The notes under the pieces are model-generated. The model did not search any database, had not been told where the DNA came from, and saw nothing but the letters and a program-made list of their open reading frames with translations. Source: Candidatus Magasanikiibacteriota bacterium (lineage in GTDB: Bacteria > Patescibacteriota > Patescibacteriia > Magasanikbacterales > GWA2-37-8). From it: a DNA stretch of 64,000 nt. The position numbers were made by a program, and so were the translations under genes. Below, piece after piece: positions 1-64,000 of this stretch (positions within the stretch are counted from its first letter, which is position 1; every line of letters starts with the position of its first letter). Where the stretch lies: NCBI GenBank assembly GCA_016182085.1, contig JACOYB010000004.1:75976-139975 (forward strand), given 5' to 3'.

Positions 1-67
1 GAAAAAAGGCGTGGAAATTATTCCGTGCGGAGGGCTAATACGAGTAAGCCGGGTGAAAAAGAGGTAG
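1..67 (+). CDS. 3' end of an upstream gene (partial; frame 2 reads ...KKGVEIIPCGGLIRVSRVKKR*)
   Basis: Open frame running in from the window edge and ending at TAG 65-67, just upstream of ruvA. Identity not recognisable from 21 residues. Confidence 0.25.
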   Translation, partial: KKGVEIIPCGGLIRVSRVKKR

Positions 68-97
68 ATTTTACTCGCTAGTATTAATTAGTTTTTT

Positions 98-667
98 ATG
101 ATTTCGGTAATCGCCGGCAATATTTTAGATAAAAATGGCAATAAATTAACTGTTTTAACTTCGGGTGGAGTTGGCTATGAAATTATAGCAAGCGCCGCTT
201 CAATCAAGGCGTGGACTGTGGGGGCAGAAGCCACAATTTTAACGTATTTGGCTGTGCGGGAAAATGCGTTAGAGTTATACGGTTTTGCCAGTGCTCAGGA
301 AAAAGATTTGTTTGAAAAGTTTTTATTGGTAAGCGGAGTAGGGCCAAAAACCGCTTTGCATTTATTATCGCTTGGCAGTGTACAGGAAATTTCCACCGCC
401 ATTGGCCGTGAAGATCTAACATACCTGACAAAGGTAAGCGGTATTGGCAAAAAAACTGCGGAACGGATTTTAGTGGAATTAAAAAATAAAATGAGTGGTG
501 ATGGTACGGGCTTGGGAGAATTTGAAGGAGCCTTGGCAGACGTGATAGAAGGCTTGGGCGCGCTGGGTTATTCCATTGCCGAAGCCAGAAACGCGGTAAA
601 AGATTTGAATATTTCCGGCAAAACCAGCGAGCAGCTGCTTAAAGAGGCTTTGCAAAGAATTAAATAA
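98..667 (+). CDS. ruvA: Holliday junction branch-migration protein RuvA
   Basis: 189 aa. N-terminal OB fold, a central tandem helix-hairpin-helix region (LLVSGVGPKTALHLL...LTKVSGIGKKTAERILVELK) and a C-terminal domain III are typical of RuvA. Confidence 0.88.
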   Translation: MISVIAGNILDKNGNKLTVLTSGGVGYEIIASAASIKAWTVGAEATILTYLAVRENALELYGFASAQEKDLFEKFLLVSGVGPKTALHLLSLGSVQEISTAIGREDLTYLTKVSGIGKKTAERILVELKNKMSGDGTGLGEFEGALADVIEGLGALGYSIAEARNAVKDLNISGKTSEQLLKEALQRIK

Positions 668-681
668 ATTAATTTAAACAT

Positions 682-1443
682 ATGGAATTTGTTTTATTGG
701 CTATACTCATTTTGGCTGTACTTGGCCTAAGAATCGTAAAACAGTATGAAAAGGGCGTGGTTTTTCGTTTTGGAAAAATAGTTGGGATAAAAGAGCCGGG
801 GTTGAATTGGATAATCCCTTATATTGACAGGCTGCAAAAAGTAGATTTTCGCACAATTACCTTGCCTGTGCCAACGCAAAAAATTATTACCAGAGACAAT
901 GTGTCCGTAGATGTTTCGGCCGTGGCTTATTACAAAGTTGTAGATCCGATCAAAAGTATCGTTTCCATAGAGAATGTGATGAGCGCCATTAACCAGATTG
1001 CGCAAACTTCCATTAGAAATATTGTCGGTAAATTTCAGCTGGATGAGATATTAAGCGAACGCGAGCAGATCAATAAAAGCATTGCCACGGTTTTGGATGC
1101 CCATACTGAGGCCTGGGGAGTGGTAATTTCGGTGGTAGAAATAAAAGATATTGAACTTCCCGAAGGTATGCAGCGCGCCATGGCAAAGCAAGCCGAGGCG
1201 GAAAGAGAAAAACGCGCCAAAATTATTGCGGCGGAAGGAGAATTTTTATCTTCTCAAAAATTGGCTGATACTGCCGATATTATGGCGGCCCATCCAATCG
1301 CGCTGCAGCTGCGTAATTTACAAACCATGGCCGAAATCAGTATTGAGAAAAATTCCACGATTATTTTTCCGGCTCAATTTATGAGTACGATAAACGAGGT
1401 AAAAAAATTCATGGCACAAGAGAATGGACAAGTGAATAGATAA
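682..1443 (+). CDS. SPFH/band-7 (stomatin/HflC-like) membrane protein
   Basis: N-terminal TM helix followed by a band-7 core (VVFRFGKIVG...ITRDNVSVDVSAVAYYKVVDP) and a coiled-coil AEAEREKRAKIIAAEGE motif. Confidence 0.8.
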   Translation: MEFVLLAILILAVLGLRIVKQYEKGVVFRFGKIVGIKEPGLNWIIPYIDRLQKVDFRTITLPVPTQKIITRDNVSVDVSAVAYYKVVDPIKSIVSIENVMSAINQIAQTSIRNIVGKFQLDEILSEREQINKSIATVLDAHTEAWGVVISVVEIKDIELPEGMQRAMAKQAEAEREKRAKIIAAEGEFLSSQKLADTADIMAAHPIALQLRNLQTMAEISIEKNSTIIFPAQFMSTINEVKKFMAQENGQVNR

Positions 1444-1451
1444 ATAATTTT

Positions 1452-2462
1452 TTGTATCGATATATTATGGTAAAAGACAATTTAGATTTTTACGAAAATC
1501 GGAAGTTAAGCGGGGATGTGTCGGTGTTGGGAGTGCCTTTGGATTTAGGCAAAGATGCCACTGGTACTCAGCTTGGCCCGGCATATATACGCAAACATGG
1601 TTTGGAAGAAATGTGCAGAACTTTGGGATTTTTTTATAAAGATTTGGGAGATATAGAATGCGCTGGTCGTGAAGCGGCGGAAATGGGAGATATAAAAGTA
1701 AAATATTTGGATGAGATAAGCAGGGTGGTAGAAAAAACCGCCCGAATCGTACGGGATGAGATAAAAATGGGCGGCCAAATGCTCGTGCTGGGCGGTGATC
1801 ATGCTGTTTCTATCGGCAGTATTTCCGGGGCATCAGTAGCTTGCGAAGGTGATCTGGGGGTAATCTGGATAGATGCCCACGGCGATATGATGACACATGA
1901 AAATACCTTATCCGGCAATATTCACGGTATGCCATCTTCGGCAGTCATGGGTCTTGGACATCACACGTTGACGGATATATTAAAGCCGGGGGCAAAGATT
2001 AAGAAGGAAAATATTATTTATATTGGCCTCAAAGATCTGGATCAGGCGGAAATAGATTTGATCCGAAAGGAAAAACTCCATGCGTTTACCATGATGGATT
2101 TGGTGCGGGAAGGTTTTGGGCCAGTAACAGAAAGTCTGTTAGATTTACAAAAACGCGTCAGTAATATCTGGGTAAGTTTGGATGTGGATTCCATAGACTT
2201 GGATTATTCGCCAGCCACGCCTATGGCTACTGAAGGCGGTTTAACCCGAAGAGAGATTTCCAATTTGACAAAATTCATTGGCAAATTAAATAAAATCGTG
2301 GGGTTAGATGTGGTTGAATTAGCGCCAGAATTGGATAAAGATGGTAAAACCGGAAAGTTGGTAATTGAACTGGTCGCGCAGCTTCTCGGATCGGATTACG
2401 GCTGGTATGCGCATTATATGAAGAACGAAGAAGAAAAGCAGGTAAAAAGAGCTGCTATTTAA
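1452..2462 (+). CDS. arginase/agmatinase/formiminoglutamase-family ureohydrolase
   Basis: Mn-binding motifs GGDHAVS, IWIDAHGDMMT and SLDVDSIDLDYSPATP. Substrate specificity cannot be determined from sequence alone. Confidence 0.78.
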   Translation: MYRYIMVKDNLDFYENRKLSGDVSVLGVPLDLGKDATGTQLGPAYIRKHGLEEMCRTLGFFYKDLGDIECAGREAAEMGDIKVKYLDEISRVVEKTARIVRDEIKMGGQMLVLGGDHAVSIGSISGASVACEGDLGVIWIDAHGDMMTHENTLSGNIHGMPSSAVMGLGHHTLTDILKPGAKIKKENIIYIGLKDLDQAEIDLIRKEKLHAFTMMDLVREGFGPVTESLLDLQKRVSNIWVSLDVDSIDLDYSPATPMATEGGLTRREISNLTKFIGKLNKIVGLDVVELAPELDKDGKTGKLVIELVAQLLGSDYGWYAHYMKNEEEKQVKRAAI

Positions 2463-2468
2463 TAAAAA

Positions 2469-2582
2469 AATAACTAGTTTTCAGCAAACAACCTCTCGTC
2501 CGCCTCGGGCGGACTCGGGCGTTCAGATCTCATCCCGACGCGATTCGGGATTCCGGTGTGTTGCTGAAACTAGTTATTTTTT
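2469..2582. terminator. compound palindromic element / bidirectional terminator between convergent arginase-family gene and gatB
   Basis: Outer ~21-bp inverted repeat (aataactagttttcagcaaaca / tgttgctgaaactagttatt) encloses two GC hairpins (tccgcctcgggcgga and atcccgacgcgattcgggat). It fills the whole 120-bp convergent intergenic gap. Confidence 0.55.
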
Positions 2583-4135
2583 TATTTACTTATTTTTTTT
2601 CGCAGGAGTTTTTCGGTCACGGTTGGATCGGCCGATCCCTCGGTAGCTTTCATGACCATGCCCTTGAGGAATTGAAGAATAGGTTCCTTGCCATTTTTAA
2701 ACTGTTCCACTTGTTGCGGATAATTTTTTATGACTTCATCAATAACTTCCGAGAGTTTTCCTTCATCGCTAATTTGTCCGTAACCTTTTTCTTCCATTAC
2801 ATGGGTTGGGTCCAGATCCACGCCGGAATCAAGCATTTCATTTAGTATCTTTTGAGCGTTGGTAGAGTTTACGCGGTTGGTATAAATAAGCGCTACTAGT
2901 TCGGCAAAGTTTTCCGGTTTTAATCTAAGAATTTTAATATTTATGCTGCGTTCCGCCATCGCGCCCATAAGCTTGCTGGTAATCCAACCGCCGGCAAGTC
3001 TGGCGAGTTGCTGTTGTTTGTTTTGTAGGATTTCGTCCGTATCTGTTTTTGATTCGCTTAGGTTATGCAGCCAGTCTACCAGTTCGCTCATGACCTTTTC
3101 TGTATAGTCGGACCAGTGAAGATCGCTGGAAAGCAGTTCGGCATCTGCATAAGAAAATCCATATTCTTCACGCAGGCGAAGCCTTTTGGCTTGGGGTAAT
3201 TCTGGCAAAGATATATCTCCGGCGATTTTTACCGGGTGAAAAGGCGGAATATCCGGTTCGGGGAAATACCTGTAATCGGCGGCTGTTTCTTTGATTCTTT
3301 GCATCACGGTTTCGCCTTTGTTGTCATCCCAGCCCCTAGTTTGCTGTTTCCAGGCTTCTCCTTTTTCCAGCATGGCGGTTTGCCTGATTATTTCAAACTC
3401 AATCGCTTTTTCCACGGCTCGGAAAGAATTAATGTTTTTTACTTCTACTTTATGATTTAGGGTATAGCCGGCGACCGGTTTTATTACTCCTTTATCGTTT
3501 ATAAATTTATTTTCTTCCTGAAGAGAAATGTTGGCCTCACAGCGCATATTACCCTTTTCCATATCGGCATCGCTGATACCCAAATATCTAAAAATTGCTT
3601 GCAGTTCTTGGGAATACATTTTGGCTTCGGCCGAGCTGGTAACATCCGGTTCGGAAACTATTTCTACCAGCGGCACACCGGCCCGGTTAAAATTCACTAA
3701 AGTATTGCCCGAAGAGTCGTGAGATAATTTAGCCGTGTCTTCCTCCAAGTGTACTCTGGTAATACCGATATGGGCCTTGTCACGATAGTTTTTGCCCGGT
3801 AAGAATTCTAAATCTATATAGCCGTGTTCGCCAATAGGCTGGTCATACTGAGAAATTTGGTAGGCTTTGGGCAGGTCCGGATAAAAATAATGTTTGCGAT
3901 CAAATTTACTTTCGGTATTTATTTGGCAGTTTAATGCCTTGGCAATTTTGGCTGCCCATTCAATTGCCGTGTGGTTTGGCACAGGCAAGGTGCCGGGGTG
4001 GGCCAAGCAGATTTCACAGACATTGGTATTGGGAGCGGCGGAAAAAGGATCGTTTTTGCACGAACAAAACATTTTGCTTTTGGTTTTAAGCTCTACGTGA
4101 ATTTCCATGCCGATTATAGGGGTGTATTTGGGCAT
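2582..4135 (-). CDS. gatB: Asp/Glu-tRNA(Asn/Gln) amidotransferase subunit B
   Basis: 517 aa. N-terminus MPKYTPIIGMEIHVELKTKSKMFCSC with the C-terminal GatB/YqeY domain. Confidence 0.9.
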   Translation of the reverse strand: MPKYTPIIGMEIHVELKTKSKMFCSCKNDPFSAAPNTNVCEICLAHPGTLPVPNHTAIEWAAKIAKALNCQINTESKFDRKHYFYPDLPKAYQISQYDQPIGEHGYIDLEFLPGKNYRDKAHIGITRVHLEEDTAKLSHDSSGNTLVNFNRAGVPLVEIVSEPDVTSSAEAKMYSQELQAIFRYLGISDADMEKGNMRCEANISLQEENKFINDKGVIKPVAGYTLNHKVEVKNINSFRAVEKAIEFEIIRQTAMLEKGEAWKQQTRGWDDNKGETVMQRIKETAADYRYFPEPDIPPFHPVKIAGDISLPELPQAKRLRLREEYGFSYADAELLSSDLHWSDYTEKVMSELVDWLHNLSESKTDTDEILQNKQQQLARLAGGWITSKLMGAMAERSINIKILRLKPENFAELVALIYTNRVNSTNAQKILNEMLDSGVDLDPTHVMEEKGYGQISDEGKLSEVIDEVIKNYPQQVEQFKNGKEPILQFLKGMVMKATEGSADPTVTEKLLRKKISK

Positions 4136-4218
4136 AATTTAGTCTTATTTATGCGTTAAGATTATCATTTTATAGTTTTTTTGGCAATTTATTTTTTACT
4201 CTTTATCCCAATTCTATA

Positions 4219-4690
4219 TCACCCCATTTTGTCAGCAAAACGGGGTGATGCCCCAAAACTGCCTCGCGGATGTACTTATGCCTCGAACTGCCATCAGCTC
4301 TGTCTCGCTTTTGTCCTGAACTCAATTGGCCGTCTATAACGGCCAATCTCAAACAGCAGGACAAATTCCTCCCGTCAAGCGGGAGGAACCGCTCACCATC
4401 ACTGTGGCCAGTTCGGTCAAAGTCCATAGGCTCGGGTATCGAACCGTTGTCCAACGTTGTCCAGGCGAACATTGGAATTATGAGGATAGCAGACAGAGAC
4501 AAACCCGAACGATTCCCTGGCGGAATCTGCCCTGTGTTTGAGCCGAGGCGAGTTCAGGGCAGAAGTGAGTGGTGAGTCCTGTCTGGCTCCGAGTAATTCC
4601 ACCGTGAGCGATTTCTTTCCACCCCCTTTCTTTTAAAAGAAAGGGGGTAAGAGGGAGATGTGTTTTTGCTGACAAAATGGGGTGATAAAG
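4219..4690. ncRNA. candidate structured non-coding RNA or MITE-like element (identity unresolved)
   Basis: GC-rich island in an AT-rich neighbourhood. Closed by 25-bp inverted repeats (atcaccccattttgtcagcaaaa at 4219 / ttttgctgacaaaatggggtgat at 4665). Nested long-range complementarity (gcctcg/cgaggc, cctgaactc/gagttcagg), perfect hairpin ccccctttcttttaaaagaaaggggg. Only short mutually overlapping ORFs without RBS. Confidence 0.3.
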
Positions 4691-4749
4691 GATTATTTTT
4701 TAACTAAAATCCTCCATAAATATGGAGGATTTTAGAATATTTTTTTTGA

Positions 4750-5511
4750 TTACATTTGTTGAGAAGGTGGAGTGGAAGGCAAAGCAGATACCGGATTCTG
4801 TTTAGCGCTATAGTATAAAATAAGCATAGCGGCTGTAGAAAGAGGTGCCACCAAAACGGTTCCAAGGGAAGTAACCACGCTTGCCACTCCGCCTTTTAAA
4901 AATTCGGTAAGCGGTAGTAGATCAACTAAGGATGCGAGGACGTAAAAGAGGGCAAGATTGATGGCGCCAAATATCACATTAGGCGCCACGATTTTCCAAG
5001 CAATAGACCACCATCGTCCAAGTACGAGCGATTTACTGGTCTTTAGGGCAGCCATGCCTTTCTGGTTCTCAAAAATCATTACATATACATAAAAGCTATA
5101 CCATACGGTAAAGATTATGCCTGGAATGAGTAGTAATAAAAACCCGCCGATAATAATTAAGCCCGAAAGCAGAGAAGTATAGATGAAAGGCCAGATTAAC
5201 GGGCTGGACAAAGAAAAGTTTTCTCTCCAGTTTGTGGTTTGTCCGGACAAAAGACCGGATAGCGCCTTTGCCATGGCAATCGTTGTCCAAATGTTAAGTA
5301 CAATGGTAGCTACGCCCACAACTGTTATAAGCAGGTTTGTAGGTAAAGAGGATTTAGGCACAATGACTTCTAAGTATAGAGAAATAATGCCCAAAAGGGA
5401 TAGTGCGACTGTAGGAAGGAACAGAAGACCCAGGTATGGGACAAGGGCTCGCCAATTTTTGATATATAAATGGAAACTATTGCTAATAATTTCCCCTGCT
5501 GATTTGAGCAT
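4750..5511 (-). CDS. polytopic membrane protein, function unknown
   Basis: 253 aa with about six predicted TM helices. No recognisable catalytic motif. Confidence 0.55.
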   Translation of the reverse strand: MLKSAGEIISNSFHLYIKNWRALVPYLGLLFLPTVALSLLGIISLYLEVIVPKSSLPTNLLITVVGVATIVLNIWTTIAMAKALSGLLSGQTTNWRENFSLSSPLIWPFIYTSLLSGLIIIGGFLLLLIPGIIFTVWYSFYVYVMIFENQKGMAALKTSKSLVLGRWWSIAWKIVAPNVIFGAINLALFYVLASLVDLLPLTEFLKGGVASVVTSLGTVLVAPLSTAAMLILYYSAKQNPVSALPSTPPSQQM

Positions 5512-5520
5512 AGGTATGAG

Positions 5521-6234
5521 TTATTTGTGAATTAGATGTTGAAATAATTTTAAACTGTCTTGTTTCATTATATCAATTTCAGTCTCGGCATTCAAGTAAT
5601 GAATTTGGGTGCCGAGTTTTGTAAAAAAGTTTTGGTAAGCTTCTGACCTGTAAATTGCGGCGGCTTTTTTTAAAAAGTCGAGTTTTTCAAAAATAGCATC
5701 ATCATTTTTCTCAAGCCTTCCGCTTATACGCGCAAAGGCCTTGTCCGGAGAAATATCCATTAATACGAGATGTTGAGGCGGGTATTTTAAAGCAAAAGCA
5801 TTGCCGGGTATTTTGGCCAAAACATCAAAAGTTAAGTTTTCAGGATCAAGTATGTGTTGGTAACAAATGGAAGTACATACTGCCCGGTCACTAATGATGG
5901 TTTTCTCATTTTCTGCAAGAGCCGGCACAATCATTTTTTTGTAAAGAATTAAACGATCCAGAGCATAAGCTTCAGCAATGGCATAGGCCGGGTAGTCGGA
6001 GTTGTTTTTGATAAATTCTTCCCGGATAACCTTGCCAATTCCGGCGCTGGAAGGTTCGTGGCTAAAAATAAAGTCACAGGAGTCTGCTTCATTAAAATCA
6101 GGGTAGCGGTTAAATTCTTTTTGGTAATCCTTTAAATCAAAAATAGTATTGCCCTGGGCTGTCAGATAGTCTTTCCAAGTTTGTACGACTGTACTTTTGC
6201 CACTACCATCAATACCGTCAATCATGATGAACAT
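5521..6234 (-). CDS. tmk: thymidylate kinase-like P-loop kinase
   Basis: N-terminal MFIMIDGIDGSGKST matches the Tmk P-loop. The ~237-aa size and the position beside folA-thyA support a thymidylate kinase call. Confidence 0.6.
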   Translation of the reverse strand: MFIMIDGIDGSGKSTVVQTWKDYLTAQGNTIFDLKDYQKEFNRYPDFNEADSCDFIFSHEPSSAGIGKVIREEFIKNNSDYPAYAIAEAYALDRLILYKKMIVPALAENEKTIISDRAVCTSICYQHILDPENLTFDVLAKIPGNAFALKYPPQHLVLMDISPDKAFARISGRLEKNDDAIFEKLDFLKKAAAIYRSEAYQNFFTKLGTQIHYLNAETEIDIMKQDSLKLFQHLIHK

Positions 6235-6235
6235 A

Positions 6236-6709
6236 CTATCTGGTATATTTTACAAAAGAAAATCCTTCGTGATCTTCTCTCCATATTTCTTTCCAAATAT
6301 TTAAATCTATGGTTGGAAAAAATACATCGCCATCCGGTTCTTGATCTATCCAGGTTATATATAATGTATCAACTTTATTAAGGGTTTGTTTGTAAATACT
6401 GGCTCCGCCGCAGACGAATACGTCCTCGTCTTTAAGAGCATTCCAGGCTTCGTCTAGTGAATAAAAAACACGCACGCCTTCAGGCGCTTTAAAATTTGTG
6501 TCTAGAGTTATTACAACTGTTTGTCGGCCCGGCAGGGGCTTGCCCAAATATCCCAAAATGGACTCAAAGGTTTTTTGTCCCATCAGACAGGTTTTGCCAA
6601 GAGTAGTTTTTCTAAAATACTGAAAATCCTCGGGAACATTCCATGGGATTTTGTTATCCTTGCCGATACAATTGTTTTTGGCCACGGCCGCGATAAGAGA
6701 GAAGCTCAT
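6236..6709 (-). CDS. folA: dihydrofolate reductase
   Basis: MSFSLIAAVAKNNCIGKDNKIPWNVPEDFQYF...GKTCLMGQKTFESI...PLPGRQTVVITL. Start taken at the internal Met, since the upstream extension in the ORF track overlaps thyA. The ATG lies 1 nt after the thyA stop. Confidence 0.85.
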   Translation of the reverse strand: MSFSLIAAVAKNNCIGKDNKIPWNVPEDFQYFRKTTLGKTCLMGQKTFESILGYLGKPLPGRQTVVITLDTNFKAPEGVRVFYSLDEAWNALKDEDVFVCGGASIYKQTLNKVDTLYITWIDQEPDGDVFFPTIDLNIWKEIWREDHEGFSFVKYTR

Positions 6710-6710
6710 A

Positions 6711-7640
6711 TTAAACAGCGATCGGTGCTTTAATAGGTGGATCTGGGTTGTAGTCAACAAGTTCAAAATCTTCAAATTTAAAACCAAAGATATCTTTTAT
6801 ATCCGGATTAATTTTCATTTGAGGTAATTTTTTGGGAGTTCTAGATAGCTGTTCTTTCACTTGCTCAAAGTGATTGCGGTAAATATGAACATCACCAAAT
6901 GTATGAATAAATTCCCCAGGTTCCAGCCCGCTTACCTGCGCGATCATCATCGTAAACAAAGCGTATGATGCGAGGTTAAATGGTACGCCTAAGAAAACAT
7001 CCGCACTTCTTTGGTAAAGCTGGCAAGACAGTTTGCCATTGATAACCATGAATTGAAATAATGTATGGCATGGTGGTGGAGCGCTGTGGTGAGCACGGAT
7101 TAGTGTTTCAATTTCACCTACATTCCAGCCATTGATGATAATGCGGCGTGAAGTTGGATCGTTTTTTATTAAATCAAGAACAAGGTTTATTTGGTTAATT
7201 TCTTTACCATCTTTGGTACCCCATTTAACCCACTGTTTGCCATAAATCGGTCCTAGATCACCCCATTGTTTAGCAAACTGTTCGTCAGATTTCATGCTGC
7301 CGATAAATTTTTCAAATTCAACATTCCAGTTTTCTGAGTAGCGCGGAAAATCTTTTTCTAAATTATTTTTTTTAAGATAGTCGGCAAAAGCCCACTCATT
7401 CCAGATTTTTACGTCATTGTCTATCAAAAATTTAATGTTGGTATCACCACGTAAAAACCAAAGCAGTTCGTAAATAATTGCTTTGAGGTGGACTTTTTTG
7501 GTAGTCAGTAGAGGAAAGCCGTCAGCTAGATTTGCTCGGTATTGATATCCAAAAACACTGCGGGTACCTACACCAGTCCGGTCATTCTTATCTGTTCCGT
7601 TTTCATATAAGTGCCTTAACAGATCAAGGTATTGCTTCAT
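6711..7640 (-). CDS. thyA: thymidylate synthase (ThyA type)
   Basis: 309 aa. Contains catalytic PPCH and the [18 protein letters not shown]-type core. Confidence 0.95.
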
Positions 7641-7676
7641 AGTTACAAACTATTATTTAGTTTTATACCTTAGTAT

Positions 7677-7865
7677 TTAATTGTCTGTATTCTCATTTTC
7701 GTCCTCTGTAGCTACGCGATCAATCGCATTATCAACATCTTCATTTGATATTTCTTGTAAATCTATTTTAGCTTTAGCTTCCGCAATTTTTTCATCCCAT
7801 TCCCTAGCTTCTTCCTCGCTAATGATTCTTTCCGTGCTTGGTGGCAAAGATTTTTTATTATCCAT
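7677..7865 (-). CDS. small acidic hypothetical protein
   Basis: 62-aa highly acidic ORF between thyA and dut on the same strand. No motif recognised. Confidence 0.3.
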   Translation of the reverse strand: MDNKKSLPPSTERIISEEEAREWDEKIAEAKAKIDLQEISNEDVDNAIDRVATEDENENTDN

Positions 7866-7871
7866 ATTAAT

Positions 7872-8192
7872 TTAGTTTTCATCCTCCTCATCTTCTAAAG
7901 ATATAAGATCGTTTTCGGAGAGTTCGGTTTCTCCTGTGCCGTCAGCAAACTGTTTTTCGAGGGTATTTTCGTATTCTGCAGGGCTGAGCGGCTTTTGTCC
8001 CGAAACCTTCCTTTTTTCGTTTACCTTTTCTAATTCCCTTAACATTTGTTCATCTTTTTCATCGTGAACCCCAGGTAAGTAACCCTCTGGTTTTCTTGCT
8101 CTTTTTTCTTGTTCCATATATATACGATTTAAGTTAGATCCCGCTAAACGGGACGAGTTAATTAATAAACTATTATTGTCCGGTAGTTCCAA
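7872..8192 (-). CDS. acidic hypothetical protein
   Basis: 106 aa (or 81 aa from the internal Met), D/E-rich, co-directional within the nucleotide cluster. Its 3' end overlaps the dut start region. Confidence 0.35.
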   Translation of the reverse strand: MELPDNNSLLINSSRLAGSNLNRIYMEQEKRARKPEGYLPGVHDEKDEQMLRELEKVNEKRKVSGQKPLSPAEYENTLEKQFADGTGETELSENDLISLEDEEDEN

Positions 8193-8604
8193 ATCCGCCT
8201 CGGCTATCTTTTTTCATTTCACTTACCTCTTCCCACTCGCCCTGGTCTACGCGCACAAACGCCGCTTGGCCCATGCGTTCGCCTTTGGCTACAGGCGCTT
8301 CCTGGTCGGTAAAGTTGTAAATCTGGAGCATTATTTCGTCTTTTTCGCCGTGGTAATCTTGGTCAATTATACCAATCCCATGGGGTACAAGCAAGCCCTT
8401 TTTTTTGGGGGTGCTAGAACGGGTGACTACCGTAAGCATATAGCCTTTGGGGATTTCTACAATTATATTTGTTGGAATAAGCCCCAAAGATTTGGGAGCG
8501 ATAGTCATATCTACTCGGCTATACAAATCAAAAGCCACGGCGCCGGTAGTTTGATATTCGGGCAGGGGTAGAGAAGTGTCTATTCTTTTGATTTTAACTT
8601 TCAT
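8173..8604 (-). CDS. dut: dUTP diphosphatase
   Basis: dUTPase motifs AVAFDLYS, TRSSTPKKKGLLVPHGIGIIDQDYHGE and the C-terminal RGGFGTTG. Start set at MKVKIKR. Confidence 0.9.
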   Translation of the reverse strand: MKVKIKRIDTSLPLPEYQTTGAVAFDLYSRVDMTIAPKSLGLIPTNIIVEIPKGYMLTVVTRSSTPKKKGLLVPHGIGIIDQDYHGEKDEIMLQIYNFTDQEAPVAKGERMGQAAFVRVDQGEWEEVSEMKKDSRGGFGTTGQ

Positions 8605-8609
8605 AAAAT

Positions 8610-8981
8610 TTATGCGCACCCGCGATGCAGCGGTCTTGTTGGCAGATATGGGATGTTAAAAATAGTGTAGAGCCTAACAGTACAAAATCCACAATAATCT
8701 TGCATTCCGGTAGTCTGTGTAATTTCCATTCGTTGAGTTATTAATCTGCCAAACTCTAAAAAAGGGCCAGGTGCTCCACTATATAACATTGACCAACAGC
8801 CTTGTAATTCGGTATCCCCCAGTATTTTTCCTGAGGAGTTGTCTACGTAAACATGGCCACCAACTACTCCGATAAAATTATTATTTTTTGAAGCCTTGTG
8901 TGATATAGCCCTTCCCACAATAAAAGTTAGCAGTAAAATAACTGCCAAGGCTAGTAGTGAGTGTTTAACAACTTTTTTCAT
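8610..8981 (-). CDS. small secreted or membrane-anchored hypothetical protein
   Basis: Signal/TM segment MKKVVKHSLLALAVILLLTF followed by a Gly/Cys-containing domain. Unknown function. Confidence 0.4.
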   Translation of the reverse strand: MKKVVKHSLLALAVILLLTFIVGRAISHKASKNNNFIGVVGGHVYVDNSSGKILGDTELQGCWSMLYSGAPGPFLEFGRLITQRMEITQTTGMQDYCGFCTVRLYTIFNIPYLPTRPLHRGCA

Positions 8982-8985
8982 GTAA

Positions 8986-9570
8986 TTAATTTTGATATTT
9001 AGATAATAGGCTATCCAGATTTTTTTGCAGGTCTTCCATACTACCGTTATTATCCAAATTCTCAGCAGCATGGCTTATTACTTCGGGGATAGACATTTCG
9101 GTGGAACGTTTATGGTCTTCCATAAATTGTTCAAAAGTTTTGTTGGCATCATCCGGGTTTTCTCTTCTTTGTATTATTCTAGAGTATCTGGTGTGTGGGT
9201 CGGCAAAAATTTCTACCAAGACAAAATTTGGCAATTTGGAAAGATAAACAATATCGGCCATACGTCTTATACCTTCTACAACAATAATATTGTTAGAATC
9301 AGCGGCCGCATCTCCGGCAATAGTTTTGGCCATTATATCTTCGCCAAAAGTAGCGCGGATAGCTTCGGACATTTTGATTAAATTATCGCGGTTATGTTCT
9401 AGATGAATACGATCAAGCAAATCCCGCAAAATGGTAGAGAACCGATAAGTAGTGGCGCCATATTTTTGTTGGTAATAAGCAGCCACTGTACCTTTACCGC
9501 TGGCCATGAGGCCGGTAAAACCTAAAATTACTTTGCTATTGGTTTGCATAAGCTTCAACTTTATCTTCAA
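8986..9570 (-). CDS. P-loop nucleotide/nucleoside monophosphate kinase-like protein
   Basis: Walker A GFTGLMASGKGT near the N-terminus, ~190 aa. Resembles dNMP-kinase/CoaE-like small kinases. Exact start (M1 or M8) uncertain. Confidence 0.5.
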   Translation of the reverse strand: MKIKLKLMQTNSKVILGFTGLMASGKGTVAAYYQQKYGATTYRFSTILRDLLDRIHLEHNRDNLIKMSEAIRATFGEDIMAKTIAGDAAADSNNIIVVEGIRRMADIVYLSKLPNFVLVEIFADPHTRYSRIIQRRENPDDANKTFEQFMEDHKRSTEMSIPEVISHAAENLDNNGSMEDLQKNLDSLLSKYQN

Positions 9571-10045
9571 AATAATCTAATTCTATTCCAACTTGCCTAA
9601 ACATCTCTTCGCTTTCGGAACCGGCGTGGTATCTTTTTTCGCACACGACTCTTTTCACACTGGCGTTAATTATCATTTTGGCGCATACGGCACACGGAGT
9701 CATGCGGCAATAAACGGTAGCGCCATCAATCGGCACACCCAGCTTGGCAGCTTGTACGATAGCATTTTGTTCGGCATGAGCTGTGCGTACGCAATGTTGG
9801 CTTTGGTGTCCGTCTTCGTGAGTAACCGTTTTCATTTGGTGCCCAATTTCATCGCAGTGAGCCATGCCTTTGGGGGCGCCAGCGTAGCCGGTAACCAAAA
9901 TTTGTCTATCTTTGGCAATTACCGAACCAACTCGGCCTCGGTCGCAAGTAGCGCGTTTGGCTACCGCCCGACAGACTTCCATAAAGTATTCGTCCCAGGT
10001 AGGGCGAACGTAGGGCTGGTTAGAAGTTTCTTCTGACATACACAT
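9536..10045 (-). CDS. dCMP deaminase (cytidine/deoxycytidylate deaminase zinc-binding family)
   Basis: HAEQNAI...PCAVCAKMII zinc-binding motifs. 169 aa. Confidence 0.85.
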   Translation of the reverse strand: MCMSEETSNQPYVRPTWDEYFMEVCRAVAKRATCDRGRVGSVIAKDRQILVTGYAGAPKGMAHCDEIGHQMKTVTHEDGHQSQHCVRTAHAEQNAIVQAAKLGVPIDGATVYCRMTPCAVCAKMIINASVKRVVCEKRYHAGSESEEMFRQVGIELDYFEDKVEAYANQ

Positions 10046-10113
10046 TTATTGCACATGAATTATTAATCCAGTTTAGCAACAAATAAATAGGCTGGCAAAT
10101 GATGTTTGCCGGA

Positions 10114-11133
10114 TTAAAGTCCGTGAGATTTTTTGTACTTTTCCGCCTCCAAAATTATTTTTCTGGCGACCGATAATGTATAAGCCGGACGAGTACCCAG
10201 CGCGGTTTCGTTGCACAACATAATACCGTCGGCGCCATCAAGCACGATGTTGGTAAGGTCGGAAATATCCGAACGCAGAGGAATATAATTGTAAATCGTG
10301 CCTTCTAGAATTTGAGAAGAAATAATGACCGGTTTTTTATATTTTTTAATAGTTTTAATCGCATCTTTTTGGAAAATTCCCAATCGTTCAAATGGCATAT
10401 CCAGACCCAGCTTGCCGCGGTTGAGCAGAACCAAATCATAAAAATCATCTTGGCAAATGGCTTCTAAATTTTCTTTGGCCAACCGGCTTTCAATGCGAGC
10501 GATAATTTTTGGCCGCCAGCTAAAGTTGGATAACTGTTTGATTTTTTCGTTTACCGCCGGACTGATAAACGGAATGGCTACATATTCGGGAGAAATTTCT
10601 TCCAGCTTGGCCAGGACTTCCTGGCAGCGGTTTATATAGGCTTCGTTTTCGGTATTTTGCGCAATATGAATGCTGAGTGTTGACTGTAAAATGCCCTCGT
10701 TTAAAGCCTTAACTTTTACGGTTTTATCATTGATAATTTCGGTTATTTGTAAGGCGATTTTTCCGTGGTCAATGCTGGTAATTTGGTTGATATACACCTG
10801 GTTGCCAAGTTCGGGAATATGCACATATACATGATCATCAACCATAGGCTGGTCATGATACGCGGAGTGTAAAATAAGCTCTTCATTTTCCATAACCGTG
10901 CGTGGCTGAAGTGGCCCGGCCAGGCGAATTTGGTTGGAAGGAAGGTTGACAATAATTTTGGCCGAAGAATTTAGTTCATCAATTACTTTCATGCCGATTT
11001 TAATGCGGTCTATGGTATTTTCAGTCGGGCCATACGAAAAACTGTACCGCAAGGCATCTGCTCCGGCCAAAATAATTTTTCTGATTTTATCTTCGGAAAA
11101 GTTATTGATGCCAACGGTAGCAATAATGAACAT
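10114..11133 (-). CDS. pyk: pyruvate kinase, short form lacking C-terminal regulatory domain
   Basis: IIATVGINNFSEDKIRKIILAGADALRYSFSYG and NRGKLGLDMPFERLGIFQKDAIKTIKKYKKPVIISSQILEGT...LDGADGIMLCNETALG align with the pyruvate kinase barrel and active-site regions. Confidence 0.72.
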   Translation of the reverse strand: MFIIATVGINNFSEDKIRKIILAGADALRYSFSYGPTENTIDRIKIGMKVIDELNSSAKIIVNLPSNQIRLAGPLQPRTVMENEELILHSAYHDQPMVDDHVYVHIPELGNQVYINQITSIDHGKIALQITEIINDKTVKVKALNEGILQSTLSIHIAQNTENEAYINRCQEVLAKLEEISPEYVAIPFISPAVNEKIKQLSNFSWRPKIIARIESRLAKENLEAICQDDFYDLVLLNRGKLGLDMPFERLGIFQKDAIKTIKKYKKPVIISSQILEGTIYNYIPLRSDISDLTNIVLDGADGIMLCNETALGTRPAYTLSVARKIILEAEKYKKSHGL

Positions 11134-11149
11134 ATAGTATATTTTATTT

Positions 11150-11287
11150 TGTCATTCCCGCCGAAGCGGGAATCTAGTATCCGGTTGGGGTTGTCTCTGG
11201 ATTCCCGCTTCGGCGGGAATGACAGGTGTAGATCCCTCCGCTGTGGTCGGGATGACAATGAAACAATCCCGCTTGTGGCGGGACTGC
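11150..11287. repeat. palindromic hairpin-pair repeat element, copy A1 (two units)
   Basis: tgtcattcccgccgaagcgggaatc...gattcccgcttcggcgggaatgaca, then agatccctccgc...ggtcgggatgacaatg plus hairpin tcccgcttgtggcggga. Same family as 30902, 32057, 36567, 45190 and 45780. Confidence 0.85.
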
Positions 11288-11294
11288 ATTATTT

Positions 11295-11969
11295 TTAGGC
11301 GCTAATTTTTATGGAAGGACCCATGGCAGAGCAGACAGTTACGTTTTTCAGGAATGTTCCTTTGGCTGTGGCCGGTTTGGCTTTGCGCAACGCGTCCAAG
11401 AGCACACCGATATTTTCTTTTAATTTTTGTTCACCGAAACTGATCTTGCCTACGGCTTGGTGGACATTGCCACCGTCGTCATTTTTGAAAGTTACCTTAC
11501 CGGTTTTTAGATCGGCGATCATTTTTTTAAGATTGGTGCCAACGGTATCGCTTTTTGGGTTAGGCATCAAACCTTTTGGACCCAAGACTCTGGCGACTCC
11601 GGCTAGTTTAGGCATCATGTCCGGAGTAGTTACGGCCACTTCAAATGCAATTTTACCGGTATCTTTTATTTTTTTGATTTCTTCTTCTCCGTATACGAAA
11701 TCGGCTCCGGCTTCTTTTGCTTCCTTTTCTTTTTCTGGAGAAACGAAGGCGGCTACGGTTTTGGTTTTACCCGTACCGTGCGGCAACACAATAGTTGCGC
11801 GAACTTGCTGTTCGGTCTTTTTTGTATTGATGCCCAAATTGGCATGCAATTCCACGGTGGCGTCAAATTTTACGCCGGAAGTTTCCGCGAGTAGTTTTAC
11901 GGCCTCATCCAAGGAATAGACTTTATTTTTTTCTACCTTGGCGCTGCTCGCTGCCATTCTTTTTGACAT
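11295..11969 (-). CDS. rplA: 50S ribosomal protein L1
   Basis: 224 aa. MSKRMAASSAKVEKNKVYSLDEAVKLL...GKISFGEQKL typical of L1. It is not adjacent to rplK here. Confidence 0.93.
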   Translation of the reverse strand: MSKRMAASSAKVEKNKVYSLDEAVKLLAETSGVKFDATVELHANLGINTKKTEQQVRATIVLPHGTGKTKTVAAFVSPEKEKEAKEAGADFVYGEEEIKKIKDTGKIAFEVAVTTPDMMPKLAGVARVLGPKGLMPNPKSDTVGTNLKKMIADLKTGKVTFKNDDGGNVHQAVGKISFGEQKLKENIGVLLDALRKAKPATAKGTFLKNVTVCSAMGPSIKISA

Positions 11970-12028
11970 ATTTTTAAATTGTTAGTGGTGCAAACCCCGA
12001 GGTGTCCCAGGTCCCACTTAATGGGGTG

Positions 12029-12057
12029 AGTATATAGGAAGAGAGTGGTTTTGTCAA
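12029..12057 (-). promoter_or_regulatory. sigma70-like promoter for rplA (TTGACA-17-TATACT on minus strand)
   Basis: Reverse complement of 12029-12057 reads TTGACA, a 17-nt spacer, then TATACT, ~60 nt upstream of the rplA ATG. Confidence 0.5.
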
Positions 12058-12073
12058 TAAGAAAGAGGGGAGT

Positions 12074-12102
12074 TTGACAAATGGCTAATCTTAGTGTATA
12101 GT
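12074..12102 (+). promoter_or_regulatory. sigma70-like promoter (TTGACA-17-TATAGT), divergent from the rplA promoter
   Basis: TTGACA at 12074-12079, 17-nt spacer, TATAGT at 12097-12102. Drives the 12168 small ORF. Confidence 0.55.
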
Positions 12103-12167
12103 ATAGCCTTTCGTGAAATTGGCCAACCCCTGGCCACGGTGCAACTGGCAAGTTTTCGGGGGAAAAC

Positions 12168-12422
12168 TTGCTTAAAACGGAGCACGTACTCTTGGAAGAT
12201 CTTGAAATTGAAACCTGGGTTCCTGATATCCTTAGCGAGGTACAGTGTCCCAATCCAAATTGCGGCGGGCGGGCGGAAGAAGTGGCCGAGAATATTATCT
12301 GGTGCGCCAAGTGCCAGAAGCACTACCCGCCCCCACCCTCAATTGCGGTTGGTTTGAAAGAGCTGATGGCGATCACTCAAGCTCAGGACTGCAGCCGAAT
12401 TCCGCCGCAACTGGCTGAATGA
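12168..12422 (+). CDS. small zinc-ribbon protein (CxxC...CxxC), hypothetical
   Basis: 84 aa with CPNPNC and CAKC pairs downstream of a consensus promoter. Sits in a GC-richer accessory block. Confidence 0.45.
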   Translation: MLKTEHVLLEDLEIETWVPDILSEVQCPNPNCGGRAEEVAENIIWCAKCQKHYPPPPSIAVGLKELMAITQAQDCSRIPPQLAE

Positions 12423-12513
12423 AGCCCGGGCAATCCGCGAAAGAAGTTTTTTCGCCGTCGTCCTAGCTTTATAAAAATAACTTTTGTTTTTATAAAACTG
12501 GCGGCGAATTTCT

Positions 12514-12566
12514 TCTCAAAAAATAATTTTTACAAAACGCCGTTTTTATAAACGGTGTTTTGTTTT
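12514..12566 (+). repeat. terminator-like hairpin module, copy 1 (direct repeat with 13055-13100)
   Basis: aataatttttacaaaacgccgtttttataaacggtgttttgtttt repeated almost exactly ~540 bp downstream. Each copy is followed by a TTGAC(A/T)-17-(TACGAT/TTTAAT) promoter. Confidence 0.6.
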
Positions 12567-12626
12567 TTAAGTTTGACAAAACAGTGAACTCTGATACGAT
12601 AAAATTAAGTTGTAGGGGGTTGTTCC

Positions 12627-12938
12627 ATGAGAGTAGTAATTTCTCGGGAGAAGCTTCTGCTCGTGCGTACCGTGGAGTGTGGTCGTTACGTCATACTGCG
12701 CCAGGTGACCAGGCTAAACGGTCGGGTTCTCTCAAGGTTGAGTTTTCATCTTGGCGAGAAGTACCAAACATCTTTTTCAAAGGTGTTTACCTTGGAGCAG
12801 GCACAGGCGCTGTTCAAATCGGCAAAACTGCAATCCACACTCAACATGAGTGATAAAGAAGTAGAAGGCTTGTATCAACAACTGGGGGAGTTGTTCCCAG
12901 ATCCAGCGTCGTATTTGACGCAAGCTGGATCTAACTAG
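12627..12938 (+). CDS. hypothetical protein
   Basis: 103-aa ORF downstream of the first repeat/promoter module. No motif recognised. Confidence 0.35.
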   Translation: MRVVISREKLLLVRTVECGRYVILRQVTRLNGRVLSRLSFHLGEKYQTSFSKVFTLEQAQALFKSAKLQSTLNMSDKEVEGLYQQLGELFPDPASYLTQAGSN

Positions 12939-13054
12939 CAGCGTATGCACAGCGCCAGCTCATAGTGGTGCGATCAAGAGCTCTCGTTATCGCATCACCT
13001 TTCTGCAAATGAAAAAGTTGTTTATAGAAAGGTGATGACGAATTCTTGATAAGA

Positions 13055-13100
13055 ATAATTTTACAAAACGCCGTTTTTATAAACGGTGTTTTGTTTTATT
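13055..13100 (+). repeat. terminator-like hairpin module, copy 2
   Basis: Near-identical copy of 12514-12566. Followed by TTGACT-17-TTTAAT and the 13155 ORF. Confidence 0.6.
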
Positions 13101-13154
13101 GACTTGTTTTAATAAATAGAATTTAATACCCATATCACCAACTGGGGGATTGAC

Positions 13155-13589
13155 ATGAGCGATTTGGTCAAAGAAAAGTGGTTCCAAGTGCTTTATGTTC
13201 TAATGTCGGTGCCTGGTTTGTGGAATAACCTGCAACGGCGGGTCATCTTCACTGCCTTCAGCACGGATCCCGAAAGGCCGCTATATGGGCGGGTGCGTAT
13301 CTACCTGATCAACTCCCTTGAACAGGTGTTGCAGGTACACGCGCAAAATAGGGATTACATATGGCTAACAGATTTTTCGCCGTATGTAGAAGAAGTGGTA
13401 AATAAAGATCGCTTTCCTCGGCATAACTGCGAAGGCTTGCCGGAAGTGGAAATGCACGAAGATACGGAATTGGGCGCCTGGGCGCTTGGTATGGTGGAAT
13501 TTCAAATGGAGCAGCAACGCAAAACTGAAAGAGAGGCCGAAGAGGCGCTGCGAAAAGTTGAACAGAGCCGCAAAAAAGCAAAGGCCTGA
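13155..13589 (+). CDS. hypothetical protein with charged C-terminal helix
   Basis: 144 aa. C-terminal EQQRKTEREAEEALRKVEQSRKKAKA. Confidence 0.42.
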   Translation: MSDLVKEKWFQVLYVLMSVPGLWNNLQRRVIFTAFSTDPERPLYGRVRIYLINSLEQVLQVHAQNRDYIWLTDFSPYVEEVVNKDRFPRHNCEGLPEVEMHEDTELGAWALGMVEFQMEQQRKTEREAEEALRKVEQSRKKAKA

Positions 13590-13830
13590 CGTCTTGATGT
13601 AGTGAATGGGGTTGTAATAAAACAACCACCTGACACTGCGTTACTACCCATAGTAAATGGATAATAACGTGGAGGATACAGGTGGTTGTTTTTTATTTAA
13701 ATTATTTTTGATTTATTTTGATACGGCGGGGAAAGCGGCGTCTGAAAAGACACCGCTTTCTGACGGCTGAATTTCGGCATCGTTCGCATTGCGAACTGTG
13801 CCAGTGGGTGTTTCAGCCTGTAGGGGAAGC

Positions 13831-14121
13831 TCAGTCCAACGGCTCGCCGCTCCTTGAACGGCGCCGCCGATCGTCGATCTGCCACGACTGCAACTGCGGG
13901 ATCTGTTCCCTGGCAGGAGCGGGCTGTGCCGGACCGGAAGAGGTCTGGCTGGTCTGCGCCGGCGGCTGGTCGGTGGAATTGTTGTCTTGGGTAGTCGAAG
14001 GATCTTGGTCGATCGAATCCCGTAGCAGCTGTTCCTCGGAATACTTGTGGTTCGGAAAATGAGTCACGGTTTCCCCCATGGTCGGTTCAAATTGGTTTGC
14101 CAGAACCGTTCTAGCAAACAC
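13831..14121 (-). CDS. hypothetical low-complexity (T/Q/P-rich) protein in GC-rich patch
   Basis: 96 aa. The plus-strand ORF 13718-14062 is a likely shadow. An upstream minus-strand TTGCAA-16-TATAGT promoter is present. Start codon uncertain (GTG or the internal ATG at MGETV). Confidence 0.3.
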   Translation of the reverse strand: MFARTVLANQFEPTMGETVTHFPNHKYSEEQLLRDSIDQDPSTTQDNNSTDQPPAQTSQTSSGPAQPAPAREQIPQLQSWQIDDRRRRSRSGEPLD

Positions 14122-14163
14122 ATTAATTTACACTATAATATTTTTATTTAATTTGCAAGTGTT

Positions 14164-14192
14164 AAAAAACACCGTTTTCGGCGGTGTTTTTT
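14164..14192. terminator. bidirectional rho-independent terminator hairpin
   Basis: aaaaaacaccgttttcggcggtgtttttt, a perfect stem flanked by A and T runs. Confidence 0.6.
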
Positions 14193-14210
14193 AATTCTAT
14201 AAAATATATC

Positions 14211-14336
14211 TTATTTGCGTTTCTTTTTCGCAGCCTTTTTTTCAAGCATTAATCTTTTTGCCGCCAATCTCTTTTTGGTTTTAGGAGAATGTCTTGATTT
14301 AGTTCTTTTTTTTAGTCCGGTAGGTCTTTTTGCCAT
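14211..14336 (-). CDS. small very basic protein (41 aa), possibly ribosome-associated
   Basis: MAKRPTGLKKRTKSRHSPKTKKRLAAKRLMLEKKAAKKKRK. Not in the ORF track (under 60 aa). Lies in an otherwise empty 250-bp gap. Confidence 0.35.
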   Translation of the reverse strand: MAKRPTGLKKRTKSRHSPKTKKRLAAKRLMLEKKAAKKKRK

Positions 14337-14439
14337 ATAAAATATTTATTTAATAATACAATTATTATACATTATTTTTTAATTTAAGCAAAGCGGTCGC
14401 GGCAGTTTATGATAATATGCAAAATTTTGCAACTGTTTT

Positions 14440-15384
14440 TTATTTTCCTTCATACGCCTCTCTAAGTTTTGCAATATCAAACTTTTTCATCGGTAAAAAT
14501 GCCTGCGTTACTCGGTTAATTTGTTCGGGCGTGCCATTTTGCATCATCTCGTCCATAGCCGAGGGGACGATCTGCCAGGAAACGCCATATTTGTCTTTGA
14601 GCCAGCCGCACTGCTCGGATTTGGGCACAGCCGAAAGTTTTTCCCAATAGTAATCAATTTCTTCTTGGGTATCACAATGTACGATAAATGAAACCGCTTC
14701 GTTAAATACAAACTTGTGCATGGCGCTGCTTCCATCCATTGCCGCAAACCACTGACCCTCAAGCTGAAAATCGGTAAGCATGATCGCGCCTTCTTTGTTT
14801 GATTCCCCGCCCGCATCGCTACGGGAAGCATTGTGGGCAGGCATGCCAGCGGGATAGCGGGCAATTTGTCCGCGCTTTGTATTTTTGAATACGGAGAGAT
14901 AAAAATTTGTCGCTTCCTCTGCTTTGTCGCCTATATCGGTAACAAAAAGTAATGATGGAATAATGGGCGGTCGTCTTTCGCCTTCTGGATTAGTAAGAAT
15001 CAACTGCCAATCCAAACCGTATTTATCGCTCACCCAGCCATATTTTTCAGCGAATGGGTATTTCTGGAATTCCATCCGTACGTTTCCGCCATCGGAAAGT
15101 TTATCCCACAGTTCACCGATTCTCTTGCGCGCCTCTGTATCCTGCGAAGGATCAAAATTAACCATGAGGGAAATTGATGGGTTGAATTTAAAGAACGGTC
15201 CGGCGCTGATGGCTATAAACGAATACCCCCAGAGTTTAAATGATACTATATCGCAGTCACCGGATGGCGTGTCGCGGATTGTTTTTACATTCGTAATTTT
15301 TGAATCCGGGAACAGCGAGGTATAAAATTCGGCAGCCTCTTTGGCTTCTTTGTCGTACCATAAATGCGGAATAATTTTTTGCAT
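14440..15384 (-). CDS. tandem VOC-superfamily (glyoxalase/PhnB-like) domain protein
   Basis: Two repeated halves, each with IIPHLWYD / W..DKYGV.WQI-type motifs seen in PhnB-like proteins. Confidence 0.65.
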   Translation of the reverse strand: MQKIIPHLWYDKEAKEAAEFYTSLFPDSKITNVKTIRDTPSGDCDIVSFKLWGYSFIAISAGPFFKFNPSISLMVNFDPSQDTEARKRIGELWDKLSDGGNVRMEFQKYPFAEKYGWVSDKYGLDWQLILTNPEGERRPPIIPSLLFVTDIGDKAEEATNFYLSVFKNTKRGQIARYPAGMPAHNASRSDAGGESNKEGAIMLTDFQLEGQWFAAMDGSSAMHKFVFNEAVSFIVHCDTQEEIDYYWEKLSAVPKSEQCGWLKDKYGVSWQIVPSAMDEMMQNGTPEQINRVTQAFLPMKKFDIAKLREAYEGK

Positions 15385-15546
15385 AGTATTATGGTTAATT
15401 TATAACGCGCAGGTGGCTGCGATTAAGAAATTATACATCTGATGCTGGGGCAGGTAAAGGCAAATTTTTGGTAAAAATATAGAATACCCATTTGGGTATC
15501 CTATGATGTATCGGTTTCGTTCCGGTGGTAAGGTAAATCAGTTTGC

Positions 15547-15999
15547 TTATGCATTATGGTCTTTACCTCCGCCAAAGAAAAAGAGCGGCAGGTTTACGCC
15601 GAAATTACGCATAGTTTTGCTGCTATAATATAGGGCTATAAAAAATACTATGGCGAGTATTTGGTTAATGGTAAAAAATCGCCAAGAAATAGTAAATGGA
15701 GTTGAGGCAAGATAGTAAGAAATTGCTTCATATTGAAAAAGACCATAGCCCAGCGCGGCAATAATGGTGTTGATGCGGGTTACCCATTTTTTGTTTGGAC
15801 TTTGCAGCCCTGCCAAAAGAGCCATAATCATAATGGCTGCTATGGAAATAATAAAGGGAATGCCGATAAGTTCGGTGAAAAAAGGCAGAACGCTTATCAT
15901 CAGAATCCCCGCGCCCAAAAATAATTCACGCACGATATCTCCATAATAATGGGGAGGCGGAACGGATGGGGAGGATGTTTTTATAATCATATTATTCAA
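15547..15999 (-). CDS. membrane protein, hypothetical
   Basis: 150 aa with four predicted TM helices. Confidence 0.5.
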   Translation of the reverse strand: MNNMIIKTSSPSVPPPHYYGDIVRELFLGAGILMISVLPFFTELIGIPFIISIAAIMIMALLAGLQSPNKKWVTRINTIIAALGYGLFQYEAISYYLASTPFTISWRFFTINQILAIVFFIALYYSSKTMRNFGVNLPLFFFGGGKDHNA

Positions 16000-16011
16000 A
16001 ATTAAGGTAAA

Positions 16012-16131
16012 AAGAAGATGAAGTAGGCAATGCCGATCATTACGCCAATGATAAGCACAATACCAAAAACAGTATCCTTTGTCCCCGGAGATTGCAGAAG
16101 AGGATGTTGGACATTTGCCATATGTTTAAAG
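16012..16131 (-). CDS. possible 39-aa small membrane protein
   Basis: MANVQHPLLQSPGTKDTVFGIVLIIGVMIGIAYFIFFLP with one TM helix. Not in the ORF track. Confidence 0.2.
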
Positions 16132-16229
16132 TTAATGAATTAATGTGATTACGGCAGATTTGCACCCTTCTATAATTAATAGGTTAAAACCAAAAAAAGG
16201 TGTCAAAGACACCCCTATAGCTCTATTTG

Positions 16230-17369
16230 TTATTTGGAGACAACCAAGGCGCGCCGTAATTTTTTGCGGGCGCGAGAAAGGATAAGTTTTACCGCATTTT
16301 CACTTTTTCCAACCGCCAGCGCGATGTCTTTTGTCAATTTATCCTGCTGATATTTTAAAATTAAAATCTTTTGTTTAATACCCGACATTGTATGAATCGC
16401 GTTCCATAATTTTTCAATATCCCATATTTTTGCTTCATCAATCGGTGTGGCCGGAATATTTTCCGCCAAATCCAGATCTTGGACTTGGGGAGCATGGGCC
16501 GCGGAGCGATAGTGGCTTGCCAAAACATTGTGAGCAATGCGCAGAAGGTATGTCAGATACGAGGCGTTGGATACGGTAAAGCGGGGCAAATATTTGAATG
16601 CTTGCAGAAAAGTTTCCTGGGCTAAATCTTCAACAAAGGCAGGATTAGCCCGTTTGAAAAAGTATTGTTTTATATGCACATAATACTTTTGATACAATTT
16701 ATCAAAACGCAAGCTATTTAACTGGGCTGAATGTATTAGCTCACTATCTTCCAACCTGTCGCGGTATTGGGTTTGCGTTGGTTCCACCAGAATTTTTTGT
16801 AAGAACTGTTCTAAAAGAGAATCTGTTTTTTGAGTTTGCGAGCTTGGAAAATCATCAGTTCCCAGCGGTGAAGATAGAGAAAATAAATGTAAAAAAAAGC
16901 CAATCGCGCTGTCGTCGGTTTTTTGTTTTTCAAATTGACTGATAAATTCGTGGTCAAAATTGGCAGATTTGGAAAGATCCAAGGCGTTACTTATATCAAT
17001 TTCAATAAAGAATTTAATTTCACCGGCCTTGTTTAGGATAGGAGCAATATGCAACAGATCCGAATAAATCGTGCCATCCTTTTTTTTATTTTTAACCCAG
17101 CCGATGAAGGGCTGCTTTTGTCGGCCGATGGTTTGCCACATGTTCTGGTAAAATTCTTTCGGCATGTTGCCGCCCCAAAGCTGCCCCGGTTTTTTGCCGA
17201 TTACTTCGCCGGGTGAAAAACCGGTTTTTTCTTGGATTTTTTTATTAACATACAAAACCGACGCATCCGGAGCGGTAATTATAATTGTTCCCGCAGAGGT
17301 ATCGTCAAACTTTTGTTTGAGCGCGGGGGCAGTTATTTTTTGTTTAGGTTTTGATTTTTTTGGAGGCAT
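16230..17369 (-). CDS. PAS domain-sigma70 family fusion protein
   Basis: N-terminal PAS-like region (IIITAPDASVLYVNKKIQEKTGFSPGEVIGKKPGQLW...KDGTIYSDLLHIAPI). C-terminal sigma region 2 (LAQETFLQAFKYLPRF) and region 4 (LTKDIALAVGKSENAVKLILSRARKKLR). Start taken at the ATG for MPPKKSK. The ORF track extends it to a GTG. Confidence 0.65.
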   Translation of the reverse strand: MPPKKSKPKQKITAPALKQKFDDTSAGTIIITAPDASVLYVNKKIQEKTGFSPGEVIGKKPGQLWGGNMPKEFYQNMWQTIGRQKQPFIGWVKNKKKDGTIYSDLLHIAPILNKAGEIKFFIEIDISNALDLSKSANFDHEFISQFEKQKTDDSAIGFFLHLFSLSSPLGTDDFPSSQTQKTDSLLEQFLQKILVEPTQTQYRDRLEDSELIHSAQLNSLRFDKLYQKYYVHIKQYFFKRANPAFVEDLAQETFLQAFKYLPRFTVSNASYLTYLLRIAHNVLASHYRSAAHAPQVQDLDLAENIPATPIDEAKIWDIEKLWNAIHTMSGIKQKILILKYQQDKLTKDIALAVGKSENAVKLILSRARKKLRRALVVSK

Positions 17370-17666
17370 ATTTTTATACCCTATCACGATTGTATAGAGG
17401 GGGCAACTTGGGTTAGACACCTTTTAGGCAGCATTTGCATTTATTTAGGTAGAAGCGTTATATATTCGCTTCAGAGAGGAGGTGAGCATGCAGAAACATA
17501 GTTACATGAAGCGGTAAAAAGGACGATAGCTCCTTGACAATTGGCTAAAAGAAGTAGTTGGGATTTACTAGTTCTATCTATCTCGGTATAATTAGAGTAA
17601 CCTATTGCATAAATATGAATCGCTGCTTTAGATCCGCGCGATAAAAATTTTAATATAGTTAATTGT

Positions 17667-18677
17667 ATGCCAGTAAACAAAAAATCGCGCGTTGTTTTCT
17701 ATGGTCTTTGGCCGGAATTACATAATTATACTCGTACTTTGTTGCGCGCATATTCTTGCGCCCTGCATAGTGAAAAGATTAGCATAGACAATGTTGATCC
17801 TCACACTGACATTTTGGCCGTATTTATTGAGTCGCCGGTAACTAAGGAGATAATGGGTAAAATGTCTCGCTTAAAATTAATTTCGGCTATGAGTACGGGG
17901 TATGATCATATAGATCTAAAGGCTGCGAAGAAGGGCAATATTAGCGTAGCCAATGTCCCGACCTATGGAGAAAATACAGTAGCCGAACATACGTTCGCTC
18001 TTATACTCGGCCTCACGCGAAAACTTTTTGAATCGGTTAAACGCGTCAAGGAAGGAAAATACGATTTTGATGGCTTGCGAGGTATGGATTTGAAAGATAA
18101 AACTCTGGGTATAATCGGTACCGGACATATTGGCTCCCATGTCATACGAATGGCCAAGGGGTTTGATATGCAAGTAGTCGCTTACGACGTTAAGCCAAAT
18201 CGCCAACTTTCAAAAACCATGGGCTTTGCCTATGTGTCCCTAAACGAACTGCTTAAAAAGTCGGATATCGTTAGTTTGCACACGCCTTTATTTAAAGAGA
18301 CATACCATCTCATAAACAAAAAAAATATCAAACTAATGAAACCGGGCAGTTTGCTTATAAATACCGCGCGCGGCGGACTAGTGGAACCGGAAGCACTTTT
18401 GCAAGCGCTTAATGAAAAACGCTTAGCCGGGGCCGGCCTGGACGTGTTGGAAGATGAAAACTTGCTTCAAAATTTTGAAGAAGTCATGAATTGCGGGGAT
18501 AATGCCTGCAAACTAAAAACTTCACTCATTAATAATTTAATCATTGACCACCCCAACACCATTGTTACCCCGCATAACGCGTTTAATAGTACCGAGGCCC
18601 TGCAGCGTATCATAGACGTAACCGTTTCAAATATTAAAGATTTTATTGCCGGCAGACTTAAAAATAAAGTTGTCTAA
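17667..18677 (+). CDS. D-isomer-specific 2-hydroxyacid dehydrogenase (NAD-binding)
   Basis: GIIGTGHIGSHVIRMAKGFDMQVVAYD Rossmann motif and catalytic R/E/H arrangement. Confidence 0.85.
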   Translation: MPVNKKSRVVFYGLWPELHNYTRTLLRAYSCALHSEKISIDNVDPHTDILAVFIESPVTKEIMGKMSRLKLISAMSTGYDHIDLKAAKKGNISVANVPTYGENTVAEHTFALILGLTRKLFESVKRVKEGKYDFDGLRGMDLKDKTLGIIGTGHIGSHVIRMAKGFDMQVVAYDVKPNRQLSKTMGFAYVSLNELLKKSDIVSLHTPLFKETYHLINKKNIKLMKPGSLLINTARGGLVEPEALLQALNEKRLAGAGLDVLEDENLLQNFEEVMNCGDNACKLKTSLINNLIIDHPNTIVTPHNAFNSTEALQRIIDVTVSNIKDFIAGRLKNKVV

Positions 18678-18704
18678 AATGCTCGCCCCTAGAAATTAGG
18701 AAAA

Positions 18705-18733
18705 CAAAAAACTAACCCACGGGTTAGTTTTTT
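18705..18733. terminator. bidirectional terminator hairpin between convergent genes
   Basis: aaaaaactaacccacgggttagttttttg. Confidence 0.55.
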
Positions 18734-18748
18734 GTTTAGAAGCTATAA

Positions 18749-19078
18749 TTATAATTTGGATTTTGATTTTTTAGATTGTCTACTCAGTATTCCTTGCACC
18801 GAAGGGCTTACCGATTTATCCGTGCGATGAATACAGCCAATCCAGCAACACGGCCGGCGCTTTCCTTCCTTTAGTTCACCCACCAGCCTCTTAATATGCC
18901 CCATTCTCGTCTCGGCTTGCTTGACGAAGGTAACCCAGCAAATCCACTCATTGCGTGCGAGCGGCGTAAGATTCTCCCATTTTGCGAGCGCTGCTTTATC
19001 GGCAGTGAGAGTTTTTTGTAAATCCACCGGTACTTTGTGTACCACACCGGCAGAGATTTCTTTTTTGGGCATAAGCAT
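18749..19078 (-). CDS. YdeI/OmpD-associated-like small protein (DUF1801-like)
   Basis: 109 aa, W-rich core (ALAKWENLTPLARNEWICWV) reminiscent of the YdeI family. Weak call. Confidence 0.35.
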   Translation of the reverse strand: MLMPKKEISAGVVHKVPVDLQKTLTADKAALAKWENLTPLARNEWICWVTFVKQAETRMGHIKRLVGELKEGKRRPCCWIGCIHRTDKSVSPSVQGILSRQSKKSKSKL

Positions 19079-19304
19079 ATGTAAGTGTATTTATTTTAAT
19101 AAATATTATTAAAATTAACAATGCTGCGCCCGTCCACTCTCCTAAGCTAGGACAATGTATCTGGGGATAACCAATGTAAAGTATACTTGACATTATATTT
19201 TTTCTATTTTAAAATTAACTTTATAATTCAAATTTAATCTTTTGTTCTAGACAAAAAATTAATATAAATCATCCCGATATCTATCGGGAGATAATTTTAA
19301 TAAT

Positions 19305-19898
19305 ATGCAATATAAATTAGTGGTCGGCATTACTATGCTGCTAGGAGCCATAGCCATTACCGGAGCGGGCTGTGTTTCTACCAATCAATCAAGCGCTCCT
19401 GCGGCCAGCTCATCCGCAGATGCTATGGCAGAAAAACAAAAAATTGAAGAGAGAGAAAAAGCGGCAATGATGGAAAAGCAAAAGATGGAAGAAAAAGAGA
19501 AGGCAGATGCAATGGAAAAAGAAAGAACGATGGCGTTGGAGAAAACAGCGACGGCAGAGAAAGAGGCGATGATGGATAAAGCTGTGGCAGGAATGTATAA
19601 AGATTACTCGCCAGCTGCCCTAGCCGAAGCGACCAAAAATGGCGGTAAAGCCGTGCTATTTTTTTGGGCTGCCTGGTGCCCCTACTGCAAGGAAGCCAAT
19701 GCCGATTTTTTGGCAAATACAAGTAAAATCCCAAATAATGTAACAGTGCTTAAAACTAATTACGATACCGAAAAAGATCTTAAAACAAAATATGGCGTTA
19801 CATACCAGCATACTTTTGTGCAAGTAGACGCGCAAGGAAATCAAATTACCAAATGGAACGGCGGCGGCACTCAAGCATTAATAAATAATTTAAAATAA
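19305..19898 (+). CDS. thioredoxin-fold lipoprotein (CPYC active site)
   Basis: Lipobox ITGAGC, an E/K/M-rich repeat linker (EKQKIEEREKAAMMEKQKMEEKEKADAMEKE), then WAAWCPYCKEANADF. Confidence 0.72.
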   Translation: MQYKLVVGITMLLGAIAITGAGCVSTNQSSAPAASSSADAMAEKQKIEEREKAAMMEKQKMEEKEKADAMEKERTMALEKTATAEKEAMMDKAVAGMYKDYSPAALAEATKNGGKAVLFFWAAWCPYCKEANADFLANTSKIPNNVTVLKTNYDTEKDLKTKYGVTYQHTFVQVDAQGNQITKWNGGGTQALINNLK

Positions 19899-19899
19899 A

Positions 19900-21561
19900 A
19901 TGTTGCAAATTATTTTTTCCTTTCTGGCGGGCGCGCTTACCATTGGCGCGCCCTGCATTCTGCCGATGCTTCCAATTATCTTGGGCGCATCGGTGGGTCA
20001 TACTAGCAAAACCAGACCGCTGTTTATTACCCTTGGTTTTGTTGCTACATTTTCGGTGGCGGGGCTTACGCTATCCCTTATTGTGCAAAAACTCATGATC
20101 GCGCCCGATTTGCTGCGAAATATCGCAGTGGCCGGCCTTGCCATTTTTGGCTTGCTCATGTTATTTCCTAGAATTTTTGAAGTGTTGGCGCAGCGATTAT
20201 CCGGGCTTTCTACCCAAGCCCAACAAATCAGTCAAAAAGCAGGCAGTAAAAATTTTGGCGGTTTTGTTTTGGGCGCGATCCTTGGTCTTATATGGACACC
20301 TTGCGCCGGGCCAATTTTGGGCAGTATTCTTACGCTTATCGCGACCCAGTCAAATTTTGGCCAAGCGGCAGTTTTGCTTGTAGCGTATTCGGCTGGAGCG
20401 GGCGTGCCAATGATTGCGATTTCTTACGGCGGACAAGCCGTCACTACCAAAGTCCGTTCCATCGCAAAATATACAAACACAATTCAAAAATTATTTGGCG
20501 GTATAATTTTATTGCTGGCGGCGGCTATGTATTTTCAATATGATTTAAAATTACAGGCAAAAATTTTGGAATACTACAGTTTTCCCGCTTTAGAAGAAAA
20601 ACTTATTCGGCCAAGGTTGAATAATTTACCGGCATCTAATGTGAAAACAAACAGCAGTACAACCACAACCGACCTCCCCAATTACGGACAAGCTCCTGAT
20701 TTTAAAAACATAATCTCTTGGATTAACACCGACAAAAATTTAACCATGAATGACCTGAAGGGCAAAGTGGTGCTCGTTGATTTTTGGACATATTCCTGCA
20801 TCAATTGTATTCGCACATTGCCCTATGTAACATCTTGGTATGAAAAATATAAAGACCAAGGTTTTGTGGTTATAGGGGTGCATACGCCGGAATTTGAATT
20901 TGAAAAAGTGCTAGATAATGTAAAAACCGCGACAAAAAGATATGGCATTAATTATCCAGTAGTATTAGATAATAATTTTGGTACTTGGAATAATTATAAT
21001 AATCATTATTGGCCAGCCCACTATCTTATTGATCGCGATGGAAATATTCGTTATTACCATTTTGGCGAAGGCAAGTACGAAGAAACAGAAAGCAACATTG
21101 CCAGCCTGCTGGGTATGAAAGCTGCGGTCGCGCCACGCACGGAAGAGCCGGCCAAAAATATACGCACTCCGGAAATTTATTTTGGCACGGATAGATTGGA
21201 ATACCTGACAAATTCTCAATCTCCTTCTGCATCAGGTAAGCAATTTTCTTTGCCAACGCAACATGAAGAAAATCATTTTGCTTTACAAGGAATGTGGAAA
21301 TTTGATAAAGAATATGTAGAATTAGCCGAAGGAGCCGGGATAATTAAAATGAAATTTTTTGCCGGCAAGATTCATATGGTGGCAGAAGCAAGCAAACCGA
21401 TAATCGTACAGATTACGGTAGATGGTAAAAAACAAAAACCGGTTACTATTTCTGTGTCCGACTTATATACGCTTTTTGATTCAAACAATTATGCTTCCCA
21501 TGAAATTATCATAGAAATTCCGGAAGCCGGGCTGGAAGTATATACATTCACCTTTGGATAA
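19900..21561 (+). CDS. CcdA/DsbD-type membrane thiol-disulfide transporter fused to TlpA-like thioredoxin and a C-terminal domain (DipZ-like)
   Basis: N-terminal polytopic region with conserved Cys pairs (GAPCILPML, WTPCAGPILG), FWTYSCINCIRTLP thioredoxin motif and a ~130-aa C-terminal beta-rich domain. Confidence 0.78.
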   Translation: MLQIIFSFLAGALTIGAPCILPMLPIILGASVGHTSKTRPLFITLGFVATFSVAGLTLSLIVQKLMIAPDLLRNIAVAGLAIFGLLMLFPRIFEVLAQRLSGLSTQAQQISQKAGSKNFGGFVLGAILGLIWTPCAGPILGSILTLIATQSNFGQAAVLLVAYSAGAGVPMIAISYGGQAVTTKVRSIAKYTNTIQKLFGGIILLLAAAMYFQYDLKLQAKILEYYSFPALEEKLIRPRLNNLPASNVKTNSSTTTTDLPNYGQAPDFKNIISWINTDKNLTMNDLKGKVVLVDFWTYSCINCIRTLPYVTSWYEKYKDQGFVVIGVHTPEFEFEKVLDNVKTATKRYGINYPVVLDNNFGTWNNYNNHYWPAHYLIDRDGNIRYYHFGEGKYEETESNIASLLGMKAAVAPRTEEPAKNIRTPEIYFGTDRLEYLTNSQSPSASGKQFSLPTQHEENHFALQGMWKFDKEYVELAEGAGIIKMKFFAGKIHMVAEASKPIIVQITVDGKKQKPVTISVSDLYTLFDSNNYASHEIIIEIPEAGLEVYTFTFG

Positions 21562-21760
21562 GCACATGATTAAAAATAAAATTAAAAATTTGCGAGAAAA
21601 TAAAGGCATAACCCAAGAGGATTTTGCGGGCGCGCTTAAAGTTTCCCGCCAAACCGTGATTGCGATGGAAAAAGGAAACTACGAGCCGTCGCTGGGCCTG
21701 GCTTTAAAAGTAGCCAAGTTTTTTGATATGCCGGTAGAAAAAATTTTTATCATTAATTAG
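21554..21760 (+). CDS. XRE-family HTH transcriptional regulator (YozG-like, 68 aa)
   Basis: LRENKGITQEDFAGALKVSRQTVIAMEKGNYEPSLGLALKVAKFF, a cro/C1-type HTH. Confidence 0.8.
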   Translation: MDKHMIKNKIKNLRENKGITQEDFAGALKVSRQTVIAMEKGNYEPSLGLALKVAKFFDMPVEKIFIIN

Positions 21761-21776
21761 TTTAACCGCACGTTAT

Positions 21777-22148
21777 ATGCCGCGTCTAAAAATTTTGGTT
21801 TATTATATAATCCTATTTGTCCTCATTGCCCTGATTGCGGCCTATCTATTTTTTAAGCCTATGGATGAAATGTCTATGCCCGCCATGATTTCCATATCCA
21901 TGGTTTTGGTTTTGTACTCAGTGTTGATATCGCTGGCCGGGGAGATAAAAAGCGAGGACGAGCGAGAGGTTTTGCATCGCAATCTTTCCAATAGAGTGGC
22001 AACCATTGCCGCCACGATATTTATTTCCGGCGGATTAATTTATCAGATTTTTGTTACGCATCATATAGATTGGTGGCTGCTAGCGGCGATAATTATAATT
22101 AACCTCACAAAAATTACTAGTCTTATTTATTTTCATTATAAAAAATAA
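21777..22148 (+). CDS. small membrane protein partner of the XRE regulator (DUF2975-like architecture)
   Basis: 123 aa with 3-4 TM helices, immediately downstream of the 68-aa HTH gene. This pairing is common in Firmicutes. Confidence 0.5.
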   Translation: MPRLKILVYYIILFVLIALIAAYLFFKPMDEMSMPAMISISMVLVLYSVLISLAGEIKSEDEREVLHRNLSNRVATIAATIFISGGLIYQIFVTHHIDWWLLAAIIIINLTKITSLIYFHYKK

Positions 22149-22171
22149 CTATCAAGTATTCTTTAAAATAA

Positions 22172-22199
22172 AAATAAAGCATGTACTGCTTTATTTTTT
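22172..22199 (+). terminator. rho-independent terminator
   Basis: aaataaagcatgtactgctttatttttt. Confidence 0.6.
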
Positions 22200-22232
22200 G
22201 GCTCCGAACATTGAACGAAATCCACGTTAGTG
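22200..22232. repeat. degenerate copy of the 3' half of tRNA-Asn (putative island att remnant)
   Basis: ggctccgaacattgaacgaaatccacgttagtg shares gaaatccacgtta (13/13), gctcc and gaac blocks with the tRNA 3' end at 24982-25021, in the same orientation. Confidence 0.4.
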
Positions 22233-22333
22233 ATTATTACAATACTATACAATTAGAATTTACGATAGTTTATGGTTTGGGTAGGGATGGGCATTCTCAG
22301 CCTAATTAGATATTGTTTTTATTCAGTCTGAAT

Positions 22334-24919
22334 TTAAAAAGACTTCATTCCGTTCAAATCTAAATATACCCCAAACGGTGTTGCCTTCCAATAAGACATA
22401 TTTATACCATAAGTTAGTAGTATTTGAGTTACAGTATTAGAGCTTATGCCCTTAATTGGGAGGAAGTAGCTAGCGGGTATCTTTACTTTGTGAGTCATTG
22501 CATTATTATTTTCATTCTTATATTCTTCTTTATAGTCTGCCTCTATATTTTTAAATATACTTTCCAAGTTGATCCCTTTAAGACGATCAACATATTCCTT
22601 GGTTCGGATATTTGCCTCCACTGGATTAGTAATAGTTTGCACAGACGTAAGAATATCTCTATATAAATCTATAAAATCTTTTAAGTATTCTTTTTCCTTA
22701 ATTTGATGCCAGAATCTTGTATCTGGATCAGTAAACATAATTAAATTATACTCATCCAAAGCTTTTGCTAAAGTTTCCCACAAATTATCCTGTTTTTCTT
22801 TAGGCTTCTTAAGCTCTGATAATTTATATTCTTTCCAAAAATGTTTTATATCTGTATATACAAAAGAGCCAGTAATCTGTGCTAGGTAAAGTGCCATTTC
22901 AAGAGTGCCGCTCATTTGATAAACATGCATTTGACCCCCTTTTTCACCGATACCAATTGGTTGTAAGGATGCTAGTGGGTTGTCTAGTTTTTTCTTTTGT
23001 ATATATTTCAAGGCATCCTCAATCTCTTCTTCAGAAGCATTGGGTGATTTTTCTTTAAGTTTGTATTTTAAAATATCTGGTGGTAAGTTAAAGATCGAAC
23101 TTTTCATATCATCTCGCATCAATTTTTGTGCAAGATCTGTATCATTTTTATCTATACTACGATATTTCATTCTCGCTTCAGCCATTTTATAAGTACGTTT
23201 TTTTAAATCTAAATTAAAATCGCAGGGATCTGGGATCATTTCGACAATGCCAGAATCAATAAGAGGCATTAAGCCCAGTATTAAATTAACATTTTTAATC
23301 GTGTTCTCCATGTATTGATGAGGGTTTTCATAAGGGCTATATTTTTCGTTCATGGTCCTGGGATTTAAAAATGGCGAATACATAATTATCTTATCGACAT
23401 ACAGAGAATAACCCATTATTGTTAGTGGGGTTACTCTGGGGTCAAGTGAACCATGGTAAAGGGCTTTTAATTCATCTTTATTTGGCTTTGATAGCAATGC
23501 TGTTAGCTCGGTATCAGGATTCCAGAGATGCCCTATGACACGGTATAATTCCCGAATTTTATCATCAGTCAACTCTTTGCGAAAGTCATCCCAATTTATG
23601 CCTTTATCAAAACCAAATATTTTGTAGATCGCATTATTTAGAATCTCGTTTCTCTCTTTAATTGAGTATTTTCGTACTGGGTCATTCTCATTTTCTCTGC
23701 TTGTATGCCTACGACCAAACGCATCCTGATACCAAGCGAGGCCGCCATCTTTGCCGCCAACATAAATTTCACCTCCAAACTGGTATAATCCATCCTTTGG
23801 TGGTAGTAGTATTTTATATAAAGACCCCCACTCATTTTGAGAGTATGTTTTTTCTGGGTATAGCCATTCTAATTTCCCAGCAGCAATGTACTTTCGAGCA
23901 CGGTTTTTTATAATATAGTTAAACGCACGCACTTCTTCGGCTTTTAATTTCCTTTCTCGTATAACAGTATCCCACCTAGTTATAGTTTGAGAAAAGAATC
24001 GCGGGTTAGTTCTGCTGGAAACTGGATCTACTTCGTTTGGAGAGGTCGCATATTCAAGGTTTGTTAAAACAAGACAGTGGTTTAAATCTAATGGAAATAT
24101 TGTTTGAGATGCCTTCCACGCTGTTGAGGGATCGTTGGGGTATTTGCATGCCTCTGACTCAGGAGGGCAGGCGGGATTATATATTGTCACAGGATGGTCA
24201 GAGATAATAAATTTAATATCGGATTCTTCGGCAGAAACTATCTCCATCACTCCCTCTATCCACATAGTACAATGCATGGTTCTTAAAAATTGCATTTCTA
24301 GTAGCAGTTCATCTTTTGTAAGCTGAAAATAGTTAGAACGAATCCAATCAAGCCCCTTAATAGTCCGTAGCTTTTGGGCATCAATATATACAAATATATC
24401 TTGAAAATATTTATGTAAAATATTAGGATCATTTGCTACTAATCCATCTATGGCAGCAGAAATATTGTTATCCATCTTTCCAAATAAAAGAGTTTCTATA
24501 TCCTCATTTCTCATGCCAAAGAAATTTGTCGTATATAAATTTTTTTTATGAAAATAACTTCCAGGTCCCTTATTATATTTCTCTGTAAGTTTTACTCGTC
24601 TTCCATTCGGGAGATCCTTATAAGGCTTTAAATCAATACAGTGCAGCGTTTTTTGTCCAGGTAGAAGGAATCTTTTTTGGTATTTAATCGGAACATAATG
24701 ATTATTTTGTCTTTTTGGCTTTGATGCGTATAACATAAAGTCTCCGTTTTGATTTTTAGATGTATCGTTATAATTTAACCTCTGGATTGAATTACTCAAT
24801 ACAGAATACTCTTGAGGAGTAGAAGCTTCTCGAGTTTTATTAATGCAACATTTCTTATATTTTTTACCACTCCTACACGGACATGGCTTGTTTAAGTATT
24901 TTCCTTTCCCCATAAACAA
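22334..24919 (-). CDS. large SEC-C-motif plus DUF4238-like domain protein with ~430-aa uncharacterised C-terminal half
   Basis: N-terminal KPCPCRSGKKYKKCC (SEC-C metal-binding motif), then NHYVPIKYQKRF...IISDHPV characteristic of DUF4238. Very AT-rich. Immediately downstream of tRNA-Asn on the same strand. Confidence 0.7.
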   Translation of the reverse strand: MFMGKGKYLNKPCPCRSGKKYKKCCINKTREASTPQEYSVLSNSIQRLNYNDTSKNQNGDFMLYASKPKRQNNHYVPIKYQKRFLLPGQKTLHCIDLKPYKDLPNGRRVKLTEKYNKGPGSYFHKKNLYTTNFFGMRNEDIETLLFGKMDNNISAAIDGLVANDPNILHKYFQDIFVYIDAQKLRTIKGLDWIRSNYFQLTKDELLLEMQFLRTMHCTMWIEGVMEIVSAEESDIKFIISDHPVTIYNPACPPESEACKYPNDPSTAWKASQTIFPLDLNHCLVLTNLEYATSPNEVDPVSSRTNPRFFSQTITRWDTVIRERKLKAEEVRAFNYIIKNRARKYIAAGKLEWLYPEKTYSQNEWGSLYKILLPPKDGLYQFGGEIYVGGKDGGLAWYQDAFGRRHTSRENENDPVRKYSIKERNEILNNAIYKIFGFDKGINWDDFRKELTDDKIRELYRVIGHLWNPDTELTALLSKPNKDELKALYHGSLDPRVTPLTIMGYSLYVDKIIMYSPFLNPRTMNEKYSPYENPHQYMENTIKNVNLILGLMPLIDSGIVEMIPDPCDFNLDLKKRTYKMAEARMKYRSIDKNDTDLAQKLMRDDMKSSIFNLPPDILKYKLKEKSPNASEEEIEDALKYIQKKKLDNPLASLQPIGIGEKGGQMHVYQMSGTLEMALYLAQITGSFVYTDIKHFWKEYKLSELKKPKEKQDNLWETLAKALDEYNLIMFTDPDTRFWHQIKEKEYLKDFIDLYRDILTSVQTITNPVEANIRTKEYVDRLKGINLESIFKNIEADYKEEYKNENNNAMTHKVKIPASYFLPIKGISSNTVTQILLTYGINMSYWKATPFGVYLDLNGMKSF

Positions 24920-24983
24920 AATAAACGAGTATTACCTCGTTTGAATCAAGACCCAAACGGGTCGCTCTCACGTATTTAATTTG

Positions 24984-25055
24984 CTCCCAGGCTTGGACTC
25001 GAACCAAGGAAATCCACGTTAACAGCGTGGCGTTGTACCGCTCAACTACCTGGGA
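24984..25055 (-). tRNA. tRNA-Asn (anticodon GUU)
   Basis: Minus-strand cloverleaf. Acceptor UCCCAGG/CCUGGGA, D-arm GUUG..CAAC, anticodon stem CCACG/CGUGG with loop CUGUUAA, T-arm CUUGG-UUCGAGU-CCAAG, discriminator G. CCA not encoded. Confidence 0.85.
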
Positions 25056-25068
25056 ATAGAACTTGAAA

Positions 25069-25087
25069 GCCCGCTTGTGGCGGGCGT
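25069..25087. repeat. solo hairpin of the repeat family (cccgcttgtggcggg), just 5' of tRNA-Asn
   Basis: Identical hairpin core to 11265-11287. Followed by a second hairpin gtagtttctatataaaactac. Confidence 0.5.
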
Positions 25088-25280
25088 AGTTTCTATATAA
25101 AACTACACCTGCGTTAGGCGTTATTATTATTTAAGTTGTTATTTAGGCTTTTCATATGTGGTGCGTATCATAAATCTTTTAACCCGTCTTGTCAATGAAA
25201 TATTACTAGGATAGTATTTAGAGCATCAATGTAACATGTTGGCGACTCAGGTATTATCCTTATATATAACTAATTAGTTT

Positions 25281-25805
25281 ATGGAAGTCAGTGAAGAGCT
25301 GAGGCTGGTAGCTCGCGCCAAGACCGGAGACCGGGATGCTTTGGGCTTGCTTTGGGATGACCTGACTCCAAAATTATATGGCTATTTGCTTAATCAGTTA
25401 CGTCAAAAAGATCTGGCCGAAGATATAACCCAGGAAACCTGGCTCAAGGCTATAAACCATTTAGATAAGTTTAAGGACAGAGGAGTTCGTTTTAGCGCAT
25501 GGGTGTTTGCGATTGCCCGCAATGAGTGCCGGCAACATTGGCGAGGAGGAAATAAAGAAATACCGGTAGATTGGACTGAAGAGGGGGCTGATAGTAATTT
25601 ACAATCCACCCACAGCGACGATTATCTAATGATTGAATCTGTTTTTATTCATTTATCAAATGAGGAACAGGAAATTTTACGGCTCCGCTATTTGGCCGAA
25701 TTATCCTTTAAAGAAATTGCCGGTATTTTGGAAATTTCCATGATTGCGGCGCGGGTACGCTTGCATAGAGCTTTGTCACGCGCTCGCAACCATATACAAA
25801 AATAA
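25281..25805 (+). CDS. ECF-type RNA polymerase sigma factor
   Basis: Sigma-70 region 2 (DITQETWLKAINHLDKF) and region 4 (LSFKEIAGILEISMIAARVRLHRALSRAR). Confidence 0.85.
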   Translation: MEVSEELRLVARAKTGDRDALGLLWDDLTPKLYGYLLNQLRQKDLAEDITQETWLKAINHLDKFKDRGVRFSAWVFAIARNECRQHWRGGNKEIPVDWTEEGADSNLQSTHSDDYLMIESVFIHLSNEEQEILRLRYLAELSFKEIAGILEISMIAARVRLHRALSRARNHIQK

Positions 25806-25806
25806 T

Positions 25807-27048
25807 ATGTTTTTTACAAATCCGTTAGACAATAAATTGCGAAAGTGGGGCAAAGCAAAACAAGAATTGCCCGCGAGTGTTTCGGCGATGAAAGAAAAAG
25901 TTCTGGCATCTGTAAAGCCAAAGGCAGAACCCTTGCCAAAAACAAAAAACCGCACGCCTTATTGGTTTGTGTTGTCAGGAGCTTTGGCAGCCTTGGTTTT
26001 GTTTATTGGGCAGTATACTTTAAGGCAGATAAATACGCCCGTCGCAGATAGTGGTTTTGGTATCGCCTCTCAAGAACAAATGGCTTTAAGCAGTAAATAT
26101 GAAGAGGAAAATTTGGCATCAGACATGGTTACGCCGAATGTAACCCCGAGCGATTTGGGTATTCAATATGGTGAGGCAACCGGTCTGGGGGGCAGATCGT
26201 ATGAAGATAGTATGGTTGAGAAAGTTTCCAACTTTATTTCTACAGGCCAAGATAGAAACGGCGCTATCTCCGATGCTCGTGAATTTTTAAAGTATGATTA
26301 CAGCGCCACCATTAAAACCAGAAAAGTTGAGCAAATAAGTTCGCGCGTGCAAACGATTGTGCGCGGGCATGGCGGCAGGGTAGACAATATGTATGTGCAG
26401 GAAAAACACGGATATGTTTACTTTGTGGTTCCGAAAAGTTCGCTGGAGGCATTTAAAAATGAGATCAAAGGTTTGGTAAATGTCCGTTTTTACACCGAAT
26501 CAGTTCGCGCTCAAAATTTATTGCCGGAAAAAGTCATAATAGAAAAATCAACCGAAACCGCCAAAGAATCGTTAGCTTCTTTGGAAGGCGAGCTAGCCAT
26601 TCTTACCAAAGAGCACAATACAAGAATTTCCGATCTGCAAAAACAGCTAAACGGAGTAGTGGCAAGTATAAACCGTTTGCGTAACGAGGTAACAACGAGC
26701 ACCGTGCGCCAAGAGGAGATAAAACGAGATATATCACGGCTTTCTGCTGTCCAGCAAAAGCTGCAAAGACAAATTACCGATGAAAATCAAAATTATAATT
26801 CTCAAAAATTTTATTTGGACGACAGAATAAAAAATGCCAAATCTGAAATTTCCAATTTGGCCGAGCAAGATCAAAATCTGCAAGATAACGTGGAGACTGT
26901 CCAAGGGTCGGTAGAAGTAGAATGGGTAAGTATATTTGAAATTATTAAATTATACGTTCCGTATTATTGGGCTTGGGTCCTATCTTTTTGCGCCATTGCG
27001 CTCGCGGTTAATTATTTTAGCAAACGCAGAACTATAGAAGCGCTTTAA
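25807..27048 (+). CDS. putative anti-sigma factor / DUF4349-like membrane protein with extended coiled coil
   Basis: Starts 1 nt after the sigma gene stop. One TM helix after ~65 aa, a long coiled-coil region and a C-terminal TM helix. The ORF-track N-terminal extension overlaps the sigma gene and was trimmed. Confidence 0.5.
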   Translation: MFFTNPLDNKLRKWGKAKQELPASVSAMKEKVLASVKPKAEPLPKTKNRTPYWFVLSGALAALVLFIGQYTLRQINTPVADSGFGIASQEQMALSSKYEEENLASDMVTPNVTPSDLGIQYGEATGLGGRSYEDSMVEKVSNFISTGQDRNGAISDAREFLKYDYSATIKTRKVEQISSRVQTIVRGHGGRVDNMYVQEKHGYVYFVVPKSSLEAFKNEIKGLVNVRFYTESVRAQNLLPEKVIIEKSTETAKESLASLEGELAILTKEHNTRISDLQKQLNGVVASINRLRNEVTTSTVRQEEIKRDISRLSAVQQKLQRQITDENQNYNSQKFYLDDRIKNAKSEISNLAEQDQNLQDNVETVQGSVEVEWVSIFEIIKLYVPYYWAWVLSFCAIALAVNYFSKRRTIEAL

Positions 27049-27156
27049 ATTTTAAAAGGCTGGCAGTACTTTTCAACAAACTTTTTGAGTAGTTGAATTT
27101 CTTGCCAGCCTTGTTGCCCTCTCTTTAGATCGGACGATATTCCAATCCATGTGCTG

Positions 27157-27699
27157 CTACTTGGTCGCGGTCGCTCGCGCCGAGCGGAAGTGGCGGGCGC
27201 AGGCGCAGCGGTGCGTTGGAAACAGTTCGCCCAAGTGTTGGGCCAGAGGTGAAAGCGGATGCCGCAACTGCATTGCCTGCATGAAGCCGGTAACGAGTAC
27301 GCATTTCGCCTCTTCGGGGCAGAAGACTATGACTTTGAGCGCAGCCAGCTTCTGCAGCTGCTCCCCGCTCATTTCCTGCACACCTTCCACCTTGCCAACA
27401 GCGTCAACTGCCAGAGCCAGATTATCAAGGTATGCCTTGCCGGCCTCACCTTGATTTCTGAAGAACTCAATTGAATATCTGCACGCTATGGCCGTTCCTT
27501 CGTCAAGGAAATCTGGCTTCACCAGGAACACAACGTCGTTCGGCGTTGGAATCTGAGCGATCGGAGTTCCGCTCGTATTGGCCGGTGAATAGGTAAAGAG
27601 CACGGGGTTGTTGTTCATGATTGCCTCGCGTGGTGATGGGTACACCGTAGCTTGTACTACGGTGATTTGAAAAAGTTCAACCTGGGTATTTATATCCAA
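27157..27699 (-). CDS. hypothetical protein encoded in a GC-rich (~55%) island
   Basis: 180 aa (or ~153 aa from MNNNPV). Composition contrasts sharply with its neighbours. No motif recognised. Confidence 0.4.
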   Translation of the reverse strand: MDINTQVELFQITVVQATVYPSPREAIMNNNPVLFTYSPANTSGTPIAQIPTPNDVVFLVKPDFLDEGTAIACRYSIEFFRNQGEAGKAYLDNLALAVDAVGKVEGVQEMSGEQLQKLAALKVIVFCPEEAKCVLVTGFMQAMQLRHPLSPLAQHLGELFPTHRCACARHFRSARATATK

Positions 27700-27777
27700 T
27701 TTTTTAGTTTTGTCAACCAGTTAAACTTGTCAGCTAAGCCTTTTACTGCTAATCTATCCTTGTATTAATTTTATTTT

Positions 27778-29247
27778 ATGCCTCAAGATAAAGAGAAGTT
27801 AGCAGGATCGGAAAGCAAAGCTATTGCCAAACGAGCCGAAGATTATTCCCAGTGGTACATTGATATTATTGATGTTGCGGGTCTGGCCGAGCACGGGCCG
27901 GTAAAAGGTACAATGGTGATAAAGCCATATGGCTACGCGATTTGGGAGAATATTCAAAAGATTTTAGACGCAAAATTTAAAGAGTTAGGCGTGCAAAATG
28001 CGTACTTTCCTTTGTTTATTCCTGAAAGTTTTTTGAAAAAAGAAAAAGAACATGTGGAAGGATTTTCGCCGGAGTTGGCAGTGGTTACCCACGGCGGCGG
28101 TAAAAAGTTGGAAGAACCGCTGGTGGTGCGCCCGACTTCGGAAACTATCATGTATAGCACCTTTGCCAAGTGGATACATTCATACCGTGATTTGCCGCTG
28201 CTTATTAATCAATGGGCCAATGTAGTACGCTGGGAAATGAGGCCGCGGTTGTTTTTGCGTACCACTGAATTTTTATGGCAGGAAGGGCATACAGCTCACA
28301 AAACTGCCGATGAAGCCAAAGAATATGCGCTCATGATTTTAAATGATGTGTACAAATGGTTCGCGCAAGAGTATTTGGCAATTCCGGTTTTGGTTGGGCA
28401 AAAATCTCAGAATGAACGATTCGCTGGCGCGCTTTCTACATTTACGATAGAAGCCTTGATGCAAGATGGGAAATCTTTGCAGATGGGTACAGCTCACGAC
28501 CTGTCAGATCATTTTGCTAAATCATTTGAAGTAATGTATTTGGATGAGAAGGGTGAGCAGCAGTTTGTGTTTCAAACCAGCTGGGGTGTCAGTACACGTC
28601 TGATTGGCGGTATTGTTATGAGCCATAGTGATGATAATGGGTTGGTATTGCCGCCAAAAATTGCGCCAATTGAACTTGTAATTGTGCCGATATTTAGAAA
28701 TGCGGATGACGCGCAGCTGCAAGAAGCAAAAAAGATAGCAGAAAATTTAAAGAATACATTCAGAATAAAATTAGATGAGCGGGATAATTTACGAGTGGGG
28801 GAGAAGTTTTTTGAATGGGAAAAAAAAGGCGTGCCGCTGCGTTTGGAAATCGGACCGAAGGATTTGGCTGCCGGACAGTGCGTGCTCGTGCGCAGAGATA
28901 CCGGAGAAAAAATTGTGTGTCCGCTTAGTGATGTAGAAAAAACGGTGAAAGATTTGCTTGAAAAAATCCAGACCAATTTATTTGAATCAGCCTTGGCCCG
29001 ACAGAAACAAAATACTGTATCAGTAGATAATTGGGATGCGTTTGTAGAATCTTTGGAAAAAGGCGGATACATTTCCGCGTTTTGGTGCGAGCGAGCGGAG
29101 TGTGAGTTGGAAATAAAAGAAAAAACCAAAGCAACCACCAGATGTTTACCGTTTGATGCTGAAGAAGAAACAGGTAAGCATGTTTGTGTCCATTGTGGTA
29201 AAGCTGCGCCGCAAGGCAAGCGTTGGATTTTTGCCAGAGCGTATTAA
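27778..29247 (+). CDS. proS: prolyl-tRNA synthetase (archaeal/eukaryote-like class II form)
   Basis: 489 aa. WYIDIIDVAGLAEHGPVKGTMVIKPYGYAIWENIQ..., class II motifs and a C-terminal zinc-binding tail (CVHCGKAAP). Confidence 0.9.
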   Translation: MPQDKEKLAGSESKAIAKRAEDYSQWYIDIIDVAGLAEHGPVKGTMVIKPYGYAIWENIQKILDAKFKELGVQNAYFPLFIPESFLKKEKEHVEGFSPELAVVTHGGGKKLEEPLVVRPTSETIMYSTFAKWIHSYRDLPLLINQWANVVRWEMRPRLFLRTTEFLWQEGHTAHKTADEAKEYALMILNDVYKWFAQEYLAIPVLVGQKSQNERFAGALSTFTIEALMQDGKSLQMGTAHDLSDHFAKSFEVMYLDEKGEQQFVFQTSWGVSTRLIGGIVMSHSDDNGLVLPPKIAPIELVIVPIFRNADDAQLQEAKKIAENLKNTFRIKLDERDNLRVGEKFFEWEKKGVPLRLEIGPKDLAAGQCVLVRRDTGEKIVCPLSDVEKTVKDLLEKIQTNLFESALARQKQNTVSVDNWDAFVESLEKGGYISAFWCERAECELEIKEKTKATTRCLPFDAEEETGKHVCVHCGKAAPQGKRWIFARAY

Positions 29248-29261
29248 AATATTTAAAAAAC

Positions 29262-29300
29262 AAAAAACAGCCTTTGATGAAAACGCTGTTTTTTGTTTTT
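29262..29300 (+). terminator. rho-independent terminator after proS
   Basis: aaaaaacagcctttgatgaaaacgctgttttttgttttt. Confidence 0.6.
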
Positions 29301-29342
29301 GCCTCGACCCATGCTTCACAGCATTGGTCGAGGCTTGTACAA

Positions 29343-30023
29343 CTACCTCTGGCCCTTGGGGTCCCGTCCGTCAGGTGCGGCCTTGCGGCGCGCCTTGGCC
29401 CTGTCCTTCTTGAACTTTTTCCAGTCCTTGGCACCCGTGCTGGTGCTGGTCGTGGTCTGCTGCGGCGAGTTCTCCTCGTACCACTTCGCGTCCTGGCAGG
29501 CATCAGCCATGCAGTACTTGAAGTAGTTGGGAATCATCGCCTTGCAGTCCGGACCAGCGCACTGGTGGCCACAGTCAGAGCAGTAGAGCCCACCGTCCGC
29601 CGGAATCTCGACACTGCACCCCTTGCAGGGCTTGGTGGCGAATTCCGAACAGTTCGGGCAGTAGGTGTGCCACACCGGAATGGTCCGGCCGCATCCACCC
29701 CAGCAGGAATGAACGCAGTCGTCGCACAGCCCGGAGCGGTGGCCCAGTGGCAGCCGGTTGGTGCACTGCGCGCCGGTATCCGGGTGCTCCCGGTTGCGAC
29801 ACTGCTTGGTGGCCGGAGCCATGATCTTCGGCGGCGGAACCACGGGGGGTTCCACCACGGTCGGCTTCATCTGCTTGAGCTGTACCTCCTGGGACAGCGG
29901 GTTGGTGTCGGTCGTCTCCGGGGCGTTGGCCTCGGAGGTGGTGACGGACATCTGGTTGTTGATGGCGCCGGTGAGGATCTGGCCGAGGATGTTGACCAGG
30001 GAATCGGTGAGACGAGCGAACAT
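29343..30023 (-). CDS. cysteine-rich multi-zinc-ribbon protein in GC-rich island
   Basis: 226 aa from MFARL. AAGGAG SD 6 nt upstream. About eight CxxC/CxxxxC pairs (CDDCVHSCWGGCGR, CPNCSEF, CKGCSVE, CSDCGHQCAGPDCK). The plus-strand 350-aa ORF is a GC-rich shadow. Confidence 0.5.
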   Translation of the reverse strand: MFARLTDSLVNILGQILTGAINNQMSVTTSEANAPETTDTNPLSQEVQLKQMKPTVVEPPVVPPPKIMAPATKQCRNREHPDTGAQCTNRLPLGHRSGLCDDCVHSCWGGCGRTIPVWHTYCPNCSEFATKPCKGCSVEIPADGGLYCSDCGHQCAGPDCKAMIPNYFKYCMADACQDAKWYEENSPQQTTTSTSTGAKDWKKFKKDRAKARRKAAPDGRDPKGQR

Positions 30024-30325
30024 GGCATTCTCCTTGTTGAACTCGATGTTCTTCGTAGAAGCGCGCGGGTTGGACCGCACACTTCTTGGAGAGATGGCAC
30101 GCTGTTCATCTCAGCAGGTTGTCATGTGCGGCGTAAAGACAAATTTCATTGGGATAGTCGCATAGATCACCTCGTGGTTAAGTTGTACAGAACGCGGAAA
30201 CCCCGCCTATATATGGCAGTTATTCCGACAGAAAGAAGTTTAAATCCTTTCTCTTGGAACAACAAGAGAGACTAAACAATGTATCATAAAACTCTGGCTT
30301 TGTCAACCGTATATGCTCGCACAAA

Positions 30326-30357
30326 AAAGTCACCGATGAGGGCGACTTTTTTGTTAA
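30326..30357. terminator. terminator hairpin
   Basis: aaaaaagtcaccgatgagggcgactttttt. Confidence 0.5.
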
Positions 30358-30375
30358 TTTTTTATTTAAGACGAA

Positions 30376-30783
30376 CTAAAGGTTTTCATCCTTTCTGCGA
30401 ACGATTCTCCAGTGAATTAAGAACAGTGGAATGCCAACTGCAATCATAGAAAGATCGCGCACGACATCCCTTTGTTTTTGAGCGATGCGATTATCCTCCT
30501 GTTGTTTTTTGCTTAGTTCATTTTGTTTTTCACAATCTTCCCTAGATATTGGCGGGACCGCGTTTGGATCGGTCTTTACTCCAGCCGGCACCAGTCTGGC
30601 GTTCTCACATATGTTTGGCGCATAGTACACATCTTTGTCCGCTTGAGTGAATACCCAAGTTTTTAGAGCGATATTAATTAAATCCGCGGTAGAAAATACG
30701 ACCATCATTAAGGCGACAAATGATACGAGGTAGAAGTAGATGCTTTTGATTGTTTTTTTTGATTGTGCTGGCTGGTTGTCCAT
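30376..30783 (-). CDS. membrane protein, hypothetical
   Basis: 135 aa. N-terminal TM helix, C-terminal TM helix, charged middle. Confidence 0.5.
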   Translation of the reverse strand: MDNQPAQSKKTIKSIYFYLVSFVALMMVVFSTADLINIALKTWVFTQADKDVYYAPNICENARLVPAGVKTDPNAVPPISREDCEKQNELSKKQQEDNRIAQKQRDVVRDLSMIAVGIPLFLIHWRIVRRKDENL

Positions 30784-30901
30784 ATACGAAATGAGTGAGA
30801 GAAATAATCAAATGTGTTTGATTATTTCCGAGTGAATGAGTATATATGCGGCTTTAGCCCCTATATTGTTATAATTAAGAATTATTAAGTTGTTTTTTGT
30901 T

Positions 30902-30974
30902 TGTCATTCCCAACGAATTGGGAATCCAGTATCCGGCCGAATTGTCTGGATTCCCGCTTGCGGCGGGAATGACA
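30902..30974. repeat. palindromic hairpin-pair repeat element, copy A2
   Basis: tgtcattcccaacgaattgggaatccagtatccggccgaattgtctggattcccgcttgcggcgggaatgaca. ~80% identical to the A1 first unit. Immediately 3' of trpS. Confidence 0.85.
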
Positions 30975-30986
30975 ATTGAGTTGGCA

Positions 30987-31961
30987 TTACAGCAATCCCA
31001 TTTTTGTTTTTACTTCTTCCATTTTTTTCTCTGCCACGACCTTGGCTTTGGCTGCGCCTTCCTCCAAAATCTTTTTTACTTTATTATCGTCCAGCGCGTT
31101 AAATTTACTTTGGAATTCCGAAATAAATTGTGTGACTACTTGTGCCAAGCCTTTTTTGAAATCCGCATAACCCTTGCCTGCGTATTCTTTTTCAATATTT
31201 TTTATACTCTGATTTGAAAGTAAAGAATATATAGTAAGCAGGTTGGTTAACGCTGGTCTGTCTGCGCCAGATTCTATAGTTGTGCCGGAGTCAGTGACTG
31301 CGCGGCTGATTTTTTTGGCTACTACTTCTGGAGAATCCAGTAGAGCAATATAGCTGTTGGCGCTAGCGGCGCTTTTGCTCATTTTTTTGGTTGGGTCATC
31401 TAGGCCCATAATGCGCGCGCCTTCTTTATTTATGAGTGGTTTTGGTTCAATAAATGTTTTACCATATAAGGAATTAAACCTGGCGGCTAAATCTCGGGTT
31501 AATTCCACATGCTGTTTTTGATCTTCGCCAACCGGCACGACTTCCGGGCTATATAATAAGATGTCGGAAGCCATAAGTACTGGGTAGTCAAACAGCCCCA
31601 TATTTATATTTTCTTTGTGCTCTTTGGCCTTATCTTTAAATTGGGTCATTCGTTCTAGTTCCGAAAGTTTAGCGATAGTATTTAAAACCCAAGCCAGTTC
31701 GGCATGCTGCGGCACATGTGATTGGACAAAAATTGTAGACTTGTCCGGGTCAACACCCAAAGCCAAATAAGTTTTGGCCACATTTAAAACATTTTGGCGA
31801 AGTTGTTTAGGGTCTTGTTTTACCGTTATGGCATGCAAATCTACCACGCAATAAAAAGCATCATAGGAATTTTGCAATTCTACCCAGTTTTTGATCGCTC
31901 CAAGGTAATTGCCCAGATGCAAATTGTTGGTTGGTTGTACGCCGGAGAATACGCGTTTCAT
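30987..31961 (-). CDS. trpS: tryptophanyl-tRNA synthetase
   Basis: 324 aa. QPTNNLHLGNYLG (HIGH region) and KMSKS present. Confidence 0.9.
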   Translation of the reverse strand: MKRVFSGVQPTNNLHLGNYLGAIKNWVELQNSYDAFYCVVDLHAITVKQDPKQLRQNVLNVAKTYLALGVDPDKSTIFVQSHVPQHAELAWVLNTIAKLSELERMTQFKDKAKEHKENINMGLFDYPVLMASDILLYSPEVVPVGEDQKQHVELTRDLAARFNSLYGKTFIEPKPLINKEGARIMGLDDPTKKMSKSAASANSYIALLDSPEVVAKKISRAVTDSGTTIESGADRPALTNLLTIYSLLSNQSIKNIEKEYAGKGYADFKKGLAQVVTQFISEFQSKFNALDDNKVKKILEEGAAKAKVVAEKKMEEVKTKMGLL

Positions 31962-32056
31962 AGTATTGATTACACGGATTACAGTATGGATTACGCAGAT
32001 TTGAAATTGATAGAGATAGTTTACCGAATTTGTTATGGCTTGTAAACAATCACAGT

Positions 32057-32186
32057 TGTCATTCCCCTAACAAGGGGAATCCAGTATTCGATCGGGTCGA
32101 CTGGATTCCCGCTTTGGCGGGAATGACAGTTGGGACAGAGATCCCTCCGCGGAGTTTATACCCTTTAGGGTGGTCGGGATGACAAT
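32057..32186. repeat. palindromic hairpin-pair repeat element, copy A3 (two units)
   Basis: tgtcattcccctaacaaggggaatccagtattcg...ctggattcccgctttggcgggaatgaca, then agatccctccgcggag...ggtcgggatgacaat. Lies between rlmH and trpS. Confidence 0.85.
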
Positions 32187-32207
32187 TAGCGAAACCTGTA
32201 AGTAATT

Positions 32208-32687
32208 TTAATAATGATAATTCCTGCCGGTATTTATCATCATGGCCCGATAAATTTGTTCCCATAAAAATACCCGGGCCATTTGGTGGGTAAAGGTCAT
32301 GGAAGACAAAGAGAGTTTTAGCTTCGCTAGTTTTAGAATAGACTCATGCAGTCCGAGCGGCCCGCCGATGATAAAAGTGAGATTGTTAATTTGTTGATTA
32401 GTTAACTGGTTGATTTGTTTGGCAAAATCAATTGAAGAAAAATTTTTGCCATGTTCGTCCAGCGCAATTACATGTGCGTCTTTTATTTTGTCTAAAGCCG
32501 CCAAGATTTTTTCCGCCTCTTTTTGTTTTATATTTTCTATATTATCTTTTTCGGAAAAAGATTCTTCACGCAACTGGTGAATAATAATTTTGGCCCAAGG
32601 TTTTAGGCGTTTAAGATATTCAGCCTCGGCTTCTTGCCAGAAAGCTTCTTTTAATTTTCCGAGAACGATTAAATCTATATGTAACAT
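32208..32687 (-). CDS. rlmH: 23S rRNA (pseudouridine1915-N3)-methyltransferase RlmH
   Basis: 159 aa SPOUT-type. MLHIDLIVLGKLKEAFWQEAEAEYLKRL and C-terminal MARVFLWEQIYRA. Confidence 0.78.
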   Translation of the reverse strand: MLHIDLIVLGKLKEAFWQEAEAEYLKRLKPWAKIIIHQLREESFSEKDNIENIKQKEAEKILAALDKIKDAHVIALDEHGKNFSSIDFAKQINQLTNQQINNLTFIIGGPLGLHESILKLAKLKLSLSSMTFTHQMARVFLWEQIYRAMMINTGRNYHY

Positions 32688-33242
32688 ATATAGTATGTAG
32701 CCACGCTCTTAACATTTAATTAGAACATTAGGAGCGTGGCAGACCAACCTTGAGTTATGGGCTAGATGCCGCGCTGACCTCGTCGCCTGACTGCATGCTT
32801 TGGCGGCAGATCTGCCGCATTCGCCGCCCTGGTCGGCTTGTTATGCGGAGGCAGGCAACTTTCAGCCAAACGCGGTGTGAAGTCAATGCCAAGCCAGCCG
32901 AAGATCGGACAGTAATAGTGAGAGAGCGCAATACCCATGGTATCCCCCTATTTTTTGATGTTGCTATCCTGGATAGTAGCGTACGAGTAACCCCAAAGTC
33001 AATTGTGGGTAACTAAGGTTGTACATTGTTGTACATACAAAAGGGTTTATGTTATATTAAATTTATCAAAGACTTACTTACTATGTATGTCAAAACTACT
33101 TAAGCAATCAATGCCGCCGCCCGGGCGCTCTGCGCAAAGTAGGGAAGCTATACAAACGCGACCCAATCCTTTAGGCAGTCTGGATCAAAAAAGGCAAGAA
33201 AGCGTGTTGCCGCAAGCAGTAATCAAAAATTTAGTAGGTAAA

Positions 33243-33273
33243 TAAAAATCCCTGATTTATTTCGGGGATTTTT
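33243..33273. terminator. terminator-like hairpin
   Basis: aaaaatccctgatttatttcggggattttta. Confidence 0.45.
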
Positions 33274-33333
33274 ATTTGTAGCTTAGAGCGTTCATTGACA
33301 ATCAACCAAATACTCACAGACAGGAAGTACCAC

Positions 33334-35670
33334 ATGTCGAAGAAAAGAGATCAGCGCGTCTATTTTTTGAGCGAGATCGCGTACGACGCTCACTTCTTCA
33401 ATGCGGATGCCTATGAGAATTTGGTCAGGTTCCTTGAACAGGATCCCGACGATATCATGCTGGTGGTTGATGGCGCCTTAATTCGCCTCGATCGTCCAGA
33501 AATTCTCAACAGCCTCCTGACGTATTGGGAAAAGAGCGAGAAGGAGTGCCGCAAGGCTAGTGACTTAGTGCCTAATTACGAGCAGAGCCAGAGCATGTTG
33601 AAAGTGCAAATGGAAATCTTGGATAAACATCTGGCTAATCTGCGCAAGCGTTTGCCTGAAGCCAAGATTGTGCTGTGTGTTGATAATGACGATACTCAAT
33701 ACACGGTTTCTCGCATACTTTTGGATCTTCTCATTCATCGCCGCGCCCAAATTAATATGGCCATCAAGGAGATGGTCAAGGAAAAGAGGGGCTTGGCTAC
33801 GGAGTATAAAAAACTCCGGAAGGAATACCGAACCAAGAAGTTCGTTTCTGGAAAGCGCAAGGCAAAGCGCCGGACGATCAAGAAACAACGCCGCGCCCTC
33901 AAGAAAATGGAAGCAGAGATCGTGGCGAGCAAGCAAGAGCTGACTTTGTATCGGGCGCAGAAGATTCGTCCGACGCATCAATTCGTAACGGCTACGTTTG
34001 TAAAGCACCTGATGCAAATGTACAAGGATATTTGCATCAAGCATGAGGTTGAGTTCATGGATCGGCCGCAGGTTCTGCGGTTTGGTAAATCGGAAAGTGA
34101 TCTGACGGTGAAGTATGCGCATAGCGGCCATAAGACTTGGATGCCGGTGCTTCATCGAGATCATTCCTTGGTTCGTTCGGTGCTGGCTAACCAGAACAAG
34201 TACAATAATCTGATTAAGCAGGTGGCTAGCGAAGCTGAGGCGCAGCAGTTCAATGTTTGTGTTGAGAGCGGGCACCATGGAATTGGCTTTGCTACCCTGC
34301 AGAAAATCAAGGACCATCTTCAGGAGACCAACTTTAAGGGGAATTCTGCCTACGATCCAGTGATTGCCGGCTTGAAAGATTACGTGAAAATCTGTTTGGC
34401 AATTCCCTTTGAAGACCAAGAGCTTATTGTGCGGTTTTTGGAGAACCAAGAGCCGGTTCGCATGAGCCTGGGTAAGCCGGGCGGTACAAGGAGTCACGAA
34501 GTCTTCCGTCGTCTCCACAACGGAAGTGTTTCTGGTTTGTTCATGCTTACTAAGAGTGCCAGTGATGGTCTCCTTTGGACTCGATACATCCAGTATCAGG
34601 ACTTTAAGGATGGATCGGTTCTCAATCAGCCAAGTCGCTACTTTGCCGCGTGGGTTACTTCCGATGAGCACTTGGGTTCTCCGGAAGAAAATCCCATGGT
34701 GCGAGATGGTCTGTTCGCCCTCTGTAAGGCGCATGCCGATAATCCATTTAACTTCTACGGTCGGCCAACTGAGCTCGCGTCGTTTATCAGCGGCGGCGAT
34801 ACTTCGGAAGCAACGCTCATCAGGTGGGATCGTCGGTACGATGATCGGCGTGACCCGCAAGAGCTTCTGCAAGAAAATATTGGCAAGTTGGCTAACTTGG
34901 ATCAGGAAAATAGGGAAGAAATTCTTGAGTTAGCCGCCAAAATGGTGAGCGATACAATGAGCGGCTACCCGGGCAGTATGCGAGTGATGTTGGAAAGAGT
35001 GGCCAGGTACTATCAGCAGTTCCTGGATATTACTCTGTCGGTGAGCAAGTCCAAGTGGGCACATCTCTCTGTTCCCGGAAATCACGCAGACGGCGTGTTG
35101 CGTCAAACTGGTTTGCGGGAAACGGATTTTTTTGCGAGAGATGTTAAAGCCCAAGGGGTTGGAGTGTACGAAGTCGGAGTGTCTGATCACTATAGGGCTG
35201 ATTCAATGCAAGGGGCGCGTGTTGGTTTGGGTGGGTATGGTGATGCTCGTATTATCCATATTGAGGATTACGGGCATGGTGTAGATGGCGAGGCATTGTT
35301 CGGTCCAATCAGCTTGTTGATTCAGCATGATCCTGAAGGGCCCGGTACAAGCGGACTGGTTGGCGCAGCGGAAAAAGTAGGCGCAGATGTGGCGCTGGCT
35401 GGCCATGTTCATGAGAATTGGGTAAAGCTGTTCCGGATTGGACTCAACCAATTCAGGGTGGCCTACCGACTCTCTACCGTTCAGGGTGTAACCATGACGG
35501 AAAAGAAGTATGCCAGCTCACCGCCGCGAACGCAGGCTGCACACTGTATTATCATGCCTAAGCCGGGTGATTTTGCAGAAAAAGCTCTGCCAGCTGCGTA
35601 CCTGCGGGAAGTGGGTGTACGGTACAACCTGCAGAAGGTTGAAGAAGAAATTGCCAAGAAAGATACGTAA
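33334..35670 (+). CDS. large metallophosphoesterase-motif protein with KR-rich coiled-coil insert (GC-rich island gene)
   Basis: 778 aa from the ATG with AGGAAG SD (the ORF track starts at an upstream TTG). Calcineurin-like motifs LVVDGALIRLD, GNHADG and AGHVHENW, separated by a long K/R-rich coiled coil (KEKRGLATEYKKLRKEYRTKKFVSGKRKAKRRTIKKQRRALKKMEAEIV). GC content well above the local background. Confidence 0.55.
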   Translation: MSKKRDQRVYFLSEIAYDAHFFNADAYENLVRFLEQDPDDIMLVVDGALIRLDRPEILNSLLTYWEKSEKECRKASDLVPNYEQSQSMLKVQMEILDKHLANLRKRLPEAKIVLCVDNDDTQYTVSRILLDLLIHRRAQINMAIKEMVKEKRGLATEYKKLRKEYRTKKFVSGKRKAKRRTIKKQRRALKKMEAEIVASKQELTLYRAQKIRPTHQFVTATFVKHLMQMYKDICIKHEVEFMDRPQVLRFGKSESDLTVKYAHSGHKTWMPVLHRDHSLVRSVLANQNKYNNLIKQVASEAEAQQFNVCVESGHHGIGFATLQKIKDHLQETNFKGNSAYDPVIAGLKDYVKICLAIPFEDQELIVRFLENQEPVRMSLGKPGGTRSHEVFRRLHNGSVSGLFMLTKSASDGLLWTRYIQYQDFKDGSVLNQPSRYFAAWVTSDEHLGSPEENPMVRDGLFALCKAHADNPFNFYGRPTELASFISGGDTSEATLIRWDRRYDDRRDPQELLQENIGKLANLDQENREEILELAAKMVSDTMSGYPGSMRVMLERVARYYQQFLDITLSVSKSKWAHLSVPGNHADGVLRQTGLRETDFFARDVKAQGVGVYEVGVSDHYRADSMQGARVGLGGYGDARIIHIEDYGHGVDGEALFGPISLLIQHDPEGPGTSGLVGAAEKVGADVALAGHVHENWVKLFRIGLNQFRVAYRLSTVQGVTMTEKKYASSPPRTQAAHCIIMPKPGDFAEKALPAAYLREVGVRYNLQKVEEEIAKKDT

Positions 35671-35690
35671 GCAAATTTTAAAAAGTCGTT

Positions 35691-35720
35691 GGGCGTCCGA
35701 AATGTCGGCGCCCTTTTTGC
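35691..35720 (+). terminator. rho-independent terminator
   Basis: gggcgtccgaaatgtcggcgccc followed by ttttt. Confidence 0.6.
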
Positions 35721-35733
35721 TGCTAAATATTTT

Positions 35734-36984
35734 TTAAATCCATTTATTTTTTAATTCCATAAATTTATTTTCCTGTATCGCGGTTCTGGCTTGGCGCATC
35801 AAGTCAAGCATGAAAAATAAATTGTGAATGCTAGACAAGCGCATAGCCGAAATTTCTCCGGCATTAAACAGATGGTGCAAATAGGCGCGTGAATAATGTT
35901 GACAGGTATGACAACCGCAATTGGGGTCTACGGGGCCGCTGTCTGTTGCGTATTTTTTATTGGTAATATTTATTCTCAACTTTTGTTCTTCAGTTGGACC
36001 GACAAATAGCATGCCGTGGCGGGCTAGTCTGGTTGGAGCCACGCAATCAAACATATCCACGCCATGTTCTATGGCAATGAGCAGATCGGTAGGTGACAAG
36101 CCAATGCCCATGGCATAGTGCGGTTTATTTTCCGGAATGAGCGGAAATACCCAATCCAAAATATCTTTGGTCGCCTCCATATTGTAGCCAACCGATTCGC
36201 CGCCAATCGCAATGCCATCAAAATCCAAAGATGAAATATATTTGGCAGATTCCTGGCGCAAGTTTTTGTATACAGATCCTTGAATAATGCCAAATAAAAA
36301 TTGTTTGTAGTCGCGAGTATTTTGCGCGGATAATTTTTGGTGTTCATCTAACGATCGTTTGGCCCAACGATGTGTGCGTTCCATGGCTTCGCGCGCGTAT
36401 TTTTCTTCTACGCTATCTGGCGTGCATTCATCAAAAGCCATAATAATATCCGCGCCGATTTTATGCTGCGTTTCAACGGCTATTTCGGGAGTAAAACGGT
36501 GTGAGCTGCCATCTATATGAGATTTAAAAGTAACGCCTTCTTCATCTATAGAAACAAGCTGTGCGTTGTCATTCCGACCGGAGTCCGTAGACAGAGTGGA
36601 GGAATCCCTCTCGTCTGGTTTAAGGGATCCCTCGACTGCGCTCGGGATGACAGTTGTTGGCCTTGATCTTTTTTGTTTCCCTAAACTAAACACCTGGAAT
36701 CCGCCACTGTCGGTAAGAATTGGCTTGTTCCAGTTCATGAATTTATGCAGCCCGCCAAATTCGTTAATTAAATCTTCGCCCGGACGCAAATGTAAATGAT
36801 AGGTGTTGCCCAAAATAATTTGGGCGGGCAAGTTTTGCAGATCGGTTTGATCTAACGTTTTAACGGTAGCTTGAGTTCCTACCGGCATGAAAATAGGTGT
36901 CAAAATATCGCCATGATCAGTATGGATTACGCCGGTTCTAGCCCGGGAATTTTCGTCTTTATGCTGTAGTTCAAAAAATGGCAT
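35734..36984 (-). CDS. tgt: queuine tRNA-ribosyltransferase carrying an in-frame repeat-element insertion
   Basis: MPFFELQHKDENSRARTGVIHTDHGDILTPIFMPVGTQATVK, TDSGGFQVFSLG and the zinc motif CGCHTCQHYSRAYLHHL. Start set at MPFFEL. The ORF-track N-terminal extension is unsupported. Contains about 30 extra residues encoded by repeat A4. Confidence 0.88.
   Translation of the reverse strand: MPFFELQHKDENSRARTGVIHTDHGDILTPIFMPVGTQATVKTLDQTDLQNLPAQIILGNTYHLHLRPGEDLINEFGGLHKFMNWNKPILTDSGGFQVFSLGKQKRSRPTTVIPSAVEGSLKPDERDSSTLSTDSGRNDNAQLVSIDEEGVTFKSHIDGSSHRFTPEIAVETQHKIGADIIMAFDECTPDSVEEKYAREAMERTHRWAKRSLDEHQKLSAQNTRDYKQFLFGIIQGSVYKNLRQESAKYISSLDFDGIAIGGESVGYNMEATKDILDWVFPLIPENKPHYAMGIGLSPTDLLIAIEHGVDMFDCVAPTRLARHGMLFVGPTEEQKLRINITNKKYATDSGPVDPNCGCHTCQHYSRAYLHHLFNAGEISAMRLSSIHNLFFMLDLMRQARTAIQENKFMELKNKWI
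36567..36652. repeat. palindromic repeat element, copy A4, inside the tgt coding sequence (in frame)
   Basis: tgtcattccgaccggagtccgtagacagagtggaggaatccctctcgtctggtttaagggatccctcgactgcgctcgggatgaca. Its reverse complement translates as RPTTVIPSAVEGSLKPDERDSSTLSTDSGRNDN between conserved Tgt blocks. Confidence 0.8.
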
Positions 36985-37036
36985 GACCCCATAGTAAAAG
37001 ATTTTGTACAAATAATCAAGATATGGTAGTATGTGA

Positions 37037-38104
37037 TTGTTTATGATGAAAGCAAAGTTGATCCTAAAAGATGGTTCGGTGTTTGAGGGTTTTTCTTTTG
37101 GTTCAGAGACTGGCACCAGTGGTGAAGTGGTATTTAATACAGGCATGGTAGGGTATCCCGAAACCATGACCGATCCTTCATACCGCGGACAAATTTTAGT
37201 AATGACCTATCCGCTCGTTGGAAATTATGGCGTGCCATCTGCAACAAATGCAGATGATTTTTTTAAATACTTCGAATCGGGCGCTATCCAAATCACGGCT
37301 TTGATTGTGAGTGAACAGTGTAAAGATTTTTCTCACTTCAGCGCAACAAAATCTTTGTCGGACTGGATGAAAGAAAACAATGTGCCCGGCATATATGGCA
37401 TTGATACGCGCGCCTTAACAAAAAAATTACGCGCCAGCGGCACCATGCTCGGCAAAATTATAGTTGATGAAACAAGCAATATAGAATTTGATGACCCTAA
37501 CACTCGTAATTTGGCAGCCGAAGTAAGTGTTAAAGAACCAATAAAATATGGCAGCGGGGAAAAGACGGTGATTGTGGTGGACTGCGGCGTGAAAAATAAT
37601 ATTATTCGTTCGTTTGTAAACAGAGGCGTGTCGGTTTTACGAGTTCCTTGGAATTATAATTTCTCGGATACGGCTGCTGATGGCATTTTAATTTCCAACG
37701 GGCCGGGTGATCCAAAAATGTGTACAGACACGATTGCAAATGTTAGGGCCGCGCTTGCGGACAGCCGGCCAATTTTGGGGATTTGTTTAGGCTCGCAAAT
37801 TTTAGCGCTGGCCGCCGGAGCTGATACCTATAAATTAAAATACGGACATCGCGGACAAAATCAGCCATGCGTGGAAATGGGCACGAAAAAATGTTTTATC
37901 ACTTCACAAAATCACGGCTTTGCCGTGGACACAAAAACGCTGCCCGAAGATTGGCGCGAGTGGTTTGCAAATGATAACGACGATACCAATGAAGGTATTA
38001 TTCATATTTCCAAGCCGTTTTTTGGCGCGCAATTTCACCCCGAAGGCGCGCCGGGCCCCGATGACAGTGAATTTATTTTTGATATGTTTATCAGGTCGCT
38101 TTAA
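37037..38104 (+). CDS. carA: carbamoyl-phosphate synthase small (glutaminase) subunit
   Basis: GEVVFNTGMVGYPE, the GICLGSQ catalytic Cys and HGFAV/QFHPE motifs. Confidence 0.9.
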   Translation: MFMMKAKLILKDGSVFEGFSFGSETGTSGEVVFNTGMVGYPETMTDPSYRGQILVMTYPLVGNYGVPSATNADDFFKYFESGAIQITALIVSEQCKDFSHFSATKSLSDWMKENNVPGIYGIDTRALTKKLRASGTMLGKIIVDETSNIEFDDPNTRNLAAEVSVKEPIKYGSGEKTVIVVDCGVKNNIIRSFVNRGVSVLRVPWNYNFSDTAADGILISNGPGDPKMCTDTIANVRAALADSRPILGICLGSQILALAAGADTYKLKYGHRGQNQPCVEMGTKKCFITSQNHGFAVDTKTLPEDWREWFANDNDDTNEGIIHISKPFFGAQFHPEGAPGPDDSEFIFDMFIRSL

Positions 38105-38119
38105 TAAAGGCTATTTGTT

Positions 38120-41100
38120 ATGATCAGAAGCATTAAACCGAAAACAATTTTGATCCTTGGTTCCGGCGCTTTGCAAATCGGACAAGCCGGTGAGTTTGAT
38201 TATTCCGGCAGCCAGGCGATAAAGGCGTTAAAAGAAGATGGAATTTTTACGGTGCTTATAAATCCCAATATTGCCACCATCCAAACCTCGGAGCATTTGG
38301 CGGATAAAGTATATTTCTTACCGGTGAATGTTTCTTTTGTGGAACAAATAATTATCAAAGAAAAACCCGATGGTATTTTACTTGGTTTTGGCGGGCAGAC
38401 CGCTTTAAATGTTGGAGTGCAATTGTATGAACAAGGAATTTTAGAGAAATATAACGTAAAAGTGTTGGGTACATCGGTAGAAACCATTAAAGATACCGAA
38501 GATAGACAGCTCTTTGCCGATAAAGTTACGGAAGTTGGGTTAAAAGTGGCTAGAAGCATTACAGCTGCTACTACTGACGAAGCCTTACAAGCTGCCGAAA
38601 AAATCGGTTATCCGGTCATGTGCCGCGTAGCGTACGCGCTTGGCGGCTTGGGTTCGGGAATCGTGCAAAACAAAGAAGAGTTAAAAGAAAAAACCGATAG
38701 AGCCTTTGCGTTTACAAATCAAGTGTTAATAGAGGAATGTTTGTATGGCTGGAAAGAAGTAGAATACGAAATTGTGCGCGATGCCTACGATAATTGCATT
38801 ACCACGTGTTCCATGGAAAATTTTGATCCGATGGGTATTCATACGGGCGACAGTATTGTGGTGGCACCAGTGCAGACTTTAACTGCTAAAGAGCATTTTA
38901 ATTTGCGGGCAATCGGACTTAAACTTATCAGACATTTGGGAGTTGTGGGAGAGTGCAATATTCAATACGCGCTCGACCCGCGTTCGGGAGATTACCGGAT
39001 TATAGAAGTAAACGCGCGGCTTAGCCGTAGTTCGGCGCTGGCTTCCAAGGCTACCGGCTATCCGCTCGCGTTTGTGGCAACCAAACTTGCGCTGGGTTAT
39101 AGCTTAAATGAAGTAGAAAATATTATTACCAAAGAAACTTCCGCCTGTTTTGAACCGGCGCTTGATTATATTACCCTCAAATTTCCACGCTGGGATCTGC
39201 AAAAATTTGAGCAGGTAAATAAAGTGCTGGGTACGGAAATGAAATCCGTAGGCGAAGTGATGGCCATTGGCCGCAGTTTTGAAGAAGTATTGCAAAAGGC
39301 CGTGCGCATGTTGGATATTGGAATGAGCGGACTCGTAGAAGACAGCTTGCAATTTTTGGATTTAGATAAGGAAATTAGCCAGCCAACGGATAAAAGAATT
39401 TTTGCAATTGCCCGGGCTTTAAAACAGGGGTATACGGTAGATAGAATTCACGAACTCTCCAAAATTGACCGTTGGTTTTTGCATAAACTAAAAAATATTG
39501 TTGATCTGGACAATAGTTTAAAAAACTTTACTCTGGAAACTTTGCCGCTGGACGTGCTAAAAACCGTCAAACAAGCGGGATTTTCCGATAAACAGATAGC
39601 CGAAGTGATTGGCTGCGCCAGTGAACAAGTGCGCGCAAAGCGAAAAGAGCTTGGCGTATTGCCGGTGGTGAAACAGATTGATACGTTGGCGGCTGAATAC
39701 CCGGCAAAAACTAACTATTTATATCTTACGTATCATGGACAGGAAAATGACGTGATGCCGTCTACAGAAAAACAGGTCATAGTGCTCGGCAGCGGACCAT
39801 ATCGTATCGGCTCTTCGGTAGAATTTGATTGGTGCGGCGTTAATTCGCTTATGACGCTGCAAAAATGCGGATATAAAACGATCATGATAAATTGTAATCC
39901 GGAAACTGTAAGTACGGACTACGATGTTTCGGATCAATTATATTTTGAAGAATTAAGCCTGGAAAAGATTTTAGATATTTACGAATGGCAGAAGCCAATA
40001 GGGGTGGTGGTTTCTATGGGCGGGCAGGTGCCAAATAATCTGGCTTTAAAACTGCATAAGGCCGGCGTAAATATTTTGGGCACGTCACCGATGCAAATAG
40101 ATAATGCGGAAAGCCGGCAGAAATTTTCTCAAATTTTAGATGGTTTAGGCATAGATCAGCCCGAATGGAAGGAACTTACCGATTTAGCTTCGGCCAAAGA
40201 ATTTGCCGAGCGGGTAGGGTATCCGGTGCTTGTGCGCCCCAGCTATGTGCTCTCTGGCGCGGCTATGAGCATATCCTATAGCAAAGATGATTTGGAATTA
40301 TTTCTCAAAAAAGCCGTTGATATAAACAAAGAACATTCGGTGGTAATTAGCAAGTTTATTACTAAAGCCAGGGAAATAGAGCTGGACGGCGTGGCAAATA
40401 ATGGCGAACTGTTTTGTTATGCCATTTCCGAACATTTGGAAAATGCCGGGGTGCATTCCGGCGATGCTACGCTCGTGTTTCCGCCGCAAAAAACCTATTT
40501 GGAAACCACCAGAAGAATAAAGAAGATCGCTAAAGAAGTAGCTAAAGCCCTAGAAATTACCGGCCCGTTTAATATGCAGCTGATTGCCAAGGATAATGAT
40601 ATTAAAGTAATTGAATGTAATTTGCGCGCCTCCCGCAGTTTTCCATTTGTGTCAAAAGTGTTGAAAATAAATTTTGTAGATATTGCCACACGACTCATGA
40701 TGGGCCAGTCCGTGCCAAAATTAAGCCGTTCGTCTTTTGATTTAGACTATGTGGGAGTGAAAGCTTCGCAATTTTCTTTTACCAGGCTGAAGGGTTCAGA
40801 TCCGGTAACGCGGGTGGAAATGAGTTCTACCGGTGAAGTAGCTTGTTTGGGCGATAATTTAAACGAAGCATTTTTAAAGAGTATAATTTCCACCGGTTTT
40901 AACGTGGAACCAAAATCGGTGTTATTGTCCATTGGCTCGGCTGATAAAAAACTGGCATTTTTGGAAGAAGCGCGCGCCTTGCAAGATATGGGTATAAAGA
41001 TTTATGCTACTAAGGGCACCGGAACTTTTTTACAGAAAAATAATATTCAAACTGAAATTTTGGAGTGGGCGGAGAGCAGCCAGCCTAGCGTGATGTCTTA

Positions 41101-41311
41101 TTTATCTGACAAGATGATTGATTTAGTCGTAGCTATTCCAAATAATACGGAGAAGGTTGGTATCAGTAACGGCTATTTGGCCAGAAGAAAAGCCATAGAT
41201 CAAAATATTTCTTTGATCACCAATTTAGAATTCGCGCGCCGGTATGTAAAAGCTATTAGTAAATTTAAAATGAGTGATTTGAAAATAAAAAGTTGGGATG
41301 AATATGTGTAG
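38120..41311 (+). CDS. carB: carbamoyl-phosphate synthase large subunit
   Basis: 1063 aa. Duplicated ATP-grasp halves (ILILGSGALQIGQAGEFDYSGSQA ... VIVLGSGPYRIGSSVEFDWCG) and the MGS-like C-terminus. Confidence 0.95.
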   Translation: MIRSIKPKTILILGSGALQIGQAGEFDYSGSQAIKALKEDGIFTVLINPNIATIQTSEHLADKVYFLPVNVSFVEQIIIKEKPDGILLGFGGQTALNVGVQLYEQGILEKYNVKVLGTSVETIKDTEDRQLFADKVTEVGLKVARSITAATTDEALQAAEKIGYPVMCRVAYALGGLGSGIVQNKEELKEKTDRAFAFTNQVLIEECLYGWKEVEYEIVRDAYDNCITTCSMENFDPMGIHTGDSIVVAPVQTLTAKEHFNLRAIGLKLIRHLGVVGECNIQYALDPRSGDYRIIEVNARLSRSSALASKATGYPLAFVATKLALGYSLNEVENIITKETSACFEPALDYITLKFPRWDLQKFEQVNKVLGTEMKSVGEVMAIGRSFEEVLQKAVRMLDIGMSGLVEDSLQFLDLDKEISQPTDKRIFAIARALKQGYTVDRIHELSKIDRWFLHKLKNIVDLDNSLKNFTLETLPLDVLKTVKQAGFSDKQIAEVIGCASEQVRAKRKELGVLPVVKQIDTLAAEYPAKTNYLYLTYHGQENDVMPSTEKQVIVLGSGPYRIGSSVEFDWCGVNSLMTLQKCGYKTIMINCNPETVSTDYDVSDQLYFEELSLEKILDIYEWQKPIGVVVSMGGQVPNNLALKLHKAGVNILGTSPMQIDNAESRQKFSQILDGLGIDQPEWKELTDLASAKEFAERVGYPVLVRPSYVLSGAAMSISYSKDDLELFLKKAVDINKEHSVVISKFITKAREIELDGVANNGELFCYAISEHLENAGVHSGDATLVFPPQKTYLETTRRIKKIAKEVAKALEITGPFNMQLIAKDNDIKVIECNLRASRSFPFVSKVLKINFVDIATRLMMGQSVPKLSRSSFDLDYVGVKASQFSFTRLKGSDPVTRVEMSSTGEVACLGDNLNEAFLKSIISTGFNVEPKSVLLSIGSADKKLAFLEEARALQDMGIKIYATKGTGTFLQKNNIQTEILEWAESSQPSVMSYLSDKMIDLVVAIPNNTEKVGISNGYLARRKAIDQNISLITNLEFARRYVKAISKFKMSDLKIKSWDEYV

Positions 41312-41323
41312 TGTATAATTTGT

Positions 41324-43348
41324 ATGATTGATTTTGCCAAAGAATTAAACCCAGAACAATTGGAAGCAGTGTTGCACGGCGATGGGCCGTGTTTAGTTTT
41401 GGCTGGCGCGGGAAGCGGTAAAACTAGAGTAATTACGTATCGTGTAGCCTATCTGTTGGAACAGGGTATAGGCCCAGAAAATATATTATTGGTAACGTTT
41501 ACCAATAAAGCCGCAGATGAGATGGTTCGCCGCATGCAACAGCTGACCGGTTCGGAAAGCCGTTTGCCTTGGGCCGGCACATTTCATCATATTGCGTATA
41601 GAATTTTAAAAATTTACGCGCCGGTTTTGGGGTATAAAAGTAATTTTACGATTTTGGATAGCGATGACAGTGAGACAATTTTAAAATTATGCGCCAAGCC
41701 GTTTAAAGATACAGGCAGAGCCAAGTTTCCTTCGGCGCGAGTATTGCAAAATATAATCAGTTTTGCTCGTAATTCGGAAACGACCATCGCCGATGTGTTG
41801 GATTTAAAATTTCCACAGTGGATGATTTTTGCTGATGAAATTAAAAGCGTGGCGCATGAGTATGAATTGAAAAAGAAAGAGGCAAATGCCATGGATTTTG
41901 ATGATTTGCTGGTAAATTTTTTGGCGCTCTTAAACAATGAATCGGTATTAAAAAAGTACGCTGAGCAATTTATATATATTTTGGTTGATGAATACCAGGA
42001 CACCAACAAAATCCAATCTTCTATTATAAAAAAATTAGCCATCGTGCATGGTAATTTGCTGGTGGTAGGCGATGACGCGCAAAGCATTTATTCTTTCCGC
42101 GCCGCCGATATTGCTAATATTTTACAATTTGAAAAGCAATACCCTAATGCTAAAGTTTTTAAATTAGAAACCAATTACCGTTCCAGCCAGGAAATTCTAC
42201 AGGTCGCCAATGATGTAATTGTAAATAATGTAAAACAATATAAAAAAGAACTCAAAACCATATCAAAAGGCGGACAAAAACCAAGTTTGCATCCGCAGAT
42301 GGATCAAGGCAGCGAAGCGGAATTTGTCGTAAGTAAAATTTTGGAACTGATAGATAAAGGCGTACCGCCAAATGATATTGCGGTACTCTTTCGTGCCAGC
42401 CACCATTCACAGCTGCTGGAAATGGAGCTGGTAAAAGCGGGGATTGCGTATGATTATCGTGGCGGCCTAAGATTTTTTGAACGCGCGCACGTAAAAGATG
42501 TGTTGGCCTATTTGCGAATTTTAAATAACATAACAGACACGGCCGCTTGGATGCGAGTGCTGATGCACGAAGAAGGGATTGGGGCAGTAGCCGCCAGTAA
42601 AATTGTGGAAGCATTAAAAAAAGCGACCAATATAGAAGATATTAAAATAATCGGCCAAGAAGTGTTAGGGCAGAAAGCCAAAAACGGCTGGAATAATTTT
42701 GTGCGCATTTGGGAAAGTATGTTAAGTAACAGTCGCACCGACACCGCGGGACTTATCGCCTCAATTATAGATTCACCGTATAAAGAGTACGTGCAGACTG
42801 AATATATAGACAGTAAGGATCGGTTGGAAGATATTGCGCAGCTGCAAATGTTTGCCCAAAAGTACAATGAGCTGGAACAGTTTTTGGCTGAAGCCACTTT
42901 GCAGGAAGGGTTTAATCGCGGCACGGCAAATCAAAATAAAGATCAGTCAGGGCCAAAAGTTGTACTCTCAACCATTCATCAGGCCAAAGGTTTGGAATGG
43001 TCGGCAGTATTTATTATCAACTTAGCTTCCGGCGCTTTTCCGAGCGACAGAGCGCTTCAAGAAGAAAACGGTTTGGAAGAAGAGCGCAGGTTGTTTTATG
43101 TGGCCATTACCCGCGCGAAAAAGCATCTGCATCTTTCGTATCCAATGGCCGGCGGCTGGGGCGATTCAATGGCCGGCCCAAGTTTGTTTTTAGGTGAAAT
43201 CAGTTCGGATCTTATAGAAGATCATTCGCTTTTATCTTCAAACGGACTAGTTTTAGATGATGAAGATGCGGGTGTGCATTATGAAAGTGAAGACAGGCCG
43301 CTTAAAATAAAACCAGGAAGTTTTTTGCGTAGTTTGGATGATTTATAA
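41324..43348 (+). CDS. uvrD: UvrD/PcrA-family ATP-dependent DNA helicase
   Basis: LNPEQLEAVLHGDGPCLVLAGAGSGKTRVITYRVAYL, VDEYQDTN, LETNYRSSQEIL and the C-terminal VAITRAK. Confidence 0.88.
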   Translation: MIDFAKELNPEQLEAVLHGDGPCLVLAGAGSGKTRVITYRVAYLLEQGIGPENILLVTFTNKAADEMVRRMQQLTGSESRLPWAGTFHHIAYRILKIYAPVLGYKSNFTILDSDDSETILKLCAKPFKDTGRAKFPSARVLQNIISFARNSETTIADVLDLKFPQWMIFADEIKSVAHEYELKKKEANAMDFDDLLVNFLALLNNESVLKKYAEQFIYILVDEYQDTNKIQSSIIKKLAIVHGNLLVVGDDAQSIYSFRAADIANILQFEKQYPNAKVFKLETNYRSSQEILQVANDVIVNNVKQYKKELKTISKGGQKPSLHPQMDQGSEAEFVVSKILELIDKGVPPNDIAVLFRASHHSQLLEMELVKAGIAYDYRGGLRFFERAHVKDVLAYLRILNNITDTAAWMRVLMHEEGIGAVAASKIVEALKKATNIEDIKIIGQEVLGQKAKNGWNNFVRIWESMLSNSRTDTAGLIASIIDSPYKEYVQTEYIDSKDRLEDIAQLQMFAQKYNELEQFLAEATLQEGFNRGTANQNKDQSGPKVVLSTIHQAKGLEWSAVFIINLASGAFPSDRALQEENGLEEERRLFYVAITRAKKHLHLSYPMAGGWGDSMAGPSLFLGEISSDLIEDHSLLSSNGLVLDDEDAGVHYESEDRPLKIKPGSFLRSLDDL

Positions 43349-43382
43349 GTAGAATTTGTAATTTTTTACTAAAAAATATCAT

Positions 43383-43410
43383 TGACTTTTTGGCTAATTT
43401 GTGGTATAAT
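43383..43410 (+). promoter_or_regulatory. sigma70 consensus promoter (TTGACT-16-TATAAT)
   Basis: ttgacttttggctaatttgtggtataat, 40 nt upstream of the 43448 ORF. Confidence 0.55.
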
Positions 43411-43447
43411 ATCGTGGTATAGTTTTTAAGTTAAAAAATAATTTTTT

Positions 43448-43960
43448 ATGGAAGGATTATCCCCTCATAGTGGCAAACAAAGAGAGCCTGTGCCGATGAT
43501 AAAGATCCCAATAGATTCTGGCGCGCGTCGAGAAGTGGCTGGAGAGATTGGCAGTAAGGCAGAAAAACCTCGTGCTGATTTAGCAGCCAGCGGCGTCGCG
43601 AAAGAAAAAGTTGCGGAAAAAATGAGAGAGCAGGATTTTACGGCCGTAGATTTAGCTTTACGCAGAATGGTAATAGAAGCCACCAGCGGGCCGGAACTTT
43701 CAGATCCCGAAGTCAGGGCTTTAGTGGCAAAGATGAGAGAAAAAGTCGGGGAATTCGCATTTCATGACGGGGTTTTTTTGGCAGAAAAACAAAAAGCCGG
43801 GGAACCTTTTGTTGATACAAAGCGAAAAATAGAAATAACAACATCCACAGGTAAAAAAGCGGAATTTAAAGTTATGTTAAAAACCGATACGGGAGAATTT
43901 AAATTACAAGGTGATTTTTCAACTACGAGCGGTATCTATGCGGAACAGCTCATGGATTAA
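43448..43960 (+). CDS. hypothetical protein
   Basis: 170 aa, downstream of a consensus promoter. No motif recognised. Confidence 0.42.
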   Translation: MEGLSPHSGKQREPVPMIKIPIDSGARREVAGEIGSKAEKPRADLAASGVAKEKVAEKMREQDFTAVDLALRRMVIEATSGPELSDPEVRALVAKMREKVGEFAFHDGVFLAEKQKAGEPFVDTKRKIEITTSTGKKAEFKVMLKTDTGEFKLQGDFSTTSGIYAEQLMD

Positions 43961-43995
43961 GCAAGATCAGATTTTTAGTTTTTAATATTGAATGT

Positions 43996-44568
43996 ATGGC
44001 TGGAGATCGTGTGCGCGGGCCTTGGGAGGAAGAACAGCAAACAAAGTTTTTTGATGGAGCAAAAACATTTGATGATATTTTTGAATTAATTCGCAGCGCC
44101 GCGCCGGGAAGTTTGACAGATAGTTCTGGGAATGAAATAAATCCGGCCGCAGTAGTGGTCGTAAGAGACTTAGCTCAACAAGGCAAGTTGGTGGGCGGAA
44201 TAATAATAAAAGAAATTACCAGAAAGTACGGGCTTAGGGAGGCAGTCGTAAGAGCTATGGCTCCGGATTTTTTAAAGGTGAGCGGAGGGAATCTTGATTA
44301 TATTATTCAATGGCTTCTGCATGTAAAGACACAGCAAGATGGGTTGCAAGGCGTAGAAAGCGGCAGTGGAAAACCATTAACCATTTTATTTGACAGTAGC
44401 GGCAATCCCGTAAACGTAGATTATTATATTTCAACCCTAAACAGCGTCAAAAATTGGCTAGCGCAGAATCCCGGGCACCCCTATCCCGCAGACGATGACT
44501 TTTATATGCAATTTACAGGAAACAACGGTTTGCGAGAGTCAATAATGAAGGCGCTGGGACGAGTTTAG
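43996..44568 (+). CDS. hypothetical protein
   Basis: 190 aa, co-transcribed with the 43448 ORF. No motif recognised. Confidence 0.45.
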   Translation: MAGDRVRGPWEEEQQTKFFDGAKTFDDIFELIRSAAPGSLTDSSGNEINPAAVVVVRDLAQQGKLVGGIIIKEITRKYGLREAVVRAMAPDFLKVSGGNLDYIIQWLLHVKTQQDGLQGVESGSGKPLTILFDSSGNPVNVDYYISTLNSVKNWLAQNPGHPYPADDDFYMQFTGNNGLRESIMKALGRV

Positions 44569-44598
44569 CTTATGAGTTTGCGGCAGAACGCTATCCTA

Positions 44599-44627
44599 TT
44601 GACTATTTTGGGATCATCATATATACT
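44599..44627 (+). promoter_or_regulatory. str-operon promoter (TTGACT-17-TATACT) with structured leader
   Basis: Promoter 130 nt upstream of rpsL. The leader contains hairpin agaacgtccccctgcgggggttct. Confidence 0.5.
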
Positions 44628-44757
44628 CATACCCAGAACGTCCCCCTGCGGGGGTTCTCCAAAAAGACTGGAGAAAGAGACTCGTGGCTGAGCACATTTT
44701 CGTTCAGTTTTTTTGTTTAATTTAGAAATTTAAAATTTAGAATTTATTAACTAACGT

Positions 44758-45186
44758 ATGCCAACAATTAATCAACTTATCCGCAAAGGCAGAACCAGCA
44801 AGGTTCGCAAAAGTAAAGTTCCGGCTTTGCAATTTACCGTAGACAATTTGCACAGACGCAAAACTATTTTTGCTAAAGGCTCTTCTTTTAAAAGAGGTGT
44901 TTGCACCAAGGTGTATACCACTACTCCTAAAAAACCAAACTCTGCGCTTCGTAAAGTAGCCAAGGTTCGTTTGTCCAATGGTATGGAAGTAATCGCCTAT
45001 ATTCCGGGAGAAGGACACAATTTACAAGAACACTCTATCGTACTTCTTCGTGGCGGTCGTGTAAAAGACTTGCCAGGTGTACGTTATCATATCGTACGCG
45101 GTGTGTATGATGCTCAAGGCGTTGAAGGACGTCGCAAGGGCCGCAGTTTATACGGAGCCAAGAGACCAAAGGCAGCTAAGAAATAA
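44758..45186 (+). CDS. rpsL: 30S ribosomal protein S12 (with ~20-aa internal insertion)
   Basis: [12 protein letters not shown]...[29 protein letters not shown]...[19 protein letters not shown]. Carries an extra [22 protein letters not shown] segment relative to the ~124-aa canonical form. Confidence 0.93.
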
Positions 45187-45189
45187 AGT

Positions 45190-45266
45190 TGTCATCCTGA
45201 ATTCACTTCAGGATCTAAGGGATCAAAAATTGAGATGAGATGCTGAAAACTTGTTCAGCATGACAA
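45190..45266. repeat. palindromic hairpin-pair element, copy A5, in the rpsL-rpsG spacer
   Basis: tgtcatcctgaattcacttcaggatc...gatgctgaaaacttgttcagcatgacaa. Same TGTCAT...ATGACA architecture. Confidence 0.8.
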
Positions 45267-45294
45267 TATAAACTTATTATTAAATTATTGAAAT

Positions 45295-45771
45295 ATGCGC
45301 GGTGGAAATAAAGATTATAAACGAGAGATAGCTCCGGATCCAAAATTCGGCAGTGTAGCGCTCGCAAAATTCATCAATCACATCATGGAACGAGGCAAAA
45401 AAACTGTGGCTCAATCTATTGTGTATGGCGCGTTTGAAAAAATCGCCGCTACCGGAAAAGACCCAATGAAAGTTTTTGAAGAAGCGATGAAAACCGTACA
45501 GCCTCAAGTGGAAGTACGATCTCGCCGAGTCGGCGGCGCCAATTATCAGGTGCCAATGCCGGTAAGCGTTGGCAGACAAAACGCTCTAACCTTTCGCTGG
45601 GTTGTGGAGGCAGCCAGAAATAAAAAAGGACAAGCTATGGCTGATAAGTTGGCTACAGTGCTTATGGACAGCGCTCAAGGTGTTGGTGATGCGATTAAGA
45701 AACGCGACGATGTTCACAGAATGGCTGAAGCTAATAAAGCCTTTGCTCACTTTGCTAGATTTGCTAAGTAA
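45295..45771 (+). CDS. rpsG: 30S ribosomal protein S7
   Basis: 158 aa. [47 protein letters not shown]. Confidence 0.93.
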
Positions 45772-45779
45772 AATTTAAT

Positions 45780-45838
45780 CGTCATCCTGAATTCATTTCA
45801 GGATCCTGTGAGATGCTGAAAACTAGTTCGGCATTACA
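45780..45838. repeat. palindromic element, copy A6 (degenerate), in the rpsG-fusA spacer
   Basis: cgtcatcctgaattcatttcaggatcctgtgagatgctgaaaactagttcggcattacaaa. ~85% identical to A5. It shares gctgaaaactagtt with the element at 2469-2582. Confidence 0.75.
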
Positions 45839-45862
45839 AATAAATATTTAGATTTATATTTT

Positions 45863-47938
45863 ATGCCTCGTGAATATCCCATAGAAAAAACTCGTAATAT
45901 CGGTATCATGGCGCACATTGACGCGGGTAAGACCACCACTTCCGAACGCGTGCTTTTTTATACCGGCAAGAAACATAAAATTGGCGAAGTGCATGAAGGT
46001 GAAGCGACCATGGACTGGATGGAACAGGAAAAAGAACGCGGTATTACCATTACTTCCGCCGCCACCACTTGTTTTTGGAAAGGCCATCGCATCAACCTCA
46101 TTGATACTCCGGGCCACGTAGACTTTACGGTAGAAGTAGAGCGATCTTTGCGCGTGCTTGATGGCGCCGTGGCTGTGTTTGACGCTTCTCAAGGCGTGGA
46201 ACCACAATCCGAAACTGTCTGGCACCAGGCCGATAAATACAACGTGCCTCGCGTTGCTTTTATAAATAAAATGGATAAGCTCGGCGCGGATTTCTACATG
46301 AGTCTTGATTCCATTAACGAACGATTGTCCGCAAATGCCGTAGCTGTACAATTACCAATTGGCGCTGATAGCAGCTTTTCCGGACTTATAGATATTATTG
46401 AAGAAAAGGCTTTTAAATTTGAAGGCGCTAAAGGTGAAAATATTGTTGAAATGCCAATTCCTGAAGACATGAAAGAAAAGGTAAAAGAATATCGCGCCAA
46501 ACTCATGGAAAAAGTAGCCGAAGCCAATGATGAAATGATGAATAAATATTTAAGCGGAGAAACTTTTTCTATCGATGAATTGAAAACAGGTATTCGCAGC
46601 ATGGTGATTAAAGGCACTATCTATCCAGTGCTTTGCGGTTCGGCACTTGCTAATATCGGCGTGCAATTAATGCTTGACGCGGTGATTGCGTATTTGCCGG
46701 CGCCAACTGACTTGCCTCCGATTAAAGGTATTAACCCGGATACTGAAGCCGAAGAAACCAGATTGCCTTCGGATAAAGAACCTTTCTGCGCTTTGGCTTT
46801 CAAAATTGCTACCGACCCGTTTGTTGGTAAACTTATTTTCTTCCGCGTTTACTCCGGTGTAGTAACTGCCGGTAGTTATGTATATAACTCAAGCACTGGC
46901 GGCAAGGAACGCTTAGGCCGCATTGTGCGTTTGCATGCCAACCAGCGCGAGGATGTGCAAGAAGTTTATGCCGGTGAAATCGCCGCCGCGATTGGTTTGA
47001 AAGAAGTAAGTACCGGTGATACGTTGTGTGATGAAGATAAGCCAATGATCATGTATCGCCCGACTTTTGCCGAACCGGTAATCTCCATGGCGATTGAGCC
47101 AAAAACCAAAGCTGACCAAGAAAAAATTGGTATGGCGCTGCAGAAACTGGCCGAAGAAGATCCAACTTTCCGCGTACATACCGATGAAGAAACCTTGCAA
47201 ACTATTATTGCGGGTATGGGTGAGCTGCACTTGGATATTCTGGTAGACCGCATGCGCCGTGAATTTAAAGTAGAAGCCAATGTTGGTAAGCCGCAAGTAG
47301 CGTATAAAGAAACAATTAAAATGTCTGCCGAAGCCCAGGGTAAATATATCAAGCAGTCCGGTGGTAAGGGTCAGTATGGTGATTGTTGGCTTAAGGTAGA
47401 ACCAAAAGAACAGGGTGCAGGGTATGAATTTGAAGATGATACCAAAGGCGGATCCATCCCTAAAGAATTTATTCCAGCTGTGGAAAAAGGTGTGAAAGCT
47501 TCGCTTACTCGCGGTATTCAAGCAGGCTATCCGGTGGTGGATATAAAAGTTACGGTGTACGACGGTTCATACCACGAAGTTGACTCTTCGGAAATGGCCT
47601 TCAAAATGGCCGGATCCATGGCTTTCCAAGCTGCTTGTAAAAAGGCAAATCCAATCATTATGGAACCGATCATGAAAGTTGAAGTCACCACTCCGGAAGC
47701 ATATATGGGTGATGTGATTGGTGATTTGAACTCAAAACGCGGACAAATTCAGGAAATGTTTGACCGAGGTCAGATCAAAGTTATTAAAGCTATTGTACCT
47801 CTCGCAAGCATGTTTGGTTACGCCACCACGCTTCGCAGTATTTCTCAGGGTCGCGCCAATTATTCCATGGAGTTCGGTCATTATGCCGAAGTGCCAAGAA
47901 ATGTGGCAGAGACTATCATTGCGGGTTCACAGAAGTAA
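45863..47938 (+). CDS. fusA: elongation factor G
   Basis: 691 aa. [32 protein letters not shown] and the domain IV/V signature. Confidence 0.95.
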
Positions 47939-48094
47939 AAAAATAAGGCAAAAACCAACCAATATACCGGTTGGTTTTTGTTTTGGTAAAAATTAGTAAT
48001 TTTATCCACATTTAATGATAAATTTATGGTTATATGCCGGTAGTTTGGTTTGATTTTTTATGGTATAATTCTTCTGTAAAGAAAGTTTGCTCTT

Positions 48095-51000
48095 ATGAAA
48101 AGGGAAAAATTTTTTAGTTTGCATTTCCTCCTTATCAAAAAAAGACTAAAGAGATTTTTTTTGTTGAATTTTCTTTCGCAAGAGAATTCATGTCTGAGTG
48201 AGCCACAGCGAGCGAAGGCGATTCTTTATCGCACCCGTCACATAGTTAATAAAAAACAATTTCGCGCCGCGACGGCTGTGGTTTTACTTATAGTTATTTT
48301 GGTAAATGTATTTTTACCTGAACCCGGGCAAATTGCCCAAGCCGCAACCTATACGTTTGTTCAAACCAGCTGGAGCGGGGGAGCAAGCGCCACCGTTCCG
48401 GTACACCCTACCAACCAAACCAGCTGGAATAAATTTTCCACTAGCACTAGTGCCTTCACAACCGGCACTACAACCGTAACTATTGCCAGTACCACATACA
48501 GTTCTACCGACGATGGAACTTTTTCATCTACCGGCAGCGCGACCGGAGGCGGTTTTAATAATGGCACGACTTCATCCGCAGCTGTTTCGGGCAGCGGCGC
48601 TTCAGCTGTAATTAAATTAACAGGGAGCTCAAGTGCGATAAATCGAGTTACCGTTACTTCCTCAAATAATGGTGCGAGCGCTAATTTTCATGGCGCTTCT
48701 CAAGTCGTTGGCGCTTCCGGATCAGATTATTTATATTTTGTTGAAGCCGCCAATGAAGGCAGGGCATTGCGCCGTTATTCTATTTCCGGAAATTCATGGA
48801 CAGATTTGGCGTCTTATACATATGCCTACTTTGGCGCTCAGTTATTATGGAATGGAAGCGATGATTATATGTATTTAGCTGAAGGCCAAAGTACTGCCTT
48901 TGTTCGTTATTCCATTTCCGGCAATTCTTGGTCATCTATGACTGCTATTCCAGCAGCACTGCCTACCGGCATTACCCAAACGGCCGCTTTGCGCTATGGC
49001 TCAGAAGATTATATCTATCTTTTTAGAGGCGCGGGGCAAACAGCATTTTATCGTTATTCAATTAGTGGAAATAGTTGGGGCACCATGACTGCATTGCCAG
49101 TCGCAGCCGATGTCGGTATCCAAGCTGTCAGAGATGCAGATGGCGATTATATTTATGTGATTACCGGAAATAGCACAGCTTTTTATCGTTATTCTATATC
49201 CGGAAATTCCTGGTCTCATATGGCTTCTAGTTCTGTAAGTCTCACCGGTAACAACGCCAGTGTTTTGCATGATGATGGCAGTGATTATATTTATCTTTTA
49301 ACTAATAATAGTTTCCTTAGATACTCCATTTCCGGAAATTCATGGTCAACTATGGCAGATGCTTCTTCAGTAAATCCTGATTTTGGTTCAACTTTAATCC
49401 ACCCTGCAGGAGGAGATGTTATATATGCGACAGGTGAGTGGGATTGTTGTGGCGCGGTAAGGGTGTGGGGGTACTCTATTTCTGGCAATAGTTGGACAGG
49501 TTACCATATAACTGCGGGTCATTCCGGTGGTTATGGCGCGCCAAATAAAACCGCATACTTAAGATCGGGCGATGAATCATTTTATTTTTTTACTGCCAAT
49601 CAGGATAATGAACTGTTTAAATACACCATGACCGAAACCGTTTATAACACTACGGGTACTTTTACTTCTGCGGCCATGGATTTGGGCGTAGCCGAAATGA
49701 AAAATTTGTCTTGGACCAGCACAACTCCGTCCGGAGTGGGTAATGATGCGATTAAATTTCAACTCGCAGCCAATAATGACAACAGCACCTGGAGCTATGT
49801 TGGCCCAGATGGAACAACTGCTACTTACTTTATAAATAATGGCTCTACTTCATTCCCATCATCTTTTCTTAATAAAAGGTATTGGCGTTATAAAGCGTAT
49901 TTAGGCACATCTAGTACCAGCGCCACGCCATCGCTGGATAATGTTACATTTTCTTATTCTTCTTACGCAACCTCCAGTTATCTTACTTCTTCTATGTACG
50001 ATGCGGGAGATCCAACTAATGTGCTCGCCAGTGTTGCTTGGAATCGGGTGGAGCCGACCAGTACGACAATTAAATTCCAGCTGCGTACCGGTTCTAGCAC
50101 TTCCAGTCTTAACACAGCTGACTTCGTTGGCCCAAGCGGTGTCAGCACGACTTACTTTACTACCAATACCGGAGAAAATACTTCTTCCACCATGCGTGAC
50201 GGATCTAACGATCGCTATTTTCAATATAAAGTTTATTTAGAAACCACAAATCGCGCCTTTACTCCTACGCTCATCGGCGTTACAACCACCTATGTAGTTA
50301 ATGCCAGTCCGGAAATACAAAATGCTTCTTCCAGTCAAATGGCCAGCGGTACGGTATCTATTACTTATCAAGTACGTGACTCAGATACAGATACTGGCAC
50401 AATAAATCCTGGGTATGTGAGCTCTACCTTTGAATATTTAGATGCGGCTGGCGCGTATCAGGTTATTCCAACTAGCCAGCTTTCTTCGGGCGCCAATACC
50501 GTGGCTGTAGACGATGTAAATTGGACTACAAGCAGTGTTACTTGGACTCCGCCGGCAGGTTTAAGTATTGCGGCCAGTAGAATTCGCGTAACATTAAATG
50601 ATAATGAGGCAGCAAATAATACTACGAGTACGATTTCAAATACGTTTCAATTAGATACCGTCACGCCAGCCTCAGGCGCGATTGTGGTGGACGGTTCGCA
50701 AACGTCGGCTTTGGTTACACTTACTGCCGTAGATAGTTCAACTCTGTATATGAAAGTGTCGCTAAATAGCACGCTTTCCGATGTTTCCAGCTGGTCGGCA
50801 TTTTCGGCTACGACCACAATTACCTTAACTTCAAATCCGGCCACCGTATATGTGCAATTTAAAGATGGGTTTAATAACACGTCCAGTATTTTTAGCGCCA
50901 CCACTCCGGAAACACCGAGCAGCACCATAGTTCAAGATATTTCTAATCTGGTAAACGGTATAACCGACTATCGTCTTTTCGTAGCTTGGAAAGTAATAAC

Positions 51001-54000
51001 TACTCCTAGCCCAGGGTTTGCTAATTACATAGTGTATAGATCGCCTGATCAATCTGTATGGACGCCGGTTGCCACCAATACTACCATCACCAACAATTAT
51101 ATTGCGGATAGTTCTGTAGTTTCTAATACGCTTTATTATTATAAAGTGAAATCAACGGATTCTTCAGGCAATGTTTCTATATTTTCATCTATAGTAAACG
51201 GCCGCGCTAACGGTGATCAAGATGCGGGTGAAGGCGGTGGTGGCGCCGGTCCGCCTATAATTACCAGCGTGGCAACCTCTTCGCCAACACCTTCTTCAAT
51301 TACCATTACTTGGAATACGGATGTGCTATCCAATTCCATTGTTGGATTCTCCACCACGGCAGGTAATTTTACCGATAATTCAGTGACGGTCGGTACGATG
51401 GTAGATAGTTCTTCCGGATCCATAGGTCCTCATACCGTAGTTTTGGGAGGACTCACGCCAAATACCACTTATTATTTTAATGTAAAATCCGTTACGGCAG
51501 CTAGTGCTTCCACCACCGAAAATAATGGCGGCAACGGATATATATTTAGAACGCCCAATGGTTCAACCATCACCGGTGTTTCAGCCTCGGAAGTTTATAA
51601 TACCTCTGCGAGAATCGTTTGGAATACTTCGGAAAATGCCGATAGCACCGTCTATTATTCCACTTCCACCAATTTATCAAACGCAATTTCTACCAGCTCA
51701 TCCGCGCTTGGCACATCGCATGATATAACGCTCACCGGACTGACCGGCGGCACGCGATATTATTTTTATGTTCAGTCTGTAAACGCGTCCCAGGTAACTT
51801 CTACAGATAAAAATTTAGTGAGCGGTGTTTATGAATATTATAATTTAGCCACCACGCTTGATACGACGGCGCCGACCATTTCTTCCATTGCCACCACAAC
51901 CAGCAATAATTCTTCAAATGTTACGTGGGTTACAAATGAAGTTGCTAACTCTCAAATAATATACGGTACAACTACCAATTACGGATCCACTACCACCTTG
52001 GATTCCACCTATACCACTCAACATCTTGTGACGGTCGCTGGCCTCGCTTCATCTACGCTGTATCACTTCAAAATTTTATCAAGAGATAAAAATGATAATT
52101 TAACCTCTTCCACCGACCAGGTAATAACCACATCCGCGGCTCCAGATGCGACGGCGCCGACAATTACCAGCGTCACTACTTCCAGCGTGACGCTTACTGG
52201 AGTTACGATTACCTGGTCAACAAACGAAAATGCCAGTTCTATTGTGGAGTATGGTCTGACTACATCTTCATATAACTATATTGCTGGTTCTAATACCACA
52301 TCGGTTACTTCACACTCTGTGTCTTTAACGGGATTAAGCGGCAATACTACATATTATTTCCGAGTCAGATCCACGGACTCATCTGGAAATGCTGGGCTCG
52401 ATGATAATAACGGCAATGGCTGGAGGTTTGTAACCGTGGCCGATACGACCGCTCCGACGATTTCTAATGTTACAATTTTAGTTAATAATACTTCTTCAAT
52501 TATTACTTGGACTACCAATGAAGCCGCCACTTCGGAAATTAACTATGATACAACTGCCGGAGTCTATGGCGCTACGGTTTCAAGTTCCACCCTTAATACC
52601 GGACATTCAATTACGCTTACCGGATTAACGGCAAATACCACCTATTATTTCCGTATCAGATCTGCAGATGCTTCCAGTAATACTAGTACGGATAATAACG
52701 GCGGCACGGGTTATAGCTTTACGACGCTGGCGGCGCCAGTTACGGTTATTGGCGGCGGCGGAAGCGGGGCGGCCGTGGATAGGGATCCGCCGTCTATTGC
52801 AAATCTTAGCATTACTGATATTACGCCAATTTCAGCAAGTGTATCTTGGAGCACAAATGAAGAGGGGAATTCTTTAATACGTTATGGTTCAACAGTCCAG
52901 TATGGAACCTTGGTTGGAAATGATGAACAATTATTATCATCTCAACATAATGTAAAACTGTTTAATTTGAAACCCGGACAAACGTATCATTTGAAAGCAG
53001 TTACCTATGATGCGGCCGGCAATCGTTCCGAGTCGCAAGACCAGATATTTACCACTCTAAATGCTGATGGTACGCAAGCAACTTCAACTGCCACTACAAC
53101 TACTGCTACAAGCACCCAAGATAGCGAGTTGCCTCCAGAAACACAATTTATATCAGAATCTTTGCAAAAAGCCTCAAGCCGATCTCTGCAGCAATTTTTG
53201 AAAGATATAGCGTCCAATCCGCTGCTTAAAGATATTCCGGAAGATAAATTTATTCAAGCATTGCTTGAAATGGCCAGTAAAGTTATAGAGGCGCCGACCA
53301 TTGTCGGTATTAAGCCAACCGTGGAGGTAAGGGGCACTACGGCAATTATTACCTGGTCTACGGATAAAAAATCGACTTCCGAAGTCAACTTTGCCAAAGA
53401 TAGTAATTATAAGCCTGCTGATCGCAGTCCGTACACCAATGCTGCGGTGAACCCCGATGAATTTGGGCTTGCTCATAGAGTAGAATTAACCGGTCTTGAT
53501 GCGGGTATTCTGTATCACTTTAAAGTGATATCCCGCGGTTTAATTGGCCCAGAAGCCTCTAGCGCTGATTTTACGTTCCGAACCTCGGGCGAGTTGCCGG
53601 CGATTTCCGATATACGAGTTACCAGACCTACGAATACTCAATCCATGGTAGTGGTGGGCTGGAGAACTAATGTTCCGACAGCCGGTACCGTAGAGTATAA
53701 GAATGCCAGATCCGGCCAATCCTTAACTCAAGGAGACGCAAGTTTGCTCATCAACCACGAGGTTACTCTGAAGTCGCTTGAAGGTGGAATAAATTATACA
53801 TTGGTTATAAAAGCTAAGGATGAATTTAACAACGAAGTTTCCAGTTTGCCGATAACATTCTCTACTTCGCTTGATAAGGCTCAACCAACCATTTCCAAAC
53901 TCTCTTCAGATTCCACATTATATCCTGGCAGAGATTCCAAAGTGCAGACAATTATTTCTTGGGAAACCGATGAACCGGCCACCTCGCAAGTATTCTATCA

Positions 54001-54256
54001 AGAAGGATTATCTGGTGATAATATCGTATCATTACCTTTGGACACGGCCTTAAATACCAGACATATTGTTGTGGTAACGAAATTTAAACCTGGTACGGTC
54101 TATAAATATTGGGTAGAATCCAAAGACTTGGCCGGCAATATGGCCAAATCCGAAGTATTCTCAATCCTGACGCCGCAAGAAAAAGAAACTATCATTGATA
54201 TTATTATCAATAATTTCCAATCAGTATTCGGCTGGACCAAAAATATTGGAATCTAG
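48095..54256 (+). CDS. giant membrane-anchored surface protein: six-blade YSISGNSW-repeat propeller plus ~10 fibronectin-III-like domains
   Basis: 2053 aa. N-terminal TM anchor (AATAVVLLIVILVNVF). Six ~55-aa repeats each containing (Y/F)(R/V)YSISGNSW(S/T). Then repeated ~95-aa modules with (I/V)TW.TNE...S...YG.T..Y......H.V.LTGL...TTYYF(R/K)(V/I)(R/K)S.D.SGN. S/T-rich linkers. Confidence 0.85.
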   Translation: MKREKFFSLHFLLIKKRLKRFFLLNFLSQENSCLSEPQRAKAILYRTRHIVNKKQFRAATAVVLLIVILVNVFLPEPGQIAQAATYTFVQTSWSGGASATVPVHPTNQTSWNKFSTSTSAFTTGTTTVTIASTTYSSTDDGTFSSTGSATGGGFNNGTTSSAAVSGSGASAVIKLTGSSSAINRVTVTSSNNGASANFHGASQVVGASGSDYLYFVEAANEGRALRRYSISGNSWTDLASYTYAYFGAQLLWNGSDDYMYLAEGQSTAFVRYSISGNSWSSMTAIPAALPTGITQTAALRYGSEDYIYLFRGAGQTAFYRYSISGNSWGTMTALPVAADVGIQAVRDADGDYIYVITGNSTAFYRYSISGNSWSHMASSSVSLTGNNASVLHDDGSDYIYLLTNNSFLRYSISGNSWSTMADASSVNPDFGSTLIHPAGGDVIYATGEWDCCGAVRVWGYSISGNSWTGYHITAGHSGGYGAPNKTAYLRSGDESFYFFTANQDNELFKYTMTETVYNTTGTFTSAAMDLGVAEMKNLSWTSTTPSGVGNDAIKFQLAANNDNSTWSYVGPDGTTATYFINNGSTSFPSSFLNKRYWRYKAYLGTSSTSATPSLDNVTFSYSSYATSSYLTSSMYDAGDPTNVLASVAWNRVEPTSTTIKFQLRTGSSTSSLNTADFVGPSGVSTTYFTTNTGENTSSTMRDGSNDRYFQYKVYLETTNRAFTPTLIGVTTTYVVNASPEIQNASSSQMASGTVSITYQVRDSDTDTGTINPGYVSSTFEYLDAAGAYQVIPTSQLSSGANTVAVDDVNWTTSSVTWTPPAGLSIAASRIRVTLNDNEAANNTTSTISNTFQLDTVTPASGAIVVDGSQTSALVTLTAVDSSTLYMKVSLNSTLSDVSSWSAFSATTTITLTSNPATVYVQFKDGFNNTSSIFSATTPETPSSTIVQDISNLVNGITDYRLFVAWKVITTPSPGFANYIVYRSPDQSVWTPVATNTTITNNYIADSSVVSNTLYYYKVKSTDSSGNVSIFSSIVNGRANGDQDAGEGGGGAGPPIITSVATSSPTPSSITITWNTDVLSNSIVGFSTTAGNFTDNSVTVGTMVDSSSGSIGPHTVVLGGLTPNTTYYFNVKSVTAASASTTENNGGNGYIFRTPNGSTITGVSASEVYNTSARIVWNTSENADSTVYYSTSTNLSNAISTSSSALGTSHDITLTGLTGGTRYYFYVQSVNASQVTSTDKNLVSGVYEYYNLATTLDTTAPTISSIATTTSNNSSNVTWVTNEVANSQIIYGTTTNYGSTTTLDSTYTTQHLVTVAGLASSTLYHFKILSRDKNDNLTSSTDQVITTSAAPDATAPTITSVTTSSVTLTGVTITWSTNENASSIVEYGLTTSSYNYIAGSNTTSVTSHSVSLTGLSGNTTYYFRVRSTDSSGNAGLDDNNGNGWRFVTVADTTAPTISNVTILVNNTSSIITWTTNEAATSEINYDTTAGVYGATVSSSTLNTGHSITLTGLTANTTYYFRIRSADASSNTSTDNNGGTGYSFTTLAAPVTVIGGGGSGAAVDRDPPSIANLSITDITPISASVSWSTNEEGNSLIRYGSTVQYGTLVGNDEQLLSSQHNVKLFNLKPGQTYHLKAVTYDAAGNRSESQDQIFTTLNADGTQATSTATTTTATSTQDSELPPETQFISESLQKASSRSLQQFLKDIASNPLLKDIPEDKFIQALLEMASKVIEAPTIVGIKPTVEVRGTTAIITWSTDKKSTSEVNFAKDSNYKPADRSPYTNAAVNPDEFGLAHRVELTGLDAGILYHFKVISRGLIGPEASSADFTFRTSGELPAISDIRVTRPTNTQSMVVVGWRTNVPTAGTVEYKNARSGQSLTQGDASLLINHEVTLKSLEGGINYTLVIKAKDEFNNEVSSLPITFSTSLDKAQPTISKLSSDSTLYPGRDSKVQTIISWETDEPATSQVFYQEGLSGDNIVSLPLDTALNTRHIVVVTKFKPGTVYKYWVESKDLAGNMAKSEVFSILTPQEKETIIDIIINNFQSVFGWTKNIGI

Positions 54257-54274
54257 CGGTATGACCAATTTAAC

Positions 54275-55606
54275 TTGTTTTCCATGGAGCCAATTATCAA
54301 AACAGAAAATATTAAAGTTATATATAATAAAGGCCAAGATAATCAGTATATTGCGCTCAATGATATTAGTATAGAAGTATTTCCGGAAGAGTATTTAATT
54401 TTTTTCGGGCCATCCGGTTGCGGTAAATCAACCTTGCTCTATACGATTTTGGGGCTGCAGAAATTAAGCGAAGGCAAATTATATATAAAAGGCAAGGACA
54501 GCGCCTCTTTTTCGGAAGCTGAAAAACGGAACATGGATTCTCAGTTTTTTGGCATCGTATTTCAAAATTTTAACCTGATATACTCGTTAAATGTTTTGGA
54601 TAATATCACCTTGCCCCAGGTTTTTATTGAAGCCGACCAAGAAGCTAGAAAGGCGAAAGCACACACGCTGCTCGCTCGGTTTGGCATAGAGACCAGAGCC
54701 AAAAATTTACCGGCATCGCTCTCCGGCGGTCAGCAGCAACGCGTAGCTATTTGTCGGTCGCTTGTAAATGACCCGGTTGTGCTGCTAGCCGATGAGCCGG
54801 TCGGAAACTTGGATAGTGAATCGGCCAGGATCGTAATGGAAACACTTTGGGATATCAATAAAAAAGATAAAAAAACCGTTATTTTAGTTACCCACGACCC
54901 AAGCTACCTGCCATTTGCCGACCGTATATATTATTTCAAGGATGCAAAATTGGAAAAGGTGGTAAAAAACGCCAATCCGCAACCAATGCATGCCAAGCCA
55001 AACGAAACACCGCAGAGCCAAGGCCAAGATACACCGCTCGGAGAACTTGAAAAAATGGCGCGCGCGCATAATTTTATGACTGTGCCGCAGCTTAAGGCCT
55101 GGAGCGTAACCAATTATTTAACTGATGAATTTACGGTCAATCAATTGGAACGCTTGGAAAAATGCATGGAAGAAATACTCGCGGGAGAGTTGAGCGAACA
55201 TCAGTTTTTTGAGCGTTTAAATATGCCATATAGTGATGGCGGTGTTGGTTTGTATAGAGGCACGGCCATTAGATTTGTGCGCAAAATTTCTTCGGTTCTA
55301 AAAGAAGTTAAGGAATTTTTACAGCATCTAAAAATTAGCAAGGATCCGGAAAAAAATGCAAAGTTAGTTGATATGCTTCGGAAGTTTTTATTGGAAGAAT
55401 ATCGTGGTACCCTAAAGGAAGGGCAAATAGAGCTTTTGGAAAAAGGCATTAACGATCGTTTGCTTGGCGCAATGAGCGCGGCGCAATTTAGCGTGCTTTT
55501 GGACAAGCCGTTTGCCGAAGGGGGTGTCGGGTTAAATTCCCTTACGGCCGAACATTTATCCGAACGGCTAGAAATTATTTTGGCTCAAGCATATGAAGTC
55601 AGCTGA
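54275..55606 (+). CDS. ABC transporter ATP-binding protein (MacB/LolD-like) with C-terminal tandem-repeat extension
   Basis: Walker A FGPSGCGKSTLL, signature LSGGQQQRVAICRSL, Walker B LLADEPVGNLD. A ~200-aa C-terminal tail holds two related repeats (LNMPYSDGGVGLYRGTAIRFVRKI / LDKPFAEGGVGLNSLTAEHLSERL). Confidence 0.85.
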   Translation: MFSMEPIIKTENIKVIYNKGQDNQYIALNDISIEVFPEEYLIFFGPSGCGKSTLLYTILGLQKLSEGKLYIKGKDSASFSEAEKRNMDSQFFGIVFQNFNLIYSLNVLDNITLPQVFIEADQEARKAKAHTLLARFGIETRAKNLPASLSGGQQQRVAICRSLVNDPVVLLADEPVGNLDSESARIVMETLWDINKKDKKTVILVTHDPSYLPFADRIYYFKDAKLEKVVKNANPQPMHAKPNETPQSQGQDTPLGELEKMARAHNFMTVPQLKAWSVTNYLTDEFTVNQLERLEKCMEEILAGELSEHQFFERLNMPYSDGGVGLYRGTAIRFVRKISSVLKEVKEFLQHLKISKDPEKNAKLVDMLRKFLLEEYRGTLKEGQIELLEKGINDRLLGAMSAAQFSVLLDKPFAEGGVGLNSLTAEHLSERLEIILAQAYEVS

Positions 55607-56792
55607 TCTCTTTTCCTTATCAACTAGAATGTTTAGGACCAATCCATCTCGTACCTGGCTGACTGTTTTGGGTATCAGCGTAGGCATATCGGCGGTGTTA
55701 TTTTTGGTTTCACTCGGGTATGGACTGCAAAATGTTATTTTAGAGAAAATTGTTTTTAACCAGGCGTTGTTAAGTTTAGTTATTACTCCAAGTACGGATG
55801 TGATTATCCTAGACGACACTGCCATATCCGATATTTCTAAAATTTCAAATGTTGCCGATGTCGCGCCGCTCGCTAAATTTACCGGCCAGGTGTCGCTAGA
55901 CGGTATCAATGGAACTGTAGAAATGAGAGCTGTGGATTCTCCCTATTTTTCTTATTCTGGTACGGCGGTAAAATTTGGCAGTCTGTATGAAGAAAATGAT
56001 CAAAATCAAATATTGATATCCGAAGCGGTGCTCCAGCTATTTGGCATTACGGATCCCAATTTAGTTTTAGGAAAGCAGGTTAATTTAAAAATTTTTAACA
56101 GTAAAACTACTTTGGGTCAGGAGCAGCTTGAGATTGTTGATATCCCCGTTAAATATACGATAAAAGGGATTATAGAAGACAATCAAGAGAGTTATGTTTT
56201 TTTATCGCTCAAAGAAACGACCGGTTATTTAAAAGTTAGCAGCTACGAACAAGCCCGAGTAAAAGCAAATAGCAGCAATGATTTGCCATTTATAAAAGAA
56301 GAGGTTATCGCGAGAGGCTATCAAACACAGTCGCTTTCAGAAACCATTGATCAGGCCAATAAAATTTTCCGGGTTATTCAAATTGTTTTGGGGCTTTTCG
56401 GCGCCGTGGCGCTCGTTGTTTCTTCCATCGGCATGTTTAATACCATGACGGTTACGCTCCTGGAGCGTACCAATGAAATTGGTATTATGAGATCGCTTGG
56501 AGCAAGCCGGAGTAATTTACGCAACTTATTTTTATCCGAGTCGGTCATCATCGGATTTTTAGGCGGGTTGGTTGGTACGGCCATCGGCATAATGGGCGGC
56601 CAGATTTTTAATTTTGCAATTAATAGTCTGGCGGCAAAATTTGGCGGCGCCAAAACCGACCTATTTGTGTATCCGGTTTCATTCCTGCTTATCATTATTT
56701 TTCTTTCAGTTTTTATCGGATTCTTGTCCGGTATTTTTCCAGCCCGCCGCGCCGCGGGTATGGACCCTTTAGAGGCATTGCGGTATAAGTAA
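55593..56792 (+). CDS. ABC transporter permease, FtsX/MacB-like with periplasmic core domain
   Basis: 399 aa. N-terminal TM, large extracytoplasmic domain, C-terminal FtsX-type TM bundle (IGIMRSLGASRSNLRNLFLSESVIIGFLGGLVG). Overlaps the ATPase gene by 14 nt. Confidence 0.85.
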   Translation: MKSADLFSLSTRMFRTNPSRTWLTVLGISVGISAVLFLVSLGYGLQNVILEKIVFNQALLSLVITPSTDVIILDDTAISDISKISNVADVAPLAKFTGQVSLDGINGTVEMRAVDSPYFSYSGTAVKFGSLYEENDQNQILISEAVLQLFGITDPNLVLGKQVNLKIFNSKTTLGQEQLEIVDIPVKYTIKGIIEDNQESYVFLSLKETTGYLKVSSYEQARVKANSSNDLPFIKEEVIARGYQTQSLSETIDQANKIFRVIQIVLGLFGAVALVVSSIGMFNTMTVTLLERTNEIGIMRSLGASRSNLRNLFLSESVIIGFLGGLVGTAIGIMGGQIFNFAINSLAAKFGGAKTDLFVYPVSFLLIIIFLSVFIGFLSGIFPARRAAGMDPLEALRYK

Positions 56793-56811
56793 AACATCCT
56801 TGGTTTCGGGG

Positions 56812-56839
56812 TTGACTTTAAAATTTTTAATGGTAAAAT
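56812..56839 (+). promoter_or_regulatory. sigma70-like promoter (TTGACT-16-TAAAAT) followed by UUCG-type hairpin
   Basis: ttgactttaaaatttttaatggtaaaat. Downstream hairpin tccgcttcgggcgga. Confidence 0.45.
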
Positions 56840-56900
56840 ATTAAAAAGTTTCCGCTTCGGGCGGACGGATGTTTGATAGAAGTTCTAAATATATTGATGT

Positions 56901-57317
56901 ATGCAAAATTCTCAGATCAATAGAGTGGTGAGATTAGTAAGGAGAACCGGCGAAAAAGCGGTAATTATGGATACCGAATCAGATGCAGTCATGATGCTTA
57001 TGGATCTTGGCGCTTATGAAAAGATGCTGGAGAACTCTGAAGGGATAGAGAAATTAACCGAAGAAGAATTGATGGAGAAGATTAATAGAGATGTGGCCGT
57101 CTGGCGCGCCTATAATGATAAAGAACGACTGGAAACAATTGATAAGGTCGTAGAAAAGCCGGTACCAGCGCAACCAGCTAAGATTGAGCCTGAAAAACCG
57201 CGAGAAAACAAAGCCGTAACTCTCGATTATGGCGCTACTGTTGGTCCGGAAGAATCAGTGAGCGACATTGCTTCAGAAGAAGGGGAGGAGAAGTTCTACT
57301 TAGAACCAGTAGAGTAG
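56901..57317 (+). CDS. hypothetical acidic protein
   Basis: 138 aa with an E-rich C-terminal half. No motif recognised. Confidence 0.4.
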   Translation: MQNSQINRVVRLVRRTGEKAVIMDTESDAVMMLMDLGAYEKMLENSEGIEKLTEEELMEKINRDVAVWRAYNDKERLETIDKVVEKPVPAQPAKIEPEKPRENKAVTLDYGATVGPEESVSDIASEEGEEKFYLEPVE

Positions 57318-57364
57318 GGGGTAAAAAAGGGAAAAAACCCATTTCCTATCCACAATTTGTCCCC

Positions 57365-57393
57365 TTGCAATTTTTTTATTTATCTGCTACAAT
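57365..57393 (+). promoter_or_regulatory. tuf promoter (TTGCAA-17-TACAAT) with palindromic leader element
   Basis: ttgcaatttttttatttatctgctacaat. The leader contains the near-perfect palindrome ttccgaagggatcccttcgggaa at 57452-57474. Confidence 0.5.
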
Positions 57394-57538
57394 GCTCACG
57401 CTATTAAACTTTATTGAATAATTAGCAAAATTTTAATAATTTTAACATAAATTCCGAAGGGATCCCTTCGGGAAATAACGGCTGGACAAAAAATCTATTC
57501 CGACCACTCGGTAATAGTGCCGTATAAGGATTAAACTT

Positions 57539-58726
57539 ATGGCTGAGTTTATTAGAAACAAGCCACACGTAAATATTGGTACTATTGGTCACGTTGACCA
57601 TGGTAAAACTACGCTAACCGCAGCTATTTTGTCAGTTTTGCGCAGCCGTGGTGGAGCCGCTTCAAACAAGGGTGTTGATGATTTGGATAAATCTCCAGAG
57701 TCAAAAGCTCGTGGTATTACCATTTCTACCGCTCACGTAGAATATGAAACCGATAACAGACACTATGCTCACGTTGACTGTCCAGGTCACGCTGACTATG
57801 TTAAAAACATGATTACCGGCGCTGCTCAAATGGACGGCGCTATCCTTGTAGTTTCTGCCGCTGACGGTCCGATGCCTCAGACTCGTGAGCACATCTTGCT
57901 TGCTCGTCAGGTAGGTGTACCTTATATCGTTGTTTTCTTAAACAAAGTTGATCAGGTTTCTGATCCAGAACTTATTGATCTCGTAGAAGCCGAAGTTCGC
58001 GATCTCTTAAAGAAGTACGAATTCCCTGGCGACACCACTCCTATCATCCGCGGTTCCGCTTTGCAGGCTTTGCAAAACCCAACCGATGAAGCTGCTTCTA
58101 AGCCAGTTTTGGACTTAATGAAAGCAGTTGATGAATATATTCCTCAACCAGTGCGTGATACTGACAAGCCATTCCTGATGCCTATTGAAGACGTATTCTC
58201 CATTGAAGGCCGCGGTACGGTAGTAACCGGTCGTATGGAAAGAGGTATCGTTCACATTAACGATGAAGCTGAAATCGTAGGTATCAAAGATACCCAAAAG
58301 ACTGTTGTTACCGGTGTGGAAATGTTTAACAAACAGCTTAAAGAAGGTCAGGCTGGCGACAACGTTGGTTTGTTGCTTCGCGGTACCAAGAAGGAAGATG
58401 TAGAACGTGGTATGGTAATCGCCAAACCAGGCACTATCACTCCCCACACTGATTTTGAAGCTCAAGTATATATCTTGACCAAAGATGAAGGCGGCAGACA
58501 CAAACCATTCTTCAAAGGTTATAAACCACAGTTCTATATCAGAACTACCGATGTAACCGGTGAAGTAGAACTCGCAGCTGGCACTGAAATGGTTATGCCT
58601 GGCGACACTATCAGCTTTACTGTTAAATTAATTACTCCAGTAGCGATGGAAGACAAGATGAATTTTGCTATCCGCGAGGGTGGTAAAACCGTAGGCGCTG
58701 GTGTAGTAACTAAAATCTTAAAATAA
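57539..58726 (+). CDS. tuf: elongation factor Tu
   Basis: 395 aa. [26 protein letters not shown]. Confidence 0.96.
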
Positions 58727-58735
58727 TTGTTGATG

Positions 58736-58775
58736 CCCCGCCCCGACGCTTAGTTGGGGCGGGGTTATCTCGTTC
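58736..58775 (+). terminator. GC-rich hairpin (attenuator/terminator) between tuf and rpsJ
   Basis: ccccgccccgacgcttagttggggcgggg, then a U-rich tract ending 3 nt before the rpsJ ATG. Confidence 0.55.
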
Positions 58776-58778
58776 CTT

Positions 58779-59120
58779 ATGAAAGATACTCAGCACAAAA
58801 AAACCGTGGAGGAAACTATTAGCCGAATTAGAATTAAGATTCGTGCTTATGATAACAAAATTATAGATCAGGCTACCAAAAATATCATTGAGACAGCCGA
58901 ACGTCATGGCGCCCAAATCGTTGGTCCGATTCCTTTGCCTACCGAAAAGACCAAATTTACCGTAAACCGTTCCACTTTTGTGCATAAAGATGCCCGCGAA
59001 CAATACGAAATGCGCGTTCATAAACGATTGATTGATATTTTAAATCCTACTGCCAAAACCGTAGATGCGCTCATGAGTTTGCAAGTTCCAGCCGGTGTAG
59101 ACATCGAAATAAAAATGTAA
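58779..59120 (+). CDS. rpsJ: 30S ribosomal protein S10
   Basis: [43 protein letters not shown]. ~15-aa N-terminal extension if the start is at 58779. Confidence 0.88.
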
Positions 59121-59145
59121 GGCGGTACATTTATTCTGCCCGCCC

Positions 59146-59174
59146 TTGACAGATATAAAAAAATATAGTAAAAT
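59146..59174 (+). promoter_or_regulatory. internal promoter (TTGACA-17-TAAAAT) in the rpsJ-rplC spacer
   Basis: ttgacagatataaaaaaatatagtaaaat. Followed by a ~260-nt leader with inverted repeat ctagaaacaa...ttgtttctag (59333-59397). Confidence 0.45.
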
Positions 59175-59434
59175 CCGGATAACAAAATTGTTGATTTTGG
59201 CCTAGTAAATAAGATGCATAGCAAAACATTTATCAGGCCTCAAAAAACAAGGAGAAAATTATTTCAAAATAAATTCACATAAGGCCAATCTAAGCAAAGC
59301 CCTGTGTTGTATAGGGTAGAAAAGTAGATAAGGCTAGAAACAAAAGCATGTTTTTTAATGCTAATTTTAGCGGAAAAAGCAGGTTATTGTTTCTAGTTTT
59401 TTAAATAAGAAAAGCAGAAAGAATTGGATGTAGT

Positions 59435-60187
59435 ATGAAATTCATTTTAGGTAAAAAAATAGGCATGACTCAAGTGTTTTTGCCAAGTGGAATGGTAGTA
59501 CCAGTTACAAAAGTACAAGCCGGCCCTTGCCAAATTACTGAAGTGAGAGTTGATACAAAGAATGGAACCAAGGCCGTTCAGATTGGTTTTGGTGAAACCA
59601 AAGAAGTCAGATTAGCTCAACCACAGGTGGGTCATTTAAAAGATTTAAGTAAAGTTAGAAACCTAAGAGATTTTAAAATTGAAACTAATTCCGAAGTAAA
59701 AAGAGGCGATACGATTACGGTAGAAGCATTTACTACCGGTGATAAAGTTTTGGTAGTGGGAGAATCCAAAGGTAAAGGTTTTGCCGGTGTGGTAAAACGC
59801 CATCATTTCCGAGGCGGACCCGCTTCTCATGGTCATAAAGACAATTTGCGCATGCCTGGTTCCATTGGCGCCGGCGGTGTACAAAGAGTTTTCAAAGGCA
59901 TGAGAATGGGTGGCCGCATGGGCGGTGACAGAGTTACCATAAAAAATTTGGAAATTGTTGAAGTACATCCTGAAACTAACGAGCTGTTTATCAAAGGCGC
60001 TGTGCCGGGCGGACGCAACGCACTACTCCTTATTAGCGCTGAAGGCGAATTAAAAGTGACTCACCTTGTGAGTCATCCTGAGCAAAGCGAAGGATCTATT
60101 GAAGTAGCTCCGGTTGAAGAAGTGCAAGCCGAACCTGTAGCTGAAGCGGTAGCCGAAACAACCAATAACGAAAATCAATCCGTATAA
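59435..60187 (+). CDS. rplC: 50S ribosomal protein L3 (with acidic C-terminal extension)
   Basis: MKFILGKKIGMTQVF...GKGFAGVVKRHHF. ~40 extra C-terminal residues. Confidence 0.9.
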   Translation: MKFILGKKIGMTQVFLPSGMVVPVTKVQAGPCQITEVRVDTKNGTKAVQIGFGETKEVRLAQPQVGHLKDLSKVRNLRDFKIETNSEVKRGDTITVEAFTTGDKVLVVGESKGKGFAGVVKRHHFRGGPASHGHKDNLRMPGSIGAGGVQRVFKGMRMGGRMGGDRVTIKNLEIVEVHPETNELFIKGAVPGGRNALLLISAEGELKVTHLVSHPEQSEGSIEVAPVEEVQAEPVAEAVAETTNNENQSV

Positions 60188-60268
60188 AAAATACTATATA
60201 GTTAAAACATATAATCTCATTCGTTCGAAAATGTTAACAAGTTACCATTTTGCTCACTCATATCGATT

Positions 60269-60901
60269 ATGAAAATAAAAGTCTACAATCTAGAAGGTAA
60301 AGAAACTGGCGAGATGAATCTTTCCGACAGTATTTTTGGCGTAAAGGTAAAGCCGGAAATTGTGCATGAAGTATTTGTGGCTTTGCAAAATAACCAACGA
60401 GAACCATGGGCTGACACCAAAAACAGAGGTGAGGTCAGAGGTGGTGGCAAGAAGCCTTGGCAGCAAAAAGGCACTGGCCGCGCCCGTCACGGTTCTATCC
60501 GTTCGCCAATTTGGAAGGGCGGCGGCGTGACATTTGGTCCGCTTTCCATTCGCAATTATAAAACAAAGATCAATAAAAAAACCAGACAGGCCGCGCTTAG
60601 AATGTGTTTGACCGATCGTGCTGAAAATAAAGCGCTCTGGGTGTTTGAGGATTTTAATTTTGCCGAACCGAAGACAAAACTATTTGTTAAATTTTTGGGA
60701 TCATTACCAGCCAAGGCAAAATCATTCTTGGTGCTCACCCCTGGTAAAAATGATACGGTTTTGCGCATGACCAGAAATTTGAAATCAGTGAAAACTACCC
60801 GTGTTGAAGATGTAAATGTTATGGATGTATTATCAAAATCAGTCGTGCTTGCCAGTAAATTAGGTATAGAAAAGTTGGAAGCAACCCTAAATAAAGCTTA
60901 G
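60269..60901 (+). CDS. rplD: 50S ribosomal protein L4
   Basis: 210 aa. KPWQQKGTGRARHGSIRSPIWKGGGVTFGP. Confidence 0.9.
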   Translation: MKIKVYNLEGKETGEMNLSDSIFGVKVKPEIVHEVFVALQNNQREPWADTKNRGEVRGGGKKPWQQKGTGRARHGSIRSPIWKGGGVTFGPLSIRNYKTKINKKTRQAALRMCLTDRAENKALWVFEDFNFAEPKTKLFVKFLGSLPAKAKSFLVLTPGKNDTVLRMTRNLKSVKTTRVEDVNVMDVLSKSVVLASKLGIEKLEATLNKA

Positions 60902-60913
60902 AATTAAAATAGT

Positions 60914-61384
60914 ATGGGTTTAATCAATAATTGGTTACATAAGAAAGATAAAGAACAGTTGCATAAAGCTGGTGAGAAAAAATCACAAGCTGTGGTTGTG
61001 GCCGAAGAAAAACCGAAAGCCCCAAAAAAGAAAAAAGAACACGATCATAAAGATCATGAGGCTAAGCCGGTAAAATCCACCGTGAAAGTATCTGCCGGCA
61101 GCGCCGCGTTTAAAGTGCTTGTAAAGCCGCTGGTTACGGAAAAAAGCGCGATTGCCGAAAGCAGTAATAAATATAGTTTTTTAGTAAATAAGCTAGCTAA
61201 CAAAAATCAGATCAAATCTGCGGTCGCTGAAATTTACGGTGTAGCCCCAATTCAAGTAAATGTAGCCAATGTGGAAGGACGTGCCGTAAGATTTGGCAGA
61301 TCTTTGGGACGCCGCAGTGATTATAAAAAAGCGATTGTGACCTTGCCAGCCGGTAAGACCATAGATATTCACACTGGAGTTTAA
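60914..61384 (+). CDS. rplW: 50S ribosomal protein L23 with ~60-aa lysine-rich N-terminal extension
   Basis: C-terminal 95 aa (KPLVTEKSAIAES...YSFLVNKLANKNQIKSAVAEIYGVAPIQVNV) is canonical L23. The N-terminus is K/E-rich low complexity. Confidence 0.85.
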   Translation: MGLINNWLHKKDKEQLHKAGEKKSQAVVVAEEKPKAPKKKKEHDHKDHEAKPVKSTVKVSAGSAAFKVLVKPLVTEKSAIAESSNKYSFLVNKLANKNQIKSAVAEIYGVAPIQVNVANVEGRAVRFGRSLGRRSDYKKAIVTLPAGKTIDIHTGV

Positions 61385-61392
61385 TAATATAT

Positions 61393-62238
61393 ATGCCGAT
61401 TAAGATTTACAAACCAACAAGCGACGGACGACGCCATTCAAGCGTGCAGTCTTTTTCTGATATTACCAAAAAGAAACCGGAGAAGTCTTTGGTTGTTTTC
61501 TTAACCCCAAGTTCCGGCCGCAATAATCAGGGCGTGCTTACCGTCAGACATCAGGGCAGCGGCGTGAAACAATTTTATCGTTTAGTAGATTTTAAATTAC
61601 AAAAATTTGATGCTGAAGCCAAAGTGTTGGCCATTGAATACGATCCAAATCGCGGCCCGCGTATTGCTTTGGTGCAATATACTGATGGTACAAAATCCTA
61701 CGTACTCGCTCCGCAAGATTTAAACGTTGGCGGCACTATCATGTCTTCTCAAAAAGCTATTGAAGCTAAAGTTGGCAACCGTATGCCTTTGGAGTTTATT
61801 CCAGTTGGTATGTTTATCCACAATCTTGAATTAACTCCGGGTAAGGGTGGGCAGTTAGTACGCGGTGCCGGTCTAGCAGCTCAAATAGTTGGTAAAGAAG
61901 ACGACTATGTTTTGGTAAAATTGCCATCCGGAGAAGTGAGAAAAGTATTAAAAGAATGCGCAGCCACCGTTGGTTCAATGGGTAATCCGGATTATGGTTT
62001 GATTCGCTGGGGTAAGGCTGGCCGCAACCGCATGCGCGGTATTCGTCCTCGTGTAAACGGTAAGAACATGAATCCTGTTGATCACCCGCATGGTGGTGGT
62101 GAGGGTCATAACCCAATTGGTCAGAAACGAGGCCCGCAAACCATTTATGGTAAACCTGCAATGGGTGTGAAGACTCGCAAACCAGGAAAATGGAGCGATA
62201 AATTTGTGGTTAAATCACGCAAAGTTAAATCCGTATAA
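61393..62238 (+). CDS. rplB: 50S ribosomal protein L2
   Basis: 281 aa. MNPVDHPHGGGEGHNPIG. Confidence 0.95.
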   Translation: MPIKIYKPTSDGRRHSSVQSFSDITKKKPEKSLVVFLTPSSGRNNQGVLTVRHQGSGVKQFYRLVDFKLQKFDAEAKVLAIEYDPNRGPRIALVQYTDGTKSYVLAPQDLNVGGTIMSSQKAIEAKVGNRMPLEFIPVGMFIHNLELTPGKGGQLVRGAGLAAQIVGKEDDYVLVKLPSGEVRKVLKECAATVGSMGNPDYGLIRWGKAGRNRMRGIRPRVNGKNMNPVDHPHGGGEGHNPIGQKRGPQTIYGKPAMGVKTRKPGKWSDKFVVKSRKVKSV

Positions 62239-62255
62239 TATAAGGCATTAATTGT

Positions 62256-62594
62256 ATGTCAAGAAGTTTAAAAAAAGGCCCTTACGTTGATCCGAGAGTG
62301 TTAAATAAGGTGTTGAAAGTAAAGGCCAGCGGTAAAAGACAACCAATAAAGACCTGGTCCAGAGCCTGCGTGATTTCTCCGGAAATGGTAGCTCAAACTT
62401 TTTTAGTTCACAACGGTAAAGATTTTTTGACCGTACTGGTAGAAGAAAATATGGTAGGCCATCGCTTGGGTGAATTTGCTCCGACCAAAAAATTTGTCCG
62501 ACATGGCGGTAAAATGGCCAAAGATCAAGAAGGCGCCGCTGCAGCCGCAGCTAGCGCTAAACCGGCAGCCGCTAGTCCGGAAAAGAAAAAATAA
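62256..62594 (+). CDS. rpsS: 30S ribosomal protein S19 with Ala-rich C-terminal tail
   Basis: [19 protein letters not shown]...VHNGKDF. ~25-aa tail [24 protein letters not shown]. Confidence 0.9.
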
Positions 62595-62615
62595 GTGAAA
62601 TACGAATAAAATAAT

Positions 62616-62993
62616 ATGACTGAAGTAACAGCAAAATTGAGATTTTTGAGAATGGGGCCTCGTAAGGTTCGTCTTGTGGCTGATATGATCCGCGGTAAAA
62701 AGGTGTCACAAGCCCTTGATATTTTGTCCGTATTGCCAAAAAGAGCGGCTCGTCCAGTTTTGAAGTTGCTTAACTCCGCTGTTGCCAATGCCAAACATAA
62801 CCACTCTTTGGCTGTGGAAGATCTGAAAGTTTCGCAAATTTATGTGGATGGCGGTCCGGTGCTAAAGAGATCAATGCCAAAAGCGCATGGTCGCGCTACG
62901 CCGATTAGAGAACGTACCAGCCATATTAATTTGGTTTTAGCAGTATTTGATAAAAAAACCAAAAAAGAAAAAGTTAAAGAAAGTTCTAAATAA
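62616..62993 (+). CDS. rplV: 50S ribosomal protein L22
   Basis: 125 aa. AKLRFLRMGPRKVRLVADMIRGKKVSQALDIL. Confidence 0.9.
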   Translation: MTEVTAKLRFLRMGPRKVRLVADMIRGKKVSQALDILSVLPKRAARPVLKLLNSAVANAKHNHSLAVEDLKVSQIYVDGGPVLKRSMPKAHGRATPIRERTSHINLVLAVFDKKTKKEKVKESSK

Positions 62994-63004
62994 TTATTTC
63001 ACGT

Positions 63005-63715
63005 ATGGGACATAAAGTACACCCAAAAATTCACAGAATACCGACTATCTATTCCTGGGATTCAAAATGGTTTGCCAAAAATGATCAGTTGCCTTTGTTT
63101 TTAAAACAGGAAGTAGCTGTTCGAGAATTCTTAACCAAGAAATTAAAGGATTCTTTGATTGATAGTATTAGTATTGAAAGAACTCCAAAGGAAATGACGG
63201 TGTATATTTTGTCGGGAAAACCGGGCACAATTATTGGCCGTGGCGGCCAGGGCTTGGGAGATTTATCCAAAAAAATTGAAAAGAGTATTTTACAACAAAA
63301 ATTAAAAGTTAAAATTAATGTTTTGGAAGTGCGCCAGCCGGCTTTGTCCGCTCAAATTGTGGCGCAAAACGCAGCTACCGATATTGAAAAACGTTTTCCA
63401 TTCCGCCGTGTCATGAAACAAGTCATAGAACGCGTCATGAGCGCCGGAGGTCAAGGAGTAAAAATCTGTATGAGCGGCCGCTTAAACGGCGTGGAAATTG
63501 CCCGTACTGAAAAATTAAGCGCTGGAAAAATGTCGCTTATTACTCTGCGCAGCGATGTTGATTACGCGCTCGCCGAAGCCCAAACTTTATATGGAAAAAT
63601 CGGCGTTAAAGTTTGGATATATAAAGGTGAAGCATTCAGCCGCAGAGATAAATTCGCCAAAAAAGAAGAAGAGACTAAAAAAGAAGAAAAACATACTGTT
63701 AAAAGAACTAAGTAA
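63005..63715 (+). CDS. rpsC: 30S ribosomal protein S3
   Basis: MGHKVHPKIHRIPTIYSWDSKWFA, KH domain GKPGTIIGRGGQG. K/E-rich C-terminal tail. Confidence 0.9.
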   Translation: MGHKVHPKIHRIPTIYSWDSKWFAKNDQLPLFLKQEVAVREFLTKKLKDSLIDSISIERTPKEMTVYILSGKPGTIIGRGGQGLGDLSKKIEKSILQQKLKVKINVLEVRQPALSAQIVAQNAATDIEKRFPFRRVMKQVIERVMSAGGQGVKICMSGRLNGVEIARTEKLSAGKMSLITLRSDVDYALAEAQTLYGKIGVKVWIYKGEAFSRRDKFAKKEEETKKEEKHTVKRTK

Positions 63716-63782
63716 GGCGTAGGGGGTAAGGAGTAGTAAAAAATTAACTACTCATCACACCCCACTCACTACTAACTATTAT

Positions 63783-64000
63783 ATGTTGTTACCAAAAAAA
63801 GTATTACATAGAAAATGGCATAAGGGCCGCCGCAGACAATTGGGTGTTGCTACACGCAACAACTTCGTGGCGTTCGGAGATTATGGCATCAAGAGTCAAG
63901 AACATGGATGGGTAAGCAGCCGTCAGATTGAAGCTATCCGCCGCGTGCTTACTCGCTATGTAAAAAAAGGCGGAAAAATTTGGATTCGCATATTTCCAGA
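63783..64000 (+). CDS. rplP: 50S ribosomal protein L16 (partial, continues beyond window)
   Basis: [72 protein letters not shown]. Confidence 0.85.

Follow-up and report, generated by a model that had tools for sequence, protein, structure and literature searches.

What is the block of small genes that lies beside rplA in an uncultured Magasanikbacteria bacterium of the CPR, a recent arrival from outside or a resident locus whose contents change? The block is a 2.2-kb stretch with four small genes. An earlier note had read it as a horizontally acquired mini-island of independently transcribed genes downstream of rplA. We analyzed it within a 64,000-nucleotide stretch of DNA, referred to below as the window. 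Since rplA is encoded on the minus strand, the block is actually upstream of this gene. Small hypothetical proteins make up much of what the uncultured CPR bacteria encode.

Layout and putative signals of the block

The interval is anchored by rplA on one side and by ORF5, the gene of a 41-aa basic protein, on the other. The features between and around these anchors are as follows; promoters and terminators are putative.

11970-12028, minus strand: rplA 5' leader, with the conserved stem-loop motif GUGGGAyC - hairpin - GrGUUUGyACCAC
12057-12029, minus strand: rplA promoter TTGACA-17-TATACT, 11/12 match, kept in all aligned relatives
12074-12102, plus strand: ORF1 divergent promoter TTGACA-17-TATAGT, 11/12 match
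12103-12191, plus strand: ORF1 5' UTR, with a hairpin at 12148-12171 (GGGGG loop) and the Shine-Dalgarno sequence GGAG at 12179-12182
12192-12422, plus strand: ORF1, 76 aa from TTG 12192 after GGAG, the deposited gene HYT15_00710
12442-12516, plus strand: long hairpin of element A1, conserved base TTCGCCGyCG/yGGCGGCGAA, apex variable but always paired, with covariation
12532-12569, plus strand: terminator T1 (repeat copy 1) with U-tract, stem 12532-12563 of 14 pairs, then a T-run
12573-12600, plus strand: ORF2 promoter TTGACA-16-TACGAT with TG extension, 10/12 match, kept in L004, L005, and L087
12627-12938, plus strand: ORF2, 103 aa, belonging to a small orphan family
12975-13048, plus strand: long hairpin of element A2, 3' of ORF2, an element A copy that has diverged but is conserved in L004
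13063-13098, plus strand: terminator T2 (repeat copy 2), stem 13063-13094 of 14 pairs, then a T-run
13099-13127, plus strand: ORF3 promoter TTGACT-17-TTTAAT, read from the sequence and conserved in relatives
13155-13589, plus strand: ORF3, 144 aa, from the orphan family at the core of the locus
13619-13692, both strands: long hairpin of element C, a bidirectional terminator between the convergent ORF3 and ORF4/ORF5
13831-14067, minus strand: ORF4, 78 aa from GTG 14067 (the longest ORF, to 14121, has 96 aa)
14166-14190, both strands: ORF5 terminator, a symmetrical A-tract, stem, and U-tract
14211-14336, minus strand: ORF5, 41 aa, Lys/Arg-rich, conserved, anchoring the variable interval on its right

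All four genes carry a putative strong promoter of the sigma-70 type and a Shine-Dalgarno sequence rich in G, and a structured 3' end follows the plus-strand genes ORF1 to ORF3. Gaps of 200 to 240 nt, with a terminator and a promoter in them, lie between the genes, which is not an operonic arrangement. The rplA and ORF1 promoters occupy the same position in at least nine related genomes, and that of ORF1 is conserved in L004, L005, L006, L008, L009, L055, L086, and L089. These two promoters do face away from each other, as had been noticed, but with 16 bp between their -35 boxes they are arranged back to back, without overlap. Promoters of the type TTGAC(A/T)-17 had also been reported after both copies of a duplicated hairpin; both exist, but the ORF2 spacer is 16, not 17. 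The number of promoter-like sites proves nothing because 6 were found in the region and 6.2 were expected from shuffled sequences; the support comes from conservation. TTGAC and the -10 box were invariant in 4 to 9 genomes while spacers and coding sequences varied, and for ORF3, TTGAC and ATTnAATA were invariant in 8 genomes. A hairpin similar to that of the ORF1 5' UTR, GCAAryTT-GGGG-AAtTTGC, was found upstream of Zn-ribbon genes in L004, L006, and L089.

The duplicated hairpin is present, with copies that begin a few bases away from where they had been placed. It consists of 39 nt that are repeated exactly, at 12528-12566 and 13059-13097, or about 45 nt with one indel, and 100 shuffles gave 0 matches of this kind. 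The terminator pair T1/T2 was the sole direct repeat found. Both stems are followed by the T-run TTTT(T). We read the duplicated module as a Rho-independent terminator that forms the 3' half of a two-hairpin element of about 130 nt, hairpin A followed by the terminator, located after genes of the ORF1 and ORF2 types. The stem-loop and its U-tract lie on the same strand as the gene, just past the stop codon (12422 for ORF1 and 12938 for ORF2), and carry compensatory substitutions; the same succession of stop codon and 3' element was repeated in L004, L006, L008, L086, L087, L089, and L090. The folding z-scores were -7.5 for the A1 element and -8.5 for the A2 element. When six sequences were compared, element A and the terminator were 97.7% paired, versus 48 to 56% with the partners slid, and 14 pairs had changed on both sides, versus 2 to 5 in the slid controls. 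Helix 4, that of the terminator, was 98.8% paired, with two pairs changed on both sides and six on one side through G-U. The G-U pairs of element A and the terminator were compatible with the sense (plus) strand only. Element C, found in L004, L005, L006, L087, L089, and L090, has five compensatory pairs and folds on both strands. The ORF5 terminator also folds on both strands and corresponds to the bidirectional terminator that had been predicted near 14164.

The base of the element A hairpin, AAGAAG-TTTT-TTCG...CGAA-TTT-CTTCT, was invariant in sequence across genomes that share no more than about 78% identity in their rplA DNA. Termination by itself requires less conservation than this, and the hairpin may have a further role in protein binding or in stabilizing the mRNA. 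In Rfam searches, only a tRNA matched at the gathering score, and the E-value mode gave only generic, sub-threshold terminator-like matches. A pattern scan for element A in metagenome contigs returned three loci, two from the L006 organism and one from a relative of L008; the same scan of viral contigs gave no match. The conserved promoter and Shine-Dalgarno sequence of each gene, together with terminators supported by covariation, bear out the proposal of independent transcription units. We infer from their sequence and conservation that the promoter and terminator signals would function as such; the monocistronic genes of the block are likely highly expressed.

Encoded proteins and distribution of the locus

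The 84-aa Zn-ribbon ORF described earlier exists as the longest ORF at this place, but TTG 12192 is the better start and gives the 76-aa ORF1. The protein has the zinc-ribbon motif CxxxxC...CxxC in the form CPNPNC...x15...CAKC, a spacing of the two knuckles within the usual range of about 15 to 20 residues, and its matches to Pfam zinc fingers were weak and sub-threshold only. No relative was found for the exact protein. At the place of ORF1, L004 has a Zn-ribbon gene that cannot be aligned with it, and ORF1 may be a non-homologous replacement. Membership of ORF1 in the Zn-ribbon family of the relatives was rejected, as an HMM built without the window sequence scored it at 3.5 bits. An earlier match of ORF1 to the Zn-ribbon model was circular, the window sequence having been part of the model.

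ORF2 and ORF3 are the 103-aa and 144-aa proteins reported before. Homologues of ORF2 were found in L004 (93% identity), L005, L087, and L090. Its dN/dS ratio against L004 was 0.24, like that of its neighbors, showing that ORF2 is under purifying selection. The C-terminal region of ORF2 resembles that of the Zn-ribbon family, with a profile match probability of 70% and a score of 4.7 bits in an independent HMM test, which faintly suggests that ORF2 could be a distant paralogue of this family. A merged ORF2/Zn-ribbon profile retrieved two already known relatives from a large protein database.

For ORF3, a search with the single sequence retrieved only itself, and a profile of four sequences retrieved the same four proteins. 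An exhaustive profile search added five more, so that the family counted only 9 representatives among 1.84 billion proteins, 29 to 53% identical to each other; searches of a set of 5.8 billion proteins yielded no further relatives. Four long proteins matched in the exhaustive search were disregarded since they matched through short repeated stretches. With 9 sequences, AlphaFold2 reached a pLDDT of 85, compared with 48.6 with 4 sequences, and predicted an alpha/beta head followed by a long C-terminal helix. Foldseek found no fold match for this model in the PDB or in BFVD (none at an E value of ≤0.001 in BFVD).

ORF4 is the T/Q/P-rich, low-complexity protein in a GC-rich patch to which attention had been drawn. 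It has a GC content of 60.8% and is disordered, and L004 and L006 share its conserved N terminus, M(T/S)H(F/L)PNH. ORF5 is 72 to 100% identical (≥90% in 9 of 10) across L004-L010, L055, L087, L089, and L090, with no family match in Pfam or NCBIfam. None of ORF1 to ORF5 had a significant match in Pfam, PHROGs, NCBIfam, or PADLOC, and sequence-profile searches of the PDB with the ORF3 profile and a combined ORF1/ORF2/Zn-ribbon profile returned nothing. Our guess is that these proteins are small nucleic acid- or protein-binding accessory factors.

We compared about 10 metagenome-assembled genomes or short contigs of relatives. Genes of the ORF2, ORF3, and ORF4 types and Zn-ribbon genes shared the interval between rplA and ORF5 in about 10 related Magasanikbacteria assemblies (L004, L005, L006, L008, L009, L055, L087, and L089-L091) and occurred nowhere else. 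The interval measured 1.2 to 4.3 kb, and its gene set differed among L004-L010, L055, L087, and L089-L091; other relatives had alternative accessory genes there, encoding an FMN reductase, an MsrA, and a Cyt-b5 lipoprotein. More distant Magasanikbacteria were without the locus. A single syntenic site with conserved flanks therefore holds different genes in different relatives, and no mobility genes. Because the same families, promoters, and 3' elements occupy the same interval in about 10 assemblies, the block appears to be a variable accessory locus confined to one Candidatus Magasanikbacteria clade, and old rather than newly arrived. The shift in composition that had been noticed is real but mild: the GC content of the block was 46.3%, against a mean of 42.4% (standard deviation, 2.8), or +1.4 standard deviations, and 7.4% of equal-sized windows were as GC rich. 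A 241-nt window over ORF4 was in the top 0.6% of the 64-kb window for GC, and the excess was carried by the coding sequences (48 to 61% GC).

Mosaic differences between close relatives

The nearest relative, L004, has flanks and promoter/terminator modules that are 94 to 98% identical to those of the window, and the dS of rplA between the two was 0.08. Examined in 50-nt windows, rplA and both promoters beside it were 94 to 100% identical and the ORF2 module 88 to 100%, a range that also covers the promoter and terminator modules. Positions 12100-12450 were about 30 to 45% identical, the level of unrelated sequences. The ORF3 coding sequence, with about 50% DNA identity, ranged from 38 to 58% in these windows and had 38% amino acid identity, and the ORF5 region was again 84 to 98% identical. 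At the edges of ORF3, identity fell from 84% to 52% within 50 nt at the start and rose from 48% to 78% at the end, with breakpoints no more than about 15 nt from the start and stop. The two genomes therefore differ as a mosaic in which genes are swapped while promoters and terminators stay constant. Modular exchange, as the earlier note had put it, is borne out by this pattern.

The second terminator of L004 kept the outer stem, and its inner stem was wholly different yet paired and resembled that of L008. Because L004 has a different, compensated inner stem there, the identity of T1 and T2 in the window appears to be recent. This difference supports gene conversion in the window lineage: a short conversion tract would have overwritten the inner stem of the second copy, leaving the two terminators identical. 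We consider it reasonably probable that the locus is a hotspot of orphan genes, with alleles exchanged by homologous recombination through the regulatory modules and the two terminators homogenized by gene conversion. The conserved regulatory modules and the flanking genes would serve as arms, and whole coding sequences would be traded for very different alleles or unrelated genes while the regulatory signals stay. The sharp steps of identity fit homologous recombination in the flanks.

Could the block instead have come recently from a GC-richer donor, such as a phage or plasmid? Its coding sequences are indeed richer in GC than the genome (42%), its genes are orphans, and the locus is absent in more distant Magasanikbacteria. 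However, the conserved synteny described above largely refutes a foreign mini-island, the GC-rich patch of the ORF4 type is held in place in the relatives, and the GC excess is small; no integrase, transposase, or tRNA was found within about 10 kb. Comparisons of the block with phage and plasmid DNA, tblastn against phages, and the scan of viral contigs gave no match, and the only PHROGs match was sub-threshold (ORF3, E = 0.17). We regard such an origin as highly improbable. An integron-like cassette array, in which a site-specific recombinase swaps the ORFs at hairpins acting as attC-like single-stranded recombination sites, would account for the long, imperfect hairpins, conserved at the base and hypervariable at the apex, that follow every gene of the ORF1 and ORF2 types, and for the gene-precise replacement relative to L004. 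Yet no tyrosine recombinase was present among the ORFs scanned at about 1.4-30 kb or among the genes called in L001, every gene comes with a promoter, which integron cassettes lack, and the G-U pairs confined to the sense strand and the U-tracts are the anatomy of terminators. Moreover, the core sites RYYYAAC/GTTRRRY were not seen in the hairpin bases of the window and relatives, and the breakpoints lie in promoters and UTRs, not within hairpins. This possibility is therefore extremely remote.

A toxin-antitoxin, anti-phage defense, or counter-defense module, diverging in place by positive selection in an arms race and without recombination, is a quite unlikely explanation. The locus is variable, its proteins are small, and members of the ORF3 family are 29 to 53% identical beside an L1 protein with 85 to 98% identity. 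Nevertheless, the sharp steps of identity at an rplA dS of only 0.08 are impossible by in-place mutation, which sets this origin aside for the divergence of ORF3, and ORF2 is under purifying selection. PADLOC gave no match at an E value of ≤1, the best PHROGs match was that of ORF3 already mentioned, and Pfam and NCBIfam gave nothing above the cut-off; the genes are monocistronic and convergent rather than operonic. The toxin-antitoxin-like or phage-derived roles suggested earlier find no support in these results or in the phage and plasmid searches, which gave no significant match. The attC, integron, toxin-antitoxin, retron, and CRISPR readings were all dropped: the searches turned up neither a recombinase nor a protein of a known defense family, and there was no direct repeat other than the terminator pair. 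We judged it very unlikely that the mosaic is an artifact of assemblies that mixed coexisting strains at the repeated terminators. Short-read contigs do break at the 39-nt repeat: L001 starts at about 13068, inside T2, and L002 and L003 are 1.1-kb pieces. But the arrangement ORF3-ORF4-ORF5 of the window recurred unchanged in three separate runs, as did the L006 arrangement in two further records, the replacement of ORF1 has no repeat at its left boundary, and mixed strains would still need two very different ORF3 alleles at the same locus in close relatives.

A more far-reaching version of the exchange model, which we think unlikely, is that the block is a dedicated CPR diversification site, where well-expressed small proteins of new folds are kept polymorphic by gene-precise exchange with invariant modules as homology arms. 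These modules would be the promoter with the 5' hairpin and the invariant base of element A with the terminator, and the Zn-ribbon and ORF2 proteins might bind the element A base of the mRNAs that encode them. In that case, the proteins would be candidate strain-specific interaction factors, facing the host cell of the episymbiont or its phages.

Comparison with known systems

Minimal mobile elements of Neisseria are syntenic sites whose gene content differs while the flanking genes are conserved, with exchange by homologous recombination (Saunders & Snyder 2002, in PMC1797815). The block is similar in that differing small gene sets lie between the anchors rplA and ORF5 without mobility genes, and close relatives have entire genes exchanged or missing. 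It differs in that exchange resolves to single coding sequences with internal promoter/terminator modules as the apparent arms, in its cargo of orphan small proteins instead of restriction systems or surface proteins, and in its CPR host, for which natural transformation and recombination would be putative. With integron cassettes and attC sites, the block shares small, mostly same-strand ORFs, each with an imperfect hairpin, and a varying content; it differs by having no integrase, a promoter for each gene, hairpins like RNA terminators, and no attC core motifs. As in tandem or bidirectional intrinsic terminators, a sense-strand stem-loop with a U-tract and compensatory changes comes straight after the stop codon, and the A-tract/U-tract symmetry at 14166-14190 and in element C is that of bidirectional terminators. 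In the block, in contrast, another hairpin of about 75 nt stands ahead of the terminator.

The locus is compact and well delimited, and conservation and covariation make the promoters, leaders, and terminators of this CPR lineage directly readable. It establishes three or four orphan families as real genes, and the confidently predicted structure of one of them has no known match; genomes that are nearly identical differ in that entire genes are replaced by other alleles. If exchange holds true in populations, the locus would mark strain-level diversification in episymbionts and supply candidate proteins; if not, it is an ordinary variable intergenic region with lineage-specific genes. Beyond ORF5, a 314-aa gene at 14440-15384 of the window is missing from L004.

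The leader of rplA is a further conserved signal at the left-hand anchor. Ribosomal protein mRNAs can carry autoregulatory leaders, and L1 binds a site in its own mRNA that resembles its site in 23S rRNA. Unlike the known L1 leaders, the rplA leader has no match in Rfam. Like them, it is structured, lies between the promoter and the start codon, and has covarying hairpin pairs. Its motif was conserved in about 24 loci, with compensatory changes in the hairpin, and it is probably the place at which L1 would regulate its own mRNA.

Gene content and conservation of the rplA-ORF5 interval

A metagenome-assembled genome of Candidatus Magasanikbacteria (CPR) is the source of the window. Because rplA is on the minus strand, the block of small genes ORF1 to ORF4 lies upstream of it, with ORF5 on the far side.

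11295-11969, minus strand: rplA (Ribosomal_L1, E 2.5e-53)
14211-14336, minus strand: ORF5, 41 aa, Lys/Arg-rich

The neighbors on both sides were housekeeping genes (to the left, GatB, thymidylate synthase, DHFR, dTMP kinase, dUTPase, dCMP deaminase and a pyruvate-kinase barrel; to the right, a PAS-sigma factor, a dehydrogenase and thioredoxin/DsbD proteins), and gene and domain scans of the neighborhood detected neither an integrase or transposase nor a tRNA close by. The deposited entry for ORF3 is HYT15_00720 (410-kb contig); ORF1, ORF2 and ORF4 are deposited as HYT15_00710, HYT15_00715 and HYT15_00725 and are all named "hypothetical." The start of ORF1 was refined to TTG 12192 after GGAG, giving 76 aa, in agreement with the deposited annotation. 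For ORF4, GTG 14067 is the most likely start (78 aa), judging from M(T/S)H(F/L)PNH and an upstream G-rich Shine-Dalgarno sequence common to two relatives, L004 and L006.

An L1 search of 185,579 species genomes returned 80 loci. The block gene families occurred in a small subclade only, always between rplA and ORF5.

Loci of related genomes carrying block gene families
ORF3 type: L004, L005, L006, L087/88, L089, L090, L091
ORF2 type: L004, L005, L087, L090
CxH...CxxCG Zn-ribbon gene under the divergent promoter: L004, L006, L008, L009, L055, L089
ORF4 type: L004, L006

In relatives, the interval measured 1.2 to 4.3 kb, and others of them had an FMN reductase, MsrA, a Cyt-b5 lipoprotein or unrelated genes there. 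Since the families are confined to the same interval in one subclade, the block is no recent import, and the horizontal acquisition proposed in the earlier note was wrong as a recent event; the comparison indicates an old, clade-specific variable locus. The shift in composition on which that proposal drew was real but only mild (46.3% GC versus 42.4%, sd 2.8), with 7.4% of equal-sized windows as GC-high as the block. The T/Q/P-rich, low-complexity ORF4 did lie in a patch of about 60% GC (60.8%). ORF5 (MAKRPTGLKKRTKSRHSPKTKKRLAAKRLMLEKKAAKKKRK) was 90-100% conserved in nine relatives and 72% in L010. It had no family match, and a look-up located it only as a Logan gene call, not among the deposited NCBI gene calls; it could be an unrecognized small ribosome- or nucleic-acid-associated protein.

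Mosaic structure relative to the nearest relative

L004 was the closest relative (L1 protein 98% identical, rplA dS 0.08, flanking DNA about 96%). A global alignment in 50-nt steps resolved into sharp blocks.

Identity of the window to L004
11300-12049: rplA, leader and rplA promoter, 94-100%
12100-12450: ORF1 and 5' UTR, 28-44% (unrelated)
12500-13049: first terminator (T1), ORF2 promoter, ORF2 and element A2, 88-100%
13050-13149: second terminator (T2) and ORF3 promoter, 76-84%
13150-13599: ORF3 coding sequence, 38-58% (amino acids 38%)
13600-13699: element C, 74-78%
13750-13949: ORF4 C terminus and 3' flank, 38-55%
13950-14049: ORF4 N-terminal part, 82-88%
14200-14399: ORF5, 84-98%
14450-15400: 314-aa gene, absent from L004

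The ORF3 breakpoints fell at most about 15 nt from the start and stop codons. Such divergence beside near-identical DNA cannot be the product of in-place mutation and implies replacement by a distant allele. The ORF3 alleles were all deeply diverged (29-53% identity); the one in the window shared 43-44% with L087, L089 and L090 but 38% with L004. ORF2 was under purifying selection (dN/dS 0.24), as were neighboring genes. The modular exchange suggested previously was supported, with coding parts swapped relative to L004 while promoters and terminators persist. The best-supported reading is that the block represents a hotspot of monocistronic, lineage-specific small genes, probably strongly expressed, whose coding parts would be exchanged between lineages via homologous recombination, the promoters and terminators staying in place.

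A minor rival explanation of the mosaic is assembly chimerism, since the 39-nt repeat described below is a point where short-read contigs end. The integron reading was rejected: the neighborhood scans showed no integrase, every gene carries a promoter of its own, and the hairpins are built like RNA terminators. Toxin-antitoxin, defense and phage readings were likewise rejected because there is neither a family match nor an operon; the toxin-antitoxin or phage origin considered earlier was thus wrong. Phage and plasmid collections gave no matches to the block. For the hotspot reading, the closest described concept is the Neisseria "minimal mobile element," in which alternative loci occupy syntenic sites and mobility genes are lacking (PMC1797815), whereas exchange in the block resolves to single genes within the locus.

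The pyruvate-kinase-like gene at 10114-11133 had a dS of 0.45 against L004, versus 0.08 for the adjoining rplA; recombination mosaicism between the two genomes is therefore not limited to the block. The 314-aa protein (14440-15384, minus strand) has two 3-dmu-9_3-mt (glyoxalase-fold) domains; in L004, roughly 440 bp of different sequence take the place of its gene, a second indel of the same hotspot.

Promoters and RNA elements

The earlier note had described two divergent promoters about 20 bp apart. Both were present, each an 11/12 match, back to back with -35 boxes 16 bp apart. ORF2 and ORF3 each had their own promoter downstream of a repeat copy, as claimed: TTGACA-16-TACGAT with a TG extension for ORF2 and TTGACT-17-TTTAAT (13099-13127) for ORF3. 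Across the region, the count of promoter-like sites equaled the shuffle expectation, so consensus matches alone prove nothing. The promoters are credible because they are conserved: both divergent promoters occupied the same place in at least nine relatives, and the hexamers were invariant in four genomes for ORF2 and eight for ORF3. With these promoters kept in relatives and with covarying terminators, the block genes fit the independent units that had been proposed.

The duplicated module was confirmed as an exact 39-nt repeat (12528-12566 and 13059-13097) that reaches about 45 nt if one indel is allowed; no shuffle reproduced it. Each copy forms a 14-pair hairpin followed by a T-run and belongs to a two-part element made up of a long hairpin (element A, about 75 nt), an A-rich spacer and the terminator hairpin.

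12442-12516 and 12532-12563: element A1 and T1 hairpin, after ORF1, folding z -7.5
12975-13048 and 13063-13094: element A2 and T2 hairpin, after ORF2, folding z -8.5
13619-13692: element C, after ORF3, folds on both strands, 5 compensatory pairs
14166-14190: hairpin folding on both strands, the bidirectional terminator already noted at the block end

The two-part element was also found 3' of ORF1/ORF2-type genes in L004 (twice), L006, L008, L086, L087, L089 and L090. In six sequences, 97.7% of the cells were paired, against 48-56% with partners slid, and 14 pairs had changed on both sides, against 2-5. Across 500 shuffles, the values for pairing, compensatory changes and covariation score were never reached, whereas three shuffles matched the pair-type count. 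G-U pairs occurred on the sense strand only; the structure is therefore selected in mRNA, not DNA. The apex of element A differed entirely between genomes and was always paired. Its base was nearly invariant (AAGAAG-UUUU-UUCGyCryC ... GryGrCGAA-UUU-CUUCU) and is a possible protein-binding site. In six relatives, element C lay where ORF3 and ORF4/ORF5 converge, and it is read as a predicted bidirectional terminator. Rfam had no family for element A, the terminators or element C.

The second terminator of L004 kept the outer stem (ACAAAAC/GTTTTGT) and had a different, compensated inner stem (ATTCTTC/GAAGGAT) resembling those of L008 and L006. Given this different stem, the identity of T1 and T2 is best explained by gene conversion in the window lineage, where a short tract would have made them perfectly identical.

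On the 5' side, the rplA leader (11970-12028, minus strand) had the motif GUGGGAyC - short hairpin - GrGUUUGyACCAC, with compensatory pairs (CCUG/CGGG, CCCC/GGGG, UCCC/GGGA, UCUC/GAGA, CCUA/UAGG) in the hairpin over some 24 Magasanikbacteria-type loci. No Rfam family matched the leader, which is probably an L1 autoregulatory leader. Leaders of the gene at the Zn-ribbon position, at 12103-12191 in the window and likewise in L004, L006 and L089, were long (about 90 nt). By eye they had two hairpins: a C-rich loop or segment (CCCC), then a GGGG(G)-loop hairpin just before the Shine-Dalgarno sequence, which could permit loop-loop or anti-SD pairing and with it translational control.

Block proteins and sequences elsewhere in the window

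The block proteins had no significant match in Pfam, PHROGs, NCBIfam, PADLOC or PDB sequence profiles. When 1.84 billion representatives were searched exhaustively by profile, just nine ORF3-family proteins emerged, with no further members in a 5.8-billion-protein set. Toward the C terminus, the ORF2 and Zn-ribbon families had a pattern in common, V-x-T-L-E/D-Q-A ... L-x-E-L-F-P (probability 70% and E 4e-5 by profile comparison); paralogy is plausible, not secure. ORF1 of the window carried a clean CxxxxC...CxxC ribbon and shared position, promoter, 5' UTR G-loop hairpin and element A with the Zn-ribbon genes of relatives. An HMM of that family built without ORF1 did not detect ORF1, which may be a substitute not homologous to the family. 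ORF4 is probably disordered. As a working guess, inference only, the block proteins are small nucleic-acid- or protein-binding factors. The block's signals are ordinary and its proteins orphans; still, with a mosaic precise to the gene, a 3' element that covaries strongly and a confidently predicted but unmatched ORF3 fold, it makes a useful, testable CPR case.

GC content in the window peaked at 29281-30100 (about 64% GC), and another GC-rich patch lay at 27101-27400; both are outside the block.

29343-30080, minus strand: 245-aa Cys-rich protein, several CxxC pairs, basic tail, no Pfam match
27157-27699, minus strand: 180-aa ORF, no Pfam match

The end of the 180-aa ORF (VFCPEEAK...LAQHLGELFPTH) was similar to the ORF2/Zn-ribbon C-terminal motif, weakly by hhalign (E 0.018, probability 2.5%). 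A small dispersed hairpin repeat, GTCATTCCCGCC(n)AAGCGGGAAT, had four copies (11151-11173, 11201-11223, 30950-30973 and 32105-32127), with none expected by chance. Its cluster in the stretch that separates the pyruvate-kinase-like gene from rplA (11140-11290) was missing in L004, and a related insert was present in the rplA leader of L012; the repeat resembles a REP- or MITE-like insertion.

Follow-up and report, generated by a model that had tools for sequence, protein, structure and literature searches.

The window analyzed here, a stretch of 64,000 nucleotides (nt), carries beside its only tRNA gene (ARAGORN, 64-kb window) a 2.75-kb islet of foreign base composition with one intact gene, which encodes a long-form DUF4238 protein of 859 amino acids (aa). 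Taken as a whole, we somewhat favor the explanation that the islet was horizontally acquired at a reused tRNA-Asn flank and that its product is a candidate anti-phage protein. By its sequence, the host is a Magasanikbacteria-like CPR bacterium; the DsbD-like protein of the flank is 88% identical to that of Candidatus Magasanikbacteria RIFOXYD1_FULL_40_23 (L002). A Bacteroidota origin, suggested by the archaeal-type ProRS and by GC content, was rejected since the flank proteins point to Patescibacteria/Magasanikbacteria. Immune systems are considered scarce in CPR bacteria, and the gene for the 859-aa protein, if defensive, would belong to the small immune repertoire of these genome-reduced cells. 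A candidate defense gene at a reused tRNA-Asn site would also illustrate how genomes of this small size might try out accessory functions. Should the protein have no defensive role, the finding comes down to a well-documented small genomic islet only.

A compositionally foreign single-gene islet beside tRNA-Asn

The islet, its boundaries, and the adjoining signals comprise the following features.

21777..22148 (+): conserved 123-aa gene (orf123) of the left host flank, syntenic in the relatives L002 to L007
22165..22199 (unstranded): AT-rich hairpin AAAGCA-gtaca-TGCTTT with A/T runs on its flanks, from the sequence and alignments with relatives
22200..22230 (-): degenerate 31-nt copy of the tRNA-Asn 3' half, the distal islet boundary, a putative attR-like ancient scar
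22334..24913 (-): long-form DUF4238 protein gene, 859 aa, stop codon included; the same product was called independently (P0001/L190)
24923..24942 (-): terminator-like hairpin and T-run, located after the tRNA and ahead of the gene's ATG
24983..25055 (-): tRNA-Asn (anticodon GTT), the proximal islet boundary, called by ARAGORN; Rfam RF00005 (65.2 bits) places the tRNA at 24984-25055
25167..25195 (-): sigma-70-like promoter, TTGACA-17-TATGAT, 11/12, ~110 nt upstream of the tRNA

The GC content of the islet, 0.344, is the lowest for any 2.75 kb of the window (mean of 553 equal-sized windows, 0.429 ± 0.022, none as low). GC3 is 0.293 in the 859-aa gene, compared to 0.39 to 0.43 in neighboring genes, and in composition the islet is foreign. 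The remaining open reading frames (ORFs) do not exceed 83 aa and lie on the opposite strand, and no integrase or recombinase was found among the ORFs of the islet or the flanking genes, which encode thioredoxin/DsbD-like, HTH, and 123-aa proteins, an ECF sigma factor, a DUF4349 protein, and ProRS. Two Logan contigs from other sequencing runs supported both junctions, being 100% identical to the window across 20879-25028 and 24915-26667. In these respects the original prediction for this DNA held up: it had described a minus-strand tRNA-Asn, confirmed by ARAGORN and Rfam, bordering an unusually AT-rich, single-gene islet without an integrase. It had also proposed a gene of 861 aa starting 65 bp after the tRNA. 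The ORF is real (22334-24919 on the minus strand, 861 aa when counted from the TTG at 24919), but the start codon is likely the ATG at 24913, which gives 859 aa and a spacer of 69 nt between tRNA-Asn and the ATG.

The ~110 nt upstream of tRNA-Asn are conserved in L002, and read-through from the promoter located there may also drive the 859-aa gene. The hairpin at 22165..22199, which falls outside the criterion of our hairpin scan (at least 3 G-C pairs), is likely a terminator that works in both directions, serving orf123 and, in its original state, the tRNA. The relatives keep its position and a corresponding hairpin of different sequence.

The 859-aa protein and its candidate role

Three regions of the protein were delimited.

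24845..24892 (-): SEC-C zinc-knuckle motif, residues 8 to 23, CPCRSGKKYKKCC (Pfam PF02810)
23699..24712 (-): DUF4238 domain, approximately residues 68 to 405, with the motifs HYVPIKYQKRF and ISDHPV (Pfam PF14022)
22337..23692 (-): C-terminal alpha/beta domain (C-domain), ~450 aa, residues 408 to 859

The SEC-C and DUF4238 assignments made earlier were borne out, both regions scoring above their Pfam thresholds (SEC-C, 27 bits versus a cutoff of 20.4, E = 4e-6; DUF4238, 54.7 bits versus a gathering threshold of 27, E = 1.4e-14). The C-terminal half, which had been called unassignable, matched no Pfam family over residues ~408 to 859 and had no solved structural relative. When the family profile was searched against PDB sequences, SecA and YchJ SEC-C peptides were the only matches, and in NCBIfam the protein gave nothing but sub-threshold SEC-C matches. 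In the AlphaFold model (pLDDT, 81.7; pTM, 0.80), the C-domain is confidently folded, while residues 26 to 67, which follow SEC-C, form a disordered linker (pLDDT < 50). In order, the protein comprises the SEC-C zinc knuckle, this linker, DUF4238, and the alpha/beta C-domain of 450 aa. Invariant columns of the DUF4238 domain were seen in an alignment of 55 homologs, and the many H, D, E, R, K, and Q residues among them (such as H72, Q79, R183/K186, and D239/H240) would suggest an enzyme. The core of the C-domain appears Rossmann/HUP/PIN-like, with acidic residues that are conserved in the alignment; invariant positions there include D491, D562, E672, and D688.

Searches for relatives gave 1,781 matches. 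Full-length relatives with 40 to 75% identity occur in Patescibacteria, Smithellaceae, Gammaproteobacteria, and Omnitrophota-like metagenome-assembled genomes. They number in the hundreds to thousands, span many phyla, and already stand in RefSeq under the name "DUF4238 domain-containing protein," which disposes of the earlier suggestion of a possibly new fusion architecture. The gene belongs to a widespread family carried on mobile elements and is not a new kind of system. The position of SEC-C varies by subgroup, the motif being either N terminal or, in most relatives, between DUF4238 and the C-domain; its N-terminal position is the only subgroup peculiarity of the window protein's architecture. 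Stand-alone "SEC-C + C-domain" proteins of ~480 aa also exist, and the gene for one of them adjoins a probable large serine recombinase (judged by eye from the N-terminal sequence). A metagenome scan for such stand-alone loci returned mostly generic SEC-C motif matches and two true loci. Pairing of a stand-alone C-domain gene with a separate DUF4238 gene was considered and rejected, as no DUF4238 was present at 3 loci.

The distribution of the relatives is patchy, and their settings include prophages, conjugative plasmids, integrative elements, and solitary islets; the plasmid and prophage long-form relatives score 43 to 56 bits against PF14022. Ten IMG/VR viral contigs carry relatives, one of them inside a prophage with portal, major head protein, integrase, and Ant genes and a second adjoining terminase and portal genes. 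Fourteen plasmids carry relatives as well, including the conjugative Aeromonas plasmid pAsa4b (MOBH/MPF_F), where the gene lies beside traN, and more copies were found in integrative, plasmid-like, or prophage-like regions. A tblastn search of 50,697 GenBank phage records gave no match to the DUF4238 domain or the full protein. One relative adjoins AbiEi/AbiEii, and one adjoins a DpnII restriction-modification system and a NERD protein. The survey of homolog neighborhoods proposed earlier gave a divided answer: copies are frequently carried on mobile elements or adjoin AbiE or restriction-modification genes, but about half of the sampled contexts are housekeeping neighborhoods. Since no neighbor gene recurs in ~12 independent homolog contexts, the long-form gene appears to be a single-gene unit.

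A single DUF4238 protein is sufficient to confer strong T7 resistance and is a validated anti-phage system, and the P2/P4 prophage hotspots are known to harbor defense genes (PMC9122126). The validated Escherichia coli protein (WP_001515549; 309 aa) is encoded in the P2 hotspot, with the replication endonuclease gene on one side and the portal gene on the other, and matches PF14022 with an E value of 4e-39. Hotspots for defense genes are found in SXT/IncC elements as well. The E. coli protein also matches the PADLOC DUF4238 model PDLC03000 (DUF4238-Pers; E = 1.5e-219), and its system is presumably the one called "Rst_DUF4238" in DefenseFinder. PDLC03000 gave no match to the window protein at E ≤ 1, and the remaining PADLOC matches were uninformative SEC-C-motif matches to E2/PDC-S12 models. 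Since the PADLOC models miss the whole long-form branch, defense inventories undercount it. An hhalign comparison of the two family profiles aligned 241 colinear columns with the hallmark motifs paired, although weakly (probability, 12%; E = 0.0024; 18% identity). The common membership of both families in PF14022 supports distant homology between them. We found no mechanistic work on DUF4238 in the literature.

Defense is our best guess for the 859-aa protein, and we put it at about an even chance. The corresponding part of the original prediction, a defense-type gene, gains from the validated DUF4238 relative and from the mobile, AbiE, and restriction-modification contexts, but the homology is remote and no PADLOC match extends beyond SEC-C. 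Such a protein would act alone against phage, in the manner of an abortive-infection system. We infer a division of roles in which the DUF4238 domain, which falls in the Pfam family of the T7-blocking E. coli P2-hotspot protein, would supply the core defense activity and in which "SEC-C + C-domain," an independently mobile module, would contribute a targeting or regulatory function or else another effector activity. A bolder and more tentative proposal is that long-form DUF4238 proteins are a distinct, widespread single-protein anti-phage family, with the "SEC-C + C-domain" module fused to a DUF4238 core as a sensor-effector of two uncharacterized folds, and that the window gene is a CPR immune gene exchanged at a tRNA-Asn hotspot. 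With the large, confidently folded domain and the movable zinc knuckle that set the long form apart, dissection by domain could reveal how the DUF4238 family senses phage and acts.

The chief competitor of a defensive role, which we regard as possible but less probable, is that the protein has a role in the mobile elements on which its gene travels or in a cellular process, the DUF4238 family being functionally heterogeneous. Roles of this kind would include element maintenance, exclusion of competitors, anti-defense, or a SecA/YchJ-like ribosome- or membrane-associated function. The link to the validated defense protein is remote, PHROGs like PADLOC gave no match, and PADLOC matched none of 10 unannotated immediate neighbors of homologs, all of which would fit such a role; however, the sole family member ever tested is a defense protein. 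Likewise, SEC-C motifs are known from SecA and YchJ, and several copies are surrounded by recA/ftsK, ssb/mla, or flagellar genes, without a mobile-element hallmark in the vicinity, whereas other copies are prophage or conjugative-plasmid cargo or lie beside AbiE or restriction-modification genes. Moreover, the patchy spread across phyla at up to 67 to 75% identity, together with foreign composition, is the pattern of an accessory gene.

History of the tRNA-Asn flank

The tRNA-Asn fragment at the distal boundary, whose minus-strand reading from 22230 to 22200 is CTAACGTGGATTTCGTTCAATGTTCGGAGCC, spans the anticodon loop to the acceptor end and has an internal deletion in the T-arm. The 13-mer TAACGTGGATTTC (13/13 exact bases) has two minus-strand occurrences in the 64 kb and no others, one within the tRNA and one at 22217-22229; the expected number of matches is 0.06, and two copies appeared in 0/100 shuffles. 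In a gapped local alignment, the tRNA 3' half and the fragment score 29 versus a background maximum of 24 (2,306 windows of 110 nt). The partial repeat described earlier is thus real and has the orientation of the tRNA, but it extends over 22200-22230 rather than 22200-22232. The acceptor strand reads CCTCGGA in the fragment and CCTGGGA in the living tRNA-Asn, a difference that fits a displaced, older tRNA 3' end.

The gene order trx-dsbD-orf68-orf123 is common to L002 to L007. In L002, the closest relative, orf123 ends at 12248 and tRNA-Asn (72/73 identical to that of the window) lies at 12403-12475, leaving a gap of ~155 bp compared to 2,835 bp in the window. Because the same flanks are only ~155 bp apart, the gene represents a real insertion/deletion difference, that is, a gain in the window lineage or a loss in L002; the suggested search for a site without the gene was in this sense successful. 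The L002 site is not perfectly empty, as a 75-nt spacer and an 18-nt tRNA-end repeat are left there, the latter with perfect identity and different from the window fragment. No homolog of the 859-aa protein was found in any of six relatives (0/6; 21-kb loci). L003 and L005 have no DUF4238 gene, yet each carries a fuller tRNA-Asn fragment of 40 to 44 nt at the same place. The 5' boundary of the fragment, C[A/G]CTAACGT, is shared by the window, L003, and L005, and no tRNA 5' half lies within 21 kb in L003 or L005.

Since L003 and L005 carry a better-preserved copy without the gene, the tRNA fragment appears to be older than the gene. On these comparisons, the fragment is a scar left when something integrated earlier at this repeatedly used site and no proof of the route by which the gene arrived, and the direct repeat was not created by integration of the present cargo. 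The original prediction had read the repeat as the mark of the gene's own integration and had named relatives with the fragment but without the gene as evidence against this; L003 and L005 are such relatives, and this part of the prediction is, formally, not supported. We infer instead an acquisition route in which the 3' flank of tRNA-Asn would be a site of repeated integration and turnover. An older integration, with its crossover in the anticodon loop, would have left the displaced tRNA end as the far-side fragment before the split from the relatives without the gene. The 2.75-kb segment with its single gene would have been acquired horizontally, the present cargo coming, or being swapped in, later and retaining no integrase of its own.

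A history that we judge unlikely is that the gene was cargo of the ancient element that left the fragment, having been kept only in the window lineage but lost from L002 by deletion and from L003 and L005 by rearrangement. The fragment and ~30 nt on its island side can be aligned between the window and L005/L003, which indicates that part of the end of an old element survives; the spacer and tRNA-end repeat of L002 resemble a deletion scar; and loss of the integrase is expected of an old, decayed island. However, the gene is intact and full length, its GC3 shows no drift toward that of the host even though, in the time since the fragment came into being, the identity of the flank proteins has fallen to ~80%, and a homolog is missing from all six relatives. 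Later arrival of the present cargo remains our preferred history over common origin with the fragment.

It is quite improbable that the fragment is a decayed tandem tRNA-Asn duplicate or a chance match and that the segment came in through illegitimate or homologous recombination without involvement of the tRNA. In favor of this reading, the islet lacks an integrase, the region has many imperfect repeats of 14 to 17 nt among which the fragment repeat ranks only eighth, and homologs elsewhere show no general tRNA association. Against it, chance is excluded by the shuffles and background alignment scores; in three lineages the fragment begins at one and the same position of the anticodon loop, continues to the acceptor end, and adjoins the downstream terminator, as a displaced tRNA 3' end should; and the second, independent repeat of L002 argues for recurrent site-specific events at tRNA-Asn.

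Relation to known systems

A duplicated tRNA 3' segment bounding an island is the classic attL/attR architecture, and an integrase usually adjoins the tRNA. The islet shares with tRNA-gene-targeted islands the tRNA at one end, the same-orientation 3' copy at the other, foreign base composition inside, accessory cargo, and absence of the segment from the nearest relative. It differs in having no integrase, in its size of only 2.75 kb, and in a repeat that is degenerate (13 exact bases and a gapped remainder) and, by its presence in relatives without the gene, apparently older than the cargo.

The SEC-C motif has the CxC...C[CH] zinc-knuckle signature of the SecA C terminus and YchJ and scores above the Pfam threshold, but it sits on a disordered N-terminal tether of an unrelated protein that has no SecA or YchJ domain. 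As in the cargo hotspots for defense genes on prophages, integrative and conjugative elements, and conjugative plasmids, long-form relatives have terminase and portal genes or traN as direct neighbors or prophage integrases nearby, whereas the window copy lies outside any recognizable element as a naked single-gene islet.

The nearest functional precedent is the P2-hotspot DUF4238 system of Rousset et al. (2022). That protein has a single domain of 309 aa, whereas the window protein, at 859 aa, adds the SEC-C knuckle and the 450-aa C-domain, has ~18% identity to it over the shared domain, and is missed by its PADLOC model; the hosts are an enterobacterium and a CPR bacterium, respectively. Both proteins nevertheless pass the PF14022 threshold and have colinear motifs (HxxxP/S..Y.K.F near the N terminus and SD[HN]PV in the core), and in both the validated system and the long form a single gene, with no conserved partner, travels as cargo on prophages and on mobile elements of other kinds.

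The tRNA-Asn islet

The features needed here, in window coordinates, are as follows.

19900-21561: DsbD-like protein
21554-21760, plus strand: orf68, a small XRE-type HTH protein, after the thioredoxin/DsbD-like pair
21777-22148, plus strand: orf123, a 123-aa protein with no Pfam family, after orf68
22230-22200, read on the minus strand: tRNA 3'-half fragment, CTAACGTGGATTTCGTTCAATGTTCGGAGCC
22334-24919, minus strand: sole real ORF of the islet (likely ATG at 24913, giving 859 aa)
24983-25055, minus strand: tRNA-Asn(GTT), the only tRNA found in the window by ARAGORN; Rfam agrees
25281-25805, plus strand: ECF sigma factor gene, on the far side of the tRNA
25744-27048, plus strand: DUF4349 ORF, downstream of the ECF sigma factor gene and overlapping it

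The original prediction described a partial tRNA-Asn repeat in the same orientation as the tRNA, bracketing an AT-rich segment with a single large gene and no integrase, and each of these points was borne out. The first part of the fragment, TAACGTGGATTTC, is identical to the tRNA stretch from the anticodon loop to the variable region, and these 13 exact bases occur at only two sites in the 64 kb (the tRNA and the fragment), both on the minus strand (0.06 matches expected by chance; two sites in 0 of 100 shuffles). When the tRNA 3' half was aligned to the fragment with gaps allowed, the score was 29, against a background maximum of 24 over 2,306 windows. The 2,750 bp between fragment and tRNA have the lowest GC content in the window (0.344, versus 0.429 ± 0.022 in equal-sized windows elsewhere), and the GC3 of the islet gene is 0.293, compared to 0.39 to 0.43 in neighboring genes. 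No recombinase-like gene was found in the islet or its flanks. The arrangement is not an assembly artifact, since both junctions were covered at 100% identity by two independent Logan assemblies, made from other sequencing runs. The tRNA is preceded by a strong promoter-like site, and a terminator-like hairpin intervenes before the ATG; thus, the 859-aa gene may rely for its expression on transcripts that start at the tRNA promoter and read through.

Elsewhere in the window, just downstream of ProRS, a patch of ~0.7 to 0.8 kb (29340-30080, minus strand) has a GC content of 0.58 to 0.64, versus ~0.42 for the genome. Its minus-strand ORF encodes a Cys-rich protein of ~226 to 245 aa with many CxxC pairs (CDDCVHSC, CPNC, CKGC, CSDC), and the patch has the look of DNA acquired separately and recently from a donor of high GC content.

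History of the site in relatives

The trx-dsbD-orf68-orf123 block is syntenic in all six relative loci (L002 to L007), and given this conserved order the genes may all belong to a single unit. The DsbD-like protein is 88% identical to that of the closest relative, Candidatus Magasanikbacteria RIFOXYD1_FULL_40_23 (L002), 77 to 82% identical in four Patescibacteria-type loci (L003 to L006), and 64% identical in L007. These identities place the window in a CPR bacterium. Two of these loci, L004 (JAGOQR010000001.1; DsbD-like protein 81% identical) and L006 (JAGOQR010000002.1; 77%), are contigs of one Magasanikiibacteriota MAG, each with the block, which reflects either duplication or a mixed bin. 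The right flank (ECF sigma/DUF4349) shows no synteny with any of these six loci; conservation on this side is limited to ~110 nt upstream of the tRNA, shared with L002.

A nearly empty tRNA-Asn site was found in L002. There, orf123 ends at 12248 and the tRNA (12403-12475, same orientation, identical to that of the window at 72 of 73 positions) follows after ~155 bp, compared to 2,835 bp in the window, and no DUF4238 homolog was found. Presence or absence of the 2.7-kb segment is thus a real difference between the two genomes at the tRNA flank. The proposal that the gene is foreign cargo still stands, and it is very probably horizontally acquired accessory cargo at a variable site linked to the tRNA.

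The tRNA fragment is an old scar and not the signature of the present insertion. Three features were seen in relatives.

L003, ~12310-12355: orphan tRNA-Asn 3' half, T-arm and acceptor strand intact
L005, ~12338-12385: orphan tRNA-Asn 3' half, T-arm and acceptor strand intact
L002 (MFRA01000005.1), 12305-12402: mini-insert beside tRNA-Asn, in which a 75-nt spacer that has a terminator hairpin of its own precedes an 18-nt repeat

Neither L003 nor L005 has a homolog of the 859-aa gene, a tRNA-Asn, or a tRNA 5' half within 21 kb. Directly after the orf123 terminator, both keep a 40- to 44-nt tRNA 3' half, far better preserved than that of the window (CTAACGTCGATTTCGCTGGTTCGATCCCAGCCCTCGGAGCA in L005), with the same 5' start position in the anticodon loop. 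The reading of the fragment as a record of this gene's integration fails on this point; gene-less relatives that retain the fragment are what the original prediction had itself named as contrary evidence. The acceptor strand is CCTCGGA in the L003/L005 copy versus CCTGGGA in the living tRNA, and the window fragment (..TTCGGAGC) belongs to the older CCTCGGA type. No fragment was found in L004, L006, or L007. Gene order downstream of the fragment spot differs in every relative, which marks the spot as a synteny breakpoint of the clade. The 18-nt repeat of L002 is a perfect match to the present tRNA 3' end (AGTCCAAGCCTGGGAGCA), 75 nt downstream of the tRNA, and the mini-insert resembles what a second, independent integration at this tRNA, or a deletion there, would leave behind.

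We propose that an element integrated into tRNA-Asn, with crossover in the anticodon loop, before the window and relative lineages split, and that this older integration would have pushed the original tRNA 3' end beside the original terminator. Later events would account for the second repeat in L002, for the rearranged L003 and L005 loci, and for the cargo now in the window. The islet is foreign, intact, single-gene cargo in a repeatedly used tRNA-Asn flank.

The long-form DUF4238 family and its C-terminal module

The predicted SEC-C zinc motif, DUF4238 domain, and unassignable C-terminal half were confirmed by Pfam, which placed SEC-C at residues 8 to 23 (27 bits; cutoff, 20.4), scored DUF4238 at 54.7 bits (cutoff, 27), and assigned no family to the last ~450 residues. 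The suggestion of a possibly new fusion architecture did not hold up. A search of 5.8 billion proteins gave 1,781 matches, the best 100 of which were full-length (≥90% query coverage, 38 to 75% identity) and came from Patescibacteria, Smithellaceae, Gammaproteobacteria, and Omnitrophota-like and other MAGs; plasmid-borne members in cultured Aeromonas, Klebsiella, Vibrio, Sinorhizobium, and others carry the RefSeq name "DUF4238 domain-containing protein." Because full-length relatives span many taxa and include these annotated plasmid members, the three-part architecture is an established, widespread family rather than a one-off, and databases list it already, if only under the name "DUF4238 domain-containing." The position of SEC-C was counted in the 114 of the best 120 long-form matches (P0001-P0120, alignment A3) that had at least 700 aa: it lies between DUF4238 and the C-domain in 69, is N-terminal in 27 (the subgroup of the window protein), and is absent from 18. 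In the window protein, only a short stretch remains at this internal position, NENDP, aligned to the consensus NDPCxCGSG.

An AlphaFold model with 55 homologs was confident (pLDDT, 81.7; pTM, 0.80) and predicts a zinc knuckle, a disordered tether (residues 26 to 67), a mixed alpha+beta DUF4238 domain (~68 to 405), and the C-domain. Structure prediction of the C-terminal half, a check proposed originally, yielded a confident fold (pLDDT, 91.3; pTM, 0.91 when modeled alone) and no solved relative: Foldseek against the PDB gave no match at E ≤ 0.001 for either half of the protein, and a family-profile search of PDB sequences matched only the SecA and YchJ SEC-C peptides.

With the C-half alone as the query, a search of 1.84 billion cluster representatives found 578 clusters. 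Many are ~480-aa proteins with an N-terminal SEC-C and the C-domain (at least 29 clusters at 50% identity; P0146, P0152, P0153, P0161, P0170, P0193, and others; loci L097, L110, and L111), which have no Pfam family and end in a hydrophobic tail followed by a VPMSVFxDL terminus. In evolutionary terms, the C-half is a module of its own. At L110, the stand-alone gene adjoins a 517-aa ORF, probably a large serine recombinase, judging from its N-terminal sequence alone.

Genomic contexts and possible defense function

No neighboring gene recurred among the homolog loci examined, which makes the gene a single-gene unit. Mobile-element or defense genes accompanied the homolog in the following contexts.

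Prophage-like region: serine recombinase, ParB-methylase, S24 repressor
AbiEi/AbiEii, RadC, ImmA, and Multi_ubiq/ThiF genes
Rep3/relaxase/T4CP element, toxin-antitoxin genes, transposase
DpnII restriction-modification system and NERD protein
CPR integrative element: serine recombinase, primase zinc ribbon, ImmA and HTH
Prophage with portal, major head protein, integrase, and Ant (one IMG/VR relative)
Terminase and portal genes adjoining the homolog (another IMG/VR relative)
Conjugative plasmid pAsa4b, homolog beside traN
Klebsiella islet with DUF3258 and IS3

Ten IMG/VR viral contigs carry relatives. Four contexts are plain housekeeping or metabolic (recA/ftsK; metabolic genes; ssb/mla; flagellar/ftsK); such housekeeping-flanked copies, the window copy among them, look like solitary islets. 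PADLOC gave 0 matches on 10 unannotated immediate neighbors of homologs, and no general linkage of homologs to tRNAs was found. A SLOG/LDcluster4 gene lies directly downstream of a Patescibacteria homolog (L082), and two unrelated loci have DUF218 genes close to the homolog (L082, 12818-13357 and 14223-14795, and L084, 6348-7355, for these observations together); both could be coincidence.

In E. coli, one DUF4238 protein encoded in a P2-prophage hotspot is by itself enough for strong T7 resistance, and its molecular function is not established (Rousset et al. 2022, PMC9122126). We recovered this protein as WP_001515549 (309 aa, flanked by the genes for the P2 replication endonuclease and portal); it matches PF14022 with an E value of 4e-39 and the PADLOC "DUF4238-Pers" model with an E value of 1.5e-219. 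In a profile-profile comparison, the long-form family (A3) and 24 short-form relatives (~300-aa DUF4238 proteins; A7) were colinear over 241 columns with weak statistics (probability, 12%; E value, 0.0024; 18% identity), pairing NHYVPxxYQKRF with HHHYLSQCYLKGF and FIISDHPV with FITTDNPV. By these sequence comparisons, the window protein and WP_001515549 are distant members of one Pfam family, and anti-phage function may, by analogy, carry over from the short to the long form.

A defense role is plausible, and we put the chances that the 859-aa gene is a defense gene at about even. The protein would counter phage without partners, probably through abortive infection, with DUF4238 as the putative active core; its invariant residues in the 55-homolog alignment (H72, Q79, E140, D148, R183, K186, E206, E224, D239, and others) look enzyme-like. 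The SEC-C and C-domain module, whose conserved C-domain residues include D491, D507, D562, D602, E672, and D688, would be a separable unit that serves in targeting, in regulation, or as a second effector. The islet gene is best filed as real but less novel than proposed, a long-form version of a known kind of single-gene defense candidate in an unusual host, from a DUF4238 branch that current defense HMMs miss. Set against the single-gene DUF4238 system, the window protein, which gives no match to the PADLOC "DUF4238-Pers" model, has membership in PF14022 in common with it.

Follow-up and report, generated by a model that had tools for sequence, protein, structure and literature searches.

A GC-rich transcription unit of candidate-phyla bacteria with a conserved leader RNA that appears to control translation by hiding the ribosome-binding site

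The window, i.e. the whole stretch of 64,000 nucleotides that was analysed, derives from Candidatus Magasanikbacteria and contains a GC-rich island between proS and a membrane-protein gene. The high-GC kilobase that a first-pass annotation had placed between these genes was indeed recovered, as the GC content reaches 64-69% at 29,300-30,100, compared to 42% for the whole window (maximum of 0.69 in 200-nt windows at 29,301-30,100; whole-window mean of 0.4235). The following genes and signals lie at the island:

27,778-29,247, plus strand: proS, flanking gene, convergent with the Cys-rich gene
29,261-29,294, bidirectional: terminator AAAAAACAGC-loop-GCUGUUUUUU, common to the unit and the convergent proS
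29,343-30,023, minus strand: coding sequence of the Cys-rich protein, 226 aa, ATG start, AAGGAG 8 nt upstream
30,278-30,306, minus strand: sigma-70-type promoter TTGACA-17-TACATT with a TG extended -10 element
30,323-30,352: terminator of the upstream gene, ahead of the promoter of the Cys-rich gene
30,376-30,783, minus strand: gene for a DUF5671 membrane protein (Pfam E 3.6e-12)

The best reading of the island is that of a single conserved, self-contained transcription unit of a CPR lineage, in which a sigma-70 promoter is followed by a leader of about 250 nt, a GC-rich ORF, a structured 3' UTR and a terminator. The minus-strand gene with an AAGGAG Shine-Dalgarno (SD) sequence and an MFARL start, as previously annotated, corresponds to the ORF at 29,343-30,023. 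Coding is real because the identity among orthologues is lowest at the third codon position and the 16 Cys residues of the family are invariant or near-invariant. An antisense ORF of 350 aa on the plus strand (29,223-30,275) was rejected, since its product is rich in Arg, Leu, Gly, Ala and Val, a composition typical for a frame that runs antisense to a GC3-rich gene.

The Cys-rich protein begins with an amphipathic helix and a disordered Pro/Thr-rich linker, continues with a Cys-rich domain comprising approximately residues 70-185 with 16 Cys and three conserved His residues, and ends with a basic helix and a tail. The earlier count of about eight CxxC-type pairs holds loosely, because the 16 Cys residues form four strict CxxC pairs and four wider ones. 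In the AlphaFold2 model, residues 75-185 have a pLDDT of about 90 or higher, and no structural neighbour was found for this confidently predicted fold. Searches with the window protein gave no Pfam match at E <= 1, nothing significant in PHROGs and a best E of 0.67 in a PDB sequence-profile search. Moreover, the family has no Pfam model of its own, and none of 16 members matches the anti-phage defence HMMs of PADLOC. The description as a multi-zinc-ribbon protein is nevertheless reasonable: the 16 family members include two with a match to Pfam DZR (best E 2.7e-8), the window protein not being one of them, and one with a match to DZR_2. The family shares with DZR and DZR_2 the repeated Cx2C...Cx2-4C modules, whereas the motifs QCRNRxHPxTGxQC, GLCxxCxHxC and GCGRxIPxW/F are specific for the Cys-rich proteins and missing in DZR. 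Two other assignments that had been considered can be discarded. A DnaJ-CR domain should contain four CxxCxGxG repeats, of which the sequence has none, and there is no match to Pfam DnaJ_CXXCXGXG. An anti-sigma factor of the ZAS type is contradicted by the missing match to Pfam zf-HC2, by neighbours (DUF5671 and proS) that include no sigma factor and by the absence of the HxxxCxxC motif; the nearest His gives H95-x4-C100-x2-C103, and H95 is not conserved. With its predicted four to five Zn modules and its basic tail, the protein probably binds nucleic acids or Zn.

The protein belongs to a very small family: 15 clusters were uncovered among 1.84e9 representatives in a full HMMER scan, and members were met only beside genes typical of candidate-phyla (CPR) bacteria. 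A search for related loci with a three-sequence alignment yielded one GTDB genome, and a word-indexed protein search with a 16-sequence profile added little because low-complexity candidates dominated. No donor homologue was detected among 5.8e9 proteins, and tblastn searches of 50,697 phage and 72,556 plasmid records gave no match. At the DNA level, scanning metagenomes with a strict pattern of the 5' leader domain returned 0 matches. None of 120 metagenome loci containing the 18-mer GTGCGGTYCAACCCGCRC encodes a family member, and these were rejected as chance matches in GC-rich DNA; a match in a viral contig (L009) was rejected because it lies inside an unrelated coding region. Literature searches found no earlier description of the unit. 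In total, eleven loci have the unit of promoter, leader, ORF, 3' UTR and terminator in common, and Logan/ENA assemblies were the source of L001-L011. The synteny trpS-DUF5671-unit-proS is retained in L003, L008 and L001 and differs in L005, L011 and L132. About ten independent sequences, some of them related, underlie the comparisons, and the counts for leader fold and upstream ORF (uORF) cover nine loci.

The promoter is the sole site of its kind in the 1.35-kb region that was scanned. Equivalent promoters with a 17-nt spacer are present in L001, L003, L004, L005, L006, L011 and L132, and every locus that reaches far enough has a sigma-70 promoter with this exact spacer after the terminator of the upstream gene. 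The promoter assignment of the first-pass annotation is thus confirmed by its retention across loci. The proposed leader length of about 280 nt applies if the -35 hexamer is taken as the starting point; the leader proper has about 248 nt. An nhmmer profile of the leader recovered the untrained member L132 (E 6e-31) and a single copy in the window, and the leader is tied to one gene family throughout. It folds better than its shuffled versions (z = -3.6 in the window and -6.7 in L001). The recommended comparison with known RNA families gave no Rfam match for the leader. Scanning the whole window with the gathering thresholds of Rfam 15 detected tRNA only. In a permissive scan of 29,200-30,450, the stronger matches coincided with the terminators on either side (best E 0.06; about 24 bits, where the gathering threshold is 55), and the sole match within the leader was to a microRNA model (18.9 bits against 80). 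The conserved leader of about 250 bases is not listed in the RNA family catalogue and, judged from its predicted fold, seems to control translation by hiding the ribosome-binding site. The elements of the leader and of the 3' UTR, all on the minus strand, are the following:

30,219-30,263: P1, long 5' hairpin, lower stem GUUGUUCC...GGAAUAAC, upper stem GAGAAAGG...CUUCUUUC
30,204-30,218: P2, small hairpin UGCC-AUAUAUA-GGCG
30,181-30,200: conserved box UUUCCGCGUUC(GU)UGUACAACU, in DNA letters CGCGTTC(GT)TGTACAACT
30,168-30,174: SD of the uORF, GAGG, with 6 nt between it and the AUG
30,146-30,163: uORF AUG CGA CUA UCC CAA UGA (MRLSQ*)
30,125-30,132: segment 2, GCCGCACA, complement of segment 3 and repeated directly as segment 4
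30,021-30,112: tiered hairpin predicted to sequester the main SD (SD hairpin)
30,088-30,092 with 30,028-30,035: tier 1, anti-SD UCUCC paired with SD GGAGA and the AUG
within 30,021-30,112: tier 2, AGAAG paired with CUUCU
30,075-30,080 with 30,063-30,068: tier 3, segment 3 GUGCGG paired with segment 4 CCGCGC
29,334-29,342: 3' box (U)UGUACAAG, directly after the stop codon, second GUACAA(C/G) copy
29,302-29,333: 3' UTR hairpin CCUCGACC...GGUCGAGG

Helices were evaluated by a half-swap permutation test, which is alignment-free and compares native with chimeric combinations of 5' and 3' halves in 20,000 permutations. The test was used since RNAalifold found no structure in plain MAFFT alignments of the 3' domain, in which indels shift the helices out of register. 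The long 5' hairpin P1 is present in the minimum free energy (MFE) structures and passed the half-swap test with 1/20,000. The small hairpin P2 differs in sequence among the loci and has compensatory variants such as CCAUUCC/GGAAUGG in L002 and GUCC/GGAC in L003; it scored 60/20,000, and three of its four pairs are changed on both sides. On a structure-blind MAFFT alignment, 85.7% of the P1 and P2 cells are paired compared to about 50% with the partner slid, and seven pairs are changed on both sides (2/500 shuffles). One of the two hairpins of the first-pass annotation, agaaagga...tctttct, is real and represents the upper part of P1. The other one, ggcggggtttccgc, is unsupported as such: its GGCG is more plausibly the 3' strand of P2 and its CCGC is part of the conserved box. 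The box forms invariant columns in alignments A1 and A5 and contains the palindrome GUUGUACAAC in most loci. The highly conserved junction sequences GUCGGAAUAAC and UUCCGCGUUC flank the covarying helices of the 5' domain. A pseudoknot between a CAAC loop and GUUG in the box was rejected, as the window box has no GUUG. In L005 and L011 the 5' domain is weakly conserved and in L006 it is not clearly recognisable, whereas the 3' domain persists there.

The SD hairpin is the predicted MFE structure in all nine loci, with z-scores between -3.1 and -5.7. In the half-swap test, no permutation out of 20,000 reached the native mean of -27.9 kcal/mol (chimeric mean -19.7 kcal/mol). The pairing probability of the SD itself is not unusual (0.75-1.0 in native and about 0.7 in shuffled sequences) and does not discriminate, so that the case is carried by the covariation of the whole hairpin. 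Its loop reads UCCAAC in the window and YYCAAC is conserved among the loci. An alternative start of the protein proposed by NCBI (GTG at 30,080, 245 aa) was rejected in favour of the ATG at 30,023, because the GTG is part of segment 3 and L004 does not keep it in frame. The 5' part of the SD hairpin is predicted to form, alternatively, a local GAGAUG/CAUCUC hairpin. Moreover, the near-invariant segment 2 can pair with segment 3 (CCGCACA:UGUGCGG) in all loci, and this competing helix is extended by compensatory changes (CACCUC/GAGGUG) in L004 and L132. Support from the half-swap test is moderate (529/20,000, p ~0.03) because both strands are nearly invariant. The alternative fold is predicted to be 1.7-11.5 kcal/mol less stable than the SD hairpin.

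Between the two leader domains lies a small translation signal. All nine loci contain an SD, a spacer of 5-7 nt, AUG or GUG and an ORF of 5-8 codons, a combination found in 0.1-2% of the shuffles per locus, and Arg occurs in each of the nine peptides. In the marine member L006, the uORF is longer (about 25 codons) and encodes no Arg. The stop codon of the uORF is located 14-31 nt upstream of segment 2, and a terminating ribosome would therefore be too far away to cover segment 2 directly. No covariation was observed for pairing of the uORF with segment 2 (14,292/20,000) or with the box (8,419/20,000), so that coupling of the uORF to the switch is putative.

Conserved elements are also present downstream of the gene. 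The stop codon is followed by (A)GUACAAC in L001-L004 and L132 and by AGUAC in L005 and L010. The predicted 3' UTR hairpin occurs in all loci with differing sequences, and its halves match each other in the half-swap test (0/20,000; native mean -24.7 and chimeric mean -14.1 kcal/mol). Together, the results for the SD hairpin, P1 and the 3' hairpin (0-1/20,000) support co-evolution of the paired strands. Owing to the self-complementary GUUGUACAAC, the box and the 3' UTR are predicted to be able to form 7-8 bp with each other in the window, L001-L004 and L132; this pairing is not present in L005 and L011. The terminator is near-identical in L001, L003, L004, L005 and L132, even where a different gene lies downstream. 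An integron attC site was rejected because GTACAAC misfits the RYYYAAC/GTTRRRY core sites and no integrase is encoded nearby.

The cis-regulatory role that had been suggested for the leader is in agreement with its conservation and with the covariation of its helices in relatives. We lean towards a translational attenuator or riboregulator, through which the leader would control translation initiation of the multi-zinc-ribbon gene, which evolves rapidly. In the most stable fold (OFF), the three-tier hairpin would pair the main SD and the start codon with the upstream UCUC/CUCC anti-SD. In the fold that would be transcribed first (ON), CCGCACA:UGUGCGG pairing would form, the anti-SD would be locked in the local GAGA:UCUC hairpin and the SD would be free. 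Candidate triggers are translation of the uORF, a CAAC-binding protein or a ligand. We infer that the most likely input is the Arg-containing uORF, which has a strong SD and lies just upstream, and that the switch would then operate by ribosome-dependent translational attenuation. Such a device would resemble the erm and cat attenuators (ermC/ermB, cat-86 and cmlA), in which a very small leader ORF likewise has an SD of its own (5-19 codons in cat/erm and 5-8 here) and a hairpin sequesters the main SD (predicted in nine of nine loci here); the mutually exclusive pairing that would free this SD has a candidate counterpart here in the helix of segments 2 and 3. However, the gene regulated here does not confer resistance, the uORF stays clear of the first stem, ending 14-31 nt before segment 2, a conserved 5' domain (P1, P2 and box) and 3' UTR elements are added, and the sequences are unrelated. 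Alternatively, the switch may act kinetically, with translation confined to a time window while the transcript is nascent. In hok/sok-type type I toxin mRNAs and in the leader of the MS2 maturation gene, a stable fold likewise hides an SD that an earlier metastable fold exposes; a small upstream reading frame and a possible pairing of the 5' and 3' ends, predicted here via GUUGUACAAC, are further similarities. Unlike hok, the gene described here encodes a soluble zinc-ribbon protein of 226 aa rather than a small hydrophobic toxin, and no promoter for an antisense RNA was seen.

The base composition of the unit raises a different possibility. The GC3 value of the Cys-rich gene is 0.86 in the window compared to about 0.40 in neighbouring genes, and it amounts to 0.81-0.95 in all orthologues, which share 32-50% aa identity and reside in genomes with 35-50% GC. 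It is conceivable, albeit at tentative strength, that the unit belongs to a group of several GC-rich 'plug-in' cassettes that are mobile or exchangeable, bounded by GTACAA(C/G) and supplied by a GC-rich reservoir; equally tentatively, the leader structures would then serve mainly mRNA processing or stability. This idea fits the persistence of the high GC3 despite the divergence of the proteins and the AT-rich hosts. It is also consistent with the differing gene neighbourhoods of the unit and with an extra GC-rich unit in L008, which is located just upstream, missing from the window and equipped with a promoter resembling that of the window Cys-rich gene. Moreover, seven of nine GTACAA(C/G) sites in L008 lie at borders of GC islands, and TGTACA is under-represented in the window (11 sites versus 19.7 expected), with four of the 11 sites at such units. 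However, these numbers are small, GTACAA(C/G) is missing at some borders (3' of island 2, 3' of the 58-aa unit and in L011), and the AT-rich leader belongs to the conserved unit. Furthermore, no recombinase, transposase or phage gene is present nearby, and the protein and phage/plasmid searches mentioned above retrieved neither a donor nor a mobile relative. Phage morons are similar in being autonomous promoter-to-terminator units with a base composition unlike that of their neighbours and with presence or absence among close relatives. In contrast to morons, the unit lies among housekeeping genes (trpS and proS) without a prophage, is GC-richer rather than AT-richer than the host and has no phage homologue. 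The cassette idea explains the origin of the island and is compatible with regulation by the leader. The two other GC-rich patches reported for the window do exist and both encode ORFans, and an Rfam scan of the 32.7-kb GC patch gave no match. Their suspected common donor is not supported, as RSCU correlations are just 0.2-0.4 and GC3 is 0.86 versus 0.66 and 0.67. The first patch was also said to begin with MFAR; its GTG-TTT-GCT-AGA start does read (M)FAR, but the product has no similarity to the Cys-rich protein and the common start is a coincidence.

Returning to translational control, a rather doubtful variant is that a protein, perhaps autogenously the multi-zinc-ribbon product itself, would bind single-stranded CAAC(C) sites and stabilise one of the two folds. 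The leader has such sites in the box, 3' of segment 2, in the UUCAAC loop of the hairpin and immediately ahead of the SD, and the 3' UTR contains the motif again. CAAC is the most enriched 4-mer of the leaders (32 observed versus 8.5 expected, 3-5 per leader), although the counts are not independent since the leaders are homologous, and CAACC occurs 19 times versus 1.9 expected. The complement GTTG is not enriched, and the motif is therefore not there for base pairing. The conserved YYCAAC loop as well as the Zn modules and basic tail of the protein fit this model. However, no known CAAC-binding protein was identified, RNA binding by the zinc-ribbon protein is putative and the model leaves the conserved uORF unexplained. 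A ligand- or metal-sensing riboswitch is unlikely. It would employ P1, P2 and the box as an aptamer and the competing 3' folds as an expression platform; Zn2+ or a thiol-related metabolite could be the ligand because the product is rich in Zn and Cys. The conserved junctions GUCGGAAUAAC and UUCCGCGUUC, the predicted bistable 3' domain and the constant association with one gene family would suit a riboswitch. Against it speak the lack of an Rfam match even with permissive filters, the missing metabolic clue from the gene family, the unusual presence of a translated uORF and the weak or unclear conservation of the 5' domain in loci that keep the 3' domain. The thermosensor proposed earlier is very improbable, for even though the predicted MFE fold pairs both the SD and the AUG in every locus, the hairpins are too stable (-19 to -32 kcal/mol) and devoid of typical weak or non-canonical pairs, no ROSE or fourU match was found in Rfam, and melting would explain neither the competing segment nor the uORF and the 5' domain.

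The attenuator and the cassette could also be parts of one system, a far-reaching proposal that we regard as improbable. The CPR lineage would then possess a class of GC-rich promoter-to-terminator 'plug-in' genes with GTACAA(C/G) at their borders, and the Cys-rich member would be governed by an undescribed composite riboregulator consisting of the uORF, the bistable SD hairpin, CAAC repeats and palindromic 5' and 3' boxes, through which the mRNA could be circularised or processed. The leader may itself be a target of the zinc-ribbon product, and the extreme GC3, instead of slowly disappearing as a relic of transfer, would be actively maintained by mRNA selection or by recurrent replacement out of a hidden GC-rich reservoir. 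A simple scenario of recent horizontal transfer followed by amelioration fails to explain GC3 values of 0.81-0.95 across 32-50% aa identity. The locus is thus a small natural test case for local base composition, in which mRNA selection, biased conversion and recurrent replacement can be compared. The regulated protein represents a compact family with a confidently predicted fold that has neither a Pfam model nor a structural neighbour. Gene regulation in CPR/Patescibacteria is barely known, and the leader provides a concrete candidate for a cis-regulatory RNA that is open to mutation tests, in organisms for which genetic tools are lacking.

The GC content of the window, 42.4% overall, reaches up to 69% (200-nt windows) at 29,301-30,100, where the Cys gene and its surroundings are arranged as follows.

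27,778-29,247, plus strand: proS, flanking the Cys gene
30,023 (ATG) to 29,343 (stop), minus strand: Cys gene, 226 aa, AAGGAG 8 nt 5' of the start
30,306-30,278, minus strand: promoter TTGACA-17-TACATT with TG extension
30,323-30,352: terminator hairpin of the upstream gene, directly before the promoter
30,376-30,783, minus strand: DUF5671 membrane-protein gene, flanking on the other side

The first-pass annotation had correctly described this GC-rich island, with the gene, its Shine-Dalgarno (SD) sequence and its promoter between proS and a membrane-protein gene. The promoter is the sole site of its type across the 1.35 kb scanned, and its position gives a leader of about 248 nt, or about 280 nt when the -35 hexamer is included; the leader is predicted to fold more stably than shuffled sequences (z = -3.6). 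The GC3 of the gene is 0.86, compared with 0.37-0.44 for five genes nearby. In the NCBI annotation, the gene encodes a hypothetical protein of 245 aa from a Candidatus Magasanikbacteria MAG. The corresponding GTG start at 30,080 is probably wrong: it falls within the conserved GUGCGG helix of the RNA, and in the related locus L004 it is not in frame. The start kept across loci is ATG 30,023 with its SD. Comparison of family members indicates that the gene is truly coding, as third codon positions are the least identical (0.51-0.55, vs 0.63-0.66 at position 2).

The Cys protein of the window has no match in Pfam, PHROGs or PADLOC, nor in the phage or plasmid collections searched. A word-indexed search of 5.8e9 proteins returned two relatives only, and a full HMMER scan across 1.84e9 cluster representatives yielded 15 clusters. 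The members share a constant order of N-terminal amphipathic helix, Pro/Thr/Ala-rich linker, Cys-rich domain and basic C-terminal tail. Motifs of the Cys-rich domain are QCRNRxHPxTGxQC, GLCxxCxHxC, GCGRxIPxW/FxxxCxxC and YCxxCGHxC...IPxxFxYCxxxxCQD, and ten cysteines are invariant or nearly so, even between members at 31-49% identity. Since two members match the Pfam family DZR and one matches DZR_2, the earlier label 'multi-zinc-ribbon' is fair. We classify the Cys proteins as a new protein family; the window protein itself is assigned to no Pfam family.

DNA was recovered for about ten further loci carrying family members (L001-L008, L010, L011 and L132). Every locus that reaches far enough has the same element order: the terminator of the upstream gene, a sigma-70 promoter with a 17-nt spacer, the leader, the GC-rich ORF, (A)GUACAAC directly after the stop codon, a GC-rich hairpin and a nearly invariant bidirectional terminator, AAAAAACAGC...GCUGUUUUUU. 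The trpS-DUF5671-unit-proS neighbourhood is found in the window, L003, L008 and partly L001; other neighbourhoods occur in L005 (upstream DUF3048 gene), L011 (upstream GC-rich ParA/Mrp-like gene), L004 and L132. The conserved entity is the unit itself, not the gene neighbourhood. An nhmmer profile built from nine leaders found exactly one copy in the window and recovered the leader of L132, absent from the profile, at E 6e-31, which confirms conservation in relatives. Many assemblies break no more than a few dozen bases from the ends of the unit, and members are often alone on contigs of about 1 kb: L001, L002, L004, L010 and L132 are 0.96-1.6 kb long, and in L003 and L011 the unit lies at a contig end. 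Strain-level variability, or lower coverage linked to GC, could explain these breaks.

The leader matches no Rfam family, as the cmscan-type check proposed earlier revealed. Its parts in the window, all on the minus strand, are the following.

30,263-30,219: P1, a long hairpin
30,218-30,204: P2
30,200-30,181: box UUUCCGCGUUCUGUACAACU
30,174-30,146: upstream ORF (uORF), with SD-like GAGG, 6 nt and AUG CGA CUA UCC CAA UGA
30,132-30,125: segment 2, GCCGCACA
30,112-30,088: local hairpin GAGAUG...CAUCUC, its 3' strand running on as UCUCC
between the local hairpin and segment 3: purine run AGAAG
30,080-30,075: segment 3, GUGCGG
between segments 3 and 4: loop UCCAAC
30,068-30,063: segment 4, CCGCGC, followed by CUUCU
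30,035-30,028: main SD
30,023: main AUG

In the window and L008, a degenerate tandem copy of about 21 nt of the SD-plus-start region (30,060-30,036 in the window) is interposed between hairpin and active SD. For the 3' domain, the MFE prediction is the same three-tier hairpin in 9/9 loci. In tier 1 an anti-SD (UCUC, CUCC or CCUC, with bases facing the spacer and AUG) pairs with the SD and the start codon; tier 2 joins GAAG-like to CUUC-like runs, and tier 3 joins GUGCGG to CCGCAC. Segment 2, a conserved putative competitor, is a direct repeat of segment 4. When segment 3 is forced to pair upstream, the 2:3 helix encloses a GAGA:UCUC hairpin and leaves the SD free, in a fold that is 1.7-11.5 kcal/mol less stable.

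RNAalifold on plain MAFFT alignments of the 3' domain gave no structure, the helices being out of register. Because of this misregistration, an alignment-free half-swap test was used, in which the 5' helix half of one locus was combined with the 3' half of another, and native were compared with permuted pairings. Native and chimeric mean energies (kcal/mol) are listed with the number of permutations at least as stable as the native pairing, out of 20,000.

SD hairpin: -27.9 and -19.7; 0/20,000
P1: -19.7 and -13.7; 1/20,000
P2: -6.1 and -3.6; 60/20,000
3' UTR hairpin: -24.7 and -14.1; 0/20,000
alternative segment 2:3 helix: -16.0 and -14.4; 529/20,000
inner GAGA:UCUC hairpin: -7.8 and -6.3; 782/20,000

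These tests support covariation of the SD hairpin, P1 and the 3' UTR hairpin, and support for the alternative 2:3 helix is moderate. Moreover, in the structure-blind MAFFT alignment A5, 85.7% of the P1 and P2 cells are paired, compared with 34-54% with slid partners; seven pairs are changed on both sides (2/500 shuffles), and the covariation score is 0.253 vs 0.188 (0/500). The MFE z-scores of the 3' domains range from -3.1 to -5.7. The SD-pairing probability alone is ordinary relative to composition-matched shuffles, and thus the case rests on covariation and conserved architecture.

The box is immediately followed in every locus by GGAG or GAGG, 5-7 nt and AUG or GUG. In nine loci this start opens a uORF of 5-8 codons, encoding MRLSQ (window), MRLSR (L008), MRPPCAR (L001), MNIRC (L002), MERQPNFR (L003), MKRLCRCG (L004), MLPRR (L005), MRSDIRF (L011) and MNQPCRL (L132). 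All nine peptides contain Arg, mostly as a CGA codon, and in the marine locus L006 the uORF seems to be longer, at about 25 codons, with a TTG start. Such a feature arose by chance in 0.1-2% of trials per locus when the same region was shuffled, and the start codon varies between AUG and GUG only. On this basis we regard the uORF as real. It ends 14-31 nt 5' of segment 2; half-swap permutation detected no co-evolution of the uORF:segment 2 and box:uORF pairings.

The comparison establishes that the unit has its own promoter and a conserved leader, and that the leader's most stable, covarying predicted fold occludes the SD and AUG; a putatively competing segment and a uORF are likewise conserved. 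We infer that the leader acts as a translational attenuator or riboregulator. Its ON fold, consisting of the 2:3 helix and the GAGA:UCUC hairpin, would be made first during transcription, and the OFF fold would prevail at equilibrium. The single-stranded GAAG run of the ON fold may act as a toehold for CUUC, and the balance may be set by translation of the uORF or by a factor bound to the 5' domain. Protein-mediated control via the CAAC repeats is a less likely alternative, to which the enrichment of CAAC points: no other 4-mer is as over-represented in the leaders (32 vs 8.5 expected), and its complement GUUG is not enriched. A further alternative, of lower probability, is a ligand or metal riboswitch with P1, P2 and the box as its aptamer. 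An RNA thermometer, also suggested in the first-pass annotation, is unlikely because the SD hairpin is so stable.

The compositional anomaly accompanies the gene in all orthologues, with GC3 of 0.81-0.95 in host DNA of 35-50% GC. The orthologous proteins are 32-50% identical, and codons for identical residues agree in 60-70%. Judged by identities between the window and L003, the Cys gene is fast-evolving, though not extreme, since the Cys protein is 48% identical, compared with 62% for DUF5671 and 83% for TrpS. A fading trace of one old transfer would not account for the GC3, as such a trace should no longer be visible. The 5.8e9 proteins and the 1.84e9 cluster representatives contained no donor homologue. 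Further GC-rich features of the window are listed here.

13,831-14,121, minus strand: island-1 ORF, 96 aa, low complexity, GTG start
27,157-27,618, minus strand: island-2 ORF, 153 aa, three close relatives in 5.8e9 proteins
27,645-27,662: island-2 leader hairpin, CCGUAG-CUUGUA-CUACGG on the plus strand
32,762-32,938, minus strand, leader to about 33,080: fourth GC-rich small gene, 58 aa, MGIALSHYYCPIFGW...AVRRRGQRGI

A common donor for the three patches noted initially is unsupported by codon usage (RSCU r 0.21-0.41; GC3 0.86, 0.66 and 0.67). The start codon of the island-1 ORF lies some 10 nt beyond a TATAGT -10 box, so the ORF may be leaderless; apart from the MFAR start, it does not resemble the Cys protein. 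Island 2 does encode an ORFan, and in the minus-strand transcript the loop of its short leader's hairpin carries UACAAG. The fourth gene, not among the patches noted initially, has a counterpart of equal length in L008, with the ends conserved and the middle divergent. In its leader, TGTACAAC occurs twice (33,018-33,037), of which L008 keeps one copy only; this patch has no Rfam match. In L011 (2,328-3,128), the ParA/Mrp-like P-loop ATPase gene directly upstream of the unit has 66-71% GC against a background of about 49%; therefore, GC-rich islands in these genomes extend beyond ORFans.

L008 is a close relative whose flanks (trpS, rlmH and DUF5671) are 85-87% identical to the window at the nucleotide level. 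Identity rises to 96.8% in the block that holds proS, the Cys gene and the leader (window 27,577-30,263; L008 3,760-6,446), and this difference suggests recent recombination or gene flow across it. L008 (CAZUFD010000004.1) is labelled 'uncultured Gammaproteobacteria bacterium', which is probably wrong given its synteny and 85-97% identity with the Candidatus Magasanikbacteria window. Between DUF5671 and the Cys-gene leader, L008 contains an extra unit of about 60% GC (3,100-3,700, ORF about 3,206-3,560) that lacks a counterpart in the window (30,263-30,377). The promoter of this extra unit, TTGACT...TTTTATGATATATT, resembles the Cys-gene promoter of the window, and the Cys leader in L008 is driven from a different promoter. 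The extra unit is bordered by GTACAAC and GTACAAG, and GTACAA(C/G) tends to fall at GC-island borders, as 7/9 sites in L008 do. In the window, TGTACA is under-represented, with 4/11 sites at GC-rich units. GUUGUACAAC is present in the 5' box and the 3' UTR; since it is a palindrome, the two copies could pair together, bind one dimer, or serve as sites of processing or recombination.

Among known mechanisms, erm/cat-type leader-peptide attenuators and kinetically trapped SD-occluding leaders come closest; with them the unit shares a short uORF, predicted SD sequestration and putative competing pairings. Unlike in erm/cat-type attenuators, for which this is the defining feature, the uORF does not overlap the first stem. 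The conserved 5' domain, the CAAC repeats and the 3' elements go beyond both known kinds. The family is small and all support is computational; the leader is well defined and open to testing. We classify the unit as a known kind of regulation in a new form, tied to a new protein family and a compositional anomaly.
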